In this document: piece by piece, positions 1 to 64,000 of the stretch | Layout: every line of letters begins with the position of its first letter | Numbering within the stretch: position 1 is the first letter of the stretch | DNA from: a virus | Length of the DNA: 64,000 nucleotides | Reading direction: 5' to 3' (one strand) | IMG/VR virus record: IMGVR_UViG_3300005663_000003 | Coordinates: 22,672 to 86,671 of that record | Translations under genes and position numbers: made by a program | The notes under the pieces: generated by a model | Databases searched by the model: none | Told to the model about the DNA's origin: nothing | Seen by the model: only the letters and a program-made list of their open reading frames with translations

Positions 1-4
1 CGAT

Positions 5-697
5 ATGAGCGTGTTCCGGTTCCTGGAGCGCCAACCGGCGGACCTCGTCGCCGAAGTCCTCAACGCCCCGGTGGGTTCGCCGACGACCCCGGTCAGAGTG
101 ACGGCGGTGCCCGTCGGCCTCTCGCGCCTCACCGTGAGCACGCTGGTCGAGGACAACGCCGCAAGCTCGGGCGTCACCATCTGGGTTCAGCTCGCCACGC
201 TCGACGACCTCAAGGAACGCGAGGGGGACGTCGATGCTTTCTTCACGGGATCGGCTGCGCTCTGCCCCTTCGAGACGATCAGCCGGGCGTGTATGCGCCA
301 GCTCTACCTGAACATCCAGTCCCTGTTCCCCCCGCCTCAGCGGTCGGCGCCTCCCCTCAGTCTGCGCGGGGCGGGACCCAGGCAGGTCGCGGGTCGGCGC
401 GGTCTCCCCGACCTCGACGCCACGGACTTCTGGAGCCTCAACCCCGAGGGCGACTGGGAGCTGGTGGGCCTCCAGAACATCAGCGACTTCAAAGAGTGGG
501 CCATCGCCTGGAGCCTCGGCCTCATTTGGAAGCGCAAGGCGGGCGGCGACAACGATGAGATGCTCAAGCGCTCGAAATCCTACTTTGAGGAGGCTTCCGA
601 CCAGTTCTCCCTCCTCCCCTTCCTGGCCGACTTTGACCGGGATGGGACACCGGAAAGAGAAGTGAGGCGGACCACCCCCCTTATTCGCCGGGGGTAG
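5..697 (+). CDS. Putative head-tail adaptor/connector protein
   Basis: 230-aa ORF directly upstream of gp10-like and terminator genes; assignment mainly from synteny. Confidence 0.5.
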   Translation: MSVFRFLERQPADLVAEVLNAPVGSPTTPVRVTAVPVGLSRLTVSTLVEDNAASSGVTIWVQLATLDDLKEREGDVDAFFTGSAALCPFETISRACMRQLYLNIQSLFPPPQRSAPPLSLRGAGPRQVAGRRGLPDLDATDFWSLNPEGDWELVGLQNISDFKEWAIAWSLGLIWKRKAGGDNDEMLKRSKSYFEEASDQFSLLPFLADFDRDGTPEREVRRTTPLIRRG

Positions 698-698
698 C

Positions 699-707
699 TG
701 CTAGGCT
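699..707 (+). promoter_or_regulatory. Extended -10 (TGcTAGGCT), probable leaderless start for ORF 714
   Basis: TG-N-TAnnnT ends 6 nt before ATG 714. Confidence 0.4.
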
Positions 708-713
708 AGGACC

Positions 714-1202
714 ATGCTCACGTTCGAGTTCGTTGATGAAGGGCTTGCCGAAGCTCTGAGGGACCTCCCTCAGAACGTGGCGGGTGCCATCGAGAAGACG
801 GTGAGGGACACCACCGCGCGGGCTCGGAACATCGCCAAGTTCAAAACCCCGGTGGACTCGACCAAGGCCATCAACGGCTGGCGCATCCGCTTCGAGGAGA
901 ACGGACAGCGCGGCGTGTTCTTCAACGAAGTCCCTTACATCAACGTGCTGGAGTTCGGAGGCTACCCAGTCCGGCGGGCCAGCGCGGGCGCCTCACCCGG
1001 CACGCTGCGACGAGGGCGCGCGGTTCTCGGCGGGCTGCCCCCGGGTCCGAGGACGCAGCGCGCTCCCGGCGGCGAGCCTCCGATGCGCAGCAACGTCAGC
1101 AAGCAGGCGCCGCGCGGCATGGTCCGCTTCACCCTGCAAGAGATTGAGCCCGCGTTCCTCTTCGACCTTTCCGAAAACATCGACCAGGCTCTGGTGGCCT
1201 GA
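714..1202 (+). CDS. HK97 gp10-like tail completion/neck protein
   Basis: Motifs TPVDS..A.NGW and N.VPY...LEFG; synteny. Confidence 0.75.
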   Translation: MLTFEFVDEGLAEALRDLPQNVAGAIEKTVRDTTARARNIAKFKTPVDSTKAINGWRIRFEENGQRGVFFNEVPYINVLEFGGYPVRRASAGASPGTLRRGRAVLGGLPPGPRTQRAPGGEPPMRSNVSKQAPRGMVRFTLQEIEPAFLFDLSENIDQALVA

Positions 1203-1702
1203 TGCCCATGGTGCTCGACGTCGACCTGGAGCGGAGCTGGCTCGACGAGCTGGTGGAACGTCTCGATACCGAGACGCTCGCCATCGATCTGCCTGGCCTG
1301 ATCTTCAGGGCCAAGGCGCGGAACCGCTGGGTCGAGCCGAGGCTACTCAACCGCTTCCCAAGTGAGGCGGACCTGCGCGCACCGTGGGAAGACCTCACCC
1401 TCCAGGTGAGGTGCTTCGTCAAGGTCGAGGCCAAGGGCGAGCGAGCCCTAACGCTGAGCGAGGTCGTCGATGAGGTTCTGGGGATCATAGACCCCAGGCG
1501 CCGCACGGCCAAGAACCTCGCGGGCATCATCAGGATCCGCGACTGCGACGGAATTGAGGTAGGCATCCTCCAGTGCCGCCCGGTGTCGGAGCGTCGTGCG
1601 TATAATCAGCAAGTCAACATCAGGGGAGACGACCTCGCAGGACTGGACGTCGCCATCCTCACCGTTCCATGTAAGCTGACCTCGGCTGAGGTCTGCGGGT
1701 AA
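1202..1702 (+). CDS. Putative tail terminator protein
   Basis: 166 aa, between gp10-like and tail tube genes, TGATG overlap. Confidence 0.5.
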   Translation: MPMVLDVDLERSWLDELVERLDTETLAIDLPGLIFRAKARNRWVEPRLLNRFPSEADLRAPWEDLTLQVRCFVKVEAKGERALTLSEVVDEVLGIIDPRRRTAKNLAGIIRIRDCDGIEVGILQCRPVSERRAYNQQVNIRGDDLAGLDVAILTVPCKLTSAEVCG

Positions 1703-1717
1703 CAGAGGGAGAGAGCC

Positions 1718-2539
1718 ATGCCCGGCGTTAAGAACATTCGACAGGGGCGGATCCGCATCCAGAGTGGCGACCCGATCCCGTTGGAGAAGATCACCGAGTT
1801 CACCCAAGGGGACTTCACGTTCACCGAGAACTTCCCCACCAACATCATCCGCGACCGTGGGCGAATCCGCGAGATCAACGCGGGCGACGAACAGCCGGTG
1901 GATTGGTCCTTCTCGGCCACGTTCATCCGCGAGTTCCTCCACCGGACGCTGAGGGACAAAATCTTCGACGGTCTCGCGGAGACCATCGGCGGCCTGATCC
2001 CGGCGGCGGTGAACACGAACGTGCTTCTCACCTACGCCTACGAACAGAACAGCTTCCAGCTTGCGGCGACGGAGCCCGGCGTCAAGCTCGCGGTTCCCGG
2101 CACCCCGCCGGGCGCGGTGGACGAGTTCTCGGAGGAGCCCAGCTTGGGCTTCGACATCGAGGGCGTCCTTATCGTGCAGAAGGGAGGCGCGGGCCCGGGG
2201 TCCGGCGGCTTCAACGTCCAGCAAGCGGCGGGCGACGTCGACCGCGACGTCGTCTACGACGCGGTCGGCCAGACGACGCTGGTGCTCCCCGGCTTCCCGG
2301 CCGACTGCTCCGGCGGGCGCAAGACGTTCAAGCTCATCCTCGACATCTTCGACGCCTGCAACCCGCCCGACTTCGCGGACCCGACGGTCGGCATCATCGA
2401 GGTCAGCTACGTCGTGGATAACGCGTTCCTCACTTCGGACACCTTCGCCGAAGCGGACGACGCGGACACCATCAGCTTCACCGGCCAGGCCCTTCCCCTG
2501 AACGGCAAGGTGCGGATCGTTCCGGGTGGCGAGCCGTAG
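1718..2539 (+). CDS. Major tail tube protein
   Basis: 273-aa acidic beta-rich ORF with good SD, followed by hairpin, chaperone and tape measure. Confidence 0.7.
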   Translation: MPGVKNIRQGRIRIQSGDPIPLEKITEFTQGDFTFTENFPTNIIRDRGRIREINAGDEQPVDWSFSATFIREFLHRTLRDKIFDGLAETIGGLIPAAVNTNVLLTYAYEQNSFQLAATEPGVKLAVPGTPPGAVDEFSEEPSLGFDIEGVLIVQKGGAGPGSGGFNVQQAAGDVDRDVVYDAVGQTTLVLPGFPADCSGGRKTFKLILDIFDACNPPDFADPTVGIIEVSYVVDNAFLTSDTFAEADDADTISFTGQALPLNGKVRIVPGGEP

Positions 2540-2584
2540 GCCGACGACCCCCTCACCTTTTCTGTCGACTTCTTCTAGTGGGTA

Positions 2585-2616
2585 GCGGGCCCGCCTCTTA
2601 GCCGAGGCGGGCCCGT
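2585..2616 (+). terminator. Hairpin after tail tube gene (terminator/attenuator)
   Basis: GCGGGCCCGCCTC-ttagcc-GAGGCGGGCCCGT 13-bp stem with weak U tract; TGTGTATAGT -10-like element follows. Confidence 0.6.
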
Positions 2617-2659
2617 TGTGTATAGTGAGGACTCACATCAACGAAGCGAGAGTGAAGCG

Positions 2660-3376
2660 ATGAAGATCCTCGGCGCCTCAGGCATCGACCTGAGGGAAAT
2701 CAAGGTCCCTATCGGCAAGCGAGCTGGCAAGGTCGTCGAGTTGACGATGCGGCCGGTGAAGCTCAGCAAGCTAATCGAAATCGAGGCGGCCATCCTGAAG
2801 CCTGTGCCGCCCTCGACCGGTGAGACCCAGAAGGACCCGAAGACCGGCAAGGCCCTCAAGCGGAATGGTCGCCCGCTGATGGTGAGGGACGGGCGGGACG
2901 AGAAATACCTGGAGCAGGTCGTGCTCCGGTCGACGGCGGTGAACGTCGCCACGGTCCTCGCGGGCCTCGGCGATCAGATCAGCGACCTGCCCAAGCGGAC
3001 GGATGAGCAAACGGCACAAGCCTACTGGCTCGGCGTCCTGGACAAGCTCACCGACATGGGCATCGACACCGGCATCTTCCAGAACCTCGTCGCGGCCTCC
3101 GACGACCTGAGCGCCCCTCTGTCGAATCTCGAAATCCTGATGATGAGGAAGGCCCTCGGGACCGAGAAGGAGTCCCCAGCCCTCACCGAGGATGACGAGC
3201 AGAGCATCGGCGAGGCCATCGAGAAAGAAGAGGCAGCCTCGGGAAAGTCCGAGGGGGTCGGCGCTCCCTCCTCTACTACAAGCTCCAAGCCACCGAGCGC
3301 CTCCGCTGGCTCACCCCCGAACGATTCGACGAAGGAGAGAGAGGAGAACAGGCAGCCCTCATCGTCTACGCTATAG
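2660..3376 (+). CDS. Tail assembly chaperone (G-like)
   Basis: Between tube and TMP; ATG 2660 preferred; contains slippery site. Confidence 0.8.
   Translation: MKILGASGIDLREIKVPIGKRAGKVVELTMRPVKLSKLIEIEAAILKPVPPSTGETQKDPKTGKALKRNGRPLMVRDGRDEKYLEQVVLRSTAVNVATVLAGLGDQISDLPKRTDEQTAQAYWLGVLDKLTDMGIDTGIFQNLVAASDDLSAPLSNLEILMMRKALGTEKESPALTEDDEQSIGEAIEKEEAASGKSEGVGAPSSTTSSKPPSASAGSPPNDSTKEREENRQPSSSTL
3241..3247 (+). other. Programmed -1 frameshift site G GGA AAG
   Basis: Same heptamer as lambda G/GT, in the correct phase (TCG GGA AAG). Confidence 0.85.
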
Positions 3377-3591
3377 AGCGTAGAAGGCAAGACCTCGAAG
3401 ACTTGGGTGAGGTGGTTGAGCGAGCCTTTGGGCGTGTGCTGGCGCAAGCGTTCGGTAAGAGTGAGGAAGCAGGAGAAGAAGGGATCCGGACGGAGTCGGC
3501 AACCTACATAGGACACGACCCGAAGACCGGAGCGAGGACCGAGGCCAATGGCAACAGCCGAACTCAGAGGAGTCATCAGCGGCGACGCTAG
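3241..3591 (+). CDS. Tail assembly chaperone GT extension (-1 frame)
   Basis: -1 frame open from the slippery site to TAG 3589-3591 (GKVRGGRRSLLYYKLQATERLRWLTPERFDE...), overlapping the TMP start. Confidence 0.8.
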   Translation, partial: GKVRGGRRSLLYYKLQATERLRWLTPERFDEGERGEQAALIVYAIERRRQDLEDLGEVVERAFGRVLAQAFGKSEEAGEEGIRTESATYIGHDPKTGARTEANGNSRTQRSHQRRR

Positions 3592-6500
3592 TGAGTTCGT
3601 CGCGGCCTCGACTCAGGCCCAGCGATCCCTGGGCGCACTCGGCAAGACCGGGGCGACGGTCGCCACGCAGCTCCAGAATGTGCTGGGAGGAACCGGGACG
3701 CAGCGCGATGCGCTCGGTCGGTTCACGAAGAACGCAGGGAAGGCTCGCGACGCGCTCGGGCGTTTCAAGAAAGAAGGCGCGGCGACTTCCTCCATCTTCT
3801 CCAAGCTGCGCAACACGCTCGGCAAGGTGGGGAGGTCGGCCATCGACGCGGGCAAGTCGGCGGCCTCTGCGTTCCGTTCGGCTGGCGGAATCCTCAAGGA
3901 CATCGCGATCGGCGCCACTGCGGTTGTTGCTGCGCTAGCCGCGATCGGCGGCGCGGCGGTCGTGAACTTCGCCAAGTTCCAAACCGCCTTTAGCCAGGTC
4001 CGCACCCTGGTCGACGAGTCGCAGGTCGACGTCCAACTGCTGAGCGACGGCGTGCGTGAGCTGTCGGTGCGGTTCGGTGTCGACGTCACCGAGGCGACGC
4101 GAGCGGCCTACCAAGCGATCAGCGCCGGGCAGGACCCCGCGAACGTGGTGAACTTCCTCGCCACCGCCTTCGAGAATGCGGCGGCTGGTGCGGCCACCGT
4201 AGTCGAGTCGGTCGACCTTCTGACCTCGGCCCTTAACGTGTTCGAGTCACAAGGGCTCACCGCTGAGCAGGCGTCGGACATCCTGTTCAAAACTGTCGAG
4301 CTTGGCAAGACGACCATCGCCGAACTCGCGGCGAGCTTCGGCCAGGTTGGACCCATCGCCGCTGCCGCCGGGGTGAGCTTCGCCGACCTCGGCGCCGCGC
4401 TCGCGACGACGACGGCCCAAGGCTTGAGCACTGCCGAGGCGTCGACCGCAATCAAGGCGGCCATCGCCGGGATCGTCAACCCGGCTAAGGGGGCTGCTGG
4501 CGCTCTCGAAAGCATCGGCGTCAGTGCGCGGAGTCTCAGAGAGGAGGGCCTGGTCGCGACGTTCGAGAGGATCGGCGACGCGACCGGCGGGGCCATCGAG
4601 AACATCGTAAGGTTCCTCCCCAACATCCGTGCGGTCAACGCGGCGGCGATCCTCGCGGGTAGTGGCCTCGACAAGTTCAGGGCGGCGGCTGAAGGGACCT
4701 CGGATTCAACCGGCGCCGCGTCGCGCGCCTTCGAGAAGCTGGTAGCCGACATTGCCCGAACGTTCAGCATCATCCGCCAGACTCTGACGGACACCTTCCG
4801 CCAGATCGGCGAAGCCTTGACGCCGATCGTCGGTCAACTCGGCAACGTGTTCAGCGCGTTCGCTATGAACACGCGCACAGAGGTCATCGCCCTGACTCGC
4901 GTTCTCGGCGCTCGGTTCGCTGACGCTGGGGACTCGATCGAGGATTTCGAGGCGACGGTGAGCAGCTCGGGCGGCGCGATCAGTCTCGGGCTGAGCGCCG
5001 TGAGCGCCGTGCTGGAAGGTCTCGCCGACGCATTCAATTCGGTCGCCCGCCCCGTCGGCGCCATCGCGGCGTCGTTCGAGTTCCTCGCCACCATCCTCAA
5101 GTCCGCGCTCCTGTCGGTCGTCTCGCTTGTCACGATCGCGCTCAATGGGCTGCTACAGATCATCGTGGGAATCCCCGAGGCGCTCATCCGTCTCGTCTCC
5201 ACGGTCGCCGACTTCATCCCCGGACTCGACGGCCTGGTCAAGAGCCTCGACAAAGCGAGCACCGGACTCAAGGACATCCGCGACGAGGCGCAAGCCTTCT
5301 CGGATTCTCTGGAGGAGTCGCAAGAGGCGGCGGTAAAGGCTGCTGAGGAGTTCGACTTCTCTGCCGTGTTGAATGAAAGTGCGAAGGCGGTGCGTGAAGT
5401 TGGGACCAGCTTCGCGGAAGCCGCCAACGATGTCGAGGACTTCGGCGAGGAAGTCGCAGCGGCAGTGCGCGAGGCGCAGGCCCGGGGCGAGATCGTGCAA
5501 CTCGGCAGCGACCTCAAGACGACGGCAGCCGAGGCGAAGGGCGCAGCCGAAGCACTCACCGAGTTGGGCGAGGCTGGAGCCGGGGCGACCGCCGGGCTCA
5601 ACGCCGCGACGACTGCGACCACCGGACTGAGTCAAGCTCTCCAGGGGATCGCAGGCGGAAGCTCAGAGGCGGCGCGCGGGCTCGCCGACCTCGGGCCTAA
5701 GGCGATGGAAGTCGCCGAGGCCATCGCGGGGATCGGGGCGGCTCAGACCGATGAGCAAGCCTTGGCCCGGCGGCAGGAAGCCATCGCGAACCTGATCGCG
5801 GCGGCGGATGCCGAACTGTCCAAAGCCATCACTGCAGCTCGCGACCGGGGCAGGGAGCAGCTACAGGAAGCGGAAGCGAACCTGCGCGCAGCCCAGGCGA
5901 CCGCACAGGAAGCGGCTGGGACCGAAGTCTTCGCCGCTGCGTTCCGGGAGGAGCGCCGCGCAGCCGACGACCTTGAGGCCACGGTTCGCAGCGTTAACGA
6001 TGCGTTCAACGCCCAGCGCGCCTTGGCGCGCGAAGTCTTCGACTCGGTCATCCAAGACATCGGTGGGATCGATGGCGCGCTGGAGGTCTTCCGCACGGAC
6101 TCCATCGCCAAGGCTGCGACAGCCGGGCGGGCGACCACGGCAGAGGCACGCCGCGTGTTCGACAGGGAAGTGGCCCGGCTGCGTGAGGCGCGGGCCGCTT
6201 CGGAAATCGAGGACGTCGCCTTCTTCGATCAGCTCAATGCAGCACGCGCCCGGCTCAACCAAACCGTGGAGGATGCTGGCGACACGTTCGAGCGGGCGCG
6301 CGACCAGGCCGAGGCTGCCTTCGACCTCGGCACTCAGACGGCATCGGTCAACGAACTCGCAGACGCTCTCACCGGTCCGTTCGCCGAGGCGGTCCAGCAA
6401 GCGCGCGAGGATGCCGAGACGTTCGGCTTCAGTCAGGAGGAGTTGAACGAGGCCCTCAAGGGGATCGTCGAGCAGTCGGAGGAGACGGGCGAGAGCGTTG

Positions 6501-7081
6501 TGGACCTCGCCGAGGACTTCGAAGACCTCGGCGAGTCGGCCAAGGACGCAGCGGCGGACCTCAAGGAGTCGGCACGCATTGCCGAGGAAGCGGCCACCAG
6601 CTTCGAGAACGCGTCCGCTCGGTTGACTCAGGCGCAGAGCTTCGCAAGAACCGGTGTCGGCGTGCGGTCAGGTGGCGAGACCCAGGCGCAGGTAAACGCG
6701 CGGTTCGGCGGCCTGCGGTTCGGCATCCAACAGCAGCCCCGGACCACGGGCAGGCGCAGCATCACGGGCCGGGCTATCAGCGAGTCGGGACAGATCGCGC
6801 CGCGCGGCATCCTGAGCTTCGACCTCGGTGGCCCGGTGCGGACCGACCAGCTCGCGCGCCTCCAGGCTGGCGAGACGGTCCTCAGCCGCTTCGACACGGC
6901 GGCCCTTCGGTCGATCCTCGGCAGTCGAGGCGGCGGCGCAGCCACCAACATCATCAACGTCTCGCCGACCTTTAATATCGAGGGCGGGAACGCAGAGGAC
7001 AACCGCGCGATGGCCCGCAGCCTCATCCCGGAGATCACTCGGGCGGTAGACCTCGGAGTGGTCGGGAAGGGGGTGCTGTGA
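3548..7081 (+). CDS. Tail tape measure protein (TP901-family core)
   Basis: 1177 aa, Ala-rich helical; core YQAISAG...SDILFKTVELGKTTIAELAASFGQVGPIAAAAGVSF. Confidence 0.95.
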   Translation: MATAELRGVISGDASEFVAASTQAQRSLGALGKTGATVATQLQNVLGGTGTQRDALGRFTKNAGKARDALGRFKKEGAATSSIFSKLRNTLGKVGRSAIDAGKSAASAFRSAGGILKDIAIGATAVVAALAAIGGAAVVNFAKFQTAFSQVRTLVDESQVDVQLLSDGVRELSVRFGVDVTEATRAAYQAISAGQDPANVVNFLATAFENAAAGAATVVESVDLLTSALNVFESQGLTAEQASDILFKTVELGKTTIAELAASFGQVGPIAAAAGVSFADLGAALATTTAQGLSTAEASTAIKAAIAGIVNPAKGAAGALESIGVSARSLREEGLVATFERIGDATGGAIENIVRFLPNIRAVNAAAILAGSGLDKFRAAAEGTSDSTGAASRAFEKLVADIARTFSIIRQTLTDTFRQIGEALTPIVGQLGNVFSAFAMNTRTEVIALTRVLGARFADAGDSIEDFEATVSSSGGAISLGLSAVSAVLEGLADAFNSVARPVGAIAASFEFLATILKSALLSVVSLVTIALNGLLQIIVGIPEALIRLVSTVADFIPGLDGLVKSLDKASTGLKDIRDEAQAFSDSLEESQEAAVKAAEEFDFSAVLNESAKAVREVGTSFAEAANDVEDFGEEVAAAVREAQARGEIVQLGSDLKTTAAEAKGAAEALTELGEAGAGATAGLNAATTATTGLSQALQGIAGGSSEAARGLADLGPKAMEVAEAIAGIGAAQTDEQALARRQEAIANLIAAADAELSKAITAARDRGREQLQEAEANLRAAQATAQEAAGTEVFAAAFREERRAADDLEATVRSVNDAFNAQRALAREVFDSVIQDIGGIDGALEVFRTDSIAKAATAGRATTAEARRVFDREVARLREARAASEIEDVAFFDQLNAARARLNQTVEDAGDTFERARDQAEAAFDLGTQTASVNELADALTGPFAEAVQQAREDAETFGFSQEELNEALKGIVEQSEETGESVVDLAEDFEDLGESAKDAAADLKESARIAEEAATSFENASARLTQAQSFARTGVGVRSGGETQAQVNARFGGLRFGIQQQPRTTGRRSITGRAISESGQIAPRGILSFDLGGPVRTDQLARLQAGETVLSRFDTAALRSILGSRGGGAATNIINVSPTFNIEGGNAEDNRAMARSLIPEITRAVDLGVVGKGVL

Positions 7082-7635
7082 GCTGGACCTTCACCAACTT
7101 CCAGACCGGCCTGACCATCACGGTTCGCAACCCCGAGCCCGGTGACACGCACCGCTTCGAGCGGCGGCAGGCGAGCGGCGAGACGGAAGGCGGCAGGCAG
7201 TTCACGCAAGACCTGGGCATCACCGATGAGTTCCTCGAAGGGAGCTGGGCGGCGCTCAGCCGCTGCGAGAAGGACGACCTGCTCCGCTTCTTCGAGTCGG
7301 TGAAGTATCGGGCGCTCAGCTTCCGCCTGGCGACGACCGACGGCGGCGCGCATATCCCGTTCGGGTTCAACCCGGCGAACTCCATCAACCGCGTGCGCCT
7401 CGACCAGTCGCGGCTGGAGTTCCGCCACATCCTGAACGACGCGGCGCGGCGCGGCGTCGACGAGCGGTTCGAGACGACGATGCGCTTCCGGTTCGTGCCG
7501 CTCCCGACGGTCGAGGTTTCAGACGTCATAGACATCGCGGACAATGTCATCATCGCGTTCAATGACGTCCTTCAGGCGTCGGCCAACGATTCGGTTTCGG
7601 TTAACGACAGCGTGGTATCGGCGGTCCTCTCCTGA
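7078..7635 (+). CDS. Putative distal tail protein
   Basis: Immediately after TMP, 185 aa, beta-rich. Confidence 0.5.
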   Translation: MSWTFTNFQTGLTITVRNPEPGDTHRFERRQASGETEGGRQFTQDLGITDEFLEGSWAALSRCEKDDLLRFFESVKYRALSFRLATTDGGAHIPFGFNPANSINRVRLDQSRLEFRHILNDAARRGVDERFETTMRFRFVPLPTVEVSDVIDIADNVIIAFNDVLQASANDSVSVNDSVVSAVLS

Positions 7636-8015
7636 TGGAAACTCACAAGCTGGCGATCCTCTGCGCCCCGTTCCGCAAGCGATCGGCCGGAGACATTACG
7701 CGCATGAAGCGCGCGAAGTCCGAACTCCTCAAGCGGGGCTGGCTCCCCATCTTCCTGCCCGACACCTTGGTGGACGTGCTCGACGACGACGACGACGAGC
7801 AGCGCGTGCTCGCGGTCGCGGCGTCGTCTTTCTTCTGCCGGACGATGGCGGACTTCCCCGACGCGGAGATGGTTGTCGTCGGTCTCCACATGACCGTGGG
7901 GATGCGCTCAGACGTTGCGTCCTGGCTCGACGCTGGAGGCCCGGCGCCGAGGAACATCGCGGACGTCATCTTCAACGGCGAGAAGGAGGAGGTAGACGAT
8001 GGCGGCAATCACTGA
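7635..8015 (+). CDS. Small alpha/beta protein, nucleoside 2-deoxyribosyltransferase-like (DUF4406/DUF7768-like)
   Basis: Pattern ILCAPFR...RGWLPI...LDDDD.EQR...VVG..MT.GM..D. Confidence 0.5.
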   Translation: METHKLAILCAPFRKRSAGDITRMKRAKSELLKRGWLPIFLPDTLVDVLDDDDDEQRVLAVAASSFFCRTMADFPDAEMVVVGLHMTVGMRSDVASWLDAGGPAPRNIADVIFNGEKEEVDDGGNH

Positions 8016-8517
8016 GCTGCGTGAAAGGTGGGCTCCCGTCGCTGGCTTCGGAGGATTCTACGAAGTGAGCGACAGGGGGCAGGTGCGTAGTCATCATCGC
8101 GGCGGGCGGCCCTTGCGGATCATCTACCGCAAGAGAGACGATCGTCCGTATGTGAACCTCTGTGCCCACGGCGAGCGGAAACTCAGAGCGGTGTATCACT
8201 TGGTGCTCGAAGCATTCGTCGGTCCCTGCCCAGATGGTCTTGAAGCGTGCCACGAAGATGGCGACGTTCGGAACAACTGCCTGCAGAATCTGAGATGGGA
8301 CACGAAGGCGGCCAATGAGGCGGACAAACTCAGGCACGGCACCCGATCGCGCGGAGAGCGTCACGGAATGTCGAAACTGGAGCCTCAGGACGTGAAGATC
8401 ATCAGAAGCCAACAGCCACAGGACTGGAGCGCCGCCAAGGAATTGGGCGAGGCATTCGGCGTCGACCCAGGAACGATCCTACACATCTGGTCGCGAAAGA
8501 CCTGGAGGCACATCTAG
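7999..8517 (+). CDS. NUMOD4-HNH homing endonuclease
   Basis: W.PVAGFGGFYEVSDRGQVRS and VYHLVLEAFVGPCPDGLEACHEDGDVRNNCLQNLRW. Confidence 0.92.
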   Translation: MAAITELRERWAPVAGFGGFYEVSDRGQVRSHHRGGRPLRIIYRKRDDRPYVNLCAHGERKLRAVYHLVLEAFVGPCPDGLEACHEDGDVRNNCLQNLRWDTKAANEADKLRHGTRSRGERHGMSKLEPQDVKIIRSQQPQDWSAAKELGEAFGVDPGTILHIWSRKTWRHI

Positions 8518-9042
8518 ATGGCCGCGACTACGCAACTTCGCGTGCATCACGGAGCGAGCCCCGGCCTCGGTGTCGACGTCAGCGGCCAGACCCTTCGGTT
8601 CAAGCAGGCCGACGATGACATCCAAGACGATCAGAACCCGGTGCCCGTCCCGGACATCGGAGTCGCCTTCTCCTTCCGCAAGAGCTTCAAGCTCGCGGCG
8701 ACCGTCGCCCCCGATAATCGCATCTTCAACCTGCGCATCTTCACGCTCGGGGAGTCGCTCGGCGTGGGGCGGGAGGTCTTCTTCGCGCGCTCGAACAGCT
8801 ACGTCCAAGCGACGGCGGCGGACCTCACCGGGGCGATCGGTTCCACGAACCTCGACGCCTTCACCCCCACGGCGCCCGAGGTCATCCAGGCGGGCGATGT
8901 CATCCTCGGCACCGACGCCATGCCGTTCGACGGCGGGGCCCGCCAGGACTTCTCGATGTTCCAGCTCCGGCACGAGGACACCGCCATCCAGGGCGACGCG
9001 GCGGCGGCCAAAACCCTCGTCATGCGCTACGACGAAAAGTAA
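8518..9042 (+). CDS. Putative virion structural protein
   Basis: 174 aa, beta-rich, ends MRYDEK, in tail module. Confidence 0.55.
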   Translation: MAATTQLRVHHGASPGLGVDVSGQTLRFKQADDDIQDDQNPVPVPDIGVAFSFRKSFKLAATVAPDNRIFNLRIFTLGESLGVGREVFFARSNSYVQATAADLTGAIGSTNLDAFTPTAPEVIQAGDVILGTDAMPFDGGARQDFSMFQLRHEDTAIQGDAAAAKTLVMRYDEK

Positions 9043-9052
9043 GGACTTACGC

Positions 9053-9280
9053 ATGAGAGCCTCAGAGCCCCGTGACGTGAGGATGCCCCACGAACGACGA
9101 GACACCGGCAGCCCCCTCACATCGCCTCACCCGGCCCGCCCCAGGGACTACGCGGGGTCAGCGCTCTACGAGCCGTGCCCGTGCGGGGGGTGCGGCGGGC
9201 CGGACGCCTCTCGGCCTCTCTTCGTCGGACCGGTGAGGCCCAGGCCCCAGGACCCCACCCGCTTCGGCGGCCTGCGGTGA
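9053..9280 (+). CDS. Hypothetical protein (CPCGGC motif)
   Basis: ATG 9053 after AAGGA; stop overlaps the next start. Confidence 0.45.
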   Translation: MRASEPRDVRMPHERRDTGSPLTSPHPARPRDYAGSALYEPCPCGGCGGPDASRPLFVGPVRPRPQDPTRFGGLR

Positions 9281-9657
9281 ATGAGGTTCGTTGGGCCCTC
9301 CTCATGCCGGACGGGAAGCTCATCGAAGGTGAGGGGCAGGACGCTCCCGGCGGCCTTCGGCTGAGCAACTTGGCCGAGGACGCGGTGGCGGCCCGCTTCG
9401 TCAGGGGGAGCACCGACGTCTACATCGCCGGACCGGTCGACCTGCATTGGTCGGTCCAGAAGGTTCACGCCATTGGACCCGACGGCGCAACCGCGCGCCT
9501 CACGTCGACCAGTCGGGCGCTTGTCTTGCGCAGCCTCGACGAAGACGCGCGAGTGTTCATCATGCCTGACGGCGCGGTGAACATCGCCCGGACTGTCGAG
9601 CAGGCGGGCGTCGCCTACGAAGCAATCACCCGCGCGCTGTTGAGGTCGAGGGTGTGA
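9277..9657 (+). CDS. Hypothetical protein
   Basis: GTG start overlapping previous stop; typical codon usage. Confidence 0.55.
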   Translation: MNEVRWALLMPDGKLIEGEGQDAPGGLRLSNLAEDAVAARFVRGSTDVYIAGPVDLHWSVQKVHAIGPDGATARLTSTSRALVLRSLDEDARVFIMPDGAVNIARTVEQAGVAYEAITRALLRSRV

Positions 9658-9670
9658 CGAAGTGAGGGGC

Positions 9671-9790
9671 GTGGCCCATTGCCAGATGTGTGACTTGACG
9701 TTCGCCTACGGGACACCCGATGGTAGACCGATCCGCTGCCCCAAGTGCAAGTGCAAGCGGAAGGCGAAGGCGAAGCCGAAAGCGAAGTGA
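9671..9790 (+). CDS. 39-aa Zn-ribbon peptide with Lys-rich tail (not in ORF track)
   Basis: SD GAGGGG; MAHCQMCDLTFAYGTPDGRPIRCPKCKCKRKAKAKPKAK. Confidence 0.6.
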   Translation: MAHCQMCDLTFAYGTPDGRPIRCPKCKCKRKAKAKPKAK

Positions 9791-9793
9791 GCG

Positions 9794-10852
9794 ATGGCAG
9801 CGGTCATCACCGACGTTCAACCGAGGAGCTTCCGGGCGGGAGACGACATCACCGTCACCGGCTCGGGGTTCTCCACGCTGTTCGCCGACAACCGCGTGTC
9901 CATCCAGTTCCTCAACGCCCCTCTGGTCAGCTCGACCGACACGGTCATGGTCTGCACCGTCCCGGCGGGCATCCCGACGGACGAGCAGGTCGGCGTCATC
10001 GCCAGCCGGATCGACACACAGATTGCTTCGGAGCCCTTCACGGCGTGGAGCCTCGCGAGCCTCGACGCCATCCGCGACCTCGACCTGTCCGGTCAGGTGC
10101 CCGGCCCGCGCGAAGCGGCGCATCTCGATGTCGACGTGGCGGACATCGCCCAGGCGCGCGACTACGAACGCATCGCGTCGCACGCGCTCAGGATTGCTAA
10201 CGAAATCCTCGGGAGCCCCGGCGACATCTTCACAAGCGACGGGAGCCTCCCGGTTCCGTTCCCGATCGGCGGCGGTGGGCTGGAGCTTCACGCGCGGCCG
10301 TCGGAGCCGCTCGACCTTCGATGGGAGGCGGCGAGTCGCTGGCTCACATTCCGATACGGTCTGCGTTTCCTGGACTCTCAAAACATCATCAACATGATCG
10401 GGAACGGGTCACCGTTCTCGCTGACTGCCTTCAACGTGAACGGTGAAGAGCATGGCGTTCCCTTCGAAGGGAACCTGACTCGGGTGATGGTCGCCGTGCT
10501 CGAAGAGGAGGTCCCCGGCGACTCGCTCGACCGGGTGCGCGTCATCGTCAATGGGGCATCGGTTCACGACTCAGGCGCCGGACTCGGGCTCGGGGAGGGA
10601 GACGCCTACGTCGCCACCTTCTCGGCTCCCGTCAGGAACCCCGAGCGCGTCACAATCGAAGCGACGAAGCTAGGGAACAACGCGCAGATGAGCATCATCG
10701 GCATGGTCAAGCTACAGGAGACGACGAGCGTGTTCGTGTCGGATACCATCTTCGTTGACGACGACGTGCAAGTGACCAAGACCGGAAACCAGGCGGCGGC
10801 TGCGGCCATCGCGATCAGCGTGAGCGACGTCGCCACGGCGGCGCTGAGCTGA
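9794..10852 (+). CDS. IPT/TIG (Ig-like) domain virion protein, paralogue 1
   Basis: N-terminal ITDVQPRSFRAGDDITVTGSGFS...N.V. Confidence 0.75.
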   Translation: MAAVITDVQPRSFRAGDDITVTGSGFSTLFADNRVSIQFLNAPLVSSTDTVMVCTVPAGIPTDEQVGVIASRIDTQIASEPFTAWSLASLDAIRDLDLSGQVPGPREAAHLDVDVADIAQARDYERIASHALRIANEILGSPGDIFTSDGSLPVPFPIGGGGLELHARPSEPLDLRWEAASRWLTFRYGLRFLDSQNIINMIGNGSPFSLTAFNVNGEEHGVPFEGNLTRVMVAVLEEEVPGDSLDRVRVIVNGASVHDSGAGLGLGEGDAYVATFSAPVRNPERVTIEATKLGNNAQMSIIGMVKLQETTSVFVSDTIFVDDDVQVTKTGNQAAAAAIAISVSDVATAALS

Positions 10853-11817
10853 TGGCCGCCCTCGTCCAGACGATCAGCCCAGGCCGCGCACGCGCAGGCG
10901 AAACCGTCACGATCAACGGCAGCGGCTTCGGGACCTTCGGCCACAACATCGTGCGCATGGACGACGGGGGCGGGCCGGTCACGATTCCCGGCGCCGACAC
11001 CCTGGACATCGACACGTCTACCATCCAGGTCGTCGTCCCCGCTGGCCTCGTCCGCGACCGCTTCATCGAGGTCGAGGTCGAGAACACCGAGGACAGCACG
11101 ACCGCCATCTCCTACCTCTACTCGCAGCTCACGCTGACCGAGCTGGAAACGGATCGGCTCCCCGGGAAGAAGCCAGGGTTCCGCGAGGCGACCATCACAA
11201 CGGCAGGAGTCCCCGACGAAGATGAGCTGGTGATAGAGGCCAAGGACTTTGACCGGCTGTCGGCCAAGGTCGAGAGCCTCCAATACGACAACCTCACGAC
11301 GCTCGGCGACCTCGCCCCGCGAGGACCGGCGCAGGGGCTTCGCCGCATCCCGATCGGCACCGACGGGCAAAGGTGGTTCCGAGACGAGAACCTGGGCGGC
11401 CAGTGGAAGACGCTGGAGCCCGACGTAGTTTGGTGGGCGGGACAGGTTCCGGCGGCCACGGTTACAGAGCTGTTCCTCGCCACCCAAGTCCTTGGGAGCT
11501 TCGATCTTTCTGGACCGTCAAGGACCGAGCAGATCGCGCCCAAGACCGGTCAGCTTGCGCTGCTCCAGGTCCACGTTACCGACGACTCGGCGGGGGCGAC
11601 CTCGCGCATCTCGCGCGTTCGCATCCTCGTCGAGGGCGTCGAGGTCTTCGACTCCCTGAGCTTGCCCGTCGGTCAAGATCCGTTCATCCCAGAGAACGGC
11701 CACTGGACGCTGGCCCCCTTCATCAACGTCACGGAGAAGGACGTCATAGAAATCGCCGTTACGAAGAACAACGCCAACGTGACCCTAAACGTCATCGCTC
11801 GGGCGGTGCTCGTATGA
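10852..11817 (+). CDS. IPT/TIG domain virion protein, paralogue 2
   Basis: VQTISPGRARAGETVTINGSGFG...IQVVVP. Confidence 0.75.
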   Translation: MAALVQTISPGRARAGETVTINGSGFGTFGHNIVRMDDGGGPVTIPGADTLDIDTSTIQVVVPAGLVRDRFIEVEVENTEDSTTAISYLYSQLTLTELETDRLPGKKPGFREATITTAGVPDEDELVIEAKDFDRLSAKVESLQYDNLTTLGDLAPRGPAQGLRRIPIGTDGQRWFRDENLGGQWKTLEPDVVWWAGQVPAATVTELFLATQVLGSFDLSGPSRTEQIAPKTGQLALLQVHVTDDSAGATSRISRVRILVEGVEVFDSLSLPVGQDPFIPENGHWTLAPFINVTEKDVIEIAVTKNNANVTLNVIARAVLV

Positions 11818-12881
11818 GCCTCCACGAAGTCACGATCCTCGACACCATCGACGTTGTCGACTCGGTCACCCGAACGCCGAACCGCATCGACATTCTCATC
11901 CAGGACGTCATCGCGATCACCGACGCCGTTCTATTCCCACGGCAGCCCGCCATCAGTTCCTTCGACCCGGCGCACATCCGCGCGGGCGACTCGGTCGTAA
12001 TCAAGGGCCAAGGCTTCGCGACCTCCATCGGTTCGAACCGCGTGACCTTCAACGGCTTCGTGGCGACGATCACGGCGGCGGCGGAGGACGAGCTAACGGT
12101 GACGGCCCCGGCGCTCCTCGCATTCACCGAGAACGGCTACGCGTTGGTGGAGGTCGAGACGCCACCGCTGTCGGCGATCAAGGCGAGCGCGGAGGTCTGG
12201 GTCAAGTTCTCCACCATCGAGGAGGAGGCCGACGAGTTGCTGGCTCTACAGGAGGCGAACCTCAAGGAGGTCGTGGGCGTCGACCGTCCCACCTTCGCCG
12301 AGGCTGGCGACTGGAACCCACTCCAGACTTTGATGGAGCACTCGCAGCAAGGCAGGGCCGAGGGCAGGGCGGGCGGCTTCAAGTCGCGCGACGCCGTGGG
12401 CATCGTCGGCGCCCCCCGGCGCAACCCGCCGGACAACCTGAACACCGGGGGCGAGTCCTTGGTGGTCGATCCGAGCGAGCCCGGCCTACTCGCCTTCGGT
12501 TGGCAGCTCGATGACACCCTCGCCTTCGGGGGACGGTTTGAAATCGCCGACTCCGGCGCGCACCTGATGGCCGCGAACGGTAGGGCGAACACCCCAATCG
12601 ATGCGGAGACCGAACAGATTGCGATGCTCGATGGCCTGCTCGACCTCGGTTGGTTCATTGTCAAAGGTGGCGGGGTGGATACCATCACCCTGTTCGAGGT
12701 TCTCGTCGAAGGCGTCGTCGAGGCGAGCCAAGCAGGACCCGCTGCCGTCTCGAATGCGGTGCGTTTCTTCCGCACTAACGTTCAGGTCAGCAAGGGAGAC
12801 AGAATCGAGATGCGACTGACGAAGGTTGGAGTGACGAGCCTACGCCTGATCGTCGGCGGCTTCCGCGTGAGGTATCGCTAG
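11814..12881 (+). CDS. IPT/TIG domain virion protein, paralogue 3
   Basis: ATG 11814 (ATGA overlap); ISSFDPAHIRAGDSVVIKGQGFATSIGSNRVTFNG. Confidence 0.75.
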   Translation: MSLHEVTILDTIDVVDSVTRTPNRIDILIQDVIAITDAVLFPRQPAISSFDPAHIRAGDSVVIKGQGFATSIGSNRVTFNGFVATITAAAEDELTVTAPALLAFTENGYALVEVETPPLSAIKASAEVWVKFSTIEEEADELLALQEANLKEVVGVDRPTFAEAGDWNPLQTLMEHSQQGRAEGRAGGFKSRDAVGIVGAPRRNPPDNLNTGGESLVVDPSEPGLLAFGWQLDDTLAFGGRFEIADSGAHLMAANGRANTPIDAETEQIAMLDGLLDLGWFIVKGGGVDTITLFEVLVEGVVEASQAGPAAVSNAVRFFRTNVQVSKGDRIEMRLTKVGVTSLRLIVGGFRVRYR

Positions 12882-15800
12882 TGCTCGGACACCCAAGCAT
12901 CGCTCAGTGGGGAAACCCCGAATGGGGTGAGGTCGTAGGCGAGCCCTCGAAGTTCGTGAAGTTGGAGAGCCTCGCCCGAGGCGAGCAGCAACGGACGCTG
13001 ACCTTCGACAGCGTAGGCGTTCTCCTCGACGCGGACATCACGGCAGGGTTCGACAGCGTCGCGAGCAAAGATCAGGAGCAGTCGGTCCTGTTCGACTTCT
13101 TCGCGCCGCGTGTTCCCACCGTCAAGTTCCTCGCGGACTGCACCGCCAACGTGTTGCTCATCGAGATGCGGCTACCGGCTGGGACGCGCCGCTTCGCCAC
13201 GATCCCCCTCATCTTCGGCGGCGACACCTACACCGGAAGGCTCGCGGGCATCACGACGCTCACGAGAACACAGGGCAGCGGCACCGACGATGTCCAGGTC
13301 AAGCTCGACGACACCGATGACGGCGGTCAAGACCGCCTGCGGGATGTGTTCCTCGCCGACGATCCCGAAGGCTCTGGCGTGACCATCTGGGTCGTGCTCC
13401 TCGGCGACAAGTCGAAGAACCGCATCGTCCTGTTCGAGGGAAACATCGAAAGGGTCGCGGGCTTCTCCCGCGCGGTCGTGAGCATCGACGTCGTGCGAAA
13501 CGAAGCGGTGGAAGACGTGGAGCTGGGGCGGCCTATCACGCTCGCCGAATTCCCCAACGCGCCCGACGACTCCCTCAGCAAGACCAGGCCCATCGTCTTC
13601 GGGCAGGTCGAGAACCATGAGTCCGTCGCGGTGGACGTCAACGCCATCGGAAGACTCGACCGCGCACTGGTTGGAGTCGCGCCGGTCAGTCCCATCGTGT
13701 CGGGCTTCTCCAGCGTTACGACGTTCGTGATTGCACCGAGCGGCATCGCGATTCCTCAGGTGGTCACACCGAACGACAGCATCCTCCTGCGTGACGCCGA
13801 CGAGTTCCCTAGCTCGGGGGTCGTGCGGATCGACGATGAGGAAATCGCCTACACCGGCAAGAGCGGGAACGAACTCACGGGCCTCACTCGGAGCTTCAAC
13901 GGCACGCTGTTCGGTGAGCACACTAAGGGCACCGAGGTTCAAGAGGCGGGCGACTTCCAGGTGCTCGTCGCCGATCACCCACTGGGGAGGATCGACAACA
14001 TCAAAGTCCTCGGCAGCGATGACGTCCTCGGCGAGCCGGTCCCCGCCCCGAGGACGGTGGACAATAACGCGGCACTCATCACCTGGAGCGAGACGCCACG
14101 CGTGAGGAACCCGAACGCCGATGCGGTGTTCGCGCGCATCCACTTCCGAGATGTCGACCCGCTGAACAAGGCCGACGGTGCAGCCTTCACCGCGCGAGAG
14201 AACCCAAGCTACCGAGCCTTCGGCTTCTCTCGCCTCGGCACTGGGGACATGGTCTTGCGAACGAACACCGACGGGCTCGGCGTTCCCGGTGACCTGGTTC
14301 GCGTGTGGATCGGGTGCATCTTCGACCCCGACACGCTCGGGTTCGCACCAGCGCCTCCGTTCATCAGCGCCGGGGCAGGACAAACCCCCACGCCGAACCC
14401 GGCCTTCAGCTTTGCTCTGCCCCAGGCAGCACTGGGCATCGCCGGAGCTGCGAGCATCGAGGTAACAGGCAGGCGGTTCAACCTTCAGCCTACCGACCTG
14501 GTCCCCGAGGAGATCGCCCGGAACGACGAGAAGACCGGCGACCGCATCTACGACGTGCCGGACCCCGTGTTCTTGCCGCAGATCGGAAGGCAGGGCGGGG
14601 AAATCCTGAGCCCCGACATCACCATCGATCCCGGCATCTGGCAGCGCGACCCACCCGTAGGCTTCATCATCGACGGAGACGAGGACACCGAGGCCGTGAG
14701 CTTCTTCGCTGGCTTCGGCGAAGCTCTCTTCATTGGCAGCGGCGATGCCATCTTCCGGCTCGACGCCCCCCCGGACATCGGCGACTACAAGCCAGTGAGT
14801 GGAACGCTCGTGTTCGTCGCCGGGTGGGGCCCGCCCTTTACCCCGATCACGTCGCCGATGGAGGTCAAGGTCGTCAACCGCTTCACGGGTGAGATCGTCG
14901 CCGAGTTGCTCGCCAGCTCGGCCGCCCCAATCCCGCCGTTCACCACGGGACTCATCAACGGCATCGAGAGGTTCGAAGCTCCCATCGACGTCAGTCTCTT
15001 CAACGATGACCTGAGCAACCTTCCCGACTTCGACTGGATCGTAAGCCCGATCCTCGGAGTCAGCTCTGGTCTGTGGGTTGCGCGCGAGCTGTTCATCGAC
15101 CTGGAGACGGTGAACGATCCACCAATCAACAGCGCGACCATCAACCCACTCGGCTCGGTCACCAATTACTTCGAGGTCACCGACCTCGTCGGCCTGAGTC
15201 AGACCAAGGATGCGGCGCAGGACTGGGCCTTCTTCTCGGACCTCAACCGAGGAGGACGAGTCACCTGGCGGGCCAACATCGCGGGCATCGACCCTCAGGT
15301 GTTGGAGACGTTCTGGGTTGCCGAGTTCACTCCGTTCCTTAACGCCTCGACGAAGGTGCCGCGCGTCTTCTCCGACGTGCGCGGGATTACCGGACCCAAC
15401 GGCGACGACAGCCCCGCCGACATCTCGGAGCAGGTCATCACGCAGCTCCCGCCGCTTGGCATGGGGCTCGGCGTCTCGCGCATCTCGCGCGGGAACTACC
15501 AGGCGGCGAAGGTCAGCCTGGACGCCGACGGCATCCGCATGGGCTTCGCCATCGTCAAGCCGACCTCGGCGGTCAAGCTCATCGAGGCCATCGCGGAGCA
15601 AGGCGACTGCCGACAGAGCTGGACGCAGGGACAACACAACCTGATCCGTCGGCCTCGCGCCGACACCGTGCTCCCGGTCTTCAAAACCCTGGAGGAGTTC
15701 CGCGACATCCTCGGGGCATCGGTGGCGGCTCAGACCAAGCTGGGGCGCACCCCACTCGGCGAGGCGCGCACGCGGGTCACGGCGGTCTATCGGATCTTCG

Positions 15801-16141
15801 CCCCGACCGGCGACACAAGCCGCAGCGTCGAGGTTGTCGACGCGGCTGCGGAGGTCAAGTTCGGGCGCAAGTCGCAGACCGTCACGCTCGACCTGGTGCG
15901 CGACGACGTGGCGGCGCAGGTCATCACGGCCAGGCTCGTCGAGCGTCGGCGGCGACCGCGCTGGACGGTCGAGCTTGACATGGCGTTGCCCGGTCTAGAG
16001 CTTCGCTTCGGCGACCTCGTCGCCATCGAGCACAAGGACATCCCTGGTGGTATCTTCACGGTGTGCGAGGTCGTCGGCCTCAACTATCTCCCGGCTGGCT
16101 TCGATCGCGTGCGCGTGACCTGCGTGGTTTGGAACGAGTAG
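12881..16141 (+). CDS. Tail tip/baseplate hub protein (gpJ/Tal-like, Phage-tail_3-like C-terminus)
   Basis: 1086 aa; PIVFG motif; C-terminal FGRKSQTVTLDLVRD...LELRFGDLVAI. Confidence 0.75.
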   Translation: MLGHPSIAQWGNPEWGEVVGEPSKFVKLESLARGEQQRTLTFDSVGVLLDADITAGFDSVASKDQEQSVLFDFFAPRVPTVKFLADCTANVLLIEMRLPAGTRRFATIPLIFGGDTYTGRLAGITTLTRTQGSGTDDVQVKLDDTDDGGQDRLRDVFLADDPEGSGVTIWVVLLGDKSKNRIVLFEGNIERVAGFSRAVVSIDVVRNEAVEDVELGRPITLAEFPNAPDDSLSKTRPIVFGQVENHESVAVDVNAIGRLDRALVGVAPVSPIVSGFSSVTTFVIAPSGIAIPQVVTPNDSILLRDADEFPSSGVVRIDDEEIAYTGKSGNELTGLTRSFNGTLFGEHTKGTEVQEAGDFQVLVADHPLGRIDNIKVLGSDDVLGEPVPAPRTVDNNAALITWSETPRVRNPNADAVFARIHFRDVDPLNKADGAAFTARENPSYRAFGFSRLGTGDMVLRTNTDGLGVPGDLVRVWIGCIFDPDTLGFAPAPPFISAGAGQTPTPNPAFSFALPQAALGIAGAASIEVTGRRFNLQPTDLVPEEIARNDEKTGDRIYDVPDPVFLPQIGRQGGEILSPDITIDPGIWQRDPPVGFIIDGDEDTEAVSFFAGFGEALFIGSGDAIFRLDAPPDIGDYKPVSGTLVFVAGWGPPFTPITSPMEVKVVNRFTGEIVAELLASSAAPIPPFTTGLINGIERFEAPIDVSLFNDDLSNLPDFDWIVSPILGVSSGLWVARELFIDLETVNDPPINSATINPLGSVTNYFEVTDLVGLSQTKDAAQDWAFFSDLNRGGRVTWRANIAGIDPQVLETFWVAEFTPFLNASTKVPRVFSDVRGITGPNGDDSPADISEQVITQLPPLGMGLGVSRISRGNYQAAKVSLDADGIRMGFAIVKPTSAVKLIEAIAEQGDCRQSWTQGQHNLIRRPRADTVLPVFKTLEEFRDILGASVAAQTKLGRTPLGEARTRVTAVYRIFAPTGDTSRSVEVVDAAAEVKFGRKSQTVTLDLVRDDVAAQVITARLVERRRRPRWTVELDMALPGLELRFGDLVAIEHKDIPGGIFTVCEVVGLNYLPAGFDRVRVTCVVWNE

Positions 16142-16144
16142 GGG

Positions 16145-17053
16145 ATGCCTCAGAACACACCGCCCCCCGAGGTCCAAGACTTCCACCTGTTCGATGTGAA
16201 CGGGATCAAGCAGCACCTGCTCCAGCTCTCGGGGAAGATACGCGCGGTGTTCTTCCCCCAGGGATTCTGGGACACCAGGCCGACTCCGCAAGACATCACG
16301 ACGGTTCCGCCGACGGTCACTCTCCCACCGAACCCACCGAACAGTCGGCTCCGTGCGTTCGTCGTCGACCGCCTCCTGCAGATCATGGACGACACGGGGG
16401 CAACCGGTCGCGCCCTGGGTGAACTGCTTGGCGCTGACGCGAACGGCATCCTACGCGCGATCCCACCCGGGCCATCCGGGTCGCTCCTCTTGCGGGACGA
16501 CTCAGCAGTCAGCGGGGTCAGTTGGCAACAGCTACTTGCCATCACGGAGATTCCAGGTCAACACCAGTTCGGCAGCGTGATTGACTACACCCAAGAGGGT
16601 CCGGCTCCCGTCGTGTCGGAGGTCCAATACACCAAGGTCTTCCTCACGCAAGGGATCAGCATCAACTCGATGTCGATCTTCCGCACGACCGGCGGAAGCG
16701 CGGCGAGGTTCATCAACCTCGGCCTATACGATCAAGCCAGCCCGATGGACCCGAACGGCCAGCCCAGGAACAGGCTCGCCGAGACGGGAGCGACCGCTAC
16801 CACGGGGACCGACAGCTTCATCTCTCCGGCTCTGATCGGCGCCCCCATCGCGATCCCAGCGACGGGGTTCTATTGGCTCGCGTTCATCACGGACACGCTC
16901 ACGCCGTTGCGGGTGAGCTGCACCCTCGGAATCTACCCGGCCAACTTCCTACCTGTCTTCCGCGAGGCGAGCGCGGCGACGACGCTGCCGACCACGGCCA
17001 GCAGCCTCACTCAGCCAGCGAGCACGTTGATGTTCGCCGCAGCCCTGGAATAG
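16145..17053 (+). CDS. Putative tail fibre/receptor-binding protein
   Basis: 302 aa; fibre-like PGPSGSLL.RDDS..SGVSW segment, C-terminal beta domain (LGLYD...G.P, GFYWLAF). Confidence 0.55.
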   Translation: MPQNTPPPEVQDFHLFDVNGIKQHLLQLSGKIRAVFFPQGFWDTRPTPQDITTVPPTVTLPPNPPNSRLRAFVVDRLLQIMDDTGATGRALGELLGADANGILRAIPPGPSGSLLLRDDSAVSGVSWQQLLAITEIPGQHQFGSVIDYTQEGPAPVVSEVQYTKVFLTQGISINSMSIFRTTGGSAARFINLGLYDQASPMDPNGQPRNRLAETGATATTGTDSFISPALIGAPIAIPATGFYWLAFITDTLTPLRVSCTLGIYPANFLPVFREASAATTLPTTASSLTQPASTLMFAAALE

Positions 17054-17066
17054 AGGCCCTGCCGCA

Positions 17067-17132
17067 TCCTCACTTGGTTACTGTCTGAGGCTGGGCCCCC
17101 TCTGCTATACTCCGGCAACCCCCAAGTGAGGA
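17067..17132 (+). promoter_or_regulatory. Internal promoter (TGcTATACT 17103-17111) bracketed by an 11-bp inverted repeat
   Basis: TCCTCACTTGG 17067-17077 and CCAAGTGAGGA 17122-17132. Confidence 0.65.
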
Positions 17133-17140
17133 AGTGACGA

Positions 17141-17560
17141 ATGGGCTGCACGAGCGAGGGCGCACGCCGCGCCGCGAACCTGATCTATCGCCGTGGCATC
17201 CTCGCGGCGGCGCCCGACCCCGTCGACCTCACAAACCCGCTGCCGATCGACCCCGACCCCGCTGTCTTCAACGCTGGCCTGCAACCGAACACCGGAGAGA
17301 CGGTCGTCATCTCCCTGGCGTTCCTCGGAGCGGGCGACGTGGCCGACATCAGCATCATCAACTGGGGGAACGACAAGGACGGCAACCAGGTCGCCCTCAG
17401 TGTGCGCGACCTCACTCAAGTCGCGGCGGGTGTCTTCACGGATCCTGATGGCGCCTTCTTCGGGACTGAGCTGGTCGAGCCCTGCAACGCTCCCCTGTTC
17501 GAAATCCGGGTGCGAGCGAACACCGGGACCATCGACAAAATCCGGGTGTGGACCTACTAG
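17141..17560 (+). CDS. Hypothetical virion protein
   Basis: 139 aa with SD GAGG. Confidence 0.6.
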   Translation: MGCTSEGARRAANLIYRRGILAAAPDPVDLTNPLPIDPDPAVFNAGLQPNTGETVVISLAFLGAGDVADISIINWGNDKDGNQVALSVRDLTQVAAGVFTDPDGAFFGTELVEPCNAPLFEIRVRANTGTIDKIRVWTY

Positions 17561-17561
17561 C

Positions 17562-18287
17562 ATGGCGCGTAAGCGGTGCGGAATTTCCCAGGGGCTATGC
17601 GCGGCGCGCGTCGCGGCGGCGGCGGGTGGCGCTCCAGCGGGACCCGTGCTCACCGTCGACCTCCAGAAGATTACCGCGAGTCCGCTGGAGCTGGGCGCCA
17701 TCCTTCCGGTCGGCACGCAGTTCAACGCCTTCGAGATGGACGCGGCGGGAGCGCTCGTCACGCGCACCATCCAAGACGACGACGGCAATGGCGCGGTAGA
17801 CATCCTCGGTGAAGCGAACCCGGTCCCCAACGCGGGGATGGGATTCAGCTACGAGAAGACCACCATCGGTGGGCAGGTCACCTTCACTTACGTCGCCGAC
17901 GACGGGACGACCGTGGCGCAAGACACCGAACAGTATTTGTGGCTGCCGAGGATTTACCTCGGGGTCGAGCCGATCCCCGGCGCAGTGGACGAGGCGTTCA
18001 TCGAAGCCCTTGTAGAGAGCGAGCTGCGCGGCGACAAGGGCATCGCGCGCACGGGCATCACCTGGACCACGGGCGAATACATCTGGATCGCCTTCCCCCA
18101 AGCCTTCAACCCTACCGACGTCCTCGACTTCCTCATCGGCGTGTTCCCTGGTGGGTTCTTGCTCGACACGGTGGGGGTAGCCGTCACGGCGAACACGGCG
18201 GGCTCGCCGGTCCCGATCCTCTACGACGTGTGGCGTTCGACCGGCGCAGGCATCGGCCTCCTTGTCGACGTCTCGGTCACCCCGTAG
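17562..18287 (+). CDS. Putative virion structural protein
   Basis: ATG 17562; beta-rich, YIWIAFP motif. Confidence 0.6.
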   Translation: MARKRCGISQGLCAARVAAAAGGAPAGPVLTVDLQKITASPLELGAILPVGTQFNAFEMDAAGALVTRTIQDDDGNGAVDILGEANPVPNAGMGFSYEKTTIGGQVTFTYVADDGTTVAQDTEQYLWLPRIYLGVEPIPGAVDEAFIEALVESELRGDKGIARTGITWTTGEYIWIAFPQAFNPTDVLDFLIGVFPGGFLLDTVGVAVTANTAGSPVPILYDVWRSTGAGIGLLVDVSVTP

Positions 18288-18299
18288 GAGCCAAGAGAC

Positions 18300-19043
18300 A
18301 TGCCAGCAGCAGACCCATTTGACACCACTGGCTTCGGGCCTGGAGATGTCCAGGTCTCGTCGACCATCGGCTCTGCCTCCCTCACGTCGGTGGTTCGGTC
18401 CATCGACATCAAGGGCGGCGCGATGCAGGTCGCCACCATCGCGGCTCGCGACGCGATCCCGGGCGCCGCGCTCGCTCGGAACGATCCCGCGCAGTTCCGC
18501 CAGGAAGGGATGACCTGCTGGGTCGCGGACGCGGGCTCGGGCGTCCGCGCGGTGTTCCGTCTCGAAGGTGGCATCGCGAACGTCAACTGGGTCGACGTCA
18601 CCAACTCGACATCCATCGCACCGAAGACCCGACTCACCGACGAGGCGAACGTCCTCGTCGGGCACATCCTCTGCCAGTCGCCCACGGTAGCGCAGCGCGT
18701 CCGGCTCTGCGACCTGTCCGCTGACGACGCGCTCTCCCGCCCGGTCGGCGTGGCGACCTCGGCCCAGCCGATCAGCGCGAACCCGGTCCAGCTCCAGACG
18801 AACGGCGGCGAGGTAATGGCCGTTCGTCTGGTCGCGGCCCTCGTGCTCGCCCTGGGCGAGGAGATCATCCTCAGCCAAATCAACGGAGAGGGAACGCTAC
18901 CCGGTCAAGGCAGCGCGCCGGTAGCGGGCGAGATGGTTCAGCGTGTCGGGATCATCCTGGACTTCCTCGGCTACGACGGAGCGGCCGACCGTCTCGTTCT
19001 GGCTCAGCTCGACTTCAGCGGCACGCGAAGGATTGAATCCTGA
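18300..19043 (+). CDS. Putative fibre/decoration protein
   Basis: GG.MQVAT.AARDAIP...R.EGM.CWV...L.GG..N.NW module plus C-terminal cement-like PVGVA...VQRVG domain. Confidence 0.55.
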   Translation: MPAADPFDTTGFGPGDVQVSSTIGSASLTSVVRSIDIKGGAMQVATIAARDAIPGAALARNDPAQFRQEGMTCWVADAGSGVRAVFRLEGGIANVNWVDVTNSTSIAPKTRLTDEANVLVGHILCQSPTVAQRVRLCDLSADDALSRPVGVATSAQPISANPVQLQTNGGEVMAVRLVAALVLALGEEIILSQINGEGTLPGQGSAPVAGEMVQRVGIILDFLGYDGAADRLVLAQLDFSGTRRIES

Positions 19044-19225
19044 TGGCTGACATCATCTTGAATTTGCAGAACGTCATGGGCGTGCCGATCACCCTGACCG
19101 TCGATGAGAATCAGAAGCTGCCCGTGGCTCACTTCGTCGACTCGACCGGTGAGAAGAAAGCGGGAGACCTGGAGGCGGGCGACTGTGTCTACCACGGCCG
19201 CGCAGCCTTCACCGTTACCGCGTAG
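19043..19225 (+). CDS. Hypothetical protein (60 aa)
   Basis: TGATG coupling. Confidence 0.55.
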   Translation: MADIILNLQNVMGVPITLTVDENQKLPVAHFVDSTGEKKAGDLEAGDCVYHGRAAFTVTA

Positions 19226-19234
19226 GAGAGAACC

Positions 19235-21712
19235 ATGCCCAACCCACTCGTAATCGACATTCGCGGCCAGACGCCAGGCGTCGGGCCAGCCCGCGTCGGA
19301 ACGCTCGACGGCGGACTGTTCTTCTCGCAGATCGGGACGGACCTTATCGGCTCTGGAGGCGACCTCACCCAGAATGACGGAAGCGCTCCCCAGGGTCTGG
19401 TGAGTCGGTTCCGTGGGATTCTCTACGCCTTCGCTGCACGCGCGTCCACCTTCGGCCGTATTTGGCCCTACGACGAAGGGGGGATCGACGACTGGGTGCC
19501 CGAGTCCGAAGGGGTGCCGCAGGTTGCCAAGGGTGGACAGGGTCGCAACACGAGTATGAACACGGTCAACGTCCTTTCGGTCGGCGGGCTGGTCGTCGTC
19601 AACACCGAGAACCAGGACTACCTCGTCGGCGTCGAAGTCAACTTCGGGTCGAACGTAGTCAGCTTCCACCGCTACAACCCCGACGACTCCAACGACGGGC
19701 AAGTAGGCGGGCGGTGGGACACGTTCACTTCGACCGCCTTGGCCGCCGACAACAACAGTGCGATCATTTTCGTTCACAACGGGCTCGTCCACTTCATGTA
19801 TTCCCTCCTTGACGACCTGGGCGTGCTCAAGAGCTTCGACCCGGTCACGGGTGGGATCGTCAACTACACTCGCCCGTTCGACGACTCCCAACAGCACGGA
19901 GCGTTCTTCACTCTCTACGACCGGCTGTTCGCCCTCGGGGTAATCGACACTGGGGGGGCTTTCCCACACGAGAACGAATGCGCCGAGTTCGCATTGGGGG
20001 TTTGGACGGTCGTTCTTACCACGGCTGGCAACTTCGGCCACCTAAGCAACCGAGGTTCTAACGTCGCTGTCTTCCAGTTGAGCCCGACGAAAGTGCTCGC
20101 GATTGGTAGCGGCGGCTCCAACGTCGCAGCCGGACTACTCGCGGCACTCTTTACCACGGTTGGCGACAGCCCGACCGGAGCGCTTCAGGTCACCGACGTC
20201 ACCGACCCGGTCATTCCTCCGTCGCTTCGTGACGGTGCGCCACCGCCTCCCGACCCGCAGGACTACCGGTGCTTCGGACACGCGAACACGTCCGATCCAC
20301 TCGGGACCTTGCGTCACTTCATGTTCTTCCACCCCGACGGCGCTGCCACGGTCACGCCCTCCACGCTGTTCGAAGTCATCGACGAGCTGACCGAGATCGT
20401 TAGCCTCGGCGCACCACAGTCGGACTCGAACTTCGCTTTCCCTGTAGGCTTCTACGGCGGCGGCGAGCAAGAGAACGGCATCGACGGAAGCACACGTCTG
20501 GTCACCGTCTCGCCTCGTGGCTGGGCGGCAGGAACCACCGGCCTGCGCGTGCGCTGTTCTGCCCACGGCGATGCCCCCGTCCTCGCCCATGGGCCCATCA
20601 CCGTCGGGACCAAGCTGCGCCACGGGGTCGTGACCGCTGGCCCCTTCCAGTTCGCCGAGGTCATCACCGGATCGGACTCGGGCGCGACCGGAACCGTCAG
20701 CGGCTTCGGGTCCAACGGCGTCACGGTCACCCCCACCGCTGGCACCTTCGTCGGTGGCGAGGTCATCACGGGTGGCACGTCGGGCGCGTCGGCAATCCTT
20801 GGCATGTCGATGGGGTTTGAGACGGTCCCGTTCGTTCCCGGCGAGATCCTCACGGGCGGGACCTCCCTCGCTACGGCGGTGGTCGTCGCACGGTTCAAGC
20901 GCACGCTCCCAACCGCTGGACTCCTCACCGTCGAGGTCTCCACGATCGTGGGCGGCCCGTTCACCGCTGGCGAAACTCTCACGGGAAGCATCGGCGGCGG
21001 GACGGCGACCCTCGCGGCGCCGCCCCCTGCGGAGTATGAAGTCCTCTCGGTCCTCACCGGACTGACCTCGGGCGCGACCGCGATCATCTCGGGCGACGGC
21101 GCGAATGAGGGCCTATACGTCCGCGAGGTCATCGGAACGTTCGCCGAGGGCGAGGAGGTCGAGGATGACACCGGCACCCGCTCGACGTTGGACCACGTCC
21201 TCCAACACGGGGCGGTGACGCTCGGACCGTTCCAGGTCGCCGAGTCCATCCTGGGCGGGACGAGCGGAGCGACCGCAGACATCACCCACCTCGGGATCGG
21301 CGGCGCGGGCGAGCAGCTTGTGAAGGTCGACAACGTCGCGGGCGGCCCATTCCAAAACGGCGAGGTCATCACGGGCGGGACCAGCGGCGCAAGCGCGCCG
21401 CTGTCCGCAGCTCCTGCCGGTGTCCATGGCGGCCTGGCCGACAAAACCATCCGCGCTCGCTTCTTCCTCGGGGCCGGGCCGAGTGGCAAGGGCATCCCCC
21501 TCACCGGCTTCGCCACCATGGTCGCGGGCAGCGGATTCAAGGGCACCGTGTCGAAGGGCTCGGGGCCGGGAGGAAGCGACGAACTCATCAACGTCATCGC
21601 CGACGGCACGGTAGGGGGAGACATCCCCCCCAGCTTCGAATGGGATTTCTTGGCCGACGGCGTCCCGAAATTCCTGGTGACGTCGATGGCTTTCGAAATC
21701 GACCGCGTCTAA
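19235..21712 (+). CDS. Large fibre/baseplate-like protein with F..GE.ITG.TSGA repeats
   Basis: 825 aa; about 8 repeats at ~20640-21400; propeller-like N-terminal half. Confidence 0.7.
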   Translation: MPNPLVIDIRGQTPGVGPARVGTLDGGLFFSQIGTDLIGSGGDLTQNDGSAPQGLVSRFRGILYAFAARASTFGRIWPYDEGGIDDWVPESEGVPQVAKGGQGRNTSMNTVNVLSVGGLVVVNTENQDYLVGVEVNFGSNVVSFHRYNPDDSNDGQVGGRWDTFTSTALAADNNSAIIFVHNGLVHFMYSLLDDLGVLKSFDPVTGGIVNYTRPFDDSQQHGAFFTLYDRLFALGVIDTGGAFPHENECAEFALGVWTVVLTTAGNFGHLSNRGSNVAVFQLSPTKVLAIGSGGSNVAAGLLAALFTTVGDSPTGALQVTDVTDPVIPPSLRDGAPPPPDPQDYRCFGHANTSDPLGTLRHFMFFHPDGAATVTPSTLFEVIDELTEIVSLGAPQSDSNFAFPVGFYGGGEQENGIDGSTRLVTVSPRGWAAGTTGLRVRCSAHGDAPVLAHGPITVGTKLRHGVVTAGPFQFAEVITGSDSGATGTVSGFGSNGVTVTPTAGTFVGGEVITGGTSGASAILGMSMGFETVPFVPGEILTGGTSLATAVVVARFKRTLPTAGLLTVEVSTIVGGPFTAGETLTGSIGGGTATLAAPPPAEYEVLSVLTGLTSGATAIISGDGANEGLYVREVIGTFAEGEEVEDDTGTRSTLDHVLQHGAVTLGPFQVAESILGGTSGATADITHLGIGGAGEQLVKVDNVAGGPFQNGEVITGGTSGASAPLSAAPAGVHGGLADKTIRARFFLGAGPSGKGIPLTGFATMVAGSGFKGTVSKGSGPGGSDELINVIADGTVGGDIPPSFEWDFLADGVPKFLVTSMAFEIDRV

Positions 21713-21723
21713 CGAGGTAGTCC

Positions 21724-24576
21724 GTGGCCGGAGACATTCTCGGATTCATCGTGATGCAGTCGACCATCTCGGGCTCGCGCATCAGTCCGGCGATGCTCGC
21801 CTTCGCCGAGGGTGGCGGGCAGGACCCGGAGAACGTCGCGCCGGACATGGGGCTTGGCCTCACTGGCGGATTCGAAAACAGTGGCGAGCTGCTGAGCTGG
21901 CGTCAATACGACCGGGTCATCAGGCGGTTCAATGACGTCACCGGCATCCAGTTCTTCGCCTGGATCCGAGACAAAATCTTGGAGCTGTCCACTGGTTGGG
22001 CGCTCGCCCACACCATCACCGGTCAAGACCCGGGGGTGGACTTCGGCCTACACACCGGTCTCTACCACGTCACGCAAGGCGATGGCACTGAGCACCTGTG
22101 CGGGTTCTACGATGTGGAGTTCGGTGGAACGGGCTGGCTCAAGTTCGATCCAAGGACGAACATCTGGACGCACGCGGCGGTGGCTGGCACGGCAGACCAG
22201 GCCATCACGTTCGGGATGTGCGTCGGCTACAAGGGGCGCCTATATCACTGCAACAGCGGCAACGGTGGGGTCCTTCAAGAGTTCGACCCGATCGCGGAGA
22301 CGCTCCGCGAGTTCCCAATGGGGTCCGGTGCCCAATACGCGAAGCTCGCGGTGGTCGGTGGTCGGCTGTTCATCTTCCCGGACTCGGGCCAGGCACGCCT
22401 CCTTGAGTTCGCGTTCGGCGGCGTCATCACCGCCGCGACGCTCGCAGCCCAGTCGGTCGGGCCGAACTACAGCAGCGGCGGCGATAACATGCTGGTCGCC
22501 CACCTGACGGAAAACAACGGGCTTGCTGTCTTCTGGAACTGCCAACAGGACGGGTCCGGCTACCGACTCCACATCGTGACTCAGCCGACGCCCGGCGTCC
22601 CCGGTTCGCCGCTCACGGTGGTCGAGGAGCTGGGCCAGATCATGGACGGGTCACCCGACTCGCTCGACGCCTTCGCGTTCTTCGGCAATGCGGTCGCCTA
22701 CTTCAGCTCCTTCTTCCCGGCGATCGGCTTCAACGCTGACCTCATGTGGACCGACGGCGGATGGCAGTTGGAACAGGGACCGCTGTTCAGCGGCACCCCG
22801 CTCGCGTTCCTGATGATCAAGTTCACGCAGCCGTCGAGCTACGCGACCGCCAACCTGGTCCCGGGCCCTCACATCACCGGCTACCCAACCAACCGGGTTC
22901 GTGTCGACTGGCGAGGCGTGGACCGCGTGATGACCTACGTGGACGCGGGCAAGTTCTCCCCGCCGGTCGATCACTCGGTGTCGCTGACCCACTCGCAAAT
23001 CACCGCGCCGTGGGGATCGTCGGAGCGCCTGTTCAGCAACGGGCCATCCATCACGAACATCAAGGTGGAACCCTACAGCGATGGAACGGTGGCGCGCGGT
23101 CTACGGCTCACATTCAAGATCGCGGCAAGTCAAACCCTCGGGGACCAGGGAAGCCTCCTCTACTTCGGATTTGGTCGCTTCCTCGGCCAGCCGAATGTGC
23201 GCCTCTCGCTCTCGACCGGCGACAACCCTGCGACGTTCCCCGGGGGAGTCGCGACCTTCGACGCCGCGAGCAACCGCCTGGAGAACGTGCCACCGACGGG
23301 GGTGGGCCGGACGACTCTGGCGCACGACACGCCAGTGGGTGCGTTCATCAACGGCGAGCTGGTAGAGGGTCAGACGAGCTTGGCGCGCGGGACCATTCGC
23401 ATCCTCGGCTCAGGCGCGATGTTCGTCGCTGGGATCATCGGCACGTTCGTAGATGGCGAGCAGCTACTGGGCCTGACCTCGGCCGCGACAGCGAACGCGA
23501 CGGCCGCACCTGACCCGCGCCCCACCTATCAAATCATCTGGGACGTCGGCGCGAGCGGCGACAACATCCCCGAGCGGGAGTGGGTCTCGGTCCAGGGGGC
23601 GCACTTCAACACCGAGGGCAAGGCCAAATACATCACGTCCTCCAACTACCAGCTCCAGATCATCACGCTTCTCACGCTGCCGGGCAACCCGGCTTCGACG
23701 CAAGGCCCCGTCGCCGAGGCGGACCCGGACACTAGCGCGACCGTGCTGACGACTCAGGGACCCGTGGTCGAGTGGACACCAGATAGCGCGGCCTCGCCCG
23801 CGACCACGCAAGGCCCGGTGGCGGAGACCAGCCCCAACTCCAGCGCGTCACCGCTCAGCACACAGGGCCCGGTGGCTGAGGCAGCTACCAAGACGAGCGA
23901 GACTCCCGCGACGACCCAAGGACCGGTCAGTGAGTTCGTTCCTGACGCCGACCTGGAAGCGAACCTCCTCACCAAGGTCGCAGGCCGACCAGTCGCCCAA
24001 GGCGGGGGACTCGTCGGCTTCGAGGACGACAGCGGGCCACAAGGCGACCGCGACGCGCTGACGATGGGAAGCTCGCTCGTCCTCCCCGGCCAACCGTGGG
24101 AGCCGGACTCGATGCTTCCCCAGGGGCCCGAGTTCGCCAAGCGACTCGACGGCAAGGTGGAGCTGGGCCGCGCGACCTTCGACGCCGAGAACGACGCGGT
24201 GGGCACGCGGCAGGTTCTCCTCGATGTCGATGCCGCTGGGCTCGGTGCCCTCGGTGTTCCTCCCGGTGACCTGCCGGTCGGTTCCATCCTCGGAGCTGGC
24301 CTGCTCCTCGTCGTCGCCCGCGCCACCAACGTCAGCACGGCCCCCTCGACTCAGCCCCAGCTCGGGCTGGGAGTCGGCGGGAGCTTCGATGACCAGGTGG
24401 CCCAGCAAGCCCTGAACCTCGTCGCGACCGGGCAAAATGAGGCGATGGCCCTCGTCTCGGTGCGCGACCTCCTCGCGGCTGGCGACGTGCTGGAGGCACA
24501 GCTCGACGTCCAAGCCGTGACCACGGGCGACTACGTCATCGAGATCGTCGTGTATGGCTTCCACCGGGTAGGGTAG
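21724..24576 (+). CDS. Large virion protein with TQGPV repeats
   Basis: 950 aa; two GE..G.TS repeats; five 18-aa (S/T)TQGPV.E repeats. Confidence 0.7.
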   Translation: MAGDILGFIVMQSTISGSRISPAMLAFAEGGGQDPENVAPDMGLGLTGGFENSGELLSWRQYDRVIRRFNDVTGIQFFAWIRDKILELSTGWALAHTITGQDPGVDFGLHTGLYHVTQGDGTEHLCGFYDVEFGGTGWLKFDPRTNIWTHAAVAGTADQAITFGMCVGYKGRLYHCNSGNGGVLQEFDPIAETLREFPMGSGAQYAKLAVVGGRLFIFPDSGQARLLEFAFGGVITAATLAAQSVGPNYSSGGDNMLVAHLTENNGLAVFWNCQQDGSGYRLHIVTQPTPGVPGSPLTVVEELGQIMDGSPDSLDAFAFFGNAVAYFSSFFPAIGFNADLMWTDGGWQLEQGPLFSGTPLAFLMIKFTQPSSYATANLVPGPHITGYPTNRVRVDWRGVDRVMTYVDAGKFSPPVDHSVSLTHSQITAPWGSSERLFSNGPSITNIKVEPYSDGTVARGLRLTFKIAASQTLGDQGSLLYFGFGRFLGQPNVRLSLSTGDNPATFPGGVATFDAASNRLENVPPTGVGRTTLAHDTPVGAFINGELVEGQTSLARGTIRILGSGAMFVAGIIGTFVDGEQLLGLTSAATANATAAPDPRPTYQIIWDVGASGDNIPEREWVSVQGAHFNTEGKAKYITSSNYQLQIITLLTLPGNPASTQGPVAEADPDTSATVLTTQGPVVEWTPDSAASPATTQGPVAETSPNSSASPLSTQGPVAEAATKTSETPATTQGPVSEFVPDADLEANLLTKVAGRPVAQGGGLVGFEDDSGPQGDRDALTMGSSLVLPGQPWEPDSMLPQGPEFAKRLDGKVELGRATFDAENDAVGTRQVLLDVDAAGLGALGVPPGDLPVGSILGAGLLLVVARATNVSTAPSTQPQLGLGVGGSFDDQVAQQALNLVATGQNEAMALVSVRDLLAAGDVLEAQLDVQAVTTGDYVIEIVVYGFHRVG
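23686..23950 (+). repeat. Five 54-bp coding repeats (18 aa, TQGPV core)
   Basis: PASTQGPVAE / VLTTQGPVVE / PATTQGPVAE / PLSTQGPVAE / PATTQGPVSE. Confidence 0.85.
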
Positions 24577-24580
24577 AGAC

Positions 24581-25156
24581 ATGTCGGGAACCTCACTAGG
24601 CAAGACGGACGGCAGGCCGGGAGCGCAGGATGGCGGACTCGCCATCCGCGTCGACACGGTCGACCAGGGCGTGCGGAACAACATCAACTTTAGGAACACG
24701 CCCGGCGTGCGATGGGCTGCGGTCGACGACCCGACGCCCCCGGCTCGGATGATCGTGACCGCCGAACTCGATGCCGAGGTTCTTCTGGCGCCCCCAGTCA
24801 CGGGCCTCGACCTCGCCACGGGCACCGTCCTCGCGACACTCCTCACGGCCATCGCCGCGCAGCTCATGCACGTCACGCGGGTCGTTCTCATCGCCACCGA
24901 CATCAGCGGGCTCACCGTTCAACCCACGGTCCAGTTGGGCACTGACGTCACGGTGCCCAGCAACCTCGCGTCACCGCAGGCGCTCGCGCTCACCGCCACG
25001 GGGCAGATTCAAGAGCTGGCCTTGGCCGATCCCCGGCCGGGAGTCGACGCGGGCCCCAGCGTATTCGACGAGGCCATCCTGGATCAGACCGTAGCCGCGA
25101 CCGCGACCACCTACGAAGTCACCGCGCAAATCTGGGGCGTCGTCCTCACTCCGTAG
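24581..25156 (+). CDS. Virion protein paralogous to C-terminal domain of 21724-24576
   Basis: Shared VV..AT..S...QP...LG...QAL.L.ATGQ...Y.....(Y/W)G pattern. Confidence 0.7.
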   Translation: MSGTSLGKTDGRPGAQDGGLAIRVDTVDQGVRNNINFRNTPGVRWAAVDDPTPPARMIVTAELDAEVLLAPPVTGLDLATGTVLATLLTAIAAQLMHVTRVVLIATDISGLTVQPTVQLGTDVTVPSNLASPQALALTATGQIQELALADPRPGVDAGPSVFDEAILDQTVAATATTYEVTAQIWGVVLTP

Positions 25157-25179
25157 AGTAGGGGTGAAGCGAGGAAGCG

Positions 25180-27042
25180 ATGACCGAACAGAAGAAGATC
25201 GAAGCCCGCGCGAGGCGGGAGAACGCGGCGGACTTGTGGGACCGCCTTTGGAGTGAGCCCGAGTCGCGCGACTGGCGGGAGGTCGCTCTCGGCAAGGTCT
25301 ACAACCGCATCATCAGTTACGTCCCGAAGGGCGCGAGCGTCATCGACTTCGGCGGCGGCGTCGGTGCGTTCGGTGCGAGACTCACCGCCGCACGCGACAA
25401 CGCCGTCGACGTCCTCGTCCTCGACCACAGCAGGGCGGCCATCGACATCGCCAGGGGCAAGGGGCTGCGCGCCGACTACGTCGACCTGGAGGACCACAAC
25501 AGCGTCCTTGACGCGGTCATCGACGGGACCAACGAAGGCGAGCTGGATCCCATCTGGATCGCCACCGAAGTCCTTGAGCATCTCTCGGTCGAGGGGCGGG
25601 CGCGGCTGCTCGAACACATCTCCTGCTACCGCGACGACGCGCCGGGGTTCTTTACCGTTCCGAACAACTGCCTCGGCCCCGAGGTCGAGCCGCAGCACAC
25701 CATCCAGTTCACGGCGATGAGCTTCACGCGAGAGCTGCGCGAGCACTTCGACCACGTCCGCGTCGAGGTTCTCGGTCCCTACCTCCTCGGCATCGTCGGC
25801 GACCCGGCCAAGACTACGGCGAGCGTCTCGATGTGTCTGCCGGTGCGCGACGAGGAAGCGGACCTGGAGGCGGTGCTCGCCAGCTTCCGAGGCTTCGTCC
25901 GCGAGATCGTCGTGGGGGTCGACCCGCGAACAGTCGATCGCACGCGAGAGATTGCGGCACTCTACGCGGACGTGGTCTTCGAGCTGGAGGACCCGACCTG
26001 CTCCGACACGACGAACCCGCTCCACGATCCGGCGGTGCCGGAGACGGGCTGTCACTTCTCGTGGCTGCGGAACCAGTGCATCGAACGCTGCTCCTCGGAG
26101 TGGGTGTTTATGACCGAGGGCCATGAGCGGTTGTGGCAGGGCCACGATGTTCTCCTCGGTGTCGGCGAGCTGCTCAAGGAGGCCGACGTCGCTTACGTCT
26201 GGCGTCGCGGGAAGCATCAGCGGTGGCTGTTCCCCTGGCTCGCGCGCCGCGACCTTCGCTACAAGCGCTCGACGCACAACATCGTCGACATCCCCGAGGA
26301 CGCGCGCCGCGCGCTCATGCGCGACATCGTCACCTTCCACGACCGCGACCACGGCAACGCGGAGAAGCGTTCGGTGCAGAGGAAGGAGCAGAACAAGAAG
26401 ACGCTATGGGACGACTGGAACCTGCACGGGAATCCGACCTCCCTGTTCTACTTTGCGCAGGAACTCAAACCCGACGACCCGGAGGGGGCCGTCGAGCACT
26501 TCGAGGACTTCCTGTCCTGCACCGAGTCGCCCGCCGGGCAGATGCGCTACCAGGCGCGGTTGATCCTCGCCAAGCTCTACCTGCAACTCTCGGGCGAAGA
26601 CTCCGAGGATGGACACGACGTCCTCGCGTCCCAGCGGCTCGACCGCTGCGCCGAAGTCCTCCACGGTTGCAGCGCCGAAGACTGGAGCCGGACCGAACAC
26701 TGGCTCTGGCTCGGGGACCTCGCTTTCGCTCGCGACCAGTTCGAGATGGCCTACCGCTTCTATGGCTACTCGGGCCTCAGCGCTGGCACGATGCCCGCGA
26801 CGGTTTGGTGGGTCGACGATGCCACCTACCTCTGGCTCCCCGCTCAGCGCCTCGCCATGACGTGCGGGCTCCTCGGGCGTGAGGCTGAGGCCCTGGTGTG
26901 GGCCAGGCGCGTCGAGAGGCTCCTCCCTGCGGACGCCTCAGTAGAGTGCATCGAGGAAGCGGCCAGGAACGTCGAGGTTATCGAGGAGTTCATCGCGGCT
27001 CGCAAGGACCAGCGCAACCCCGTTGCTGAACCCGTGGCCTGA
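25180..27042 (+). CDS. Class I SAM methyltransferase - GT2 glycosyltransferase - TPR fusion
   Basis: VIDFGGGVG and TEVLEHL (MTase); SVSMCLPVRDEE, EIVVGVD..TVDRT, HFSWLRNQCIE.CSSEWVFMTEGHE (GT2); C-terminal helical repeats. Confidence 0.85.
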   Translation: MTEQKKIEARARRENAADLWDRLWSEPESRDWREVALGKVYNRIISYVPKGASVIDFGGGVGAFGARLTAARDNAVDVLVLDHSRAAIDIARGKGLRADYVDLEDHNSVLDAVIDGTNEGELDPIWIATEVLEHLSVEGRARLLEHISCYRDDAPGFFTVPNNCLGPEVEPQHTIQFTAMSFTRELREHFDHVRVEVLGPYLLGIVGDPAKTTASVSMCLPVRDEEADLEAVLASFRGFVREIVVGVDPRTVDRTREIAALYADVVFELEDPTCSDTTNPLHDPAVPETGCHFSWLRNQCIERCSSEWVFMTEGHERLWQGHDVLLGVGELLKEADVAYVWRRGKHQRWLFPWLARRDLRYKRSTHNIVDIPEDARRALMRDIVTFHDRDHGNAEKRSVQRKEQNKKTLWDDWNLHGNPTSLFYFAQELKPDDPEGAVEHFEDFLSCTESPAGQMRYQARLILAKLYLQLSGEDSEDGHDVLASQRLDRCAEVLHGCSAEDWSRTEHWLWLGDLAFARDQFEMAYRFYGYSGLSAGTMPATVWWVDDATYLWLPAQRLAMTCGLLGREAEALVWARRVERLLPADASVECIEEAARNVEVIEEFIAARKDQRNPVAEPVA

Positions 27043-27071
27043 ACCTGCTATCCTCACTTGAAGGAGGACCC

Positions 27072-27617
27072 ATGCTCACCGCCTACCAAGACGCGCCGGA
27101 CATCGAGGAGGTCATCTACGGTCGCGACTGCGACGACATCGGCGGCCTCGCTACGGTCGAGCTGATCCGCGACACCCCACGCGGCCCCGAGGTCAGGACC
27201 CGTTACCAGGTCTGGGTGAAGAAGCGGCACGCGGGCCACAACCTCATCGTGAACTCGGGGAAGGTCCAAATCTGGCGCCGAGTGATGGGGCTCCAGCCGG
27301 ACATCTTCGACCAGTTCCGCATCGGAACCTCGGGCGCGGCGGCGGCCAGCGGTCAGACCAACGTGCTCAGCCCGGTCGCGGGTTCGATCCTCACCGCCGA
27401 CAACCTCAGCGTCCTCGCGGGCACGCGGTCGGCTCAGTGGGACGTGAGCTATCCCAGCGGCGTCGCCTCGCTCAGCGCCGCGAACATCCGGGAGGTTTGC
27501 CTCCTGAACTCGAACACGTCGCCTGGCGGCAGTTGCATGATGCGCGCCCTGTTCGCGCCGCTCACGAAGACGGAAGCCGACAAGCTCCGCATCGTTTACC
27601 AAGCAAGAATTAACTGA
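27072..27617 (+). CDS. Tail-collar/fibre N-terminal-like structural protein
   Basis: HNLIVNSG...IGTSG.A....T...IREVCLLN...MMRALF..LTKT.AD.L.I.Y. Confidence 0.65.
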   Translation: MLTAYQDAPDIEEVIYGRDCDDIGGLATVELIRDTPRGPEVRTRYQVWVKKRHAGHNLIVNSGKVQIWRRVMGLQPDIFDQFRIGTSGAAAASGQTNVLSPVAGSILTADNLSVLAGTRSAQWDVSYPSGVASLSAANIREVCLLNSNTSPGGSCMMRALFAPLTKTEADKLRIVYQARIN

Positions 27618-28162
27618 TGCCCGAAGCCATCGAACAGTGGAGAAGCATCCCCGGATGGGAAGGTCGCTATGAGGTCAGTGACCTCGGGCGCGTGCGTTCC
27701 TTGTGGACTGGATGTAGGGGGGGCCGAAGATTGCGGAAAGGCCCTATGTTGCTGAATGGCGAGCGCGTTCCAGACGGGTATATCCGCATCGATTTACGCG
27801 ATATGGACAGACGCGAGCGTATCTTCGTCCATAGGCTTGTCCTGCTCGCCTTCGTCGGACCGTGCCCGGAAGGGATGGAGGGGTGTCATACGAACGACGT
27901 TGGCGAGGACAACCACCTGACGAATCTTCGATGGGGAACGCCTGCCGAAAACAGAGAGGACGCGAGACGAAACGGACGCATTCTCTATGGCGACAAGAAT
28001 CCACGGGCAAGCGTTACAGATGAGCAGCGCAAGGAAGTCAAACGCCTAGCTGGGACGATGAGTCACAGGAGGATCGCGCAGGTTGTCGGGATGCCCTACT
28101 CTACTGTTGGTCACATCATCAGAGGAACCGACCGAAAGAAGAGTCCATGCCTGGCTGGTTAG
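27617..28162 (+). CDS. NUMOD4-HNH homing endonuclease
   Basis: EQWRSIPGWEGRYEVSDLGRVRS; VHRLVLLAFVGPCPEGMEGCHTND...NHLTNLRWGT; lower GC. Confidence 0.92.
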   Translation: MPEAIEQWRSIPGWEGRYEVSDLGRVRSLWTGCRGGRRLRKGPMLLNGERVPDGYIRIDLRDMDRRERIFVHRLVLLAFVGPCPEGMEGCHTNDVGEDNHLTNLRWGTPAENREDARRNGRILYGDKNPRASVTDEQRKEVKRLAGTMSHRRIAQVVGMPYSTVGHIIRGTDRKKSPCLAG

Positions 28163-28494
28163 ATGTTGCTTGGGGCAAGTTCCGAGGCGCGCAGCGCGCG
28201 TGCCACGAGTCCGAGCGCCTGACCAAGCCGCAGATGCGCGCGGCCTGGAAGGTCTGGGACCTCATGCGCAAGACCGAGGAAGCCGCGTTCTCTGGCGAGG
28301 AAGGCTGGGCCGACAAGCTCCACGCTCAGACCGTGGAGCTTGCCTCGTCGATGGACCCCGACCTGCGCACGGGCCCACGAACCTTGGCGCTGTGGCTCGT
28401 CGAGAACCGCGACCGCCTCGCCCAATCCATGCTCAGGACCGTCGGCGAGTCCGCCCACACGCGCGACTCTGTCAGCGCCAAACTCACCAGATAG
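28147..28494 (+). CDS. Hypothetical protein
   Basis: 115-aa ORF with typical codon usage. Confidence 0.55.
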   Translation: MPGWLDVAWGKFRGAQRACHESERLTKPQMRAAWKVWDLMRKTEEAAFSGEEGWADKLHAQTVELASSMDPDLRTGPRTLALWLVENRDRLAQSMLRTVGESAHTRDSVSAKLTR

Positions 28495-28507
28495 AAGGAA
28501 GCGATCG

Positions 28508-28780
28508 ATGCCCAACCCAGAAGACATGCACGGAGCGGCTGACGGATTCGGCGGCAGCGACTTCGAGGAACCCGAGGCTGAGCGCCTCGCGGCAGCGGCA
28601 GCGGAGCCCGAGCCCGAACCGGCACCCGAGCCCCCGGCGCCTCCCCCGGTCCCGGTCGTGACACACACGGCGAAGGGTCCGGTCCCGGTGGTGAAGCGGG
28701 CCCCCAAGCCCGGCATGGTGGACGCCCGGGTGTTGAAGCGCCCGAACCGGATGGTGCGGATGGTCAAGCCGAGGAAGTGA
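28508..28780 (+). CDS. Pro/Glu-rich hypothetical protein
   Basis: ATG 28508 after AAGGAAG. Confidence 0.55.
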   Translation: MPNPEDMHGAADGFGGSDFEEPEAERLAAAAAEPEPEPAPEPPAPPPVPVVTHTAKGPVPVVKRAPKPGMVDARVLKRPNRMVRMVKPRK

Positions 28781-28783
28781 CCC

Positions 28784-29815
28784 ATGGGCGGCGGAAACGT
28801 TCTCGGCCTTCAGAGCCTGCAAAGCGTCTACGAACGTAGCGGGACGGCTCCGCACATCCTCAACACGGTAGCGAACGGCGGCTTCTCCGTTCAGCAAGAC
28901 CTGGCCGCAGCGGTCGCCGACATCGCCCAATACCGCGACGCGCTTGGCGTCATTCAGCATTCGTGGCAGGAAGACTCCCTGCTGATGGGCCCGGCGGTCA
29001 CCGACATCTTCGCGGCATCGCTTGTGGGTGTGAACCTCACCCCGGCCCTCTTCCCGACTCGGCCCACCGTCAACTTCGGCCTGGACGTGCTGCGGCTCAT
29101 CCCCACGTCGCGAACTTTCACATCGGCGGTCAATAAAATCCAATTCGGAAACGGAGCGGTGTTCACGCTCGACTTCCCAAGCGCGACCGCTGCGGCTGCG
29201 TTGCTCGTCAATCCCACCATCATCTACCAGCAGGACGGCGGCGGCTTCGGGAGCGGCCTGGTCGTCAACCACTCGGCGATCTATGAGGGTGGGCCCGCTG
29301 GGTCCACGCGCTTCATCGGTCCCATCTTCACCTTCGTCCACCAGCCGACATTCAGGGCGAACGGCGCGGGGTCGACGGTCAACCATTCGCAGGGTCGTGA
29401 CTTCCTCTCGCAGCCGATCCACAGAGTAGACGGCGGCGCGACGGCCTACAACATGACGGGCATCTGGACCCAGCTCTTTTGCTCGGGACAGGTGCGAACC
29501 GGCGCAACGATGACCTTTCGCCGGATCATCTTTTGCGGCGCGCTCGCCAACGCCACCGGCATCATCACCGACACCACGGCGATTCTCATCGACGACCTCA
29601 CCCCCGAGACGACGAACCCGGCTATGGGGATCGAGAACAACATCGGCAGTCCCGGAATTCAATACGAAGGAGCGTCCGGGCTCTGGGGTATCTTTGCGGC
29701 TACGCCCGTCGGTCAGCAGACCGTGGTCGGAAGTCGAGGAGGTAACGCCGCGCTGGCTTCTTTCCTCACGGCGATGGAGAACCTCGGCTGGATCATCGAC
29801 AGCACGGTCGTCTAG
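28784..29815 (+). CDS. Putative fibre protein with C-terminal GSRGGNAAL...DSTVV domain
   Basis: 343 aa, beta-rich; C-terminus shared with 61642-63480. Confidence 0.65.
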   Translation: MGGGNVLGLQSLQSVYERSGTAPHILNTVANGGFSVQQDLAAAVADIAQYRDALGVIQHSWQEDSLLMGPAVTDIFAASLVGVNLTPALFPTRPTVNFGLDVLRLIPTSRTFTSAVNKIQFGNGAVFTLDFPSATAAAALLVNPTIIYQQDGGGFGSGLVVNHSAIYEGGPAGSTRFIGPIFTFVHQPTFRANGAGSTVNHSQGRDFLSQPIHRVDGGATAYNMTGIWTQLFCSGQVRTGATMTFRRIIFCGALANATGIITDTTAILIDDLTPETTNPAMGIENNIGSPGIQYEGASGLWGIFAATPVGQQTVVGSRGGNAALASFLTAMENLGWIIDSTVV

Positions 29816-29825
29816 AAAGAACAGC

Positions 29826-30266
29826 ATGCCCATCCTTCTCACGACGTCAGTAACCTACCCCGCCGCACACGGCAAACCGGCCGAGGTCTACAGCGAACTC
29901 AAGGCCCACGAATTGAGGGGCAGAATCCACGCGCGGAAGCTGGAGATCCAGGTCCAATACGGGAACACGGTGGATGGCAAGTGGCTCGGTGGGAAGCTAC
30001 CCATCGCGCACTACCTCCTCGAAAACGTAGCGCCAGAGGAGGACCCACAGGGCAACATCATCACGCCAGCCGATCCGCGATACGACGTCTTCATGGCGAC
30101 GACCTTCGGCCCTTCGGCGGTCGACATCATCAACCGAATCATCGCGGGCACGTTGGCCCCGACCGACGCCCTCGCCGAACTCGACCAGCTCTACCTGGAA
30201 AACGGAGAGGCCATCTATAGCTGGCTTCAGTTGCAGGAGCCCAGCTACGCAGGAACCATCCAATGA
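29826..30266 (+). CDS. Hypothetical protein (possible fibre chaperone)
   Basis: ATG 29826, follows the fibre gene. Confidence 0.55.
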   Translation: MPILLTTSVTYPAAHGKPAEVYSELKAHELRGRIHARKLEIQVQYGNTVDGKWLGGKLPIAHYLLENVAPEEDPQGNIITPADPRYDVFMATTFGPSAVDIINRIIAGTLAPTDALAELDQLYLENGEAIYSWLQLQEPSYAGTIQ

Positions 30267-30634
30267 CCGACACCCCGCCGACTCCACCGACCCCGACCCC
30301 GCCGACGCCGATGCCGATGCCGATGCCTGATCCCTTGCCCAAGACTATCGCGGTTCCTTTTGGGCTCGTCCTGGAGGTCGCCCAATACCTGGAGGCGACT
30401 CCGACAGCTCGCGACGTTCCGCCTAGCACACCGGTCGGCATGGCGCTACAGCTCAGCCAGCACGCCGAGGCGGCGATACAGAGACACAAGGCGGTCCAGG
30501 GGAAGAAGCTCAAGGAAGAGATGGAACGCCTAGCGGACGAGAAGAAGAACAGCGGCCACGTTCCACGAAAGCCGATGGACGAGTTGATGGCCGAGGCCAA
30601 ATCAGCGCGAGCAAGTCCCACGCCGAAGGAATAG
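30263..30634 (+). CDS. Hypothetical protein with Pro-Thr N-terminus
   Basis: 123 aa, ATGA overlap. Confidence 0.55.
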   Translation: MTDTPPTPPTPTPPTPMPMPMPDPLPKTIAVPFGLVLEVAQYLEATPTARDVPPSTPVGMALQLSQHAEAAIQRHKAVQGKKLKEEMERLADEKKNSGHVPRKPMDELMAEAKSARASPTPKE

Positions 30635-30641
30635 TCATCGA

Positions 30642-31856
30642 GTGAGCGGCCAAGGAACAGTAGGAAGTGGATACGTCGTCACGTTCGGGGTCATCAACCC
30701 GAACGGCACGCCGCGAACTGGCTTGGTTGCTGGCGACTTTACTGTGCGGGTCGAGAACCCACAGAACACCTTCAGCACAGCGCCCGCTGTCTCCGAGGTT
30801 GGCGGCGGACAATACCGCTTCACCCTCCCCGGAGCCTTCACCACGACTCATGGAGCGGGTGAGTATGGCTGGTCGGTCGAGCTGACGAATCCCCCCGTGG
30901 ATCTAATCTCGAACTGGGTAACCTTCTTCCTTCGGGATCCTGACGACCTCGAAACCGAAACGAGCGCGGCGGCCAGGGCAGTCACCAACCAGGCCGAGCA
31001 CGATCAAACACAGGCCGATGTCGCTCTCGTGGAAACCGAAGCCGCAGCCGCAGCCCGGGAGGTCACGAACACGGCCGAACACGCTCAAACGCAGCTTGAC
31101 ATCGCGAACCTGAACGACCCGGACGTGGCCGCCATCGCCGATGGAGTCTGGGACGAGGCCCGCGCCGGGCACGTCGCGGCAGGTAGTTTCGGCGAGGCCC
31201 TCGATGCCCGCGTCTCCCTCGTCGAAACCGAAGCGGCTGCCGCCGCGCGAGAGATCACGAACACCGCCGAGCACGACCAGACGCAAACCGACATCGCAAA
31301 CCTGAACGATCTTGATGCGGCCGAGGTCGCCGCAGCGGTGATAGTTGCGCTCACGGTCCAGGGTTACACCGCAGCTCGGGCGCTCCTCCTCGACAACCTC
31401 GACGCGGCCATCTCGACGCGAGCCGTTCCAGGCGACCTCATGGGTCTAGTGGCCGGGGCCATCACGGCGGCGAAGATCGCGGCGGACGCGTTCACCGCCT
31501 CGCAATTCGACGCGTCGATGCAGAGCTACCAGGCGAAGGTCTGGAACTTCGACGACGACCTGGCGGGCACCCCGACCGATCGCTACGGCGTGGCCTTCTT
31601 CAAGAACGGGAACTTCATCACGGCGGGCATCGGGGCGCCTTCAATCCGGGTGCTTCGCAACGTCGATGGCGTTGACCTCATTCCGACCATCGCCCTGGTC
31701 GCCGTCCCTGGCTTCCCCGGCCTCTTCTTCTTCGAGGAGACGAGCGGCCCACGGCGCATGGTCGACGGGCGGAGCTACTTCGCCGTGGTCACCGCGACCA
31801 TCGACGCCGCGACGCGCACGTGGCCGCAGCAGATCGGGCGCGACAACACGCCATGA
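30642..31856 (+). CDS. Virion protein with three ETEAAAAARE.TNTAEH.QTQ.DIA repeats
   Basis: 404 aa; beta N-domain, coiled repeats at ~30948-31310, IADGVWDE...GSFG motif. Confidence 0.7.
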   Translation: MSGQGTVGSGYVVTFGVINPNGTPRTGLVAGDFTVRVENPQNTFSTAPAVSEVGGGQYRFTLPGAFTTTHGAGEYGWSVELTNPPVDLISNWVTFFLRDPDDLETETSAAARAVTNQAEHDQTQADVALVETEAAAAAREVTNTAEHAQTQLDIANLNDPDVAAIADGVWDEARAGHVAAGSFGEALDARVSLVETEAAAAAREITNTAEHDQTQTDIANLNDLDAAEVAAAVIVALTVQGYTAARALLLDNLDAAISTRAVPGDLMGLVAGAITAAKIAADAFTASQFDASMQSYQAKVWNFDDDLAGTPTDRYGVAFFKNGNFITAGIGAPSIRVLRNVDGVDLIPTIALVAVPGFPGLFFFEETSGPRRMVDGRSYFAVVTATIDAATRTWPQQIGRDNTP

Positions 31857-32119
31857 CGAACCGCGTTTTTCGTTTTGCCTTCGCGCTGTTCGATACGGAG
31901 CCCTGGCTTCAGCTCGGGCAGGCGCCCCCGCCCCCGGTGGTCCCCGGCCCCACCCAGCTTGACGTCAACCAGCGTGGCCTGGGGAACCGGCTCAGCGTCT
32001 TCCCTTCTCGCAACGCCCTGACAGTCGCGACCGCGCTGAGGGGTAACCGGCTGAGCGTCTTCCCCTCGCGCAACACGCTCGACGCGGTGGACACGCGGAA
32101 CATCTTGGACACGGAGTAG
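31853..32119 (+). CDS. Hypothetical protein with tandem GNRLSVFPSRN repeat
   Basis: ATG 31853; two near-identical repeats. Confidence 0.55.
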   Translation: MTNRVFRFAFALFDTEPWLQLGQAPPPPVVPGPTQLDVNQRGLGNRLSVFPSRNALTVATALRGNRLSVFPSRNTLDAVDTRNILDTE

Positions 32120-32122
32120 ACG

Positions 32123-32479
32123 ATGGCCCAGCCCCCGACACGCTTGAAGCGAGGCGACCGCAGCCCGATCTTCGACTCCGTGATGCGCGACCGCGACGGC
32201 AACCCCATCAGCCTCCTCGGCGCCACCGCTCGCTTCCTCATGCGCGACGCGACCGACCGTAGCAACGTGGTCATCGTTGCGCCCGCCACGATCGTCAACC
32301 CGCTCGCCGTTGCGCCCGACCCAGACCTGGGCCGCATCACCTACTCGTGGAGCGCGACGGACACCGTCACCCCCGGTAAGTTCGAAGCCGAGGTGGAGGT
32401 CACGTTCGCGGGCGGGATCGTCGAGACGTTCCCGAACGTCGGCTACCACGACGTCATCATCGAGCAGGACATCGCCTAG
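32123..32479 (+). CDS. BppU N-terminal-like baseplate protein
   Basis: LKRGD.SP......D.DGNPISL.GATARF.M...G.ITYSW...DT..PG.FEAEVEVTF..G.VETFP. Confidence 0.8.
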   Translation: MAQPPTRLKRGDRSPIFDSVMRDRDGNPISLLGATARFLMRDATDRSNVVIVAPATIVNPLAVAPDPDLGRITYSWSATDTVTPGKFEAEVEVTFAGGIVETFPNVGYHDVIIEQDIA

Positions 32480-32967
32480 ACCTCGGGGTAGAAAACCTCG
32501 CGCGCCCAGCCCCCTCCCTTCTTCTCGGTGACCGCGATGAAGCGGAAGGGGAACAGCCCGGCGGCGGTCTTGATCTTCACCCGCGCATCATCCTCCCAGA
32601 ATCCCTTGACCTCGTGGACCTCGATGAGTCCGTCGGGGAGGATCACGAGGAAGTCAGGCGTGTAGCCGGTGAGCCAGTTCGGCCCAAGCCGCAGCTTGAT
32701 GCACTCGAACCTGTAGTCCGCGATGACGCCGACGTGTTTGAGCATGTCTAGTTGGCGTTCGTAGCGGGCCTCCAGCTTGTTCATCGGCGGCCCGGCTTCG
32801 AGAGTCAGGCGCGTCGCCTTCGCCTCGGCGCACAGCTCGCGCGACGGTAGCTGCGCCTCGGGCTGCTCGCGTTCGAACTCGGCGAGGTCGACTCCCATCT
32901 GCTTGAGCTGGGCACGGGTGAACCCGTTGCCGCCTCCTCCTCGCCTCTGCCGTCGCTTCCTCGCCAT
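32476..32967 (-). CDS. DUF1064-like PD-(D/E)XK endonuclease
   Basis: MNKLEARY...YTPDFLV....G.IEVHEVKGFW.DDARVKIK; SD CAGGAG before ATG 32967. Confidence 0.8.
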   Translation of the reverse strand: MARKRRQRRGGGGNGFTRAQLKQMGVDLAEFEREQPEAQLPSRELCAEAKATRLTLEAGPPMNKLEARYERQLDMLKHVGVIADYRFECIKLRLGPNWLTGYTPDFLVILPDGLIEVHEVKGFWEDDARVKIKTAAGLFPFRFIAVTEKKGGGWAREVFYPEV

Positions 32968-33037
32968 CGTTCGCTCCTGACCCCAGGCTACCTCGCGGGA
33001 AAGACAAGCCGCAAGCCCGAGCACTTGCAGGGTTTAT

Positions 33038-33084
33038 AACTTTCTGAACTTTCTGTTTGACAGTGACGCGGGGAGTTGTATAAT
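33038..33084 (+). promoter_or_regulatory. Early promoter 1
   Basis: (AACTTTCTG)x2, TTGACA 33057-33062, 16 bp, TATAAT 33079-33084. Confidence 0.9.
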
Positions 33085-33090
33085 GAGGGC

Positions 33091-33351
33091 ATGAACAACA
33101 CGGAGCACACGACCATGACCGACCTCGCCACCCTGCCCATGACCACCCTTGACACCATCTGCCGCGAACTCTACGCGGACATCTACTCGCTTGAGGTCGT
33201 CGCCTCCCGCAACAGCGGCGCGAGGTCCCCCTACGATGTTCGCTTCATCCGCACCCGCGCCGCACGGCGCCTCATCAAGTCGATCCGCCGCACCCTTCGC
33301 GGCAGGCTGACGACCGCCGCCAACGCTCGCCCCACCGGGGAGCGCTGGTAG
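33091..33351 (+). CDS. Early hypothetical protein
   Basis: ATG at predicted +1; second in-frame ATG at 33115. Confidence 0.6.
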   Translation: MNNTEHTTMTDLATLPMTTLDTICRELYADIYSLEVVASRNSGARSPYDVRFIRTRAARRLIKSIRRTLRGRLTTAANARPTGERW

Positions 33352-33353
33352 CC

Positions 33354-34130
33354 GTGAGCGACCTCCGAGGAGCCGAGCTGCTCCGAGCCTTCCGCGCGGG
33401 TGACACCGAGGCGGGCCTGGCCTGGCTCAACCACGCCGAGCGTGAGGACGACCTGGTCGGCACGATCATCGAGTGGCAAGAGCAGGGCTGTGGCGGGGGA
33501 CCCTCACCGATGCCGAAGCGCAAACGCGTCCAGCGGTGGGGCCCCTACATGGGAGTCGAGTGCCCGGGGTGCGACCGCATCGTCGAGGTCGGCGCCGAGG
33601 ATGGCCCCGTCATGCGAGCGTGGCGCGGCGGCGAGAGGTTCCCCCACTGTGGCGCCGTTGTTCTCCCGGCCTACGACCGGGCTCATCACTTCGCCCCCTT
33701 CATCTGCGTCGAGGGCGAGACGGGACCGATGGAGTTGAGCGAGTTCCTCGAATGGATGGGCGACGACCTCACCGCCATCGACACGAACGCCGAGCAGATC
33801 CAACGGACCCGCGACAACCAGGCCGAATGGGAAGAGGCGCGGGCTCTGCGGAAGGCGAACACTGAGGAGCACAAGGCGAGACGCGCAGAACGCGCCGCGA
33901 AGGACAGGGCGGGCCGCGCCATGGATGGACAGCTCGCCGCGTCCCTCGTCCTCGACGAGTTCATCGCCGCGCACAATGGGCCGATGTGGCCGAAGGACGT
34001 GGACCGGCTGCGACGCTTGGAGGCGGCACACTACGACGCGACCGAGCGGCACCGCCGCGCACACGACGGCTGGAAGGAAGCGCACGCGGCTGCGGACAAG
34101 GCAGCTAAGGCCCTGGCGGAGCTGGAGTAA
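33354..34130 (+). CDS. Hypothetical protein (Zn motif plus coiled coil)
   Basis: 258 aa; CPGC; N-terminal MSDLRGAELLRAFRAGD. Confidence 0.65.
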   Translation: MSDLRGAELLRAFRAGDTEAGLAWLNHAEREDDLVGTIIEWQEQGCGGGPSPMPKRKRVQRWGPYMGVECPGCDRIVEVGAEDGPVMRAWRGGERFPHCGAVVLPAYDRAHHFAPFICVEGETGPMELSEFLEWMGDDLTAIDTNAEQIQRTRDNQAEWEEARALRKANTEEHKARRAERAAKDRAGRAMDGQLAASLVLDEFIAAHNGPMWPKDVDRLRRLEAAHYDATERHRRAHDGWKEAHAAADKAAKALAELE

Positions 34131-34142
34131 TGGAGCCTCAGA

Positions 34143-34189
34143 AACTTTCTGAACTTTCTGTTTGACAGGACGCCCCGGAGTTGTAGACT
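34143..34189 (+). promoter_or_regulatory. Early promoter 2
   Basis: (AACTTTCTG)x2, TTGACA 34162-34167, 16 bp, TAGACT 34184-34189. Confidence 0.88.
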
Positions 34190-34196
34190 AGGGGGC

Positions 34197-35198
34197 ATGA
34201 GCAACCCCGAAAGGAACGACATGAACACGACCAAGAACGACGACCGCCGCACCGCCCGCCGCCGCAAGCTGACCCTCTCGATTCTGGGCCAGGAAGCGGA
34301 CCGCTCCAGAACGAACAAGCCCGAGCTGGTCGACGCGGCTGCCCGCCTCTACTCGCTGGCGAGCCCCGAGGCCATCGCCATCGTCCAGGCGCAGCTCGCC
34401 GTTGACGGCGTGTCGGCCCTGCTCGACCTCGCCGAGTTCGTCTCCTTCGCTTCCGACAGCGTCGAGCAGATGGCGCTGAGCTACAAGGGCCTTGGCGACA
34501 GCACCGGACTCCCGCACGGCCCCGAGCGTCAGCGGTTCGTGAACCTGTCGGGCAAGCGCACCCACCGCAAGGTCACCTGGAAGACCATCGCCGTGGCTCT
34601 CCACGCCGCGATCAAGGCCGAGCGGATCGCCGCGAGCGAGGCCGAGCACGCCGAGCGCCTCGCCGCTGAGGAAGCTGCCGCTGCTGAGGAAACTGCCGAG
34701 GTCATCGGGAGCTTCCCCGCGACCCACGAGGGAGTGAAGGCCGCCGCGAAGGAGATCGCCAAGCGGATCGGCGAGCGTCGCCGCGCCAAGGCCGACGGTG
34801 GCAAGCTCACCGTAGTCGGCGGCGATCCCAAGGACCATCAGACCGGCCCCGTTCCCAGCCGCATCAAGTCGATCGAGGTCAGCCAGGGCGAGGGCGTCGC
34901 GCCCCTGCTCCACGCCACGGTCAACAGCTTCCACGCGGCGAACGCGTTGCTCCGTCTGATCGCCGACCGCCACACCGGCCCCGGTTACCGCAAGGTCGAC
35001 CTGGACATCACCTGGGAGAACGGCGAGACGATCCGCACCCGTCACGATGTCTACAGCTCGCCCGACGTTCGGAACGAGAAGGAGCACAGCCTCAACGCCG
35101 CGAAGCACGCCCGCGCCGTGCTCCGCTTCTTCGTGGACAAGTATGAGACCGCGAGCGCCCAGGCGATCCTCGACGGCTGCGACCTCGGGAAGGAGTAG
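34197..35198 (+). CDS. Early protein with C-terminal LPD25-like domain
   Basis: SF.AAN.LL....GY.KVD..I.W.NGE....R.DV resembles LPD25. Confidence 0.55.
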   Translation: MSNPERNDMNTTKNDDRRTARRRKLTLSILGQEADRSRTNKPELVDAAARLYSLASPEAIAIVQAQLAVDGVSALLDLAEFVSFASDSVEQMALSYKGLGDSTGLPHGPERQRFVNLSGKRTHRKVTWKTIAVALHAAIKAERIAASEAEHAERLAAEEAAAAEETAEVIGSFPATHEGVKAAAKEIAKRIGERRRAKADGGKLTVVGGDPKDHQTGPVPSRIKSIEVSQGEGVAPLLHATVNSFHAANALLRLIADRHTGPGYRKVDLDITWENGETIRTRHDVYSSPDVRNEKEHSLNAAKHARAVLRFFVDKYETASAQAILDGCDLGKE

Positions 35199-35201
35199 GC
35201 C

Positions 35202-35534
35202 ATGAACGAAACCGAAGACCGCTGGGCCTGGCTCGTCCGAATCGAGGGCGACCTGCTCCAGCTCACGACGGAGGCGGGGGTCGAGGACAAGATGGCACAG
35301 GCCATCCTCGACGACCCCGAGGGCTGGGGCTTCGACGACATCCCCGAGGAGGACCGCGCCTCCTCCTATCTGATGGCCGACATGGTGATGGCCTGCGTCT
35401 ACGGCGACTTGATGCACCTGGCCGAGCAGCACGAATACCCCTGGGCACGGAAGACGCTGGAGCAAGCGGCGGGCGACTGGCTCGACACCAGAACCGCGAA
35501 GCTGTCCGAGCTGAGGAAGAAGGACCAACGATGA
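35202..35534 (+). CDS. Acidic hypothetical protein
   Basis: 110 aa, SD AAGGAG. Confidence 0.65.
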   Translation: MNETEDRWAWLVRIEGDLLQLTTEAGVEDKMAQAILDDPEGWGFDDIPEEDRASSYLMADMVMACVYGDLMHLAEQHEYPWARKTLEQAAGDWLDTRTAKLSELRKKDQR

Positions 35535-35704
35535 GGCGGCGAGCCTACAGCGGCAAGCAGGTCGCGTGCTCAGACTGTGGCGCACGCGGCCCAGCCGAGG
35601 AGGCGGGCGATGGACCCGAGCCGCTCTGTCCAGGTTGCTCCGATCCCGTCGGACTGGTCCACGAACAGGACAGCCGGATGCCGATGCCAGGAGACGACCG
35701 ATGA
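35531..35704 (+). CDS. 57-aa Zn-finger protein (not in ORF track)
   Basis: ATGA overlaps at both ends; CSDC...CPGC. Confidence 0.55.
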   Translation: MRRRAYSGKQVACSDCGARGPAEEAGDGPEPLCPGCSDPVGLVHEQDSRMPMPGDDR

Positions 35705-36018
35705 CCGACGAGCGCGTGGAGCACCTCAAGATACACGACCTCGGCGGCGGCTTCAGTGCCGAGACCTGGCTGGCTCGCTCTGGCCGCTGGGCCTTCGGCC
35801 TGGTCCGGCAGGCTGAGCGCCTCATCCCGTGCGGCGCTGGTGTCCTCATTCAGCACCGCGCCTCAGTCAGCGCTTGGGGCTACCAGTCCCGGGGGGCCGC
35901 ACTGGAGGTCGCTGAGCGAGTCGCCCTGGCCCTCGACCCTACCCGCCTCACCGAGGCGCCAGCGGGCCCTGAGGAGCCTGCCGGGGACCCGGACGAACCC
36001 GCAAGGAGAGCCAAATGA
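35701..36018 (+). CDS. Hypothetical protein
   Basis: ATG 35701, SD AGGAG. Confidence 0.6.
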   Translation: MTDERVEHLKIHDLGGGFSAETWLARSGRWAFGLVRQAERLIPCGAGVLIQHRASVSAWGYQSRGAALEVAERVALALDPTRLTEAPAGPEEPAGDPDEPARRAK

Positions 36019-36248
36019 GCGGATGCGAATTCGTAGGCAAGAGCGATGGTGACCGTGGGCGGTGCGGGGCTGAGGCTGGGGGCTTCAATCCCAAGAGCAA
36101 CGGTATGGACCTGCTCCCCTACTGCGTAGATTGTGGCGCCAACTTCTGTGAACACCACCTGGCCCGCCATCGTTGCGGCGCGATGGTTCGAGCAGGGACT
36201 AAGCGCGGAGATGCGCCAGCTCGTTACAGGGAGGAAATGGATGACTGA
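36015..36248 (+). CDS. Small Cys/His-rich protein
   Basis: CVDCGANFCEHH...HRC. Confidence 0.6.
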   Translation: MSGCEFVGKSDGDRGRCGAEAGGFNPKSNGMDLLPYCVDCGANFCEHHLARHRCGAMVRAGTKRGDAPARYREEMDD

Positions 36249-36561
36249 GCGCGAACCCAACCTGCGCCCCGGTGGCCTCCCCCTCATCGAGGTCGGCGAC
36301 CGCTGGCTGATCCGTCTGCGCGGGGCGACCAAGCTGCTCCCGTGCAAGGTGCTCGACAAGCGAGCGCGCGGCTACTGGCGTGTAGCTCTCGAAGACGGAC
36401 TGGGCCGCGTCGAGGTCCCGGCCACCTACTTCGTCGACCAGCTCCCGCCGGTCGACCCCACCCCCGTCGAACGCGACATCATGGTCGAGCTAGTGAGGCT
36501 CCGGCGCGAGGTCGCGCGCCTGGCCCTCGCGGTGTCCGCCATGCAACCCCCTGAGGAATAA
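36241..36561 (+). CDS. Hypothetical protein (SH3-like plus coil)
   Basis: ATG 36241, SD GGAGG. Confidence 0.55.
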   Translation: MTEREPNLRPGGLPLIEVGDRWLIRLRGATKLLPCKVLDKRARGYWRVALEDGLGRVEVPATYFVDQLPPVDPTPVERDIMVELVRLRREVARLALAVSAMQPPEE

Positions 36562-36580
36562 GGGTTAACGGCAGGCTAGA

Positions 36581-36626
36581 AACTTTCTGAACTTTGTGTT
36601 GGACGTGACCGATTACCGTGTATACT
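36581..36626 (+). promoter_or_regulatory. Early promoter 3
   Basis: AACTTTCTG-AACTTTGTG, TTGGAC, 16 bp, TATACT 36621-36626. Confidence 0.85.
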
Positions 36627-36633
36627 GAATGGC

Positions 36634-36816
36634 ATGAGCAGCACGGCGAACAACACCACCAAGGAGACCAACATGAACAACACCTGCCCCACCCACGGAA
36701 ACACCCTCATCCTCTCCATGAGCGGCGGGGGCGTTTGCCTCTTCTGCAACCACAACAACTCGGTCCCCTCCCCCCAACTGGAGGCCCCACAACTCACCCC
36801 CAAGTCGGGGGTGTAG
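36634..36816 (+). CDS. Small Zn-binding early protein
   Basis: CPTH...CLFC; ATG at +1, second ATG 36673 with AAGGAG. Confidence 0.6.
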   Translation: MSSTANNTTKETNMNNTCPTHGNTLILSMSGGGVCLFCNHNNSVPSPQLEAPQLTPKSGV

Positions 36817-36818
36817 CC

Positions 36819-37007
36819 GTGAAGCGCCTTCCCCTGATCCTGTTCGCCGACGCGGCGACCGTCGCCCATTACCGTGACCGCCTCGACCGTGCCGCGACGC
36901 TGCTCCGGGTTCCTCCTCGTGGCCCCGTCTTCGAGGACGATGAGCCCGAGGGCGAGCCGCAGACGTGGAACGACTACGCCGAGTGCGTAGCGGATGGATA
37001 CGCATGA
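36819..37007 (+). CDS. Hypothetical protein
   Basis: GTG start, coupled to next gene. Confidence 0.5.
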   Translation: MKRLPLILFADAATVAHYRDRLDRAATLLRVPPRGPVFEDDEPEGEPQTWNDYAECVADGYA

Positions 37008-37258
37008 GCGACCGAGATCAACGCTGCGCCCTGCGGGGCGCTGTCGGGCAACCGGCCTGCGCCCGCGCGCTCGTCGCTGCCGGGCGTGCGAAACTCGCGA
37101 AAGGGCTGCGCGTCGAGCTGTCCTACCCCTGCTTCGCGCGGGTGTTCGTAGTCTCGGCCTGCTACCCGCTGCGCGATGGCTCGGGCTGGTTCGTGCTGTT
37201 CGGCTCCGCTCTCGGCGTGCGCGTCGAGGATCGCAGCATCCTCCGGGTCGTCGTATGA
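37004..37258 (+). CDS. Hypothetical protein
   Basis: ATGA overlaps. Confidence 0.5.
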   Translation: MSDRDQRCALRGAVGQPACARALVAAGRAKLAKGLRVELSYPCFARVFVVSACYPLRDGSGWFVLFGSALGVRVEDRSILRVVV

Positions 37259-37479
37259 GCCTCCCGACCTGCGAGCGGTGTAAGGAGCGCCCGGCGACCG
37301 CCGTGACCCAGCACACCGCAGAGCTGCTCTGCGAGCCGTGCATCCGCGCGACGTGGAACGCGTGCGCCGGGTGCGGCCACCGCGCCAGCTACATCAAGCC
37401 AGGCGACGACTGCGCGAGTTGTGCCCGCGAGACGCGCGAGAGCAAGACCGAGGACCCCGACTACAACCGAGGACTGTGA
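37255..37479 (+). CDS. Double Zn-finger protein
   Basis: Four CxxC pairs in 74 aa. Confidence 0.6.
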   Translation: MSLPTCERCKERPATAVTQHTAELLCEPCIRATWNACAGCGHRASYIKPGDDCASCARETRESKTEDPDYNRGL

Positions 37480-37481
37480 CC

Positions 37482-37889
37482 ATGCGCCCAACTGAACGAC
37501 AGCGGACCGACGAACACCTGCGCCTCGTCGCCGAGGCGGGGATGCACGAACGCCAGCGCGACCGGCTGAGAACTGAGGCGCTCAGGCACGACGCCACCGC
37601 CAAGCGCCAGCGTGCGAAGCTCGCCGAGATGGAGAGCGCCCCCGAGAAGGCGGCTAGGCTCACGGGCGCGATCCTCAGGCCGCCGCGCAAGACGCTCGCG
37701 GGTGCGCCCCTCGACGTCGAGAGCATCAACGTCTACACCCCCGGCTGTCCCGCCGTTGTCCGCATCTTCATTCAACTCACGTGTGGCAAGGTCGCCGCCC
37801 TGGACATCTCGGAGCTGGACGCCTTCAAGCTGGAACGTCGCCTGGCTTGGAAGCTCGACGAACTCGACCGCGACAAAGCCAGCGAATAA
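37482..37889 (+). CDS. Hypothetical protein
   Basis: ATG 37482, SD GAGGA. Confidence 0.6.
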   Translation: MRPTERQRTDEHLRLVAEAGMHERQRDRLRTEALRHDATAKRQRAKLAEMESAPEKAARLTGAILRPPRKTLAGAPLDVESINVYTPGCPAVVRIFIQLTCGKVAALDISELDAFKLERRLAWKLDELDRDKASE

Positions 37890-37950
37890 ACTATCTGAGT
37901 GACGAGTGACAGTCCCCTATGTTAGACTCGTCCCAAGGAGACGGAAGCCC

Positions 37951-38385
37951 ATGACAGCCAAGACCAAGCGGCGCAAGAATGAGGGAACCCGAGGCCCCCG
38001 CAAGGGCCAGGGCGGACGACCTCGGCGAGTGATGAACGGCCAGCGCCGTAGCGTCCGGCTCGAATCGAGGGAGTGGCGCAAGCTGTTCCGCTACAGCAAC
38101 GGCACCAGCTACACGTCGCGGGTTCGCGACCTCGTCGAGCTGGCGAACAAGTCCACGAAGAAGGAGCGGGCCAAGCTCGCGACGAAGTGGAAGGAGATCA
38201 TCGCCACCGACCGGCGCGGCACCATGGTCGAGCCCACCGACCAGAGCATCCTCCTTGACGCCGAGACGTGGGACACGCTCGCCGAGCTGCTCCCCCTCGG
38301 GAGCTGGGCGGACAAGCTGCGCCAAGCGATGGAGCTGGCGAAGATCCAAACCACCAAGGCCAAGGAGAAGGCCAAGACCAAGTAG
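37951..38385 (+). CDS. Basic DNA-binding-like protein
   Basis: Extended -10 TGtTAGACT at 37920, SD AAGGAG; two RHH-like segments. Confidence 0.55.
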   Translation: MTAKTKRRKNEGTRGPRKGQGGRPRRVMNGQRRSVRLESREWRKLFRYSNGTSYTSRVRDLVELANKSTKKERAKLATKWKEIIATDRRGTMVEPTDQSILLDAETWDTLAELLPLGSWADKLRQAMELAKIQTTKAKEKAKTK

Positions 38386-38415
38386 ACACACCCCAAACAA
38401 GGAGACACGACACGA

Positions 38416-38820
38416 ATGAAGAAACTCAAGTTTAGCAGGCGAAAGCTGGACAAGCTCTCGAAGGCCATGAGAGGACGCGGCGCCATCGCCGAGGCGATCG
38501 GCATGAGTCGCCCGGCGGTGGACCGCTACTTCATCGGGAAGGCGATGCGGGCGGCGACATACGACAAACTGAACAAGCTCATCAAGAAACACAGCGGCGA
38601 GCAGGTCGAGGTCGACATCGGAACCGTGCCCGAGCCGAGGACTCTGGAGCAGGAGGGCGGCCACCTGTTCCGCCTGCTGTCCAAGGCGCTCGCGCGCAAC
38701 TCGGGAGTGGAGGCGCTCGGAGCGCAGCTCACTCGGATCGAAGGCCGCATCACCAGGATCGAGGAGAACCAGCGCGCCAGTCTGAGCGCGTGGAACATGC
38801 CCCAGGAGGCAGGACGATGA
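38416..38820 (+). CDS. HTH transcriptional regulator (XRE/Cro-like)
   Basis: GAIAEAIGMSRPAVDRYFIG. Confidence 0.7.
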   Translation: MKKLKFSRRKLDKLSKAMRGRGAIAEAIGMSRPAVDRYFIGKAMRAATYDKLNKLIKKHSGEQVEVDIGTVPEPRTLEQEGGHLFRLLSKALARNSGVEALGAQLTRIEGRITRIEENQRASLSAWNMPQEAGR

Positions 38821-39689
38821 GCGACAACGGACACGGGATCACCACCGAGGTCGTGACCATCACGCCGACGATGGCGAAGAAGTGGCTAGCTGAAACCAAC
38901 TACGAGGAGAACCGCAACATCAGCAGGGGCCGGGTCGATTACTACGCGCGGCAGATCCGCGACGGTCGATGGGCCCTCAACGGCGAGACGATCATCTTCG
39001 ACACCGAGGGCGGGCTGCTCAACGGTCAGCACCGCCTAGAAGCAATCATCAAGGCGAAGAAGTCGGCGGTGGTTCTCGTCGTGCGGGGCGTCAAGGAGTC
39101 CGCGTTCTCGACCATGGACCAGGGCTACAACCGCAACGCGGGCCAGGTAATGGGGATGAAGGGTCTGAAGAACGCCAGCCTCAGGGCGGCGATTTGCCGG
39201 GCCCTGTTCATCTGGGAGGTCTCCGGCGGGCGGCTAAAGAACTACGGCAAGATCAGCCCCGACGAGCTGATGATGGTCCAGGACATCTACGCCGAGGAGA
39301 TCGACGCGGCGACCTCCTACTCGAACCGATGCCGTGGTGAGGTCCCTATGTCCAGCGGCGTCATCGGCCTCGGGCACATCCTCTTCACCAGGGCCAGGTC
39401 GACGAAGTGCGAAGAGTTCCTCCGGGTCTTCGAGGACGGGCTAACCGCCATCGCCGGACACCCCGCGCTCGTCCTCAGGCGTCGGCTGATGAAGGACAAG
39501 ATGAAGGACCGCCAGCTTCCCTTCGATGCACAGTGGGCGGCCATGATCCGAGCGTGGAATGCCTACGACAAGGGCGAGACGATCCGCACCATCATCGTCA
39601 AGCGCAACCCCGATGGCGAGTGGGTTCAGCAGGCCATCCGTGGACTCGGCGCGAAGGCCAAGCAGACGAAGCTCAAGGGCGTGAGCTGA
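38817..39689 (+). CDS. ParB/Srx-like N-terminal domain protein
   Basis: ITP.MA..WL...N.NR.IS...V..YAR.I..GRW..NGE.I.FD..G.LLNGQHRL.A. Confidence 0.8.
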   Translation: MSDNGHGITTEVVTITPTMAKKWLAETNYEENRNISRGRVDYYARQIRDGRWALNGETIIFDTEGGLLNGQHRLEAIIKAKKSAVVLVVRGVKESAFSTMDQGYNRNAGQVMGMKGLKNASLRAAICRALFIWEVSGGRLKNYGKISPDELMMVQDIYAEEIDAATSYSNRCRGEVPMSSGVIGLGHILFTRARSTKCEEFLRVFEDGLTAIAGHPALVLRRRLMKDKMKDRQLPFDAQWAAMIRAWNAYDKGETIRTIIVKRNPDGEWVQQAIRGLGAKAKQTKLKGVS

Positions 39690-39907
39690 TGGGCGGCGTC
39701 AAGCGCGCCACGTTCGCGTGCCCCTACTGCGGGCACGTCAACGTGGCGGCGGCGTCGAGCCTGAACGAAGGCGACAAGCTCGCGCGGTGCGACGCCGAGG
39801 AGAGCGGATGCGATCGTCAGTTCGTCGTGCGCTGGAACATCGCGGCGTCGGCGCGCGGCGTCGGCATCACCGACGAGCTGCCGAAGGTAATGAAGGAGGA
39901 GGGCTGA
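39689..39907 (+). CDS. Zn-ribbon protein
   Basis: CPYCG...CDAEESGCDRQF. Confidence 0.6.
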   Translation: MGGVKRATFACPYCGHVNVAAASSLNEGDKLARCDAEESGCDRQFVVRWNIAASARGVGITDELPKVMKEEG

Positions 39908-40113
39908 TGGCCGACCCAAACGAGACGGCCATCATCCTCAACGTGGTCGACGCGGTCGACAAGTGTGACACGCTGCCCGAGGTCATCGCGGCTCTCGTCG
40001 GAGCGGCCAACGATCTTGGCGCGTTCAAGAACATCGGAACCTGGGAGCTGGAGTCCCACCCCGAGCACGGCATCGTGAGGCTCGTGAGAAAGTCGGACAA
40101 CCGTGGCAATTGA
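39907..40113 (+). CDS. Hypothetical protein
   Basis: TGATG coupling, SD GGAGG. Confidence 0.55.
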   Translation: MADPNETAIILNVVDAVDKCDTLPEVIAALVGAANDLGAFKNIGTWELESHPEHGIVRLVRKSDNRGN

Positions 40114-40954
40114 CACCAAAATTGAGTGGGCCGACAGCACTTTCAACCCGTGGTGGGGCTGCACGAAGATCAGCCCCGCTTGCGACAACTGCTACGCGGC
40201 GGCGACCGCCGCGCGGTGGGGCAAGGATGTCTGGGGTCAGGGCGTCGAACGCGAGAAGAAGATCGGAACCTGGAACGAGATGCGAAAGCTCAACCGGGCA
40301 ACGGCGCAGGCAATCGATGACGCGGTCGAGCTTCACCGACCACAGCCCCAGATGCCGCGCGTGTTCTGTGCGTCGATGGCAGACGTCTTCGACGCCGAGG
40401 TTGCGCAAGCCTGGCGTGAGGAGTTGTGGAACCTGATCGACGAGTGCGGACACCTGGTGTTCATGCTCCTCACGAAGCGTCCTGGAAATATCCGCAGGAT
40501 GCTCCCGGACCGTTGGCAGGAAGAAGGTATCCCCGAGCGGGTCTGGATCGGCACGACCGTCGAGAGTGACGACTACCGCTGGCGAATCGACGAGCTGATG
40601 CGCGTCCCGGCTGCGGTCAGGTTCCTCTCGGTCGAGCCCATGCTGGGCCCGGTCAACCTCGCCAGCCATCTCGGTCTCGGCCCGCTGCCCAACGGGGAGC
40701 GTGCGGAGCATGGAGGTCGCGGCATCCACTGGGTCATCTGCGGCGGCGAGTCCGGTCGCGGGTCGAGGCCGATGGAACTGGCGTGGGCGCGCGACCTGCG
40801 TGACCAGTGCGTGGCCTCGGACACTCCGTTCTTTTTTAAACAATGGGGACAGCACGACGCCCAGGGCAAGCGCGTCAAGTCGAAGCACGACGCGGGCCGC
40901 AGTCTCGACGGCGTCATCTGGAACCAGCTCCCGGCGGGGCTGGTGCGGGAGTGA
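40103..40954 (+). CDS. Phage gp37/gp68 family (DUF5131) protein
   Basis: TKIEWADSTFNPWWGCTKISPACDNCYA, VFCASMADVFD, LLTKRP, FLSVEPMLG, WVICGGESG, PFFFKQWG. Confidence 0.95.
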   Translation: MAIDTKIEWADSTFNPWWGCTKISPACDNCYAAATAARWGKDVWGQGVEREKKIGTWNEMRKLNRATAQAIDDAVELHRPQPQMPRVFCASMADVFDAEVAQAWREELWNLIDECGHLVFMLLTKRPGNIRRMLPDRWQEEGIPERVWIGTTVESDDYRWRIDELMRVPAAVRFLSVEPMLGPVNLASHLGLGPLPNGERAEHGGRGIHWVICGGESGRGSRPMELAWARDLRDQCVASDTPFFFKQWGQHDAQGKRVKSKHDAGRSLDGVIWNQLPAGLVRE

Positions 40955-41208
40955 ACAAGCTCCGCGAGCTGCTAGCGCTTTTGAAGAAGCTCCAGACCAT
41001 CGACAACACGGGGGACGCTGCGATGATGGCGGGGGACTTGCAGGACCCCGCCTACACCATCGAGCTGGAGAAGATCGTTAGCGGCACTCGGGATGCCGAT
41101 CTGTTCAGCGCCTACTTGGAATGGATGCTAGAAGACGCTGGCGGGCAGGGGCTACAAGACGTCATCGTTTCACGGCCTGGATACTTCGAGTGGCGACAGG
41201 CACTATGA
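40951..41208 (+). CDS. Hypothetical protein
   Basis: GTGA overlap. Confidence 0.55.
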   Translation: MNKLRELLALLKKLQTIDNTGDAAMMAGDLQDPAYTIELEKIVSGTRDADLFSAYLEWMLEDAGGQGLQDVIVSRPGYFEWRQAL

Positions 41209-41465
41209 GCGACTACCCCGAGCACGACAAGATGCGCGAGGTCAAGCCCAAGAGCCAAGCCATCGGCGAGTTCCTCGAATGGCTGGAGGAACAGGGCATC
41301 TGGTTGGCGAACCACGCCGACAGCGACGTTCACCTGAGTCCGTTCTGGTATTCCAAGGAGAAGATCCTTGCCAAGTTCTTCGACATCGACCTGAAGAAGA
41401 TCGGCGAGGAGAAGGACGCGATGGTCGACGAGCTGCGAGCCATGAACGAACCGAGCCCACGATGA
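41205..41465 (+). CDS. Conserved-looking phage hypothetical protein
   Basis: YPEHDKM..VK.KSQAIGEFLEWL...ILAKFFDID..KI.EEK.AM. Confidence 0.65.
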   Translation: MSDYPEHDKMREVKPKSQAIGEFLEWLEEQGIWLANHADSDVHLSPFWYSKEKILAKFFDIDLKKIGEEKDAMVDELRAMNEPSPR

Positions 41466-41992
41466 CCTCCGACATCTACGAGGTCGACCGCGCGGGCTAC
41501 GGTGCGGCTGCCTTCGGCGACGGCCTGCCCCTCGCTCTCTTCAAGGTTCCAGTCCGTGACCCGGTATCGGTGGGCGCCGCGATCATGGCCGACTTCTTCG
41601 ACCTCGACCTGGGGGACCGTGAGGCCCTCGCCGACGGGCGAACGGCCATCACGATGGCGGGCAGGAAGGTCGACCGGCTGGGCCGCGAGCTGGCATCGAT
41701 CATCCTGGCAAGTCGCGAGAGCTTCACCTGGACAGCTCAGGAGCTGAGCAGCTTCATCGACGGCTCGCCCCGGGGGTGGGAGCACGGCGACCTGGTCTGG
41801 TTCCCTACCGGGAACGGGTGGGAAGCGGGTAGCATCGAAGCAGTGACCCGGCGCGCGAGCGGCATCGTCATCGACGCGATCGGCTCCGAGGATGACGGGG
41901 AGCCGATCAAGGCATCGGTGTCGGTCTCCAAGCTGCGCCACCGAGACAAAGCAAAGCAAGGGCGCGACCGCCCGGAGAAGGTGAAGCCGTGA
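41462..41992 (+). CDS. Hypothetical protein
   Basis: ATGA overlap, typical codon usage. Confidence 0.6.
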   Translation: MTSDIYEVDRAGYGAAAFGDGLPLALFKVPVRDPVSVGAAIMADFFDLDLGDREALADGRTAITMAGRKVDRLGRELASIILASRESFTWTAQELSSFIDGSPRGWEHGDLVWFPTGNGWEAGSIEAVTRRASGIVIDAIGSEDDGEPIKASVSVSKLRHRDKAKQGRDRPEKVKP

Positions 41993-43101
41993 GCAAGTTC
42001 CGACCGTGTCCCGACTGCAAGGGCCTCGGTGTCGAAAGGCGCCGAGGCGTCATCGCCGAAGTTGACGCGCCATGCGGAAGGTGCAAGGGCGCGAAAGCCA
42101 TCGACGACCTCGGCGCGTGCGCGAAGATGGTCTATCCTCGCGTCAAGGCGGACGAGCGGCTCACCCTGCCGATACCCAAGGAGGGCCTGAGGGCGGGGAC
42201 GCGCATCGACCTCGGCACGACCTGCCCGTTCCCCGCCGACCGCGACTACCACGGGCAACTCCTCTGCGACGGTCACGCCCTGGCGAGAGCGATCGAAGGG
42301 AAGATGGCTTGTCCGACCTGCGGCGGCAACCCGACGAAGGGGATGCACCGTGGCGAGGTCGTCGGTCACGGCAAGGTGATGACCTGCTCCAGCTCCCAGC
42401 ACGAACGCGACCTGCAAGACGTGAGCGCCGCTCTACAGAAGGCGCTGAGCAAACGCGGACCTTTGCCTCCTGAGGAGGTAAGGACGATCGACGCCTTCCA
42501 GTCGACGTCGATCGACCTCGCCACCAGAGAGGTAGACGTGAGCTACGAACTCACCGAGCGTGAGACTCCGCGCACGCCGGGGACCATCCTCGTCGAAGGC
42601 GAGGAGCAACCTTGCCCCGGCGACTGCCGAAGGGGCTTGGTCCCCGCTCGTCACGGTTGGGGCGACTGTCCGGTGTGTTCGTCAGCTCCACCGCCGAAGG
42701 TCGTCGAATCGGCTACGCTCGATTCGGTCGACGTGATTCCGGGCGGCCTCGGCGTCAGGATGAGCAACGTCGTCTTTCGGCCGACTCCCGAGACGTCGCC
42801 GCTCATGGCCGCGATCGAGAACGGTGAGGTAGAGGACGTCGAGCCCGGCGAATCGTTGAGCTACGTGCCGCCCTACACCATTCCGATCGTCGAGACAGAG
42901 GAGGGTGTGACGTTGCTGATCGGTCCGAACATCCGGCAGCGTGTCGAGGCCCTCCCCGGGGATGAGATCCTCAAGAACATGGAGGACGAGGACGAAGACG
43001 AAGACGAAGACGAAGACGACGGATGGCGCTATGGTGATGAGTGCCTCACCGACGGCGAGCGCAACCCCTCAATGGGTGGTCCGCCACAGGATCGTGAATG
43101 A
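41989..43101 (+). CDS. Multi-Zn-finger protein with acidic tail
   Basis: DnaJ-like CPDCKG.G / CGRCKG motifs; EDEDEDED tract. Confidence 0.65.
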   Translation: MSKFRPCPDCKGLGVERRRGVIAEVDAPCGRCKGAKAIDDLGACAKMVYPRVKADERLTLPIPKEGLRAGTRIDLGTTCPFPADRDYHGQLLCDGHALARAIEGKMACPTCGGNPTKGMHRGEVVGHGKVMTCSSSQHERDLQDVSAALQKALSKRGPLPPEEVRTIDAFQSTSIDLATREVDVSYELTERETPRTPGTILVEGEEQPCPGDCRRGLVPARHGWGDCPVCSSAPPPKVVESATLDSVDVIPGGLGVRMSNVVFRPTPETSPLMAAIENGEVEDVEPGESLSYVPPYTIPIVETEEGVTLLIGPNIRQRVEALPGDEILKNMEDEDEDEDEDEDDGWRYGDECLTDGERNPSMGGPPQDRE

Positions 43102-43385
43102 GCATCCAGAGCGACGGCAACGCCTACCGCAAACGGAGCAGGTCGCACCCCGTCCACACGCGCATGGTGACGAAGCGCCGGGCCCGCGCGAACGGTGACA
43201 ACCTCAGCGACCCGCTTGCCATCGAAGGGCACAGGGCGCGCCCCGTGTCGTGCGGCTGTGGGTGGAGCGGAACGATGGACAAGCTGACGAACCCGGCCGG
43301 TGGACCGACACTCGGCGGCGTGAACCTCGGCCCCGGCTTCCCGGTCTGCCCAAAGTGCAAGACCGATGCGAGGCTCGAAGCGTGA
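43098..43385 (+). CDS. Zn-binding hypothetical protein
   Basis: CGCGWSG...CPKC. Confidence 0.55.
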   Translation: MSIQSDGNAYRKRSRSHPVHTRMVTKRRARANGDNLSDPLAIEGHRARPVSCGCGWSGTMDKLTNPAGGPTLGGVNLGPGFPVCPKCKTDARLEA

Positions 43386-43537
43386 GGCAGCTCGCCGAGT
43401 TCGTCTGGGGTCCGAAGGACGCGATCGACCTGACGGTCGTCGTCGTCTGCGTCGTGGTCATCACCATCGCGTGGCTGCTCGATTTGTTCGACCGTTGGAG
43501 GATCAAGCGGAAACAGAAGAAACGAAACCAGAGGTAG
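43382..43537 (+). CDS. Small single-pass membrane protein
   Basis: LTVVVVCVVVITIAWLL followed by a basic tail. Confidence 0.6.
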   Translation: MRQLAEFVWGPKDAIDLTVVVVCVVVITIAWLLDLFDRWRIKRKQKKRNQR

Positions 43538-43994
43538 GCCGGGGGACATAGTGCAAGGCGCCGCGCTGGAGTCAGGCCAAGCCCTTATCCTTTCGGGCGA
43601 AAGAGATGCTGTGAAGTCGTGACCGGCCCAGGGTGGAGCGTTCTCCCCCTTGATTGAAGCGGAACGGCATCGGAAAGCGTAGGGGTGAGCGTCCGTCGGG
43701 TCGGAGTTACTCAAGGGCGGATGGCCCGCCTGCTCCGAATTGGAAACTCGACGGACGCGAATCCTTCCCCACGAATCCCCACCGCTCCACGTCAGGGTGA
43801 AAGGCTTGCCCCCAAATTCCTCAGACCCTGGATGTGCTTCAAGGAATTCGCTCAAGTAGTCGGGCGGCGATGTCGATGTCGGTGGTGCTCCCTAGAAAGG
43901 GAGCTGGCCCAGCGGCTGGTCGGCAACGCTGGGCCAGCTTGGGAACACGAATACTCCCAGGCTAGCACAATGCCGCGACAGCTCTGGGGGGTTC
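43538..43994 (+). ncRNA. Putative large structured RNA / initiator leader, family unknown
   Basis: Longest gap without a credible gene; many nested and crossing helices (see findings). Confidence 0.55.
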
Positions 43995-44963
43995 GTGAGC
44001 GGACACGTTCTTCGGGATGGATGCTTCTCTTGGGTCAGGGCGGTCAGCTCGAACGACGGGCCACCGAAGTCGACGACGCGTCACGTCCTTCTAGCCCTCT
44101 CGCTCTACATGAGCCCGAAGGGGGATAGCTGCTTCCCGTCGATAGCCACCCTGGCCGACGACACCGGGCTGAGCGAGCGCAGCATCATCACGCATCTCCA
44201 AGAGGCCGACGCCCTCGGGTGGATCGCGCGCCAGGCCATGCCGATGCCGTCGAAGGGCAAGGGCTGGAAGCGGATGGCCTACGTCGCGACCGCCCCCGCG
44301 AAGGTCATGCAGCTCGCGCAGAAGGTGGTGAAGGACGTTCACCACGAACAAACCGAAGGCGGTGAACCTGACGACGAAGGTGGTGAACCTGACGGCGATA
44401 TGGTGGTGAAGGACGTTCACCCGATGCATCCAGTAGATGCTTCCAGTGATGCGGCCAGCCCGCCTCGGCCCAAATCCTCCATCCAAGAAAAGGCAGCGAA
44501 GCTCCTCGACTCGGGGAGGGCGACCGCGTGGGAGGAGAAGTTCTTGCGGTCTCAGCTCTCGAAGCTCGCGGCCGGGAAGCCTCTGTCCGTCGACAAGCTC
44601 ATCGAAGTCCTCGACGAACACGGCGAAATCCGGGAAGCGAAATCGGTCAACGTCCCGAGCGTCGCGGATCAGGAGCGCCAGATGCGCGAGACCCTCAAGC
44701 ACGACGAGGGCCTCCTGAAAGAACGCACGGCCGACGACGGACACATACCGCCGGACATCGTCGCGGCGTGTATACGAAAGCGAAACCGCCTGGCCCTCGT
44801 CGTCCCGCCGTGGCTCTCCGAGATGTCCGAGAAGCACCCGGTCGAGCAGACGGAGCCGCGCCGGAGGAAGCTCACGTCCCGTGAGGTCGACTCACGCTTA
44901 GGGAAGATCGCCAAGGCCGCAGACGATGCCGAGAAAGATTCCGCCTCGCAGTCTGTCGGCTGA
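43995..44963 (+). CDS. Replication initiator-like protein (HTH_36-type N-terminus)
   Basis: VLLALS.YM...G..CFPSIATLADDTGLSERSII.HL..A...GWI. Confidence 0.8.
   Translation: MSGHVLRDGCFSWVRAVSSNDGPPKSTTRHVLLALSLYMSPKGDSCFPSIATLADDTGLSERSIITHLQEADALGWIARQAMPMPSKGKGWKRMAYVATAPAKVMQLAQKVVKDVHHEQTEGGEPDDEGGEPDGDMVVKDVHPMHPVDASSDAASPPRPKSSIQEKAAKLLDSGRATAWEEKFLRSQLSKLAAGKPLSVDKLIEVLDEHGEIREAKSVNVPSVADQERQMRETLKHDEGLLKERTADDGHIPPDIVAACIRKRNRLALVVPPWLSEMSEKHPVEQTEPRRRKLTSREVDSRLGKIAKAADDAEKDSASQSVG
44321..44458. repeat. Iteron-like repeats inside the initiator gene, probable origin
   Basis: GG(T/C)GGTGAA x4; GGTGGTGAAGGACGTTCACC x2; GATGCnnCCAG x3. Confidence 0.65.
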
Positions 44964-45001
44964 CCGTGCTAGCATGGCTGACACCACAAAGGAGAAACGC
45001 G

Positions 45002-46474
45002 ATGGCTAAGATGAATCCCTTCCAGAAGGCGAAGCGCGGGAAGAAGTGGGTGAAGCTCCTCATCTCCGGGGGGAGCGGCGGGGGCAAGACGCTCACCGCC
45101 TTGCAGATCGCGTGCCACATGGCGGTGGCACTCGGCCGCCCCGGGAGCGTCGCGGTCATCGACACCGAGGACGGGAGCGCGGACCTCTACTCCTACGACA
45201 CCGTCGTCGGGGAGCCATTCTACTGCTCGTGCGAACAGTGCATGAAGGGGCCGCCGAGCGAGCGCCTGGCGCTGGAGTTCGATGTCATCGACCTGCGCGA
45301 CCACAGCCCCCAAGAGTTCCAGGGGAAGATGCGGGCGTCCCTCGATTTCGGCTACTGCATCCTGGTCATGGACTCGGCCTCGCACGAATGGTGCGGGAGG
45401 AACGGGTGCCTGGAGCAGGTCGACGCGCTCAAGGGTGACGGCAAGGGTCGCAAGACCGACAACGCCTGGAACGCCGTTACGCAACTGCACAACGCATTCC
45501 TTTCCGACATCCGCGCGATCCCCATCCACTTGATCGCGACCTGCCGCACGAAGCCCGAGCGTGGCGACGACGGCGGCGAGATCATCATCCAGCGCGACAA
45601 GGACGGACCGTTCTATTACGAGTTCGGGTTCTGGGGATGCGTCACCCGCCAGCAGCCCGGAACTCTCCACATCGCCAAGAGCAGGAGCGGTCACTTCCAA
45701 GGTGAGGTCTGGAAGAAGGCCGGGCGTCACGTCGCTCAGCAGCTCCTGTTCTGGGCCGGGCACCTTCGACAGTCGGAGCCCGTTCCCACGTCAGATTCTC
45801 CCGCGTTGAGTGGGGGGTCCGCTGTCGAGTCGGAGAAGCGACCGACTCCAGCGGGCCCCCCGCCGACCGCTCCCGAGGAGCCGAGGCGCGACCCGAAGAC
45901 GTGCAAGCACACAAGCTGGAGCTTTTACAGCTCGGTCCCCGACGAGGGCGAGCCAATCGCGGGCGCCACGTGCGACGACTGCGGCATCTTCCGCGCTGAG
46001 GAAGGCCCGCCACCAGAGACCGAGGAGCCGGGTCACCGTGTTGGCGTCGCGCTCGGGGACAAGGGACCATTCGTCGGCGGTCAGCCCTCGGAGGCCGAGA
46101 CCGCCGGGCAGACCAAGGACGTCACGGTGTCGGACACCATCGACATCACGGACAGCGTGTCCGCTTCGATCGAGGGACCGAGCGCGGAGCAGGAACGATG
46201 CGCCCACGGCGCCATCAAGGACGGCGCGTGCGTCGACTGCGGTGCCAAGGTCAACGAACCCGACACGTCCGAGCCCGAGCCCGAGGAAGACCCCGAGCTA
46301 CTCAGGTGGACGCTCCAGGCCGAGGAAGCGGTGGCCGCGCTGCCGGATGCGAGCGAGGTCCAAGCGAAGGGCGAGGGCTACGTCACCCGAGCCAAGGGCG
46401 ACATCGAACGCATGAAGCTCACGGTGTCGTGGGCGAACTCCGAGCTGAAGAAGCTCGCCGCAGCCACCGCCTAG
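45002..46474 (+). CDS. AAA_24/Sak4-like ATPase with long acidic Zn-motif C-terminus
   Basis: GGSGGGKT Walker A, VIDTE.GSA.LY, ILVMDSASHEW.G..G.LE.VD; SD AAAGGAG. Confidence 0.85.
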   Translation: MAKMNPFQKAKRGKKWVKLLISGGSGGGKTLTALQIACHMAVALGRPGSVAVIDTEDGSADLYSYDTVVGEPFYCSCEQCMKGPPSERLALEFDVIDLRDHSPQEFQGKMRASLDFGYCILVMDSASHEWCGRNGCLEQVDALKGDGKGRKTDNAWNAVTQLHNAFLSDIRAIPIHLIATCRTKPERGDDGGEIIIQRDKDGPFYYEFGFWGCVTRQQPGTLHIAKSRSGHFQGEVWKKAGRHVAQQLLFWAGHLRQSEPVPTSDSPALSGGSAVESEKRPTPAGPPPTAPEEPRRDPKTCKHTSWSFYSSVPDEGEPIAGATCDDCGIFRAEEGPPPETEEPGHRVGVALGDKGPFVGGQPSEAETAGQTKDVTVSDTIDITDSVSASIEGPSAEQERCAHGAIKDGACVDCGAKVNEPDTSEPEPEEDPELLRWTLQAEEAVAALPDASEVQAKGEGYVTRAKGDIERMKLTVSWANSELKKLAAATA

Positions 46475-46486
46475 AAGGAGTCGGCC

Positions 46487-46843
46487 ATGAGCCGCAACGA
46501 AAAGCCCATCGGGGCGCGGATCGACGACCACACCAGGGGCCAAGTCTACGATGCGGTCATCGCGTTGAGCGGTCCGCCCTGGCGCATGACGAAGAAGAAG
46601 CTAGTGGGCGAGGCGCTGCGGCGTGAGGTCACGCGCCTCGCCAAACGATACAACGGCGGCAAGCCATTCCCGGTTCAGAAGGACCGGCGGCTCGCCTCGA
46701 CTGGAGGAAGCGATGCAGGCGATGCCAAAGTGGGGAAGCGGAAAGCTGGGGGGGTGGCGGCTCGCCCCCGAGCTAGGGCGCGAGCCCGAGCAAAGCGCAC
46801 GGGCTCTGCTCCTGCGCGCTCTCGACGCAGGCGCTCAAGCTGA
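46487..46843 (+). CDS. ParB_C/ParG-like ribbon-helix-helix protein
   Basis: LV.EALRREV.RL..RYN.GKPFP signature. Confidence 0.65.
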   Translation: MSRNEKPIGARIDDHTRGQVYDAVIALSGPPWRMTKKKLVGEALRREVTRLAKRYNGGKPFPVQKDRRLASTGGSDAGDAKVGKRKAGGVAARPRARARARAKRTGSAPARSRRRRSS

Positions 46844-48995
46844 CACGAAGGCCGAGGCCGAAGCCTGGGGCATCGAGGTCTGTGGCTTCCCAGCACACGC
46901 GGTCATCGTCGGCGCCATCCAGGTCCACGTCGCCGACGTCCTCGCGATAGCTGAGGGCTACGACCTTCCGATGGCTCAATGCCAGGAGATGACGCGCGAC
47001 CGCTTCGGCGATGACGGCTACACATGGGATACGGAGATGGTCGACCGGAGCGTGGTGGCGAAGCCGAAGGAGGGCGGCGCGCCCATCTACTTCCAGCGGT
47101 GCAAGCCACTCGACGGGCTGCCGTGGGCGGACAGGTGGAAGCTGCGCAAGGACGACCCACGCAAGACCTCCATCCCGATCGACGAGAAGATGTCCCGCCC
47201 GTGCGACCGGCCTGACTGCGCCGAGGTCATCGCGGTCTGCGGTCACGAGCAGCTAGCCGAGTCCATCGGCGTCGTCGGCGATGAGCCCTGGGCCATGAGC
47301 GCCGAGGAGCTGGCCTCGCATCAGATCCCCCACGACATCGAGAACACCCCGTGGGGGATGGAGTGCATCGGCTGCGGGCTGTCGGTCGACGACATCAAGG
47401 AGGGGACGTTCTGCAAGCCGATAAAGAACGTCCCCCTCGGCAAGATCCACCTGGACATCGTCGCGGATGAGAACGTGCCTCCGGGCGTCGCGTTCCTGGT
47501 CGACGAAGATGGCAAGGCAGTCGGCGCCCCCGCTTCTCCTGCGGCTGCCGAGGCGGGCAGCCCTGGCCCTGGGTCGAGCGACTCCCCTGCGAGCACCCCG
47601 GCTGCGGAGTCTGCGGCCCCGGCCACCGTCTTGCGATGCGACTGCGGAGCGCACATCGCCCCGGTGGGATTCGACGGGTGCAAGCTGAACCTGTGCGCGA
47701 ACAAGGTCACTGGCACCGCACCGACCCCGCCCGCCGCTGGGTTGGAGAGTGGACCCCAGCCGGTCGAGCCTGCCGCCTCTGCGACCGGGGGCGACAGCTC
47801 GGGATCTTCGGAGCCTGACCTGCCGGACGGGATGGTCGCGTGCGAGGACTGCGGGAAGGTGAGCAAGCCCGGCGGCACGATCGTCGATAAGTTCCAGGTG
47901 CGCCGCTGTGGAACCTGTCACCGCAGTCATCACATGGGGCTGAACGATCCACCGAAAGGAGACGGGGGCCGGGCCAGCACTGGCGATGATCATGGGGGCG
48001 GTCAGCGCGATGGCGCAAGCGAGGCGCCGACGACGGTGAGGCCCGAGGAGACCGGCGGCTTCACCGCCGAGCCCGAGGAGAAGGACGACCCAGCGCCGAC
48101 CGGCCTGCCACCCGATACCCGCTGCGGAACGTGCGGACATCTCGGGAAGGAGCACGACTACCGGACTGGCAAGTGCGCGGCGTGCCAGCTCTGCGTCGCG
48201 TTCAGGTCCCGCGCCGACATGCCCGAGGTAGATGCCTCACCGAACAAAGTGAAATTCCCGCCACGCTTCTCGGTCGACTGCCCCAACTGCACCGCCTACA
48301 TCGCGAGCACGTCGGTCGACTACAGCGGCCAGCCCTGCAAGAGCTGCGGGTTCGTCTCGCCCATCGTCAAGCTCCACGGAGAGGACGCCCCGCCCTTCGA
48401 CTGGGCGCGGTTCCTCGTCCGGCACGGCAAGCGGACCAAGGCGTTCGCGTCTGGGTTCTGCAAGGTCGACGGCGACCCGATCGAACCAGGCCAGGAGGTC
48501 TTCGCCCACGCCGACGTGAAGACGAGCCGGGCCCACTCGGCGTGCATCACCGAGGCGATCGGCTACGCGCTGACCATGCTCCGCGATGGCAAGGTGGTAA
48601 CCGCCGAGCTGAACCCCACCATCGCCGACAGGGGTGAGGCGGTCAGAGAGATGTGCGCGATCTGCGCCAAGGACATCGAGCCGGGCGAATCGTGCTACCG
48701 ACTCAAAGATGTGTTCGCACACTACACCTGCGTCGAGGGCGAGGGGGTCCACCCGCCGATCGCTGACGACGACGACCGCGACCTGTGCGAGTGGCACCCC
48801 GACGAGAACCGCGCCGCGCAGGTCGGCGACGCGTTCCACAGCCTGGCGCACCTGATCGTCGGCTCCGGGAAGAACCCACTCCGGCTCTGCCGTTCCTGCC
48901 GTTCGAAGAAGCCTCACACGCGGAAGCGCAAGGAGGTTCCCATCACCGCCCCCCCGGCGGCTCGAACACCGAGCCCCTCGGGCGCGACCGCGTAA
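46713..48995 (+). CDS. Large poly-Zn-finger protein
   Basis: ATG 46713 with GGAGG; more than 10 CxxC/HxxC motifs separated by low-complexity linkers. Confidence 0.7.
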   Translation: MQAMPKWGSGKLGGWRLAPELGREPEQSARALLLRALDAGAQADTKAEAEAWGIEVCGFPAHAVIVGAIQVHVADVLAIAEGYDLPMAQCQEMTRDRFGDDGYTWDTEMVDRSVVAKPKEGGAPIYFQRCKPLDGLPWADRWKLRKDDPRKTSIPIDEKMSRPCDRPDCAEVIAVCGHEQLAESIGVVGDEPWAMSAEELASHQIPHDIENTPWGMECIGCGLSVDDIKEGTFCKPIKNVPLGKIHLDIVADENVPPGVAFLVDEDGKAVGAPASPAAAEAGSPGPGSSDSPASTPAAESAAPATVLRCDCGAHIAPVGFDGCKLNLCANKVTGTAPTPPAAGLESGPQPVEPAASATGGDSSGSSEPDLPDGMVACEDCGKVSKPGGTIVDKFQVRRCGTCHRSHHMGLNDPPKGDGGRASTGDDHGGGQRDGASEAPTTVRPEETGGFTAEPEEKDDPAPTGLPPDTRCGTCGHLGKEHDYRTGKCAACQLCVAFRSRADMPEVDASPNKVKFPPRFSVDCPNCTAYIASTSVDYSGQPCKSCGFVSPIVKLHGEDAPPFDWARFLVRHGKRTKAFASGFCKVDGDPIEPGQEVFAHADVKTSRAHSACITEAIGYALTMLRDGKVVTAELNPTIADRGEAVREMCAICAKDIEPGESCYRLKDVFAHYTCVEGEGVHPPIADDDDRDLCEWHPDENRAAQVGDAFHSLAHLIVGSGKNPLRLCRSCRSKKPHTRKRKEVPITAPPAARTPSPSGATA

Positions 48996-49306
48996 CGCTT
49001 GACCTCGAAGAGGTAAAGCAGAAGACAGCGAAGGCGCTCGGGGGTGTAGGGATTCTGGAGGATGGCGACCTCTGCGAATTGCACGAGGGAGCGAAGCGAG
49101 TCGCTGAGCTGATGCGTGACGGAGCTTGGCACGACGCCGAAGAGATACGACGCGCGGCAGGTGAGCCGGGCGCCCCGGCGAGTGAGGGACTACGCCGAGC
49201 GCGCGAGCTGCGCGCGGTCCCCGGGGTGGAGCTGGAGCGGAGAAGCAGAGGAGGAAGGCTATGGGAATACCGGATAACACGGACGACCGAGGGCAGCAGC
49301 AAATGA
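48992..49306 (+). CDS. Winged-helix-like protein, start uncertain
   Basis: RV.ELMRDG.WH...EI......SE.LRR.RELR......ERR....LWEYR; no clear start codon near 48992. Confidence 0.5.
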   Translation, partial: VTLDLEEVKQKTAKALGGVGILEDGDLCELHEGAKRVAELMRDGAWHDAEEIRRAAGEPGAPASEGLRRARELRAVPGVELERRSRGGRLWEYRITRTTEGSSK

Positions 49307-49503
49307 AGACCGCCGAGACACCGAGGCTACTCGACCCCACTAGGCCGCTCGTCTGCAAGCACGGCAACAGAGCCGAGGCGAGGCCGATACCCACGCGCCC
49401 CGGCTGGTGGCAGAACTTCGCGATCGACTGCGTGACGTGCCAGGGCGACAAGCACACAGGGATCCCCTACCAGCCCCCGGTCCCGCCGACCCGAGTGACC
49501 TAA
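49303..49503 (+). CDS. Small Zn-binding protein
   Basis: CKHG...CVTC. Confidence 0.5.
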   Translation: MKTAETPRLLDPTRPLVCKHGNRAEARPIPTRPGWWQNFAIDCVTCQGDKHTGIPYQPPVPPTRVT

Positions 49504-49682
49504 CCAGCCGACCGCCCCCGTCCGCCGAGCTGCGCCCGCAAGACCAGCTCGACCAGTTGCCGGACGGCGTCGCCGGGGATGGTCCCCGTCGGCGCGACCC
49601 AGCTCTGTCGGGGGCGGTTGGCAACCCAGGAAATTCTGATGGCTGACACGGCTGACCGTGCTAGCTGTCGTAGGTGAAGGGC

Positions 49683-50024
49683 ATGATGCGGCGGAGCTGG
49701 AGCGAGATGTTGGTAGAGCTGGTCGAGGAAATCAGGGCGCAGGCCGAGCGGTTCGCACAGAACCACCTGGGCAGCGACGCCGACGCGCGCATCACGCGCG
49801 TCGACCATCCCGATATGCCTGGACACTTCACCTTCTTCATCGAGCAACCCGGCGAGCCCGTCATCCTCATCACGGTCTACGCCGACCACGTCTTGGAGGA
49901 GGTCGAGAAGATCACCGCGCGCCCCGGTCTGATCCTCGAAGCCATCCGCCGCGCGGCGCGCACCGTGTTCATCGACCCGCATATGGTGGGGCCGCTCAAG
50001 CGGGCCCTGGCGCGCACAGCCTAG
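49683..50024 (+). CDS. Hypothetical protein
   Basis: Typical codon usage, precedes the MTase. Confidence 0.6.
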   Translation: MMRRSWSEMLVELVEEIRAQAERFAQNHLGSDADARITRVDHPDMPGHFTFFIEQPGEPVILITVYADHVLEEVEKITARPGLILEAIRRAARTVFIDPHMVGPLKRALARTA

Positions 50025-50027
50025 CCC

Positions 50028-51809
50028 ATGTCCGATCGCTACCACGTCCACACGGGCGACGCTTTGGAATGGCTTCGGACCCTGCCCGCCGGACACGGCG
50101 ACTCGGCGGTGCTCGACCCGCCCAGCGGCATCGGGTTCATGGGCAAGGACTGGGACAGCGACAAGGGCGGCGCCGAGAAGTGGATAGCGTGGCTCCGTGA
50201 CATCCTCGCGGAGCTGCGCCGGGTCCTCAAGCCGGGCGCGCACATCTGCGTGTGGGCGATCCCGAGGACGAGCCACTGGACAGGGATGGCGATCGAGCGC
50301 GCGGGCTTCGATGTCCGCGACTGCCTCACCCACATCTTCGGGAGCGGCTTCCCCAAGAGCCACAACATCTCCAAGGCCCTCGACAAGCTGAAGGAGGACA
50401 ACCGCGAAGAGGTCGACGAGTGGCGCACATGGCTGACGCTCGCCCGCGACCTGGCCGGGATCACGAACAACGACATCGACGCGGCCTTCGGCTTCAACGG
50501 CATGGGCTGTCACTGGACGAGCCACCCGACCCAGCCCAGCATCCCCAAGCTCGACCAGGTCCCCACGCTGCTCGACCTCGTCGGAGTCGAGGAACTCCCC
50601 GAGCGGATGCGCGAGCTGCTCCTGAAGCTGAACGACGAGAAGGGGAAGCCCGGCGATGCTTGGTTCCGTCGCGAGGTCGTCGGGACGAAGCGCGTCAAGA
50701 ACATCCAGGCGGGCGACTTCTACGCCCCCGGCGAGGGCAGCTACCAGCAGCACGACGTTCCCGAGACGGCGCCCGAGACGGACATGGCGAAGGAGTGGGA
50801 GGGGTGGGGCACCGCGCTCAAGCCAGCCGCTGAGTTCTGGTGGCTCGGTCGCGTCCCGCTCGACGACATCATCGCCCGGAACGTGATGCACCACGGGACA
50901 GGCGGCCTCAACGTAGACGGCTGCCGGGTGGCTGGCGACGTCCCCAAAACAGTCCAAGGTCTGAGCACCCGCATCTATGGTGGCGGGAAGGGCCTACGGT
51001 CCGTGGCTCAGGAGTTCACGCCGAACTCGGGCGGGCGCTACCCCCCGAACCTCCTGCTGACTCACGACGAGGGATGCGACGACGACGACTGTGCGCCGTG
51101 GTGCCCCATCAGGATGCTCGACGAGCAGAGCGGCCAGCAGAAGGACGGCGTGGCAGTCAAGCGGAACCTGCCCCCCGAGGGAGCGCGTAACGGGCTCGAC
51201 CTCCAGGTGCCCGCCACGCAGCGCGGACCCGACGAGGGCTACGGCGGTGGCGGCGGCGCGTCCCGCTTCTTCCCCCGCTTCCGCTACCAGGCGAAGCCGA
51301 GCCGGGCGGAGCGGGAGGCCGGGCTCGAAGCCTTCCCCCTCAAGTCGGCGAAGAAGTGGAACGAAGGCGGCATCCAGGGGAGGCGCGACGCGAAAGCCGA
51401 CGCGGCCATCGCCGACGCCGAGGTCCACAGTCAGGGGCTCGACGCCCGAGGGCGCACGCTCATCCGGGCCGACGGATCGAAGACCCTCGTCGACCGCTTC
51501 ATTCCCCAACACCGCGCCAACATCCATACAACTGTGAAACCGATCAAGCTGATGCGCTGGCTCATCCGCTTGGTTACACCACCGGGTGGATTGGTCATCG
51601 ATCCCTTCACAGGGTCGGGAACAACCGGATGTGGCGCCATGCTCGAAGGAGCGAGGTTCGCAGGGTCTGAACAGAACGAGGAGTATGCCCGGATCGCACG
51701 GGCCCGGATCGCACACTGGGCTGGCGAGCAGTATGAGTTGGAGCCGCTGGGAACGGCGGCGCCGCCAGTAAAGCCGACAGCGCCTGACCCTCAGTTGTCG
51801 TTGTTCTGA
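50028..51809 (+). CDS. DNA amino-methyltransferase (beta class) with inserted HTH-like segment
   Basis: DPPSG.GFMGKDWD, FGSGFPKSHN, WEGWGTALKPA, H.TVKP..LMRWLIRLVTPPGG.V.DPF.GSGTTG. Confidence 0.92.
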   Translation: MSDRYHVHTGDALEWLRTLPAGHGDSAVLDPPSGIGFMGKDWDSDKGGAEKWIAWLRDILAELRRVLKPGAHICVWAIPRTSHWTGMAIERAGFDVRDCLTHIFGSGFPKSHNISKALDKLKEDNREEVDEWRTWLTLARDLAGITNNDIDAAFGFNGMGCHWTSHPTQPSIPKLDQVPTLLDLVGVEELPERMRELLLKLNDEKGKPGDAWFRREVVGTKRVKNIQAGDFYAPGEGSYQQHDVPETAPETDMAKEWEGWGTALKPAAEFWWLGRVPLDDIIARNVMHHGTGGLNVDGCRVAGDVPKTVQGLSTRIYGGGKGLRSVAQEFTPNSGGRYPPNLLLTHDEGCDDDDCAPWCPIRMLDEQSGQQKDGVAVKRNLPPEGARNGLDLQVPATQRGPDEGYGGGGGASRFFPRFRYQAKPSRAEREAGLEAFPLKSAKKWNEGGIQGRRDAKADAAIADAEVHSQGLDARGRTLIRADGSKTLVDRFIPQHRANIHTTVKPIKLMRWLIRLVTPPGGLVIDPFTGSGTTGCGAMLEGARFAGSEQNEEYARIARARIAHWAGEQYELEPLGTAAPPVKPTAPDPQLSLF

Positions 51810-51829
51810 TATATGCTCGCCGCAGTCAA

Positions 51830-52252
51830 ATGGGGAAGCGTGGACCAAAGAGCAGCGCGCCGGGTGGCGTCGGCTACGTCACGAAGAAGGGATACCTAAG
51901 GATCCGGCACGAAGGTCGCCTCAGGATGGCGCATGATGTTGCCTGGGAGTTGGCCTACGGTCCGATCCCCGAAGGAATGCAGGTTCACCACAAGAATGAG
52001 AAGAAGCTAGACAACCGCATCAGCAACCTGGAGTTGCTCGACGCCCTCACGCATAAGAGAATCCACAGCGGATGCGAGCTTCGAGATGGTCTCTGGTGGA
52101 AGCCGTGCTCAGTCTGCGAGGAGTTGAAGCCGGTAACCAAGAGGCATTGGTATTTCACGCGCGAAGGGTGGGTGGCCTATGGTAGATGTCGCCCTTGTCA
52201 CATCGCGAAAGTTGTAGAAGCGAAACGGCGTAGGAAGCGCCAAGGGAAATAG
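51830..52252 (+). CDS. HNH endonuclease
   Basis: AHDVAWE..YGPIP.GMQVHHKNE.KLDNRISNLELL; lower GC. Confidence 0.88.
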   Translation: MGKRGPKSSAPGGVGYVTKKGYLRIRHEGRLRMAHDVAWELAYGPIPEGMQVHHKNEKKLDNRISNLELLDALTHKRIHSGCELRDGLWWKPCSVCEELKPVTKRHWYFTREGWVAYGRCRPCHIAKVVEAKRRRKRQGK

Positions 52253-52264
52253 GAGAACACGACT

Positions 52265-52681
52265 ATGACGACTCAAGGAAATCAATTCGTTCCGCTCGAC
52301 CTCGGACTCATCGAGGAGGGAGCGTTTCTCGCTTCGGTCAACCGCGCCATCTGCAAGGCCCAGGACGAGCTGGTTCGCCACGTCGAGGCGTGGGGCGAGC
52401 GCGCCGGTAAGGCCAAGGCGGTCATCGACGTGAGCATCGAACTCAAGTGTGAGAACCCGACGCCCGGCGAAGGCTTCTACACCATCACCCCTACGCTGAA
52501 GATCAAGCTCCCGGCGCGTCCGCCGAAGACGACCAGCGCCATGGCTGGCTTCGACAAGGCCCGCGACCAGGCGTGTCTGTTCGTGCGCGAGACGGGCAGC
52601 ACCGAGGGCGACCCGAACCAGATGCATCTCCCGATGGGAGACGCCAAGGAACCGACCGACACCCAAAGGAGTGAAGCCTGA
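52265..52681 (+). CDS. YfdP-like phage protein
   Basis: L..I.EG.F...VN......L......GKA...I......I...LK.KLP; typical upstream partner of DUF2303. Confidence 0.5.
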   Translation: MTTQGNQFVPLDLGLIEEGAFLASVNRAICKAQDELVRHVEAWGERAGKAKAVIDVSIELKCENPTPGEGFYTITPTLKIKLPARPPKTTSAMAGFDKARDQACLFVRETGSTEGDPNQMHLPMGDAKEPTDTQRSEA

Positions 52682-53574
52682 TGGAGAACACCAGTCAAGG
52701 GACACAGCAACAGCAGACCCTCGCGGACCTGATCCGCAAGCCACGCGAGGGAATGGAGACATCCTTCGAGGTCGTCGACCATCTCATCGAGGACGCCGAA
52801 GAGGGCACGAGTCCGGGGAGGCGGCTCGTCATCGAGCGGCGCAAGCTCCAGCCCGAGCCACCGACCGAGGCGCCGCGCGCCGAGTCGAACCGGCGGGCGC
52901 ACACGTTCTTCGCGGCCACGGGGTTCATCGCCTACCTCCTCAAGTTCGGCACGAAGAACACCGTCGTCCTGGCGGACCCGGATCAACGGACGGTGCAGGC
53001 GATCATCGACGAGCGGGCCGAGAACGGTCGCGAGGTCGTGACGCTCACGCCGCAGACTCATCCACGGTGGGAGCCGTGGCGGAACATGCTCGGGCAACGC
53101 GTCACCCTCGACGTGTTCCGGCAGCTCATCACCGACAACCGCAAGAGCATCGTGGCTCCCGACGGCAGGGAACTCATCTTCCTGTTCCAGCAGATCAGGA
53201 TGAGCACCGAGGTCCAGCTCCAGAGCGGCGTGGTCAAGGGTGCCAAGGCCGCCGTCAACGGGATCATCATCCGCACCGCCATCACCGGGGCCGGGAAGGA
53301 GTCCGACACGCTGGAGCTTCCCGAGTCCATCAGCGTCAAGACTCCGGTGCTAGTCGACGAGCCCGAGCAGCTCATCGAGATGGATCTGATCCTCGGCGGC
53401 AAGCGCGACGGGACCGAGGTTTACTGTCAGCTTGCGAGCGCTGACCTGAAGGAGGCGGAAATCTTTGCCTTCGATGCGCTCGTCGAGCGACTCCGCAAGG
53501 AGCTGAGCGGCGACGAGTTCACCGTCACTCACGGCAGCTACGCGACGACGACCTGGGATCGGCTTCGCGCATGA
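52681..53574 (+). CDS. DUF2303/YfdQ-like protein
   Basis: F....FIAY......VV.AD......AIID; W..W; ELPE.I.V..PV. Confidence 0.55.
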   Translation: MENTSQGTQQQQTLADLIRKPREGMETSFEVVDHLIEDAEEGTSPGRRLVIERRKLQPEPPTEAPRAESNRRAHTFFAATGFIAYLLKFGTKNTVVLADPDQRTVQAIIDERAENGREVVTLTPQTHPRWEPWRNMLGQRVTLDVFRQLITDNRKSIVAPDGRELIFLFQQIRMSTEVQLQSGVVKGAKAAVNGIIIRTAITGAGKESDTLELPESISVKTPVLVDEPEQLIEMDLILGGKRDGTEVYCQLASADLKEAEIFAFDALVERLRKELSGDEFTVTHGSYATTTWDRLRA

Positions 53575-53834
53575 CACCCGTGGTCGAGCTGGCGATGAGG
53601 TTTGGGCAGGTCGAGGTCATCCCGGCGGCATGGGCCGAGCCGGGCTGGCCCCGCCTAGTCCCCGACCCTCGTCAGCTCGACCCGACCGCCGTGTTCAGAA
53701 CGGTCATCGTCGTCCACACCGATGACTACCAAAGGGTTGCCAAGCTAGTGGAGATGCAGAAAGGTGAGCGCGGTTCTCGCTTGCCCTCGTCGGGAGGATT
53801 CGGTAGAACCTCGGAAGCCCCGCCAGTGTGTTGA
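53571..53834 (+). CDS. Hypothetical protein
   Basis: ATGA overlap. Confidence 0.45.
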   Translation: MTPVVELAMRFGQVEVIPAAWAEPGWPRLVPDPRQLDPTAVFRTVIVVHTDDYQRVAKLVEMQKGERGSRLPSSGGFGRTSEAPPVC

Positions 53835-53947
53835 ACCGACGGCCGCCACGAGCGGCCCGAGGCATGGCGCACGGGGGCCACGCCAGACACGGAAGGCCGT
53901 AACCTGGCCATAGGGTGGCGACACCCGATCCGGCACGACAGCGTGAA

Positions 53948-53979
53948 GGGAGCCGACTCCTAACGGGGTCGGCTTTCTC
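53948..53979 (+). terminator. Intrinsic terminator
   Basis: GGGAGCCGACTCC-taac-GGGGTCGGCTTTC stem running into TTTCT. Confidence 0.7.
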
Positions 53980-53985
53980 CGCTCC

Positions 53986-54014
53986 TTGGACGAGTCAGGG
54001 CCCGCGCGTAAGCT
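53986..54014 (+). promoter_or_regulatory. Promoter for the lysis-like cassette, leaderless
   Basis: TTGGAC, 17 bp, TAAGCT; ATG 54021 six nt later; no SD. Confidence 0.55.
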
Positions 54015-54020
54015 GACCCC

Positions 54021-54413
54021 ATGGACCCAGCGAAGATCGGCGAGGCCCTCGGTCAGGCTCAGGACATCCAGACCGTGCTGGGGATCTTCATCGGTCTGCT
54101 CCTCCTCGCCCTGATGTTCCTGGTCAAGCTCTGGATGGCCGACCGCCTCGGGAACACCGTGAAGCTCGGAGCCCTGGAGCTGGCGCAGGCCGGAGAGCTG
54201 AGCCGCCGCGACGTGGACCTGGCCGCGAAGGAGACCGCATGGGAGCGCGAGCGCGCGGACCATCATCAGTCGCTCCAACTTATCCACGAAGCTCACACCA
54301 CCAAGGTCGAGGAGCTGATGCGGGAGATGCTCTCGCTCGCCATGGGCGTCGAGAAAGCTCTCGACCAGCTCCACCGCCGAGCCCGTCCACCGTCTGACAC
54401 AGGACCCGTCTGA
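54021..54413 (+). CDS. Membrane protein (holin/antiholin-like, 1 TM plus coiled coil)
   Basis: TVLGIFIGLLLLALMFLVKLW then heptads. Confidence 0.55.
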   Translation: MDPAKIGEALGQAQDIQTVLGIFIGLLLLALMFLVKLWMADRLGNTVKLGALELAQAGELSRRDVDLAAKETAWERERADHHQSLQLIHEAHTTKVEELMREMLSLAMGVEKALDQLHRRARPPSDTGPV

Positions 54414-54423
54414 GGAGAAAGCT

Positions 54424-54642
54424 ATGGCCGCGATGCCCGTCCCCGCCCCGAAGCCCTCGACCCTGAGGATGGAGAAGCACCTGCGCGAGACCTTCGAGCG
54501 CGTGAGGGAAAAGCTCGCGACGGTGTCGGGCGACTCCGGTATGATCCGGCTTCACCCGGACCAGACCAAGCGGGCCTGCGAAGCCTACGACGAACACCTG
54601 GACAACGGGCACGCGGACGACGAAGCTGAGCCGGAGGAGTAA
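54424..54642 (+). CDS. Hypothetical protein
   Basis: SD GAGGAG. Confidence 0.55.
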   Translation: MAAMPVPAPKPSTLRMEKHLRETFERVREKLATVSGDSGMIRLHPDQTKRACEAYDEHLDNGHADDEAEPEE

Positions 54643-54644
54643 CC

Positions 54645-55079
54645 ATGTTCGAGCTACTCGCAGAAGCAGGCGCGTCCGGCTTCGACTGGGTCGGCGCTGC
54701 CACATTCGTCACAGCCGTCGGCGGTATCATCGTCGCGCTCCTCCAGTTCCTCGGGAAGAAGGACGCGGCGGCCAAGGCCAAGCAGGCGACCGCCGCGCTC
54801 GGGGCGACCATTCGGGGCGTCGAGGTCGCGGCCCGGGAGGGCGACTTCACCGACCTCACCAAACAACTCAAGGAGCAGACCGGCCTAGAGCTGACGCCTC
54901 AACAGCTCAGGCTGATCGCGAGCGGCGCGACGAAGGCGGTCAAGGGTTCCATCAAGGCGACCTCCATGGAACACAGCGTGGCCGACTACCTCGCGGCGAT
55001 CGTCGAGACCCGGACCCAGCGGCTCGAACTCACGCCCGAGCAGAAGAAGAAGCTGGCCGAGGAGGCCGACGCCGAGTGA
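54645..55079 (+). CDS. Membrane-anchored protein (holin/i-spanin-like)
   Basis: N-terminal TM WVGAATFVTAVGGIIVALLQFLG. Confidence 0.55.
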   Translation: MFELLAEAGASGFDWVGAATFVTAVGGIIVALLQFLGKKDAAAKAKQATAALGATIRGVEVAAREGDFTDLTKQLKEQTGLELTPQQLRLIASGATKAVKGSIKATSMEHSVADYLAAIVETRTQRLELTPEQKKKLAEEADAE

Positions 55080-55267
55080 TTCGAGTGACCCACACCTACG
55101 CCATTCTCGACGTGAGCCCCGAGCTATATACCGAGGTCCGCGAGAAGCTGGAGGCCGCTGGTTACCAGCACGCGTTCCACGATCGAGAGGACGGCGGCCC
55201 GGTCATCGACATGCACGGCATCGCGCTGCGCGCCGAAGAACCAACCGAACCGAAGGACACCAAGTGA
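55076..55267 (+). CDS. Hypothetical protein
   Basis: THTYAILDVS...Y.EVR.KLEAAGYQHAF...IDMHGIAL. Confidence 0.6.
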   Translation: MIRVTHTYAILDVSPELYTEVREKLEAAGYQHAFHDREDGGPVIDMHGIALRAEEPTEPKDTK

Positions 55268-55548
55268 AGCGACTCATCATCCTCCTGCTCGTCATGCTGA
55301 TGGCAGGCTGTTACGCGGCGCCCCCTGAGGCGCTCGACCTCATCAACGATTCCATCTCCGTCACGGCGGGCCATGCCAAGGACCCTCACGACGAGCTGAG
55401 CCCCCTCGGCCAGTCGGCGTTCGAGGCAGACCACGACGCCTGGCAGAAGGTCAGGTATATGGTCTTCGGTGTCGACGTCGACCCCGAGGTCAAGGCGCGG
55501 ACCGAGGCGAGGGCCGCCGCACACGGTCACCCGGAACCCGGCGAGTGA
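55264..55548 (+). CDS. Lipoprotein (o-spanin candidate)
   Basis: Signal peptide with lipobox MKRLIILLLVMLMAG-C. Confidence 0.7.
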   Translation: MKRLIILLLVMLMAGCYAAPPEALDLINDSISVTAGHAKDPHDELSPLGQSAFEADHDAWQKVRYMVFGVDVDPEVKARTEARAAAHGHPEPGE

Positions 55549-55793
55549 AGCCCGCACGTCAGGCCGGGCGGACTCTCGCGGAAGCCGTCCGGTCCGTGAA
55601 GCCACAGCGGGCCAAGACGTTCACCGCAGCCAACGGAGAGGAATACGCCGTCGGCCCGAGCGGGTTCATCCCCGCGAGCGCGGAGCGCGCTCGTCGCCAA
55701 CGGATGACCCCGCGCGAGAAGGAGGAGGCGAACAGCCATCGCGGCCTCCTCACCAAGGGCCGCAAACGGTGGCGCAGGAAGTTCGGCGCATGA
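55545..55793 (+). CDS. Basic hypothetical protein
   Basis: GTGA overlap. Confidence 0.5.
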   Translation: MKPARQAGRTLAEAVRSVKPQRAKTFTAANGEEYAVGPSGFIPASAERARRQRMTPREKEEANSHRGLLTKGRKRWRRKFGA

Positions 55794-56092
55794 GGGCGAA
55801 GACCGCCAAGCTCATCGCAGCCTGCGGGAAAGCCCTGCCGGGCGAGACGGAGGAGAGCCTACTGAGGCAGTGGCGCCGGGCGAGCACGCGCGAGCGCGGC
55901 CAGCTCCGGGCCCGCTGGACCCACCAGGTCAAGACCTTCGCAGCGCGGTCGAGGAAGATGAAGGCGGATCGCGCGGAAGCGAAAGCACAGGGCAAGGTCC
56001 ACGTCCCGGGGTTCGGCGCCGTGGCCCCGCCACCAGGCTCGACGGTCGAGCAGTTCGAGAAACAAGTGAAGAACATGAGGAGGAAGAAGTGA
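55790..56092 (+). CDS. Basic hypothetical protein
   Basis: ATGA overlap. Confidence 0.5.
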   Translation: MRAKTAKLIAACGKALPGETEESLLRQWRRASTRERGQLRARWTHQVKTFAARSRKMKADRAEAKAQGKVHVPGFGAVAPPPGSTVEQFEKQVKNMRRKK

Positions 56093-56556
56093 GCGAGCTA
56101 CTCGACGCCCTGCACAAAGCGGGCGACAAGGTCATCGACGGCAAGGCCCCCGAGCTGATCGCCGACCTGCTGGTCGACGGTGAGGCGCTGGCCGAGAAAC
56201 ACCTGACCGGTGACCTCGAACCACTACGCGGCCCGGCCCTCGACGCCATCGAAGTCCTCAAGGACGACAAGGTGGTGAGCGCGGTGGCGAGTCTGACGAA
56301 GGCGGGATTCGCCCGCGTCATCGGACTGTTCGAGAGCGGCGACAAGCACGGAGCGAGGCGCGTTTACATGGCGACCGAGGCCACCGCGCAAGAGCGTATC
56401 GACTTCCAGAACGCGAGCGGCGATGCTGCCGTGCTCCTGTTCGACAAGCGAGCGCGCGAATGGGAGGCCCTCGTCGAAGCGTTCACCCGCATCGGGAAGA
56501 TCGCCCTCAAGGCACTCGGCGCCGTGGTGCTCGGGCTCATCGGAGTCAAGCTCTAA
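56089..56556 (+). CDS. Helical protein with hydrophobic C-terminus
   Basis: GTG 56089, SD GAGGAGG; ends IALKALGAVVLGLIGVKL. Confidence 0.6.
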   Translation: MSELLDALHKAGDKVIDGKAPELIADLLVDGEALAEKHLTGDLEPLRGPALDAIEVLKDDKVVSAVASLTKAGFARVIGLFESGDKHGARRVYMATEATAQERIDFQNASGDAAVLLFDKRAREWEALVEAFTRIGKIALKALGAVVLGLIGVKL

Positions 56557-56583
56557 ACCAGATTCGTGTGTGTGTTTTCCGGT

Positions 56584-56624
56584 GGAGGCCCGGCCAGCTC
56601 GTCGCTGGATCGGGCCTTCGCTTT
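56584..56624 (+). terminator. Probable terminator
   Basis: GGAGGCCCG.CCAGC / GCTGG..CGGGCCTTC stem then GCTTT. Confidence 0.55.
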
Positions 56625-56688
56625 GTCGTCGCGCCTTGTTATGTTAGCCGTGTTGACACGGATAGCACCAAGCCGAACAGGAGACAAC

Positions 56689-56925
56689 ATGCCCCGCTTC
56701 TTCGTGGTCCACGGATACTCAAGCCCCGATAACTACGCGAAGAACGGCGGCCCCGTTCTGGAGATCACCGAGGCCGAGACGCCATCGATGGTCGCGAACC
56801 TGAGGTTCGAACACGAGCAGTGCATCAGCCATCGCGAGGCGAACCAGGGAGTCTTCCGAGTCTTCGAGCGCGAGCGGTTCATGGTCGAGAAGGAGCGCGT
56901 GACCGAGTGGGAGCTGAAGGCTTGA
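56689..56925 (+). CDS. Hypothetical protein
   Basis: SD CAGGAG, ATG 56689. Confidence 0.6.
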   Translation: MPRFFVVHGYSSPDNYAKNGGPVLEITEAETPSMVANLRFEHEQCISHREANQGVFRVFERERFMVEKERVTEWELKA

Positions 56926-57317
56926 CCCGACTACGCGACGACGAACTAGAGCGACTCGCGGTCAGCCGACAGCGGCGCATCAGTTCGATGGCGACCGAGC
57001 TGCTCCAGGCTCGCGAGCGCGGACTGATGCCCACGGTCGACCTCGCCACCGAGCTACTAGTGAACCGCATCCCCGTCGAGATGAAGGACGGCACCTACGT
57101 CGCCATCCCCGAGGCGGCCCTCCACGTCTGCGCGTGGACTCCCGAGGAAGGCGGAAAGGGGAAGACGACGCAGGTGCATCTTCAGTTCGAGGCGGGCGAG
57201 GGCGTGAGCTTCGTCCACCGGATGAAGAGTGGGCCCGCCGTCGATCAGCTCATCATCCTGCTAGCCGAATACAGGGCCGAGGTCTGGCCTCAATACAGGG
57301 GAGTCAGAGTCAGGTGA
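56922..57317 (+). CDS. Hypothetical protein
   Basis: TTG start overlapping previous stop. Confidence 0.55.
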   Translation: MTRLRDDELERLAVSRQRRISSMATELLQARERGLMPTVDLATELLVNRIPVEMKDGTYVAIPEAALHVCAWTPEEGGKGKTTQVHLQFEAGEGVSFVHRMKSGPAVDQLIILLAEYRAEVWPQYRGVRVR

Positions 57318-57319
57318 TG

Positions 57320-57685
57320 CTAGGCTTGACGAGCCCGGCCCGCACTGCTCTGCCAGGCGTCCATCGTCTCTGGGTGGTCCACGATCAGAGACCGCGTCGA
57401 CCCGAGGGTGGCATCGCCACGAACCGGCGTCACCGAGATGATCAGGCGCTGCTTGCCAGGCGCGAGCGTATCGATGACCGGGACGATGCTGATGGTGTAG
57501 AGGTCTTGGACATCGACGCCACCGCTTTCGTCGGCGTCGGCCAGGACGGTGATGGCAGCCTCGCCGTCCGCCCCAACCGCGAGCGGCGCCTCAGCCGTCG
57601 GCGTCTCGGCGCCCGTGAAGGTCAGGGCGATGGGGGTATCGTTGATGGTGATGACCTTCTCGCGGTCGTAGTTCTTGTCGCCCAT
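57320..57685 (-). CDS. Solitary reverse-strand acidic beta-rich protein
   Basis: SD GAGGAG; own -10 TATGCT at 57722-57717 on the minus strand. Confidence 0.7.
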   Translation of the reverse strand: MGDKNYDREKVITINDTPIALTFTGAETPTAEAPLAVGADGEAAITVLADADESGGVDVQDLYTISIVPVIDTLAPGKQRLIISVTPVRGDATLGSTRSLIVDHPETMDAWQSSAGRARQA

Positions 57686-57758
57686 GGCTTCTCCTCAGGG
57701 GGTTGGTTCTCCACAGAGCATACGACCTGGGGGAGACTTGGGCGACCAGTGAGGCGTT

Positions 57759-57896
57759 GTGGCTGATCTGTTCCCCGACATCGAGATGACCCGGTCGGCA
57801 GAGTTCAGCCCATGTGGGGTCTACCGATACAGCCTCACCCGCGTCTGGGACGTGGAGCTGGAGTTCCAGGAGCGGCACAAGGAGTGCAAGGCATGA
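57759..57896 (+). pseudogene. Truncated DUF1643-like remnant (not in ORF track)
   Basis: SAEFSPCGVYRYSLTRVWD matches the DUF1643 N-terminus but the ORF stops at 45 aa. Confidence 0.55.
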
Positions 57897-58351
57897 GCAA
57901 AGATGCGGGGCGGTGGCTGATCCTCCACGCGCCCAACTACGTGGTGAAGCACGTCGCCGAGCTGGCCGAGTCGAAGGCTGGCACCGAGGAGCTGCGCGCC
58001 GTGCTCGCCTCGGTCGCCAAGGAGCGGACCGAGCTGCGCGGCAAGTTAAAGGAGAGGGGCGCGCGGTGCAGATGCTGCGGTGGATTCGCTCAACCCGCCG
58101 AGTGTTCTACCTGCGCCAGTGGCGAACACGGTTACCCAGGGTGCAAGACCCAGCCCGATCCGCAGGCCGCCATCAGGAAGGTCATCGAGGAGAACGTCGA
58201 CGAGGCTGTCGAGATGGTTTGGAACGCCCACAAGGATCGCGACGAGCTGCGCGCCGAGGTCGAGAAGCTGAAGGCCGGGAAGCCGACCTGCGCCGAGTGC
58301 TGCTTCGTGGTCACGATCGCCTGCGAAACCTGTGGGGCGAAGAAGCCGTGA
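57893..58351 (+). CDS. Zn-finger/coiled-coil protein
   Basis: SD AAGGAG; several CxxC. Confidence 0.6.
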   Translation: MSKDAGRWLILHAPNYVVKHVAELAESKAGTEELRAVLASVAKERTELRGKLKERGARCRCCGGFAQPAECSTCASGEHGYPGCKTQPDPQAAIRKVIEENVDEAVEMVWNAHKDRDELRAEVEKLKAGKPTCAECCFVVTIACETCGAKKP

Positions 58352-58641
58352 GCGCGCTCACCGATGCTACGGCCCACGAGGCCCGGTCTATCCCGTTGGT
58401 CGGTTGCTCGGTGTGCGACCTCAAGCCCGGCGACTGCACCCGGCCGACTCAGTGCCGGAAGAAGCAGTGCGACGTCCTCGGCTGCGTCCAGCCGAAGGAC
58501 CCCGAATACACCAGAGGCGCGATCGTGGGCGAGTGGACCTGGTGCAGGACTCACGGCCAGCTCTACAGGAATCAGACGGCCCACCACCGCGCGGCGGCCA
58601 AGCTGCTCGACGGCGCCGAGCGCCACGGTGTCGTGCTGTGA
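58348..58641 (+). CDS. Cys-rich protein
   Basis: GTGA overlap. Confidence 0.55.
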   Translation: MSALTDATAHEARSIPLVGCSVCDLKPGDCTRPTQCRKKQCDVLGCVQPKDPEYTRGAIVGEWTWCRTHGQLYRNQTAHHRAAAKLLDGAERHGVVL

Positions 58642-58961
58642 GGAAGCCGAGGAAGGCACGGGGGCGCCTGCTCTCCAAGAGAACCCGAGAAGCTCTTGCG
58701 AGTCCCTCACTCTGGGTCGTCGTCGCCCCCTATTGTTGTAGCGAAGACTCCTTCGCCGACGAGACGACCATCAGCCATTCCCAATCGAGGGCCATCACCA
58801 AAGGCGTCAACCGGTGGTGCGATCGGACAGACCAGCCCGACCTCTGCAACGTCCTCCCCTGGAAGCTCGAACGCGATCACGCATGGTCACGCGCTCGCGC
58901 GTGGCGCCAGCTCTACCGCAAGGGGTTCAGATGCATCCGAGTAAAGCTGGCTCCACGGTGA
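58638..58961 (+). CDS. Hypothetical protein
   Basis: GTGA overlap. Confidence 0.5.
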   Translation: MRKPRKARGRLLSKRTREALASPSLWVVVAPYCCSEDSFADETTISHSQSRAITKGVNRWCDRTDQPDLCNVLPWKLERDHAWSRARAWRQLYRKGFRCIRVKLAPR

Positions 58962-59416
58962 CCGATCCGAACGAGGAGATGGCGCAGAGGATCAAGACGC
59001 TTGGGGAGTTGGGCCTGAAGATCGTGGACACCTACCATGGCGGGGAGGGGGACCGCGCTGCGATGCAGAATCGAATACGAGGGGCTACAGTTCGAAATCG
59101 AAACCGACCTGCTGGCCGCCGGGCTTCCATGTCTGAAGGAGCTAATGAAGTGAGCGAGCCCGAGCGCGTTCCGCTCGAAGTCCTCAAGAAACACCAGGCG
59201 TTCATCGAGCGCACCGGTCCCAAGAGCTGGAGCGCTGTTCAGTGCGTCACCACCGGGCAGACGAACCAGCTCGTCGACGAGGTCATCGAGCTGCGCGAGG
59301 AGGTCGAGAATCTGCTCGCGTGGATTCGCGGGAACCACCGCGACGTGTCGCCGAAACAGATATGCCTTTGCTGGCCCTGCCGAAACTACCCGCCCAAGAG
59401 AAAGGGGAAGGCGTGA
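58958..59416 (+). CDS. Hypothetical protein
   Basis: GTGA overlap; possible internal start at 59150. Confidence 0.5.
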   Translation: MTDPNEEMAQRIKTLGELGLKIVDTYHGGEGDRAAMQNRIRGATVRNRNRPAGRRASMSEGANEVSEPERVPLEVLKKHQAFIERTGPKSWSAVQCVTTGQTNQLVDEVIELREEVENLLAWIRGNHRDVSPKQICLCWPCRNYPPKRKGKA

Positions 59417-59691
59417 CCGAGCTGGAGAACGGGATGCACATCGTCGAAGCCGAGCCCTCGACGCTGGCCCCTTACCCCGTGGAGTTCTGCGAGATGTGCG
59501 GACACCCGATGCCCGAGGGATGCATCGGTCGGTGCGCCGACTGCCCGAGCCTCGATGAGCAACGGCGGTGGGAGTGGGAGGACTTCTACGCCTGGGGTGG
59601 CTGGCGCCGAGCGTTCGGGGAATACACCGATGAGGAGTGGGAGAGCGCCGACAATTCACGAACCGTCTGCGGATTTGGGAGGAGCCTATGA
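59413..59691 (+). CDS. Zn-finger acidic protein
   Basis: CEMC...CADC. Confidence 0.55.
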   Translation: MTELENGMHIVEAEPSTLAPYPVEFCEMCGHPMPEGCIGRCADCPSLDEQRRWEWEDFYAWGGWRRAFGEYTDEEWESADNSRTVCGFGRSL

Positions 59692-59961
59692 CGAAGACCG
59701 TGGGCGGGCGCGTCCCGTTCGAGCCCGGCACGAAGGTGTGGGACAAGCTCACGAACCAGGGCCCGTGGATGATCGTCGAGGATGACGGCGGCGAAACGGT
59801 GAAGGTTTACACCGGGGGCTGACGGCGGCGAAACGGTGAAGGTTTACACCGGGGGCTGGGGCGACTTCAAGAAACACCAGACCGCCTACTCTTCGGACGC
59901 CTACGCCTCTTGCCTCACAACCAAACGCCCCCGCCGTTGGTGGCTTCTCTGGATCGCCTGA
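59688..59961 (+). pseudogene. Small gene frameshifted by a 37-bp tandem duplication
   Basis: Removing one copy restores a 78-aa ORF whose TGA overlaps the next ATG. Confidence 0.7.
59784..59857. repeat. Perfect 37-bp tandem duplication
   Basis: GACGGCGGCGAAACGGTGAAGGTTTACACCGGGGGCT x2. Confidence 0.97.
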
Positions 59962-60320
59962 TGGGCTGGGCCTACTGCGGTGAGGATGACCTGGGCCGAC
60001 CGATCGGCTACTGCGCTGAGGCGTGCTGCGACTTCGAGAACTGCTACGCCGTCATCGATCGCGGTCTTTCCTACGCCTGCGGTGGGATGCACGGCGACGT
60101 GGGCGCCGAGGGGGAGCCCGCCTGTCGCCGCTACTTCTGCGAGCATCACCATCGACGGGATCACCACGACTGCCCGACGGCAGGCGAGCGAGTCTCCTAC
60201 TCCAAGACCATCGAGACCGAGGCGGGGACCGCCATCCTCAAGGGCTACGTCCAGGACGGAACCTTCACCGTTGTCCACATCTCCACCGTCGGCGTGGAGA
60301 ACGAGGAGCCTGATGCCTGA
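59961..60320 (+). CDS. Cys/His-rich phage protein
   Basis: MGW..CG.D..GRPIGY...A.CD...C...IDRGLSY.CGGMH.....C.RYFC..H. Confidence 0.7.
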   Translation: MGWAYCGEDDLGRPIGYCAEACCDFENCYAVIDRGLSYACGGMHGDVGAEGEPACRRYFCEHHHRRDHHDCPTAGERVSYSKTIETEAGTAILKGYVQDGTFTVVHISTVGVENEEPDA

Positions 60321-60753
60321 TCCGAACAAACACGCCGCGCTCGCGGATAGCGGCTTCAAGATTCAACCGACCTGCTCGACGTGTGTGCATTGGTGCCCAC
60401 AGTCGATCGCGCCCGAGTGCCGCTGGGGTGGCTGCGCGTTGAAGCCCTACCACCATGCCAAGCACAGCGAGGAGAAGAAGGTGGGCACCCCGTCCATCGG
60501 TTGGTGCCCCGACTACGGGCAAGACCTCCGCTCGGTTTGCTTCGAGGTCGGAGACGACTACGCCGCGCGCTACGCGGTGAGTGGGCAGGCCGGAGACCTC
60601 GATGGTGAGCCCCTCCCATTCCAGCTCCTCGTCACGAAGTGCACCAGGATCTATTCAGGTCTGCCTCCTGAAGACCGCGAACTGAGCATGGCGATGCTCA
60701 AAGCGTTCAGCTCCACAGTCCGCGAACTCCGGGAGCAGCTCGCCGATGGCTGA
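60313..60753 (+). CDS. Cys-rich hypothetical protein
   Basis: SD GAGGAG; CSTCVHW...WG.C. Confidence 0.6.
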   Translation: MPDPNKHAALADSGFKIQPTCSTCVHWCPQSIAPECRWGGCALKPYHHAKHSEEKKVGTPSIGWCPDYGQDLRSVCFEVGDDYAARYAVSGQAGDLDGEPLPFQLLVTKCTRIYSGLPPEDRELSMAMLKAFSSTVRELREQLADG

Positions 60754-61234
60754 CACTCGGCTCCGTGAACTCGAACGCCGCTCAGCCCAGGGAGACGTGG
60801 CCGCCCATGCCCGCCTCGTCGTCGAAAGGAAGAAGCTGGGCGAGTGGACGGAGCCCGTCCATCTCCAGGGTGGCAAGTCGCACATCGACGCGAGCATCAC
60901 CATCGGCGTGTGCGGCGCGGCCAAATTCGTATACGAGAAGGGAGCGACCGAGCTGACCGCGAACACGATGACGATGTTTGAAGGCACCCCGTCTGGCCGC
61001 CGCTCAATCCTCGTCCTCACGACCGAGCCCGGCCTAGTGACGTGCGGGGGCTGCAAGCGCACCCGGAAGTTCCGGGGCCTGACTCCGTCGGCCGACCCGA
61101 GGAAGATTCACCTACAGAAGTGGCTCCAGCCTCCCCATGAGACCGAGTGCGGCATCGAACACATCCCACCTACGCATCTCACCTGCGACTCGAACCAGGC
61201 GACCTGTAAGCGATGCCTCCGGTGCGCCCTGTGA
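60746..61234 (+). CDS. Zn-finger protein with N-terminal LRELERR motif
   Basis: MADTRLRELERRSAQGD...; two H...CG...TCxxC modules. Confidence 0.65.
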   Translation: MADTRLRELERRSAQGDVAAHARLVVERKKLGEWTEPVHLQGGKSHIDASITIGVCGAAKFVYEKGATELTANTMTMFEGTPSGRRSILVLTTEPGLVTCGGCKRTRKFRGLTPSADPRKIHLQKWLQPPHETECGIEHIPPTHLTCDSNQATCKRCLRCAL

Positions 61235-61266
61235 GCCTCACCTGATCCTCACTTAGCGGCGGGGCG

Positions 61267-61294
61267 TTGACTTGTCCTCACCGGGCTGTAGACT
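61267..61294 (+). promoter_or_regulatory. Promoter of second structural block
   Basis: TTGACT, 16 bp, TAGACT; three CCTCAC boxes nearby. Confidence 0.7.
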
Positions 61295-61317
61295 GAACCT
61301 CAAACGAGGAGAGGCCC

Positions 61318-61638
61318 ATGGGTTTGAGGTTCGTGCGGGTCGGCCAAGGAGCCGACGCGGGACTCGACGAAGTCGTCCGCGCCGTGATGACTTTCGACGA
61401 CCTCTATACCGCTCCGGGTGGCGAGTCGCTCAACGCGCGACAAACTCCGCTCAAGGTTGGGGGGCGCCTCGACTGCATCCAGTTCGAGGCCCACCCCACC
61501 TTCGTCTTCTTCTACAACCGGACGGACGAACGCTCCGGGCAGCTCGTCGTCATGCAGGCGGTCGGCGGTTTGACCGAGGTCCCGAACGACACGGACCTTT
61601 CAGCCGTCTCCGTCAACTGCACCATCAGAGGTAGGTGA
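61318..61638 (+). CDS. Putative capsid decoration protein
   Basis: TFD..Y..GGESL...EV...TDLS...V.....G pattern, 106 aa. Confidence 0.5.
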   Translation: MGLRFVRVGQGADAGLDEVVRAVMTFDDLYTAPGGESLNARQTPLKVGGRLDCIQFEAHPTFVFFYNRTDERSGQLVVMQAVGGLTEVPNDTDLSAVSVNCTIRGR

Positions 61639-61641
61639 CCC

Positions 61642-63480
61642 ATGAGTGATGAGCATCTCGGCGTCGTCGCTGACGCGATCACGGCAGGCGTCGGAGGTAG
61701 CGAAGCCCTCGCACCTACGCTCGTCTTCGGCAACACGACCGGCGAACGCGCGATCGTCCTCAACGGGACGACCGCCGCGCTCCGCACGGTCAACGGCACC
61801 GACGGTGCCGCTCCCCTCGGGGCAACCTTCCGAGGCGGCAACGCAACGGGGGCGGCAGGCGGCGCGGTCGGCAACTTCCTCGGCGGCAACGCGGCCGGTG
61901 TGGGCCAGGCTGGAGGCAACGCCATCCTCCAGGGCGGTGCGCCGACCGACGGCAACGGCGGCAGGGCCAACGTCCAAGGTGCTTCGGGAGTCGGGGCCGA
62001 CCGATCTGGCGGGCTCGTGTCCGTCATCGGTGGCGCGTCGACCGGCGCGGCTGACGGTGCGGCGGCGACGCTCGAAGCCGGAGCCGCTACCGGAGCCGGT
62101 GCCACTGGAATCGGAGGAGCGACAGACGTTCGCGGCGGCATCTCGGTCGACGGCGCGGGAGGCCCGGTCGTCGTAGCGGCGGGTAGTAGCACCGGGCTCG
62201 GGGCCGGTGGTCCCCTCGACGTGCGAGCGGGCGACACGTTCGGCGGGACGGCGGCGGGTGGCGCGGCAGCGTTCCGCGCTGGCAACTCGATCGGCGGTCA
62301 AGGCGGCGCGGCCAGCGTGGTCGGCGGCTCGTCGGGCGGCGCGAACCCCGGAGGCGGGGCGGCTGTCCAAGGTGGAGCCGGGGGCGCAACCTCGGGCGCT
62401 GGCGGACCGGCGAGTGTGACCGGCGGGGCAGCAACGGCTGGCGTCGGTTCCCCTGGCGGCGCGGCGAGTGTGACCGGTGGAGCTGGCTCGATCGACAACG
62501 GCGACGGCGGCGCGGCCTCGGTCACGGGCGGCGCGGCTATCGCCGAAGGTGCTGGCGGCGCGGCGAGCCTGACCGGCGGGGCAGGGTTCCTCACGGGAAG
62601 CGGCGGCGACGCGACCGTCCTCGGCGGCGCACCTGGTGCGACCGGCGTCGGTGGCACGGCGAGCCTCGAAGCAGGCGACGGCGGGGCTACTTCGGGTGCC
62701 GGTGGACAAGCGATCGTCCAAGGCGGCCAGGCCAACGCCGGGGACTCGCCGGGCGGTGCCGTGACCGTGGCGGCTGGTAATGGATCTGGAACTGCGGCCG
62801 GGGGCGCGGCGTCTTTGACCGCAGGGGACGGCGGCTCGACCAGTGGCATAGGAGGTTCGGTTTCTGTCCAAGGGGGCGACGCACAAGGATCGTCCGGTGT
62901 CGGCGGCGCTGCGTCACTGACGGGCGGCGCGTCGACTGCGGCCTCAGTGGGCGGCGGGGCCACGGTGGACGGTGGACCAGCGCCAGGGACAGGCGTTGGC
63001 GGAACGGCATTTGTTCGAGGCGGCACGGCAACCGCCAACGTCGGCGGGCAGGCGGCGCTCATTGGCGGCACGTCGGGCGGCGCTTCCGCTGGCGGAGCGG
63101 CGACGGTCCAGGGTGGTCAAGCTGGATCGACGGGCGTGGGCGGAACCGCGCAGATCGTCGGCGGCAACCCGATCGACGGCGACGGCGGCCAGGTGTTCGT
63201 CACCGGAACGAACGGAGTCGGGACCGACCGCGCGGGCGGCAACGTCACGGTCGTGGCGGGTTCCCCAACCGGCTCGGGCGCAGAAGGCGTCGTGGCGGTC
63301 GGACTGACGGGTGGAGCCACCACTCGCCTCGGGCAAGCCGCCGGGCTCATGGGTCACTTCGGCGTGGCCGCCGTCGCGCGCCCCGACATCGTTGGATCGC
63401 GCGGGGCCAACGTCGCGCTCCTCGACCTTCTCACCAAGGGCGCCCTCCTCGGTCTGTGGACTGACAGCACCGTCGTCTAG
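61642..63480 (+). CDS. Gly-rich repeat fibre protein
   Basis: 612 aa; about 30 GGxA(S/T)(V/L)xGG repeats of 15-17 aa; C-terminal GSRG.N.AL...DSTVV. Confidence 0.8.
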   Translation: MSDEHLGVVADAITAGVGGSEALAPTLVFGNTTGERAIVLNGTTAALRTVNGTDGAAPLGATFRGGNATGAAGGAVGNFLGGNAAGVGQAGGNAILQGGAPTDGNGGRANVQGASGVGADRSGGLVSVIGGASTGAADGAAATLEAGAATGAGATGIGGATDVRGGISVDGAGGPVVVAAGSSTGLGAGGPLDVRAGDTFGGTAAGGAAAFRAGNSIGGQGGAASVVGGSSGGANPGGGAAVQGGAGGATSGAGGPASVTGGAATAGVGSPGGAASVTGGAGSIDNGDGGAASVTGGAAIAEGAGGAASLTGGAGFLTGSGGDATVLGGAPGATGVGGTASLEAGDGGATSGAGGQAIVQGGQANAGDSPGGAVTVAAGNGSGTAAGGAASLTAGDGGSTSGIGGSVSVQGGDAQGSSGVGGAASLTGGASTAASVGGGATVDGGPAPGTGVGGTAFVRGGTATANVGGQAALIGGTSGGASAGGAATVQGGQAGSTGVGGTAQIVGGNPIDGDGGQVFVTGTNGVGTDRAGGNVTVVAGSPTGSGAEGVVAVGLTGGATTRLGQAAGLMGHFGVAAVARPDIVGSRGANVALLDLLTKGALLGLWTDSTVV

Positions 63481-63534
63481 CCCGGGTAGACTAGCGACCC
63501 AAGCAGAGACCAACCATCAGCAGGAGCGAGCCCG

Positions 63535-63807
63535 ATGGACAAGCAGAAGCAGAACAACCGCATCGAAGACATCACCAAGAGGGCAGAGGCGGCAGCCAAG
63601 GCCGCAGCCAACCGCATCGGCGGACTCACCGACGGCCAGGTTCGAAACTGCCTCGGCGTCTTGCCGAAGGACGGGTGGTTCCTCATCAATAACCTGTTCC
63701 ACGGCAGCTCCACTACCTTCAGCGCGGACCTGGTCAAGCCAGCCGCCGAGGTCCAGGTGTTCATCACCGAGCTGCTCAACCACCCGGCCTTCGTAGCCTC
63801 GGCCTAA
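63535..63807 (+). CDS. Hypothetical protein
   Basis: SD CAGGAG; TAGACT -10-like element at 63487. Confidence 0.6.
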   Translation: MDKQKQNNRIEDITKRAEAAAKAAANRIGGLTDGQVRNCLGVLPKDGWFLINNLFHGSSTTFSADLVKPAAEVQVFITELLNHPAFVASA

Positions 63808-63816
63808 CCCGCCACG

Positions 63817-64000
63817 GTGTTCTTCGCCTCCAGGCTCCTCGACGAGCTGCGCGTGATCCGCGACCGCGTCGAGGCGAACCGCTGCATCAAGTGCCGCTGC
63901 CCGCTGCCCTCCCTCGTGCGAATGACCTGCCCGGTCTGTTGCCTCAAGGAACACCCGCGCGTCCCGTGGCCGATCGACAAGTCCTACCGCTGGCGAGCGA
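63817..64000 (+). CDS. Partial Zn-finger ORF running off the window
   Basis: GTG...CIKC...CPVC, no stop before 64000. Confidence 0.4.
   Translation, partial: MFFASRLLDELRVIRDRVEANRCIKCRCPLPSLVRMTCPVCCLKEHPRVPWPIDKSYRWRA

Follow-up and report, generated by a model that had tools for sequence, protein, structure and literature searches.

A non-coding region upstream of an O-like replication initiator gene in an uncultured phage: a tentative composite regulatory leader

In the complete genome of a phage without cultured relatives in its lineage (86,671 bp, i.e., 86.7 kb, with direct terminal repeats), a stretch without a credible gene lies between a small membrane-protein gene and the gene of a lambda-O-like replication initiator (GTG start at 43995). 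It occupies positions 43538-43994 of the window, the 64,000-nt stretch of DNA analysed here, to which all phage coordinates refer. What is the function of this region? A preliminary description saw in it a highly structured, pseudoknot-capable RNA of about 450 nt, either an undescribed non-coding RNA or a leader controlling the initiator. The amount of initiator is a central point of regulation in both phages and plasmids. Its control at the RNA level has been studied in detail for lambda oop and a few groups of plasmids, but barely for uncultured environmental phages.

Coding capacity of the region and its flanking genes

The upstream gene (43382-43537, plus strand; GC3 phase of 0.85-0.93, GC3-based gene caller) encodes a small hydrophobic protein of 51 aa, and its stop codon ends at 43537. 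The downstream gene (43995-44963, plus strand; 322 aa) indeed encodes a replication initiator, as had been proposed, with an N-terminal HTH_36 domain beginning at residue 27 (3.1e-10) and a match to the PHROG 'replication initiation O-like' (5.9e-12). Its GTG start fits the aligned N-termini of the proteins P0003 and P0005 as well as the position of HTH_36; P0002, P0003 and P0005 are initiators with 58-67% identity. This gene contains an iteron array (44324-44421, plus strand) of four GG(T/C)GGTGAA direct repeats, of which the first and the last are identical over 20 bp; the array is probably the origin of replication. The same array occurs at 724-821 of the relative L002 (see below), and the GC3 phase of the initiator gene is locally broken at 44280-44400.

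GC3 periodicity drops from 0.85-0.95 in the flanking genes to 0.55-0.72 in all three phases between approximately 43500 and 43990. Pfam and PHROG searches of the ORFs 43685-44128 and 43124-43855 yielded no match, and conservation between the window and L002 favours no reading frame: all six frames give similarly weak matches, as for conservation at the nucleotide level. In case of the frame starting at 43538, the GAA at 43844 is a stop codon in a variant contig of run X5. Due to the missing GC3 phase, the missing Pfam and PHROG matches, the missing frame-specific conservation and the X5 stop codon, protein-coding capacity of 43538-43994 was rejected, and the region is real non-coding DNA, as the preliminary description had supposed. 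A peptide C-terminus (PGCASR.SLK) encoded across the conserved boxes A and B described below was rejected as well, since nothing is conserved upstream, no start is aligned and GC3 is low; in this frame, three of the four differing codons are synonymous. Further gaps with ambiguous ORFs were left elsewhere in the genome by the crude GC3-based gene caller.

Searches for known RNA families and integration sites

At the gathering score, none of the Rfam 15 families, including 6C, skipping-rope, P17, tmRNA, RNase P, SRP, group I/II introns and riboswitches, matched anywhere in the window. With E<=10, three sub-threshold matches were obtained for 43300-44200, with 22.9, 15.4 and 13.3 bits compared to gathering scores of 47, 36.7 and 45, respectively. 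Positions 1-520 of L002 gave 10 weak matches, none of them from 6C, skipping-rope, P17, tmRNA, RNase P, SRP, introns or riboswitches. ARAGORN predicted no tRNA or tmRNA gene in the window and, at the relaxed threshold ps80, none in 43400-44100. These results agree with the preliminary description, in which the region could not be matched to tRNA, tmRNA, RNase P, SRP or group I cores; the tRNA-like 3' end that had been noticed in it was not recovered. An attP site over a tRNA 3' end was rejected because the complete 86,671-bp genome contains neither a tyrosine-integrase (PF00589) nor a resolvase-type recombinase (PF00239) domain, in searches that recovered their controls from 14 of 14 and 12 of 14 genomes.

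Relatives of the region

Searches revealed no relatives in phage records (blastn) or plasmid records, and a tblastn search of the initiator against phage records gave a single match with 16% coverage. One close and 35 distant relatives were found by a protein search in viral contigs, the same close-relative contig was found again in metagenome contigs, and 25 distant prophage-like loci were found in genome contigs. Blastn and nhmmer comparisons of the region to 62 loci produced matches only in L002 and L003, and three DNA-pattern scans retrieved only the L002 contig and a chance match in L068, an AT-rich contig without the hairpin. The two upstream proteins have no relatives among viral contigs. 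The long leader is not a family-wide feature, since L004 and L005, which harbour more distant initiator relatives, carry a cro-like gene and a gap of only about 55 nt.

The comparison rests on two sequences, the window and L002, supplemented by a partial view via protein P0002, which is read through at its N-terminus. With 31% completeness, the L002 record is a fragment, and it begins 418 nt before its own initiator gene. Runs X5 and X6 provided short contig pieces of 141-201 nt from near relatives. The key X5 contig has 10 differences, 3 of which are too near the contig ends for listing; all 7 listed differences are situated in columns that are variable or gapped in L002 too. Homology to L002 is restricted to the 3' approximately 190 nt of the leader (43809-43994), with an abrupt onset at about 43805. 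Five blocks of 9-12 nt are 100% conserved between both phages, and identity at third codon positions in the adjacent gene amounts to only 54-59%. Judged from this comparison, the 3' part appears to travel with the initiator gene and to be under purifying selection.

Global and local structure

All eight complementary pairs named in the preliminary description are present at the positions given there; seven are perfect reverse complements, and GCGTCCGTCGGG/CTCGACGGACGC needs one G.U pair. Complementary words of at least 8 nt are in excess (10 compared to 2.4 +/- 2.1 in shuffles, a number reached by 1 of 300 shuffles), but nearly all of them derive from hairpin A and the hairpin cluster described below. 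Enrichment is only slight for the 6-mers (49 versus 35 +/- 8) and 7-mers (19 versus 9 +/- 4), the words to which the long-range and crossing pairs belong (12 of 300 shuffles in either case). Dense lists of complementary words in DNA of 64% GC call for caution, as the present one consists mostly of two local hairpins plus chance.

On the plus strand, the 457 nt fold with -199.8 kcal/mol compared to -189.1 +/- 5.9 for shuffles (z -1.81; 4 of 100 shuffles as good), and on the minus strand z amounts to -3.14; the MFE fold of 43538-43994 pairs both ends of the region. In a genome scan of approximately 8,660 plus-strand windows of 90 nt, hairpin A (43689-43758) and the hairpin cluster (43887-43963) rank 3 and 5, respectively, and the cluster at 43886-43965 reaches z values of -5.55 and -5.27 on the plus and minus strand, respectively. 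The excess structure is local, in two spots, and not global: the folding scores are strongly significant for hairpin A and the cluster, and close to those of shuffles for the region as a whole. Several elements of the proposed architecture were not sustained. The nested domain 43640-43785 has a z of only -1.69, the hairpin AATTCCT 43815-21/AGGAATT 43842-48 has a z of +1.0 and 5 of 7 pairs broken in L002, the crossing pair CCAGGGT/ACCCTGG has no counterpart in L002, and the long-range and crossing pairs in general are not conserved.

The lineage-specific 5' part and hairpin A

The 5' approximately 270 nt (43538-43808) cannot be aligned to L002, the only close relative. They begin with a lineage-specific spacer (43538-43688, plus strand), the 5' end of which is unusually unstructured: each of 200 shuffles folds better than the first 88 nt (43538-43625; z +1.93). 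Adjacent to it, hairpin A (43689-43758, plus strand) is a long irregular stem-loop with a 12-bp base and two inner helices. Folded as 43685-43762, it reaches -42.7 kcal/mol (z -5.56) on the plus strand and -34.6 kcal/mol (z -4.16) on the minus strand. This difference of 8 kcal/mol, together with two G.U pairs in hairpin B (see below), is in agreement with the earlier observation that G-U pairs favour the plus strand.

A non-homologous plus-strand hairpin is situated at 110-181 of L002 (z -4.12 on the plus and -0.94 on the minus strand), at the same distance of 141-142 nt from the stem-loop hp2 as hairpin A. Since this counterpart ranks only 41 among the 2,673 windows of its own record (top 1.5%), the shared position could be coincidence. 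Directly 3' of hairpin A, a C-rich, G-poor tract (43756-43790, plus strand) with a (C-G)/length of 0.43 belongs to the top 0.085% of 35-nt windows genome-wide. One GGTGAA occurs at 43796 of the window, and one site with 1 mismatch occurs in L002, on the other strand and at a different position. An autoregulatory iteron in the leader was rejected due to this lack of positional conservation.

Conserved boxes and the covarying stem-loop hp2

Conserved block 1 (43809-43858, plus strand), identical in L002 outside a variable spacer of 9 nt, comprises CCCCCAA (43809-15), box A CCTGGATGTGC (43827-37), the spacer and box B TTCGCTCAAGTA (43847-58). In this block, the X5 variant contig is changed only at the spacer positions 43841 and 43844, in both cases to the L002 letters. 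Neither box A nor box B occurs a second time in the genome, with only chance-level matches at up to 2 mismatches, and self-BLAST of the region gave 13-nt chance matches only; a repeated promoter class was rejected, since each box is single-copy. By eye, the boxes fit none of the consensus sequences for nut boxA, DnaA, IHF, sigma-54, ECF sigma factors and LexA. Two pairing partners were considered and rejected. In both phages, the Shine-Dalgarno sequence is the partner assigned to CCCCCA (43809-14), but approximately 8% of shuffles do equally well in each of them. A long-range helix of box A with initiator codons 3-6, proposed by RNAalifold with 10 pairs (1 compensatory), is equalled by box A shuffles in 39% and 77% of cases, and the best duplex is located elsewhere.

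The small hairpin B (43848-43867; UCGCUC/GGGCGG), part of the RNAalifold consensus, forms on the plus strand only, via two G.U pairs; in L002, all 6 pairs are kept and one U.G is replaced by U-A. It is followed by a variable segment (43869-43900, plus strand) that contains most of hairpin 1 (43887-43904), is missing in L002 (alignment gap) and takes 5 of the 7 listed X5 differences, one of which breaks a hairpin-1 pair.

The perfect 13-bp stem described earlier among the 3' hairpins corresponds to hp2 (43901-43940, plus strand), a 14-bp stem-loop of 13 Watson-Crick pairs and a basal G.U pair with a 12-nt loop. As a perfect 13-bp inverted repeat, it folds about equally on both strands. Compared to its L002 counterpart (323-363), 5 of the 14 pairs are changed on both sides (compensatory) and none is broken, and the 3' part of the loop, GTCGGCAA, is identical. 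In the L002 record, the hp2 region peaks at rank 3 on the plus and rank 2 on the minus strand. Among the tested helices of the leader, covariation between the two sequences was observed for hp2 only. The refuting conditions named with the preliminary description were examined, with no known family, no conserved protein and covariation for a single helix as the outcome.

Predicted occlusion of the initiator start

Hairpin hp4 (43946-43997, plus strand; MFE -26.0 kcal/mol, z -2.8 compared to mononucleotide shuffles) pairs 43946-63 with 43980-97 and encloses the conserved boxes C1 CAGGCTAGCA (43958-67) and C2 GCCGCGACAGC (43972-82). In the predicted fold, both the Shine-Dalgarno sequence GGGGGG (43986-91) and the GTG start (43995-97) are hidden in this hairpin. 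From -14 to +3 of the initiator start, the unpaired probability averages 0.08, which is the smallest value among 107 predicted gene starts (median 0.42). An equivalent Shine-Dalgarno-pairing helix is present in L002, although with a z of +0.36 it is no better than shuffles; among 32 genes, the accessibility of the L002 Shine-Dalgarno zone ranks within the bottom 0-22%, according to which start is assumed.

In both phages, the best duplex of the hp2 loop within the downstream 70 nt is formed with box C2, with -14.8 kcal/mol in the window and -10.8 kcal/mol in L002, values that loop shuffles reach in 3.3% and 35% of cases, respectively. Both the hp2 loop and box C2 are invariant between the two sequences, hence this contact gives no covariation signal.

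Promoters, terminators and a candidate countertranscript

A sigma-70 consensus scan and an intrinsic terminator scan of both strands of 43000-44500 each returned 0 sites. Elsewhere, the phage has near-consensus TTGACA-17-TATAAT promoters, and its likely real terminators consist of a stem and a T-tract with TTTTCC- or TTTCTCC-type tails. By eye, the hp2 tails in the window, TTGGGAAC on the plus and CCCTTTCT on the minus strand, contain no clear U-tract in either direction; hp2 of L002 has a T-rich TTTGATT tail on the plus strand. With regard to an oop-type terminator hairpin, hp2 is present and covaries, but it has no clear U-tract and no coding gene beneath it.

A candidate counter-promoter is located on the minus strand at 43959-43967. 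This motif, TGCTAGCCT, contains a -10-like hexamer TAGCCT with TG one base upstream, lies within the invariant box C1 and hence is conserved in 2 of 2 sequences, points into hp2 and stays below the threshold of the sigma-70 scan. The hypothetical countertranscript of about 59 nt (43894-43952, minus strand) would consist of the complement of hp2, preceded by 13 nt at the 5' side and followed by a CCCUUUCU tail. It is predicted to fold into a single stem-loop of -29.6 kcal/mol (-35.8 kcal/mol for the L002 equivalent).

A composite leader as the favoured reading

We tentatively favour, at somewhat less than even confidence, a composite cis-acting regulatory leader of the replication operon over a single folded RNA. 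In the best reading, this leader would limit initiator expression, possibly together with a lambda-oop-like countertranscript. Conserved leader structures and a strand bias via G.U pairs fit a leader RNA. Of the two suggestions made in the preliminary description, the leader controlling the initiator is in agreement with hp2 covariation and the occluded start, and the single pseudoknot-capable RNA of about 450 nt is not retained.

In the composite leader, early transcripts would most likely be processed, paused or partly terminated within the 5' approximately 270 nt, at the junction of two gene modules. The shape of hairpin A alone is compatible with an RNase III processing site. On the plus-strand mRNA of the 3' approximately 190 nt, hairpin B, hp2 and hp4 would form, and hp4 would lock the Shine-Dalgarno sequence and the GUG start, so that by default the initiator should be poorly translated. 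Stem-loop hp2 might take part in the release or reinforcement of this lock in one or both of two ways: its loop could contact box C2, a partly complementary sequence within the loop of hp4, or the lock could be affected by a countertranscript of about 60 nt that would start from the minus-strand motif, 28 nt upstream of the start codon, and run across hp2. The net effect would be a set dose of initiator for the origin inside the initiator gene. In lambda, this task falls to pR, pO and oop, and in IncFII and IncI plasmids to antisense RNA and structured rep leaders. The leader model offers no explanation for boxes A and B, in which conservation is strongest.

Alternative explanations

Unlikely, but to be taken seriously, is a module junction at the DNA level, in which hp2 and perhaps hairpin A would be terminators of the early operon and the boxes would be promoter/operator elements of the replication operon, with boxes A, B and C1 as protein-binding DNA sites and no regulation at the RNA level. 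Junctions of a terminator followed by a promoter are common in phages, and several features agree with one here: the homology to L002 starts as abruptly as at a mosaic joint, a T-rich tail follows hp2 in L002, a TTG at the 3' foot of hp2 and a TAGCA 17 nt further on are conserved in both phages, and the primary sequence of boxes A and B is kept around the variable spacer like that of a bipartite binding site. Nevertheless, both scans were empty at this locus though the phage has clear promoters and terminators elsewhere, the candidate plus-strand -10 element lacks its final T, and the hp2 loop is conserved, while terminator loops normally are not conserved in sequence. The exceptional occlusion of the ribosome-binding site and the G.U-dependent plus-strand hairpins would also stay unexplained. 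The occlusion equally stands against an origin-accessory DNA structure, which we consider very unlikely and in which the hairpin cluster, especially hp2, would serve as single-stranded or cruciform signal for priming or helicase loading beside the origin. The distance of about 400 nt to the iteron array and the perfect inverted repeat of hp2 with about equal folding on both strands speak for it, and the covariation and conserved loop of hp2 would suit structure-specific recognition, but hairpins A and B depend on G.U pairs with a bias to the plus strand, which points to RNA.

A further alternative is a coding element. One or more small proteins or a leader peptide, e.g., from a 31-codon ORF (43870-43965) across hp2 with the TAG of box C1 as its stop and coupled to initiator translation, have in our opinion little chance of being real. 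In each of the two phages, an ORF with an ATG start (31 and 26 codons, respectively) has this conserved TAG as its stop, at a distance of 29 nt from the start of the initiator, and such peptides are used by the rep genes of IncFII and IncI plasmids according to the part of the source considered here (PMC8053102). Against this, the two start codons do not align, a Shine-Dalgarno sequence is missing in front of the L002 ATG, the GC3 of the ORF is about 0.58 (own count, unscripted) compared to more than 0.85 in the flanking genes, and an open frame of 30 codons is estimated to arise by chance in about 40% of cases at this GC content. The peptide sequence is not conserved, with all six frames similarly weak against L002, and the read-through N-terminus of P0002 would imply that the TAG is absent in that relative. 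Highly improbable is a free-standing, pseudoknotted RNA of about 450 nt and of a new class. The absence of matches to known families, the many complementary segments and the MFE fold joining both ends speak for it; the modest global z, the non-conserved 5' 270 nt, the 5' 88 nt with less structure than any shuffle, the outer arm, crossing pairs and 43815/43842 hairpin at chance level or broken in L002, and the absence of a bracketing promoter and terminator speak against it. It is tempting to speculate, though we regard it as rather doubtful, that the composite leader provides plasmid-style copy control in a large, apparently non-integrating marine-sediment phage. A conserved minus-strand promoter would then produce the approximately 60-nt countertranscript, which would target the hp2 loop and prevent a contact with box C2 that otherwise activates translation, an IncI-like competition of antisense RNA with a loop contact that would have evolved independently in a phage at the position of lambda oop.

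Comparison with known systems

As in lambda O, the O-like initiator gene of this phage carries iterons in its middle. The lambda oop RNA, which together with promoter pO and terminator tO is located next to gene O, has a length of 77 nt, compared to approximately 60 nt for the predicted phage countertranscript, and oop overlaps cII, whereas no protein-coding gene is situated under the putative countertranscript. [quoted passage not shown] Similar to pO, the phage candidate is a conserved opposite-strand -10-like element just upstream of the initiator start that points into a stable hairpin, but it is a weak match to the consensus only. The phage hairpin loop is conserved in sequence and the initiator ribosome-binding site is predicted to be occluded, neither of which is described for lambda in that part of the study (PMC3985674).

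In IncFII, IncI1 and IncB plasmids, rep genes are controlled by antisense RNA and a leader peptide or pseudoknot, again as far as the considered part of the source describes them (PMC8053102). Like IncFII (R1 CopA/tap/repA) and IncI1/IncB (Inc RNA/repY/repZ), the phage has a long structured leader before its initiator gene, with a ribosome-binding site that is predicted to be occluded. Further points of resemblance are a stem-loop whose loop is conserved, a downstream segment close to the ribosome-binding site with partial complementarity to this loop, a possible countertranscript across the stem-loop and a possible short leader ORF (PMC8053102). The phage differs from these plasmids in the absence of sequence or Rfam similarity and of matches in the plasmid collection, in a leader ORF and a pseudoknot that are statistically unsupported, in its initiator from a different family (HTH_36, O-like), and in being an 86.7-kb phage replicon with terminal repeats. 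Hairpin A resembles the RNase III hairpins of the coliphage T7 early genes in its length of about 70 nt, its irregular stem with internal loops and its location in an inter-module gap of a same-strand operon, except that it is the only such hairpin of this junction and that L002 does not share its sequence.

If the favoured reading is true, the leader represents a compact and testable example from a phage lineage without cultured member, combining a single covarying stem-loop with five invariant boxes and a start site that is occluded. In that case, the lambda layout, with the origin in the initiator gene and a counter-promoter at its 5' end, would extend to distant O-like replicons.

Genomic context and initiator start

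The source record, of which the window represents bases 22672-86671, comprises 86,671 bp with direct terminal repeats, is rated 100% complete and has a GC content of ~65%; runs containing the sequence are labelled as marine-sediment metagenome. In run X3, an organism-labelled assembly of ~4.8 million letters, a 15,210-nt contig carries the stretch without differences, which may reflect either a link to a host or an artefact of binning. Around the leader (43538-43994, + strand) every credible gene is located on the + strand. The upstream gene, the stop of which ends at 43537, encodes a 51-aa hydrophobic protein (frame set by GC3 phase). Downstream lies the replication initiator gene (HTH_36, 3.1e-10, residues 27-77; PHROG 'replication initiation O-like', 5.9e-12), and an AAA_24 ATPase gene comes next.

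In the public annotation the initiator (P0001, 284 aa) begins at ATG 44109, whereby the first 38 residues of the 322-aa reading are lost. Since HTH_36 (from residue 27) begins before 44109 and the related initiators P0003 and P0005 start at the aligned position, the true start is GTG 43995 instead of ATG 44109. In case of L002, the contig of the only close relative obtained, ATG, GTG, and TTG are absent at the aligned position (413-421), where CTG is found with two ATT codons before it, and the public initiator protein P0004 (297 aa) begins further downstream; a non-canonical start codon may be used there.

Within the initiator gene, four direct GG(T/C)GGTGAA iterons occur at 44324-44421 (also 44358-44394), of which the outer two are exact 20-bp copies, each carrying an inverted TTCACC. 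The array is kept in L002 (724-821), the GC3 phase is locally disturbed at 44280-44400, and by analogy to lambda O the array probably represents the origin of replication.

Several strong hairpins were observed apart from the leader. The most stable structure of the whole genome (-63.1 kcal/mol, genome ~9091-9200) is situated outside the window, just upstream of the one tRNA-Met predicted by ARAGORN (genome 9198-9272). A hairpin at ~39700-39750 (111-nt context -61.1 kcal/mol) is located 3' of the stop/start overlap at the 39689 junction, just within the gene that begins there. The 6th strongest + strand peak (~45810-45865; 111-nt context -60.3 kcal/mol) occurs inside the 502-aa AAA_24 ORF, directly after the part matching PHROG 1366 (residues 19-271), and might indicate a recoding site or the border of a domain or gene.

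Structure of the leader

As the preliminary description had presumed, the leader is non-coding: it has no coding GC3 phase, its two long ORFs lack a family match and no frame-specific conservation was observed. All eight complementary string pairs reported there are present, and no known RNA family was recognized (in Rfam, nothing reached the gathering score, and three weak hits stayed below it). The proposal of an RNA of ~450 nt that is highly structured as a whole did not hold. The + strand folds with -199.8 kcal/mol compared to -189.1 +/- 5.9 for dinucleotide shuffles (z -1.81), 4 out of 100 shuffles fold equally well, and the - strand reaches z -3.14. Excess structure is concentrated at two local spots, hairpin A (43689-43758, z -5.56 on the + strand, where it is 8 kcal/mol more stable than on the - strand due to G.U pairs) and a hairpin cluster (43887-43963, z -5.55 on + and -5.27 on -). 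Both are locally significant and represent the 3rd and 5th best + strand peaks of all 90-nt windows in the genome-wide scan. Hairpin A is followed by a C-rich, G-poor tract (top 0.085% of 35-nt windows).

Apart from these two spots, structure in the leader is at or below the level expected by chance. Further elements of the proposed fold were likewise not confirmed, namely the nested arm domain (43640-43785, z -1.69), the hairpin 43815-21/43842-48 (z +1.0, with 5 of 7 pairs lost in L002), a crossing pair without counterpart in L002, and a tRNA-like element, for which ARAGORN gave no prediction even with relaxed thresholds. For complementary 6- and 7-mers, the enrichment in the leader is only mild. 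Its first 88 nt (43538-43625), directly 3' of the upstream stop, fold worse than every one of 200 dinucleotide shuffles (z +1.93), resembling a sequence selected for single-strandedness.

Conservation of the leader

Comparative evidence comprises two sequences, the window and L002, a 31%-complete fragment that begins 418 nt before its initiator gene (56% amino-acid identity of the initiators). Among 62 loci compared by BLAST and nhmmer, L002 alone matches the leader, and only from ~43805 on; phage and plasmid collections contained no sequence match. The 5' 270 nt are lineage-specific. In the distant relatives L004 and L005, a cro-type gene as in lambda and a gap of ~55 nt take the place of the long leader, which is therefore specific to this lineage.

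Within the 3' 190 nt, both phages share five identical blocks. On the + strand these are CCCCAA (43810-15), box A (CCTGGATGTGC, 43827-37), box B (TTCGCTCAAGTA, 43847-58), the 3' part of the hp2 loop with the first base of the 3' arm (GTCGGCAAC, 43919-27), and, counted together, boxes C1 (CAGGCTAGCA, 43958-67) and C2 (GCCGCGACAGC, 43972-82). As the adjacent gene is just 54-59% identical at third codon positions, the conserved blocks are under purifying selection. The clearest comparative result is the covariation in the stem-loop hp2 (43901-43940), for which 5 of 14 pairs differ at both bases between the two sequences while all 14 remain intact. Hairpin B (43848-67) retains 6 of 6 pairs in L002, one with U.G replaced by U-A, and is restricted to the + strand because G.U pairs are required; L002 lacks hairpin 1 (43887-43904). 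A variant contig obtained independently in another study (run X5) spans 43798-43944 with 10 differences from the window; the seven listed all fall in columns that are variable or gapped in L002, and two are L002's letters.

L002 also possesses a long hairpin (110-181; z -4.12 on +, -0.94 on -), non-homologous to hairpin A, at a distance of 141 nt to hp2, compared to 142 nt in the window. Within the L002 record it holds no better than rank 41 among 2,673 windows, so that the shared placement is no more than suggestive.

Initiator start and candidate countertranscript

Folding of the segment from hp2 to the start codon yields, in both phages, full hp2 followed by the hairpin hp4 (43946-97 in the window), where the Shine-Dalgarno run is paired to box C1 (5' part) and the bases preceding it; the pairing in the window extends to GUG. 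There, hp4 reaches -26.0 kcal/mol (z -2.8), and none of the 107 predicted gene starts is less accessible than that of the initiator, with a mean unpaired probability of 0.08 over positions -14 to +3 (median of all starts 0.42). L002 possesses the corresponding helix, yet it is no better than shuffles, and the Shine-Dalgarno zone of L002 is among the lowest 0-22% of 32 genes, depending on the non-canonical start assumed. Shine-Dalgarno and start codon are thus predicted to be occluded. Box C2 lies in the hp4 loop and is a partial complement of the conserved hp2 loop. The best hp2-loop duplex falls on box C2 in both phages, with unremarkable energies that are matched by 3.3% (window) and 35% (L002) of the shuffles; a loop contact may exist here.

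On the minus strand, box C1 reads TGCTAGCCT, a -10-like hexamer (T-A as first two bases, T as last) preceded by TG at a distance of one base. The element is directed into hp2 and separated by 28 nt from the start of the initiator. A hypothetical transcript of ~60 nt from this element, the candidate countertranscript across hp2, is predicted to form a single stem-loop. Consensus scans of both strands at the leader (43000-44500) found neither promoter nor terminator; elsewhere in the phage near-consensus sigma-70 promoters and classical terminators are present. GC-rich stems with T-rich tails (TTGTGTAT, TTTCTCC, TTTTCC) in intergenic gaps (window ~2583-2625 and 53948-53985; genome ~6105-6150) look like the real intrinsic terminators of this phage and provide an internal standard; hp2 in the window lacks such a tail.

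Alternative explanations

The main rival, in which terminator, promoter, and operator form a junction at the DNA level only, is unlikely, though more probable than any other alternative. It would agree with the abrupt start of homology to L002, with the T-rich tail that L002 has 3' of hp2, and with boxes A and B being bipartite in form, but leaves the conserved hp2 loop, the G.U-dependent hairpins, and the occluded start unaccounted for. An origin-accessory DNA structure is improbable.

A leader peptide or small protein seems marginally less probable still, and a single large ncRNA is the least credible reading, with very little probability left to it. An attP site was excluded, since the genome encodes no tyrosine-integrase or resolvase-type recombinase domain.

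Proposed control region and known systems

From the predicted occlusion by hp4, a lambda-like layout, and the resemblance to plasmid rep leaders, we infer that the conserved 3' part of the leader would act as an RNA-level control region that holds initiator translation low but adjustable. The 5' part would be a variable spacer, in which hairpin A and the following tract may cause early transcripts to be processed, paused, or partly terminated. This model does not account for boxes A and B.

According to PMC3985674, the lambda ori is located in the middle of O, and pO adjoins the start of O, with a pO-region mutation 2 bp from the first O codon; pO gives rise to the short oop RNA, and convergent pO activity tunes pR transcription and replication. 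The layout observed here, with a probable origin in the initiator gene and a candidate counter-promoter at its start, matches that of lambda pO/oop as described there. The leader also resembles the rep leaders of IncFII, IncI1, and IncB plasmids (PMC8053102); the boldest reading, that an IncI-like competition between antisense RNA and loop contact operates in this phage, is rather doubtful. The leader would belong to a kind known from lambda and several plasmid groups, the structured regulatory leader of a replication initiator gene.
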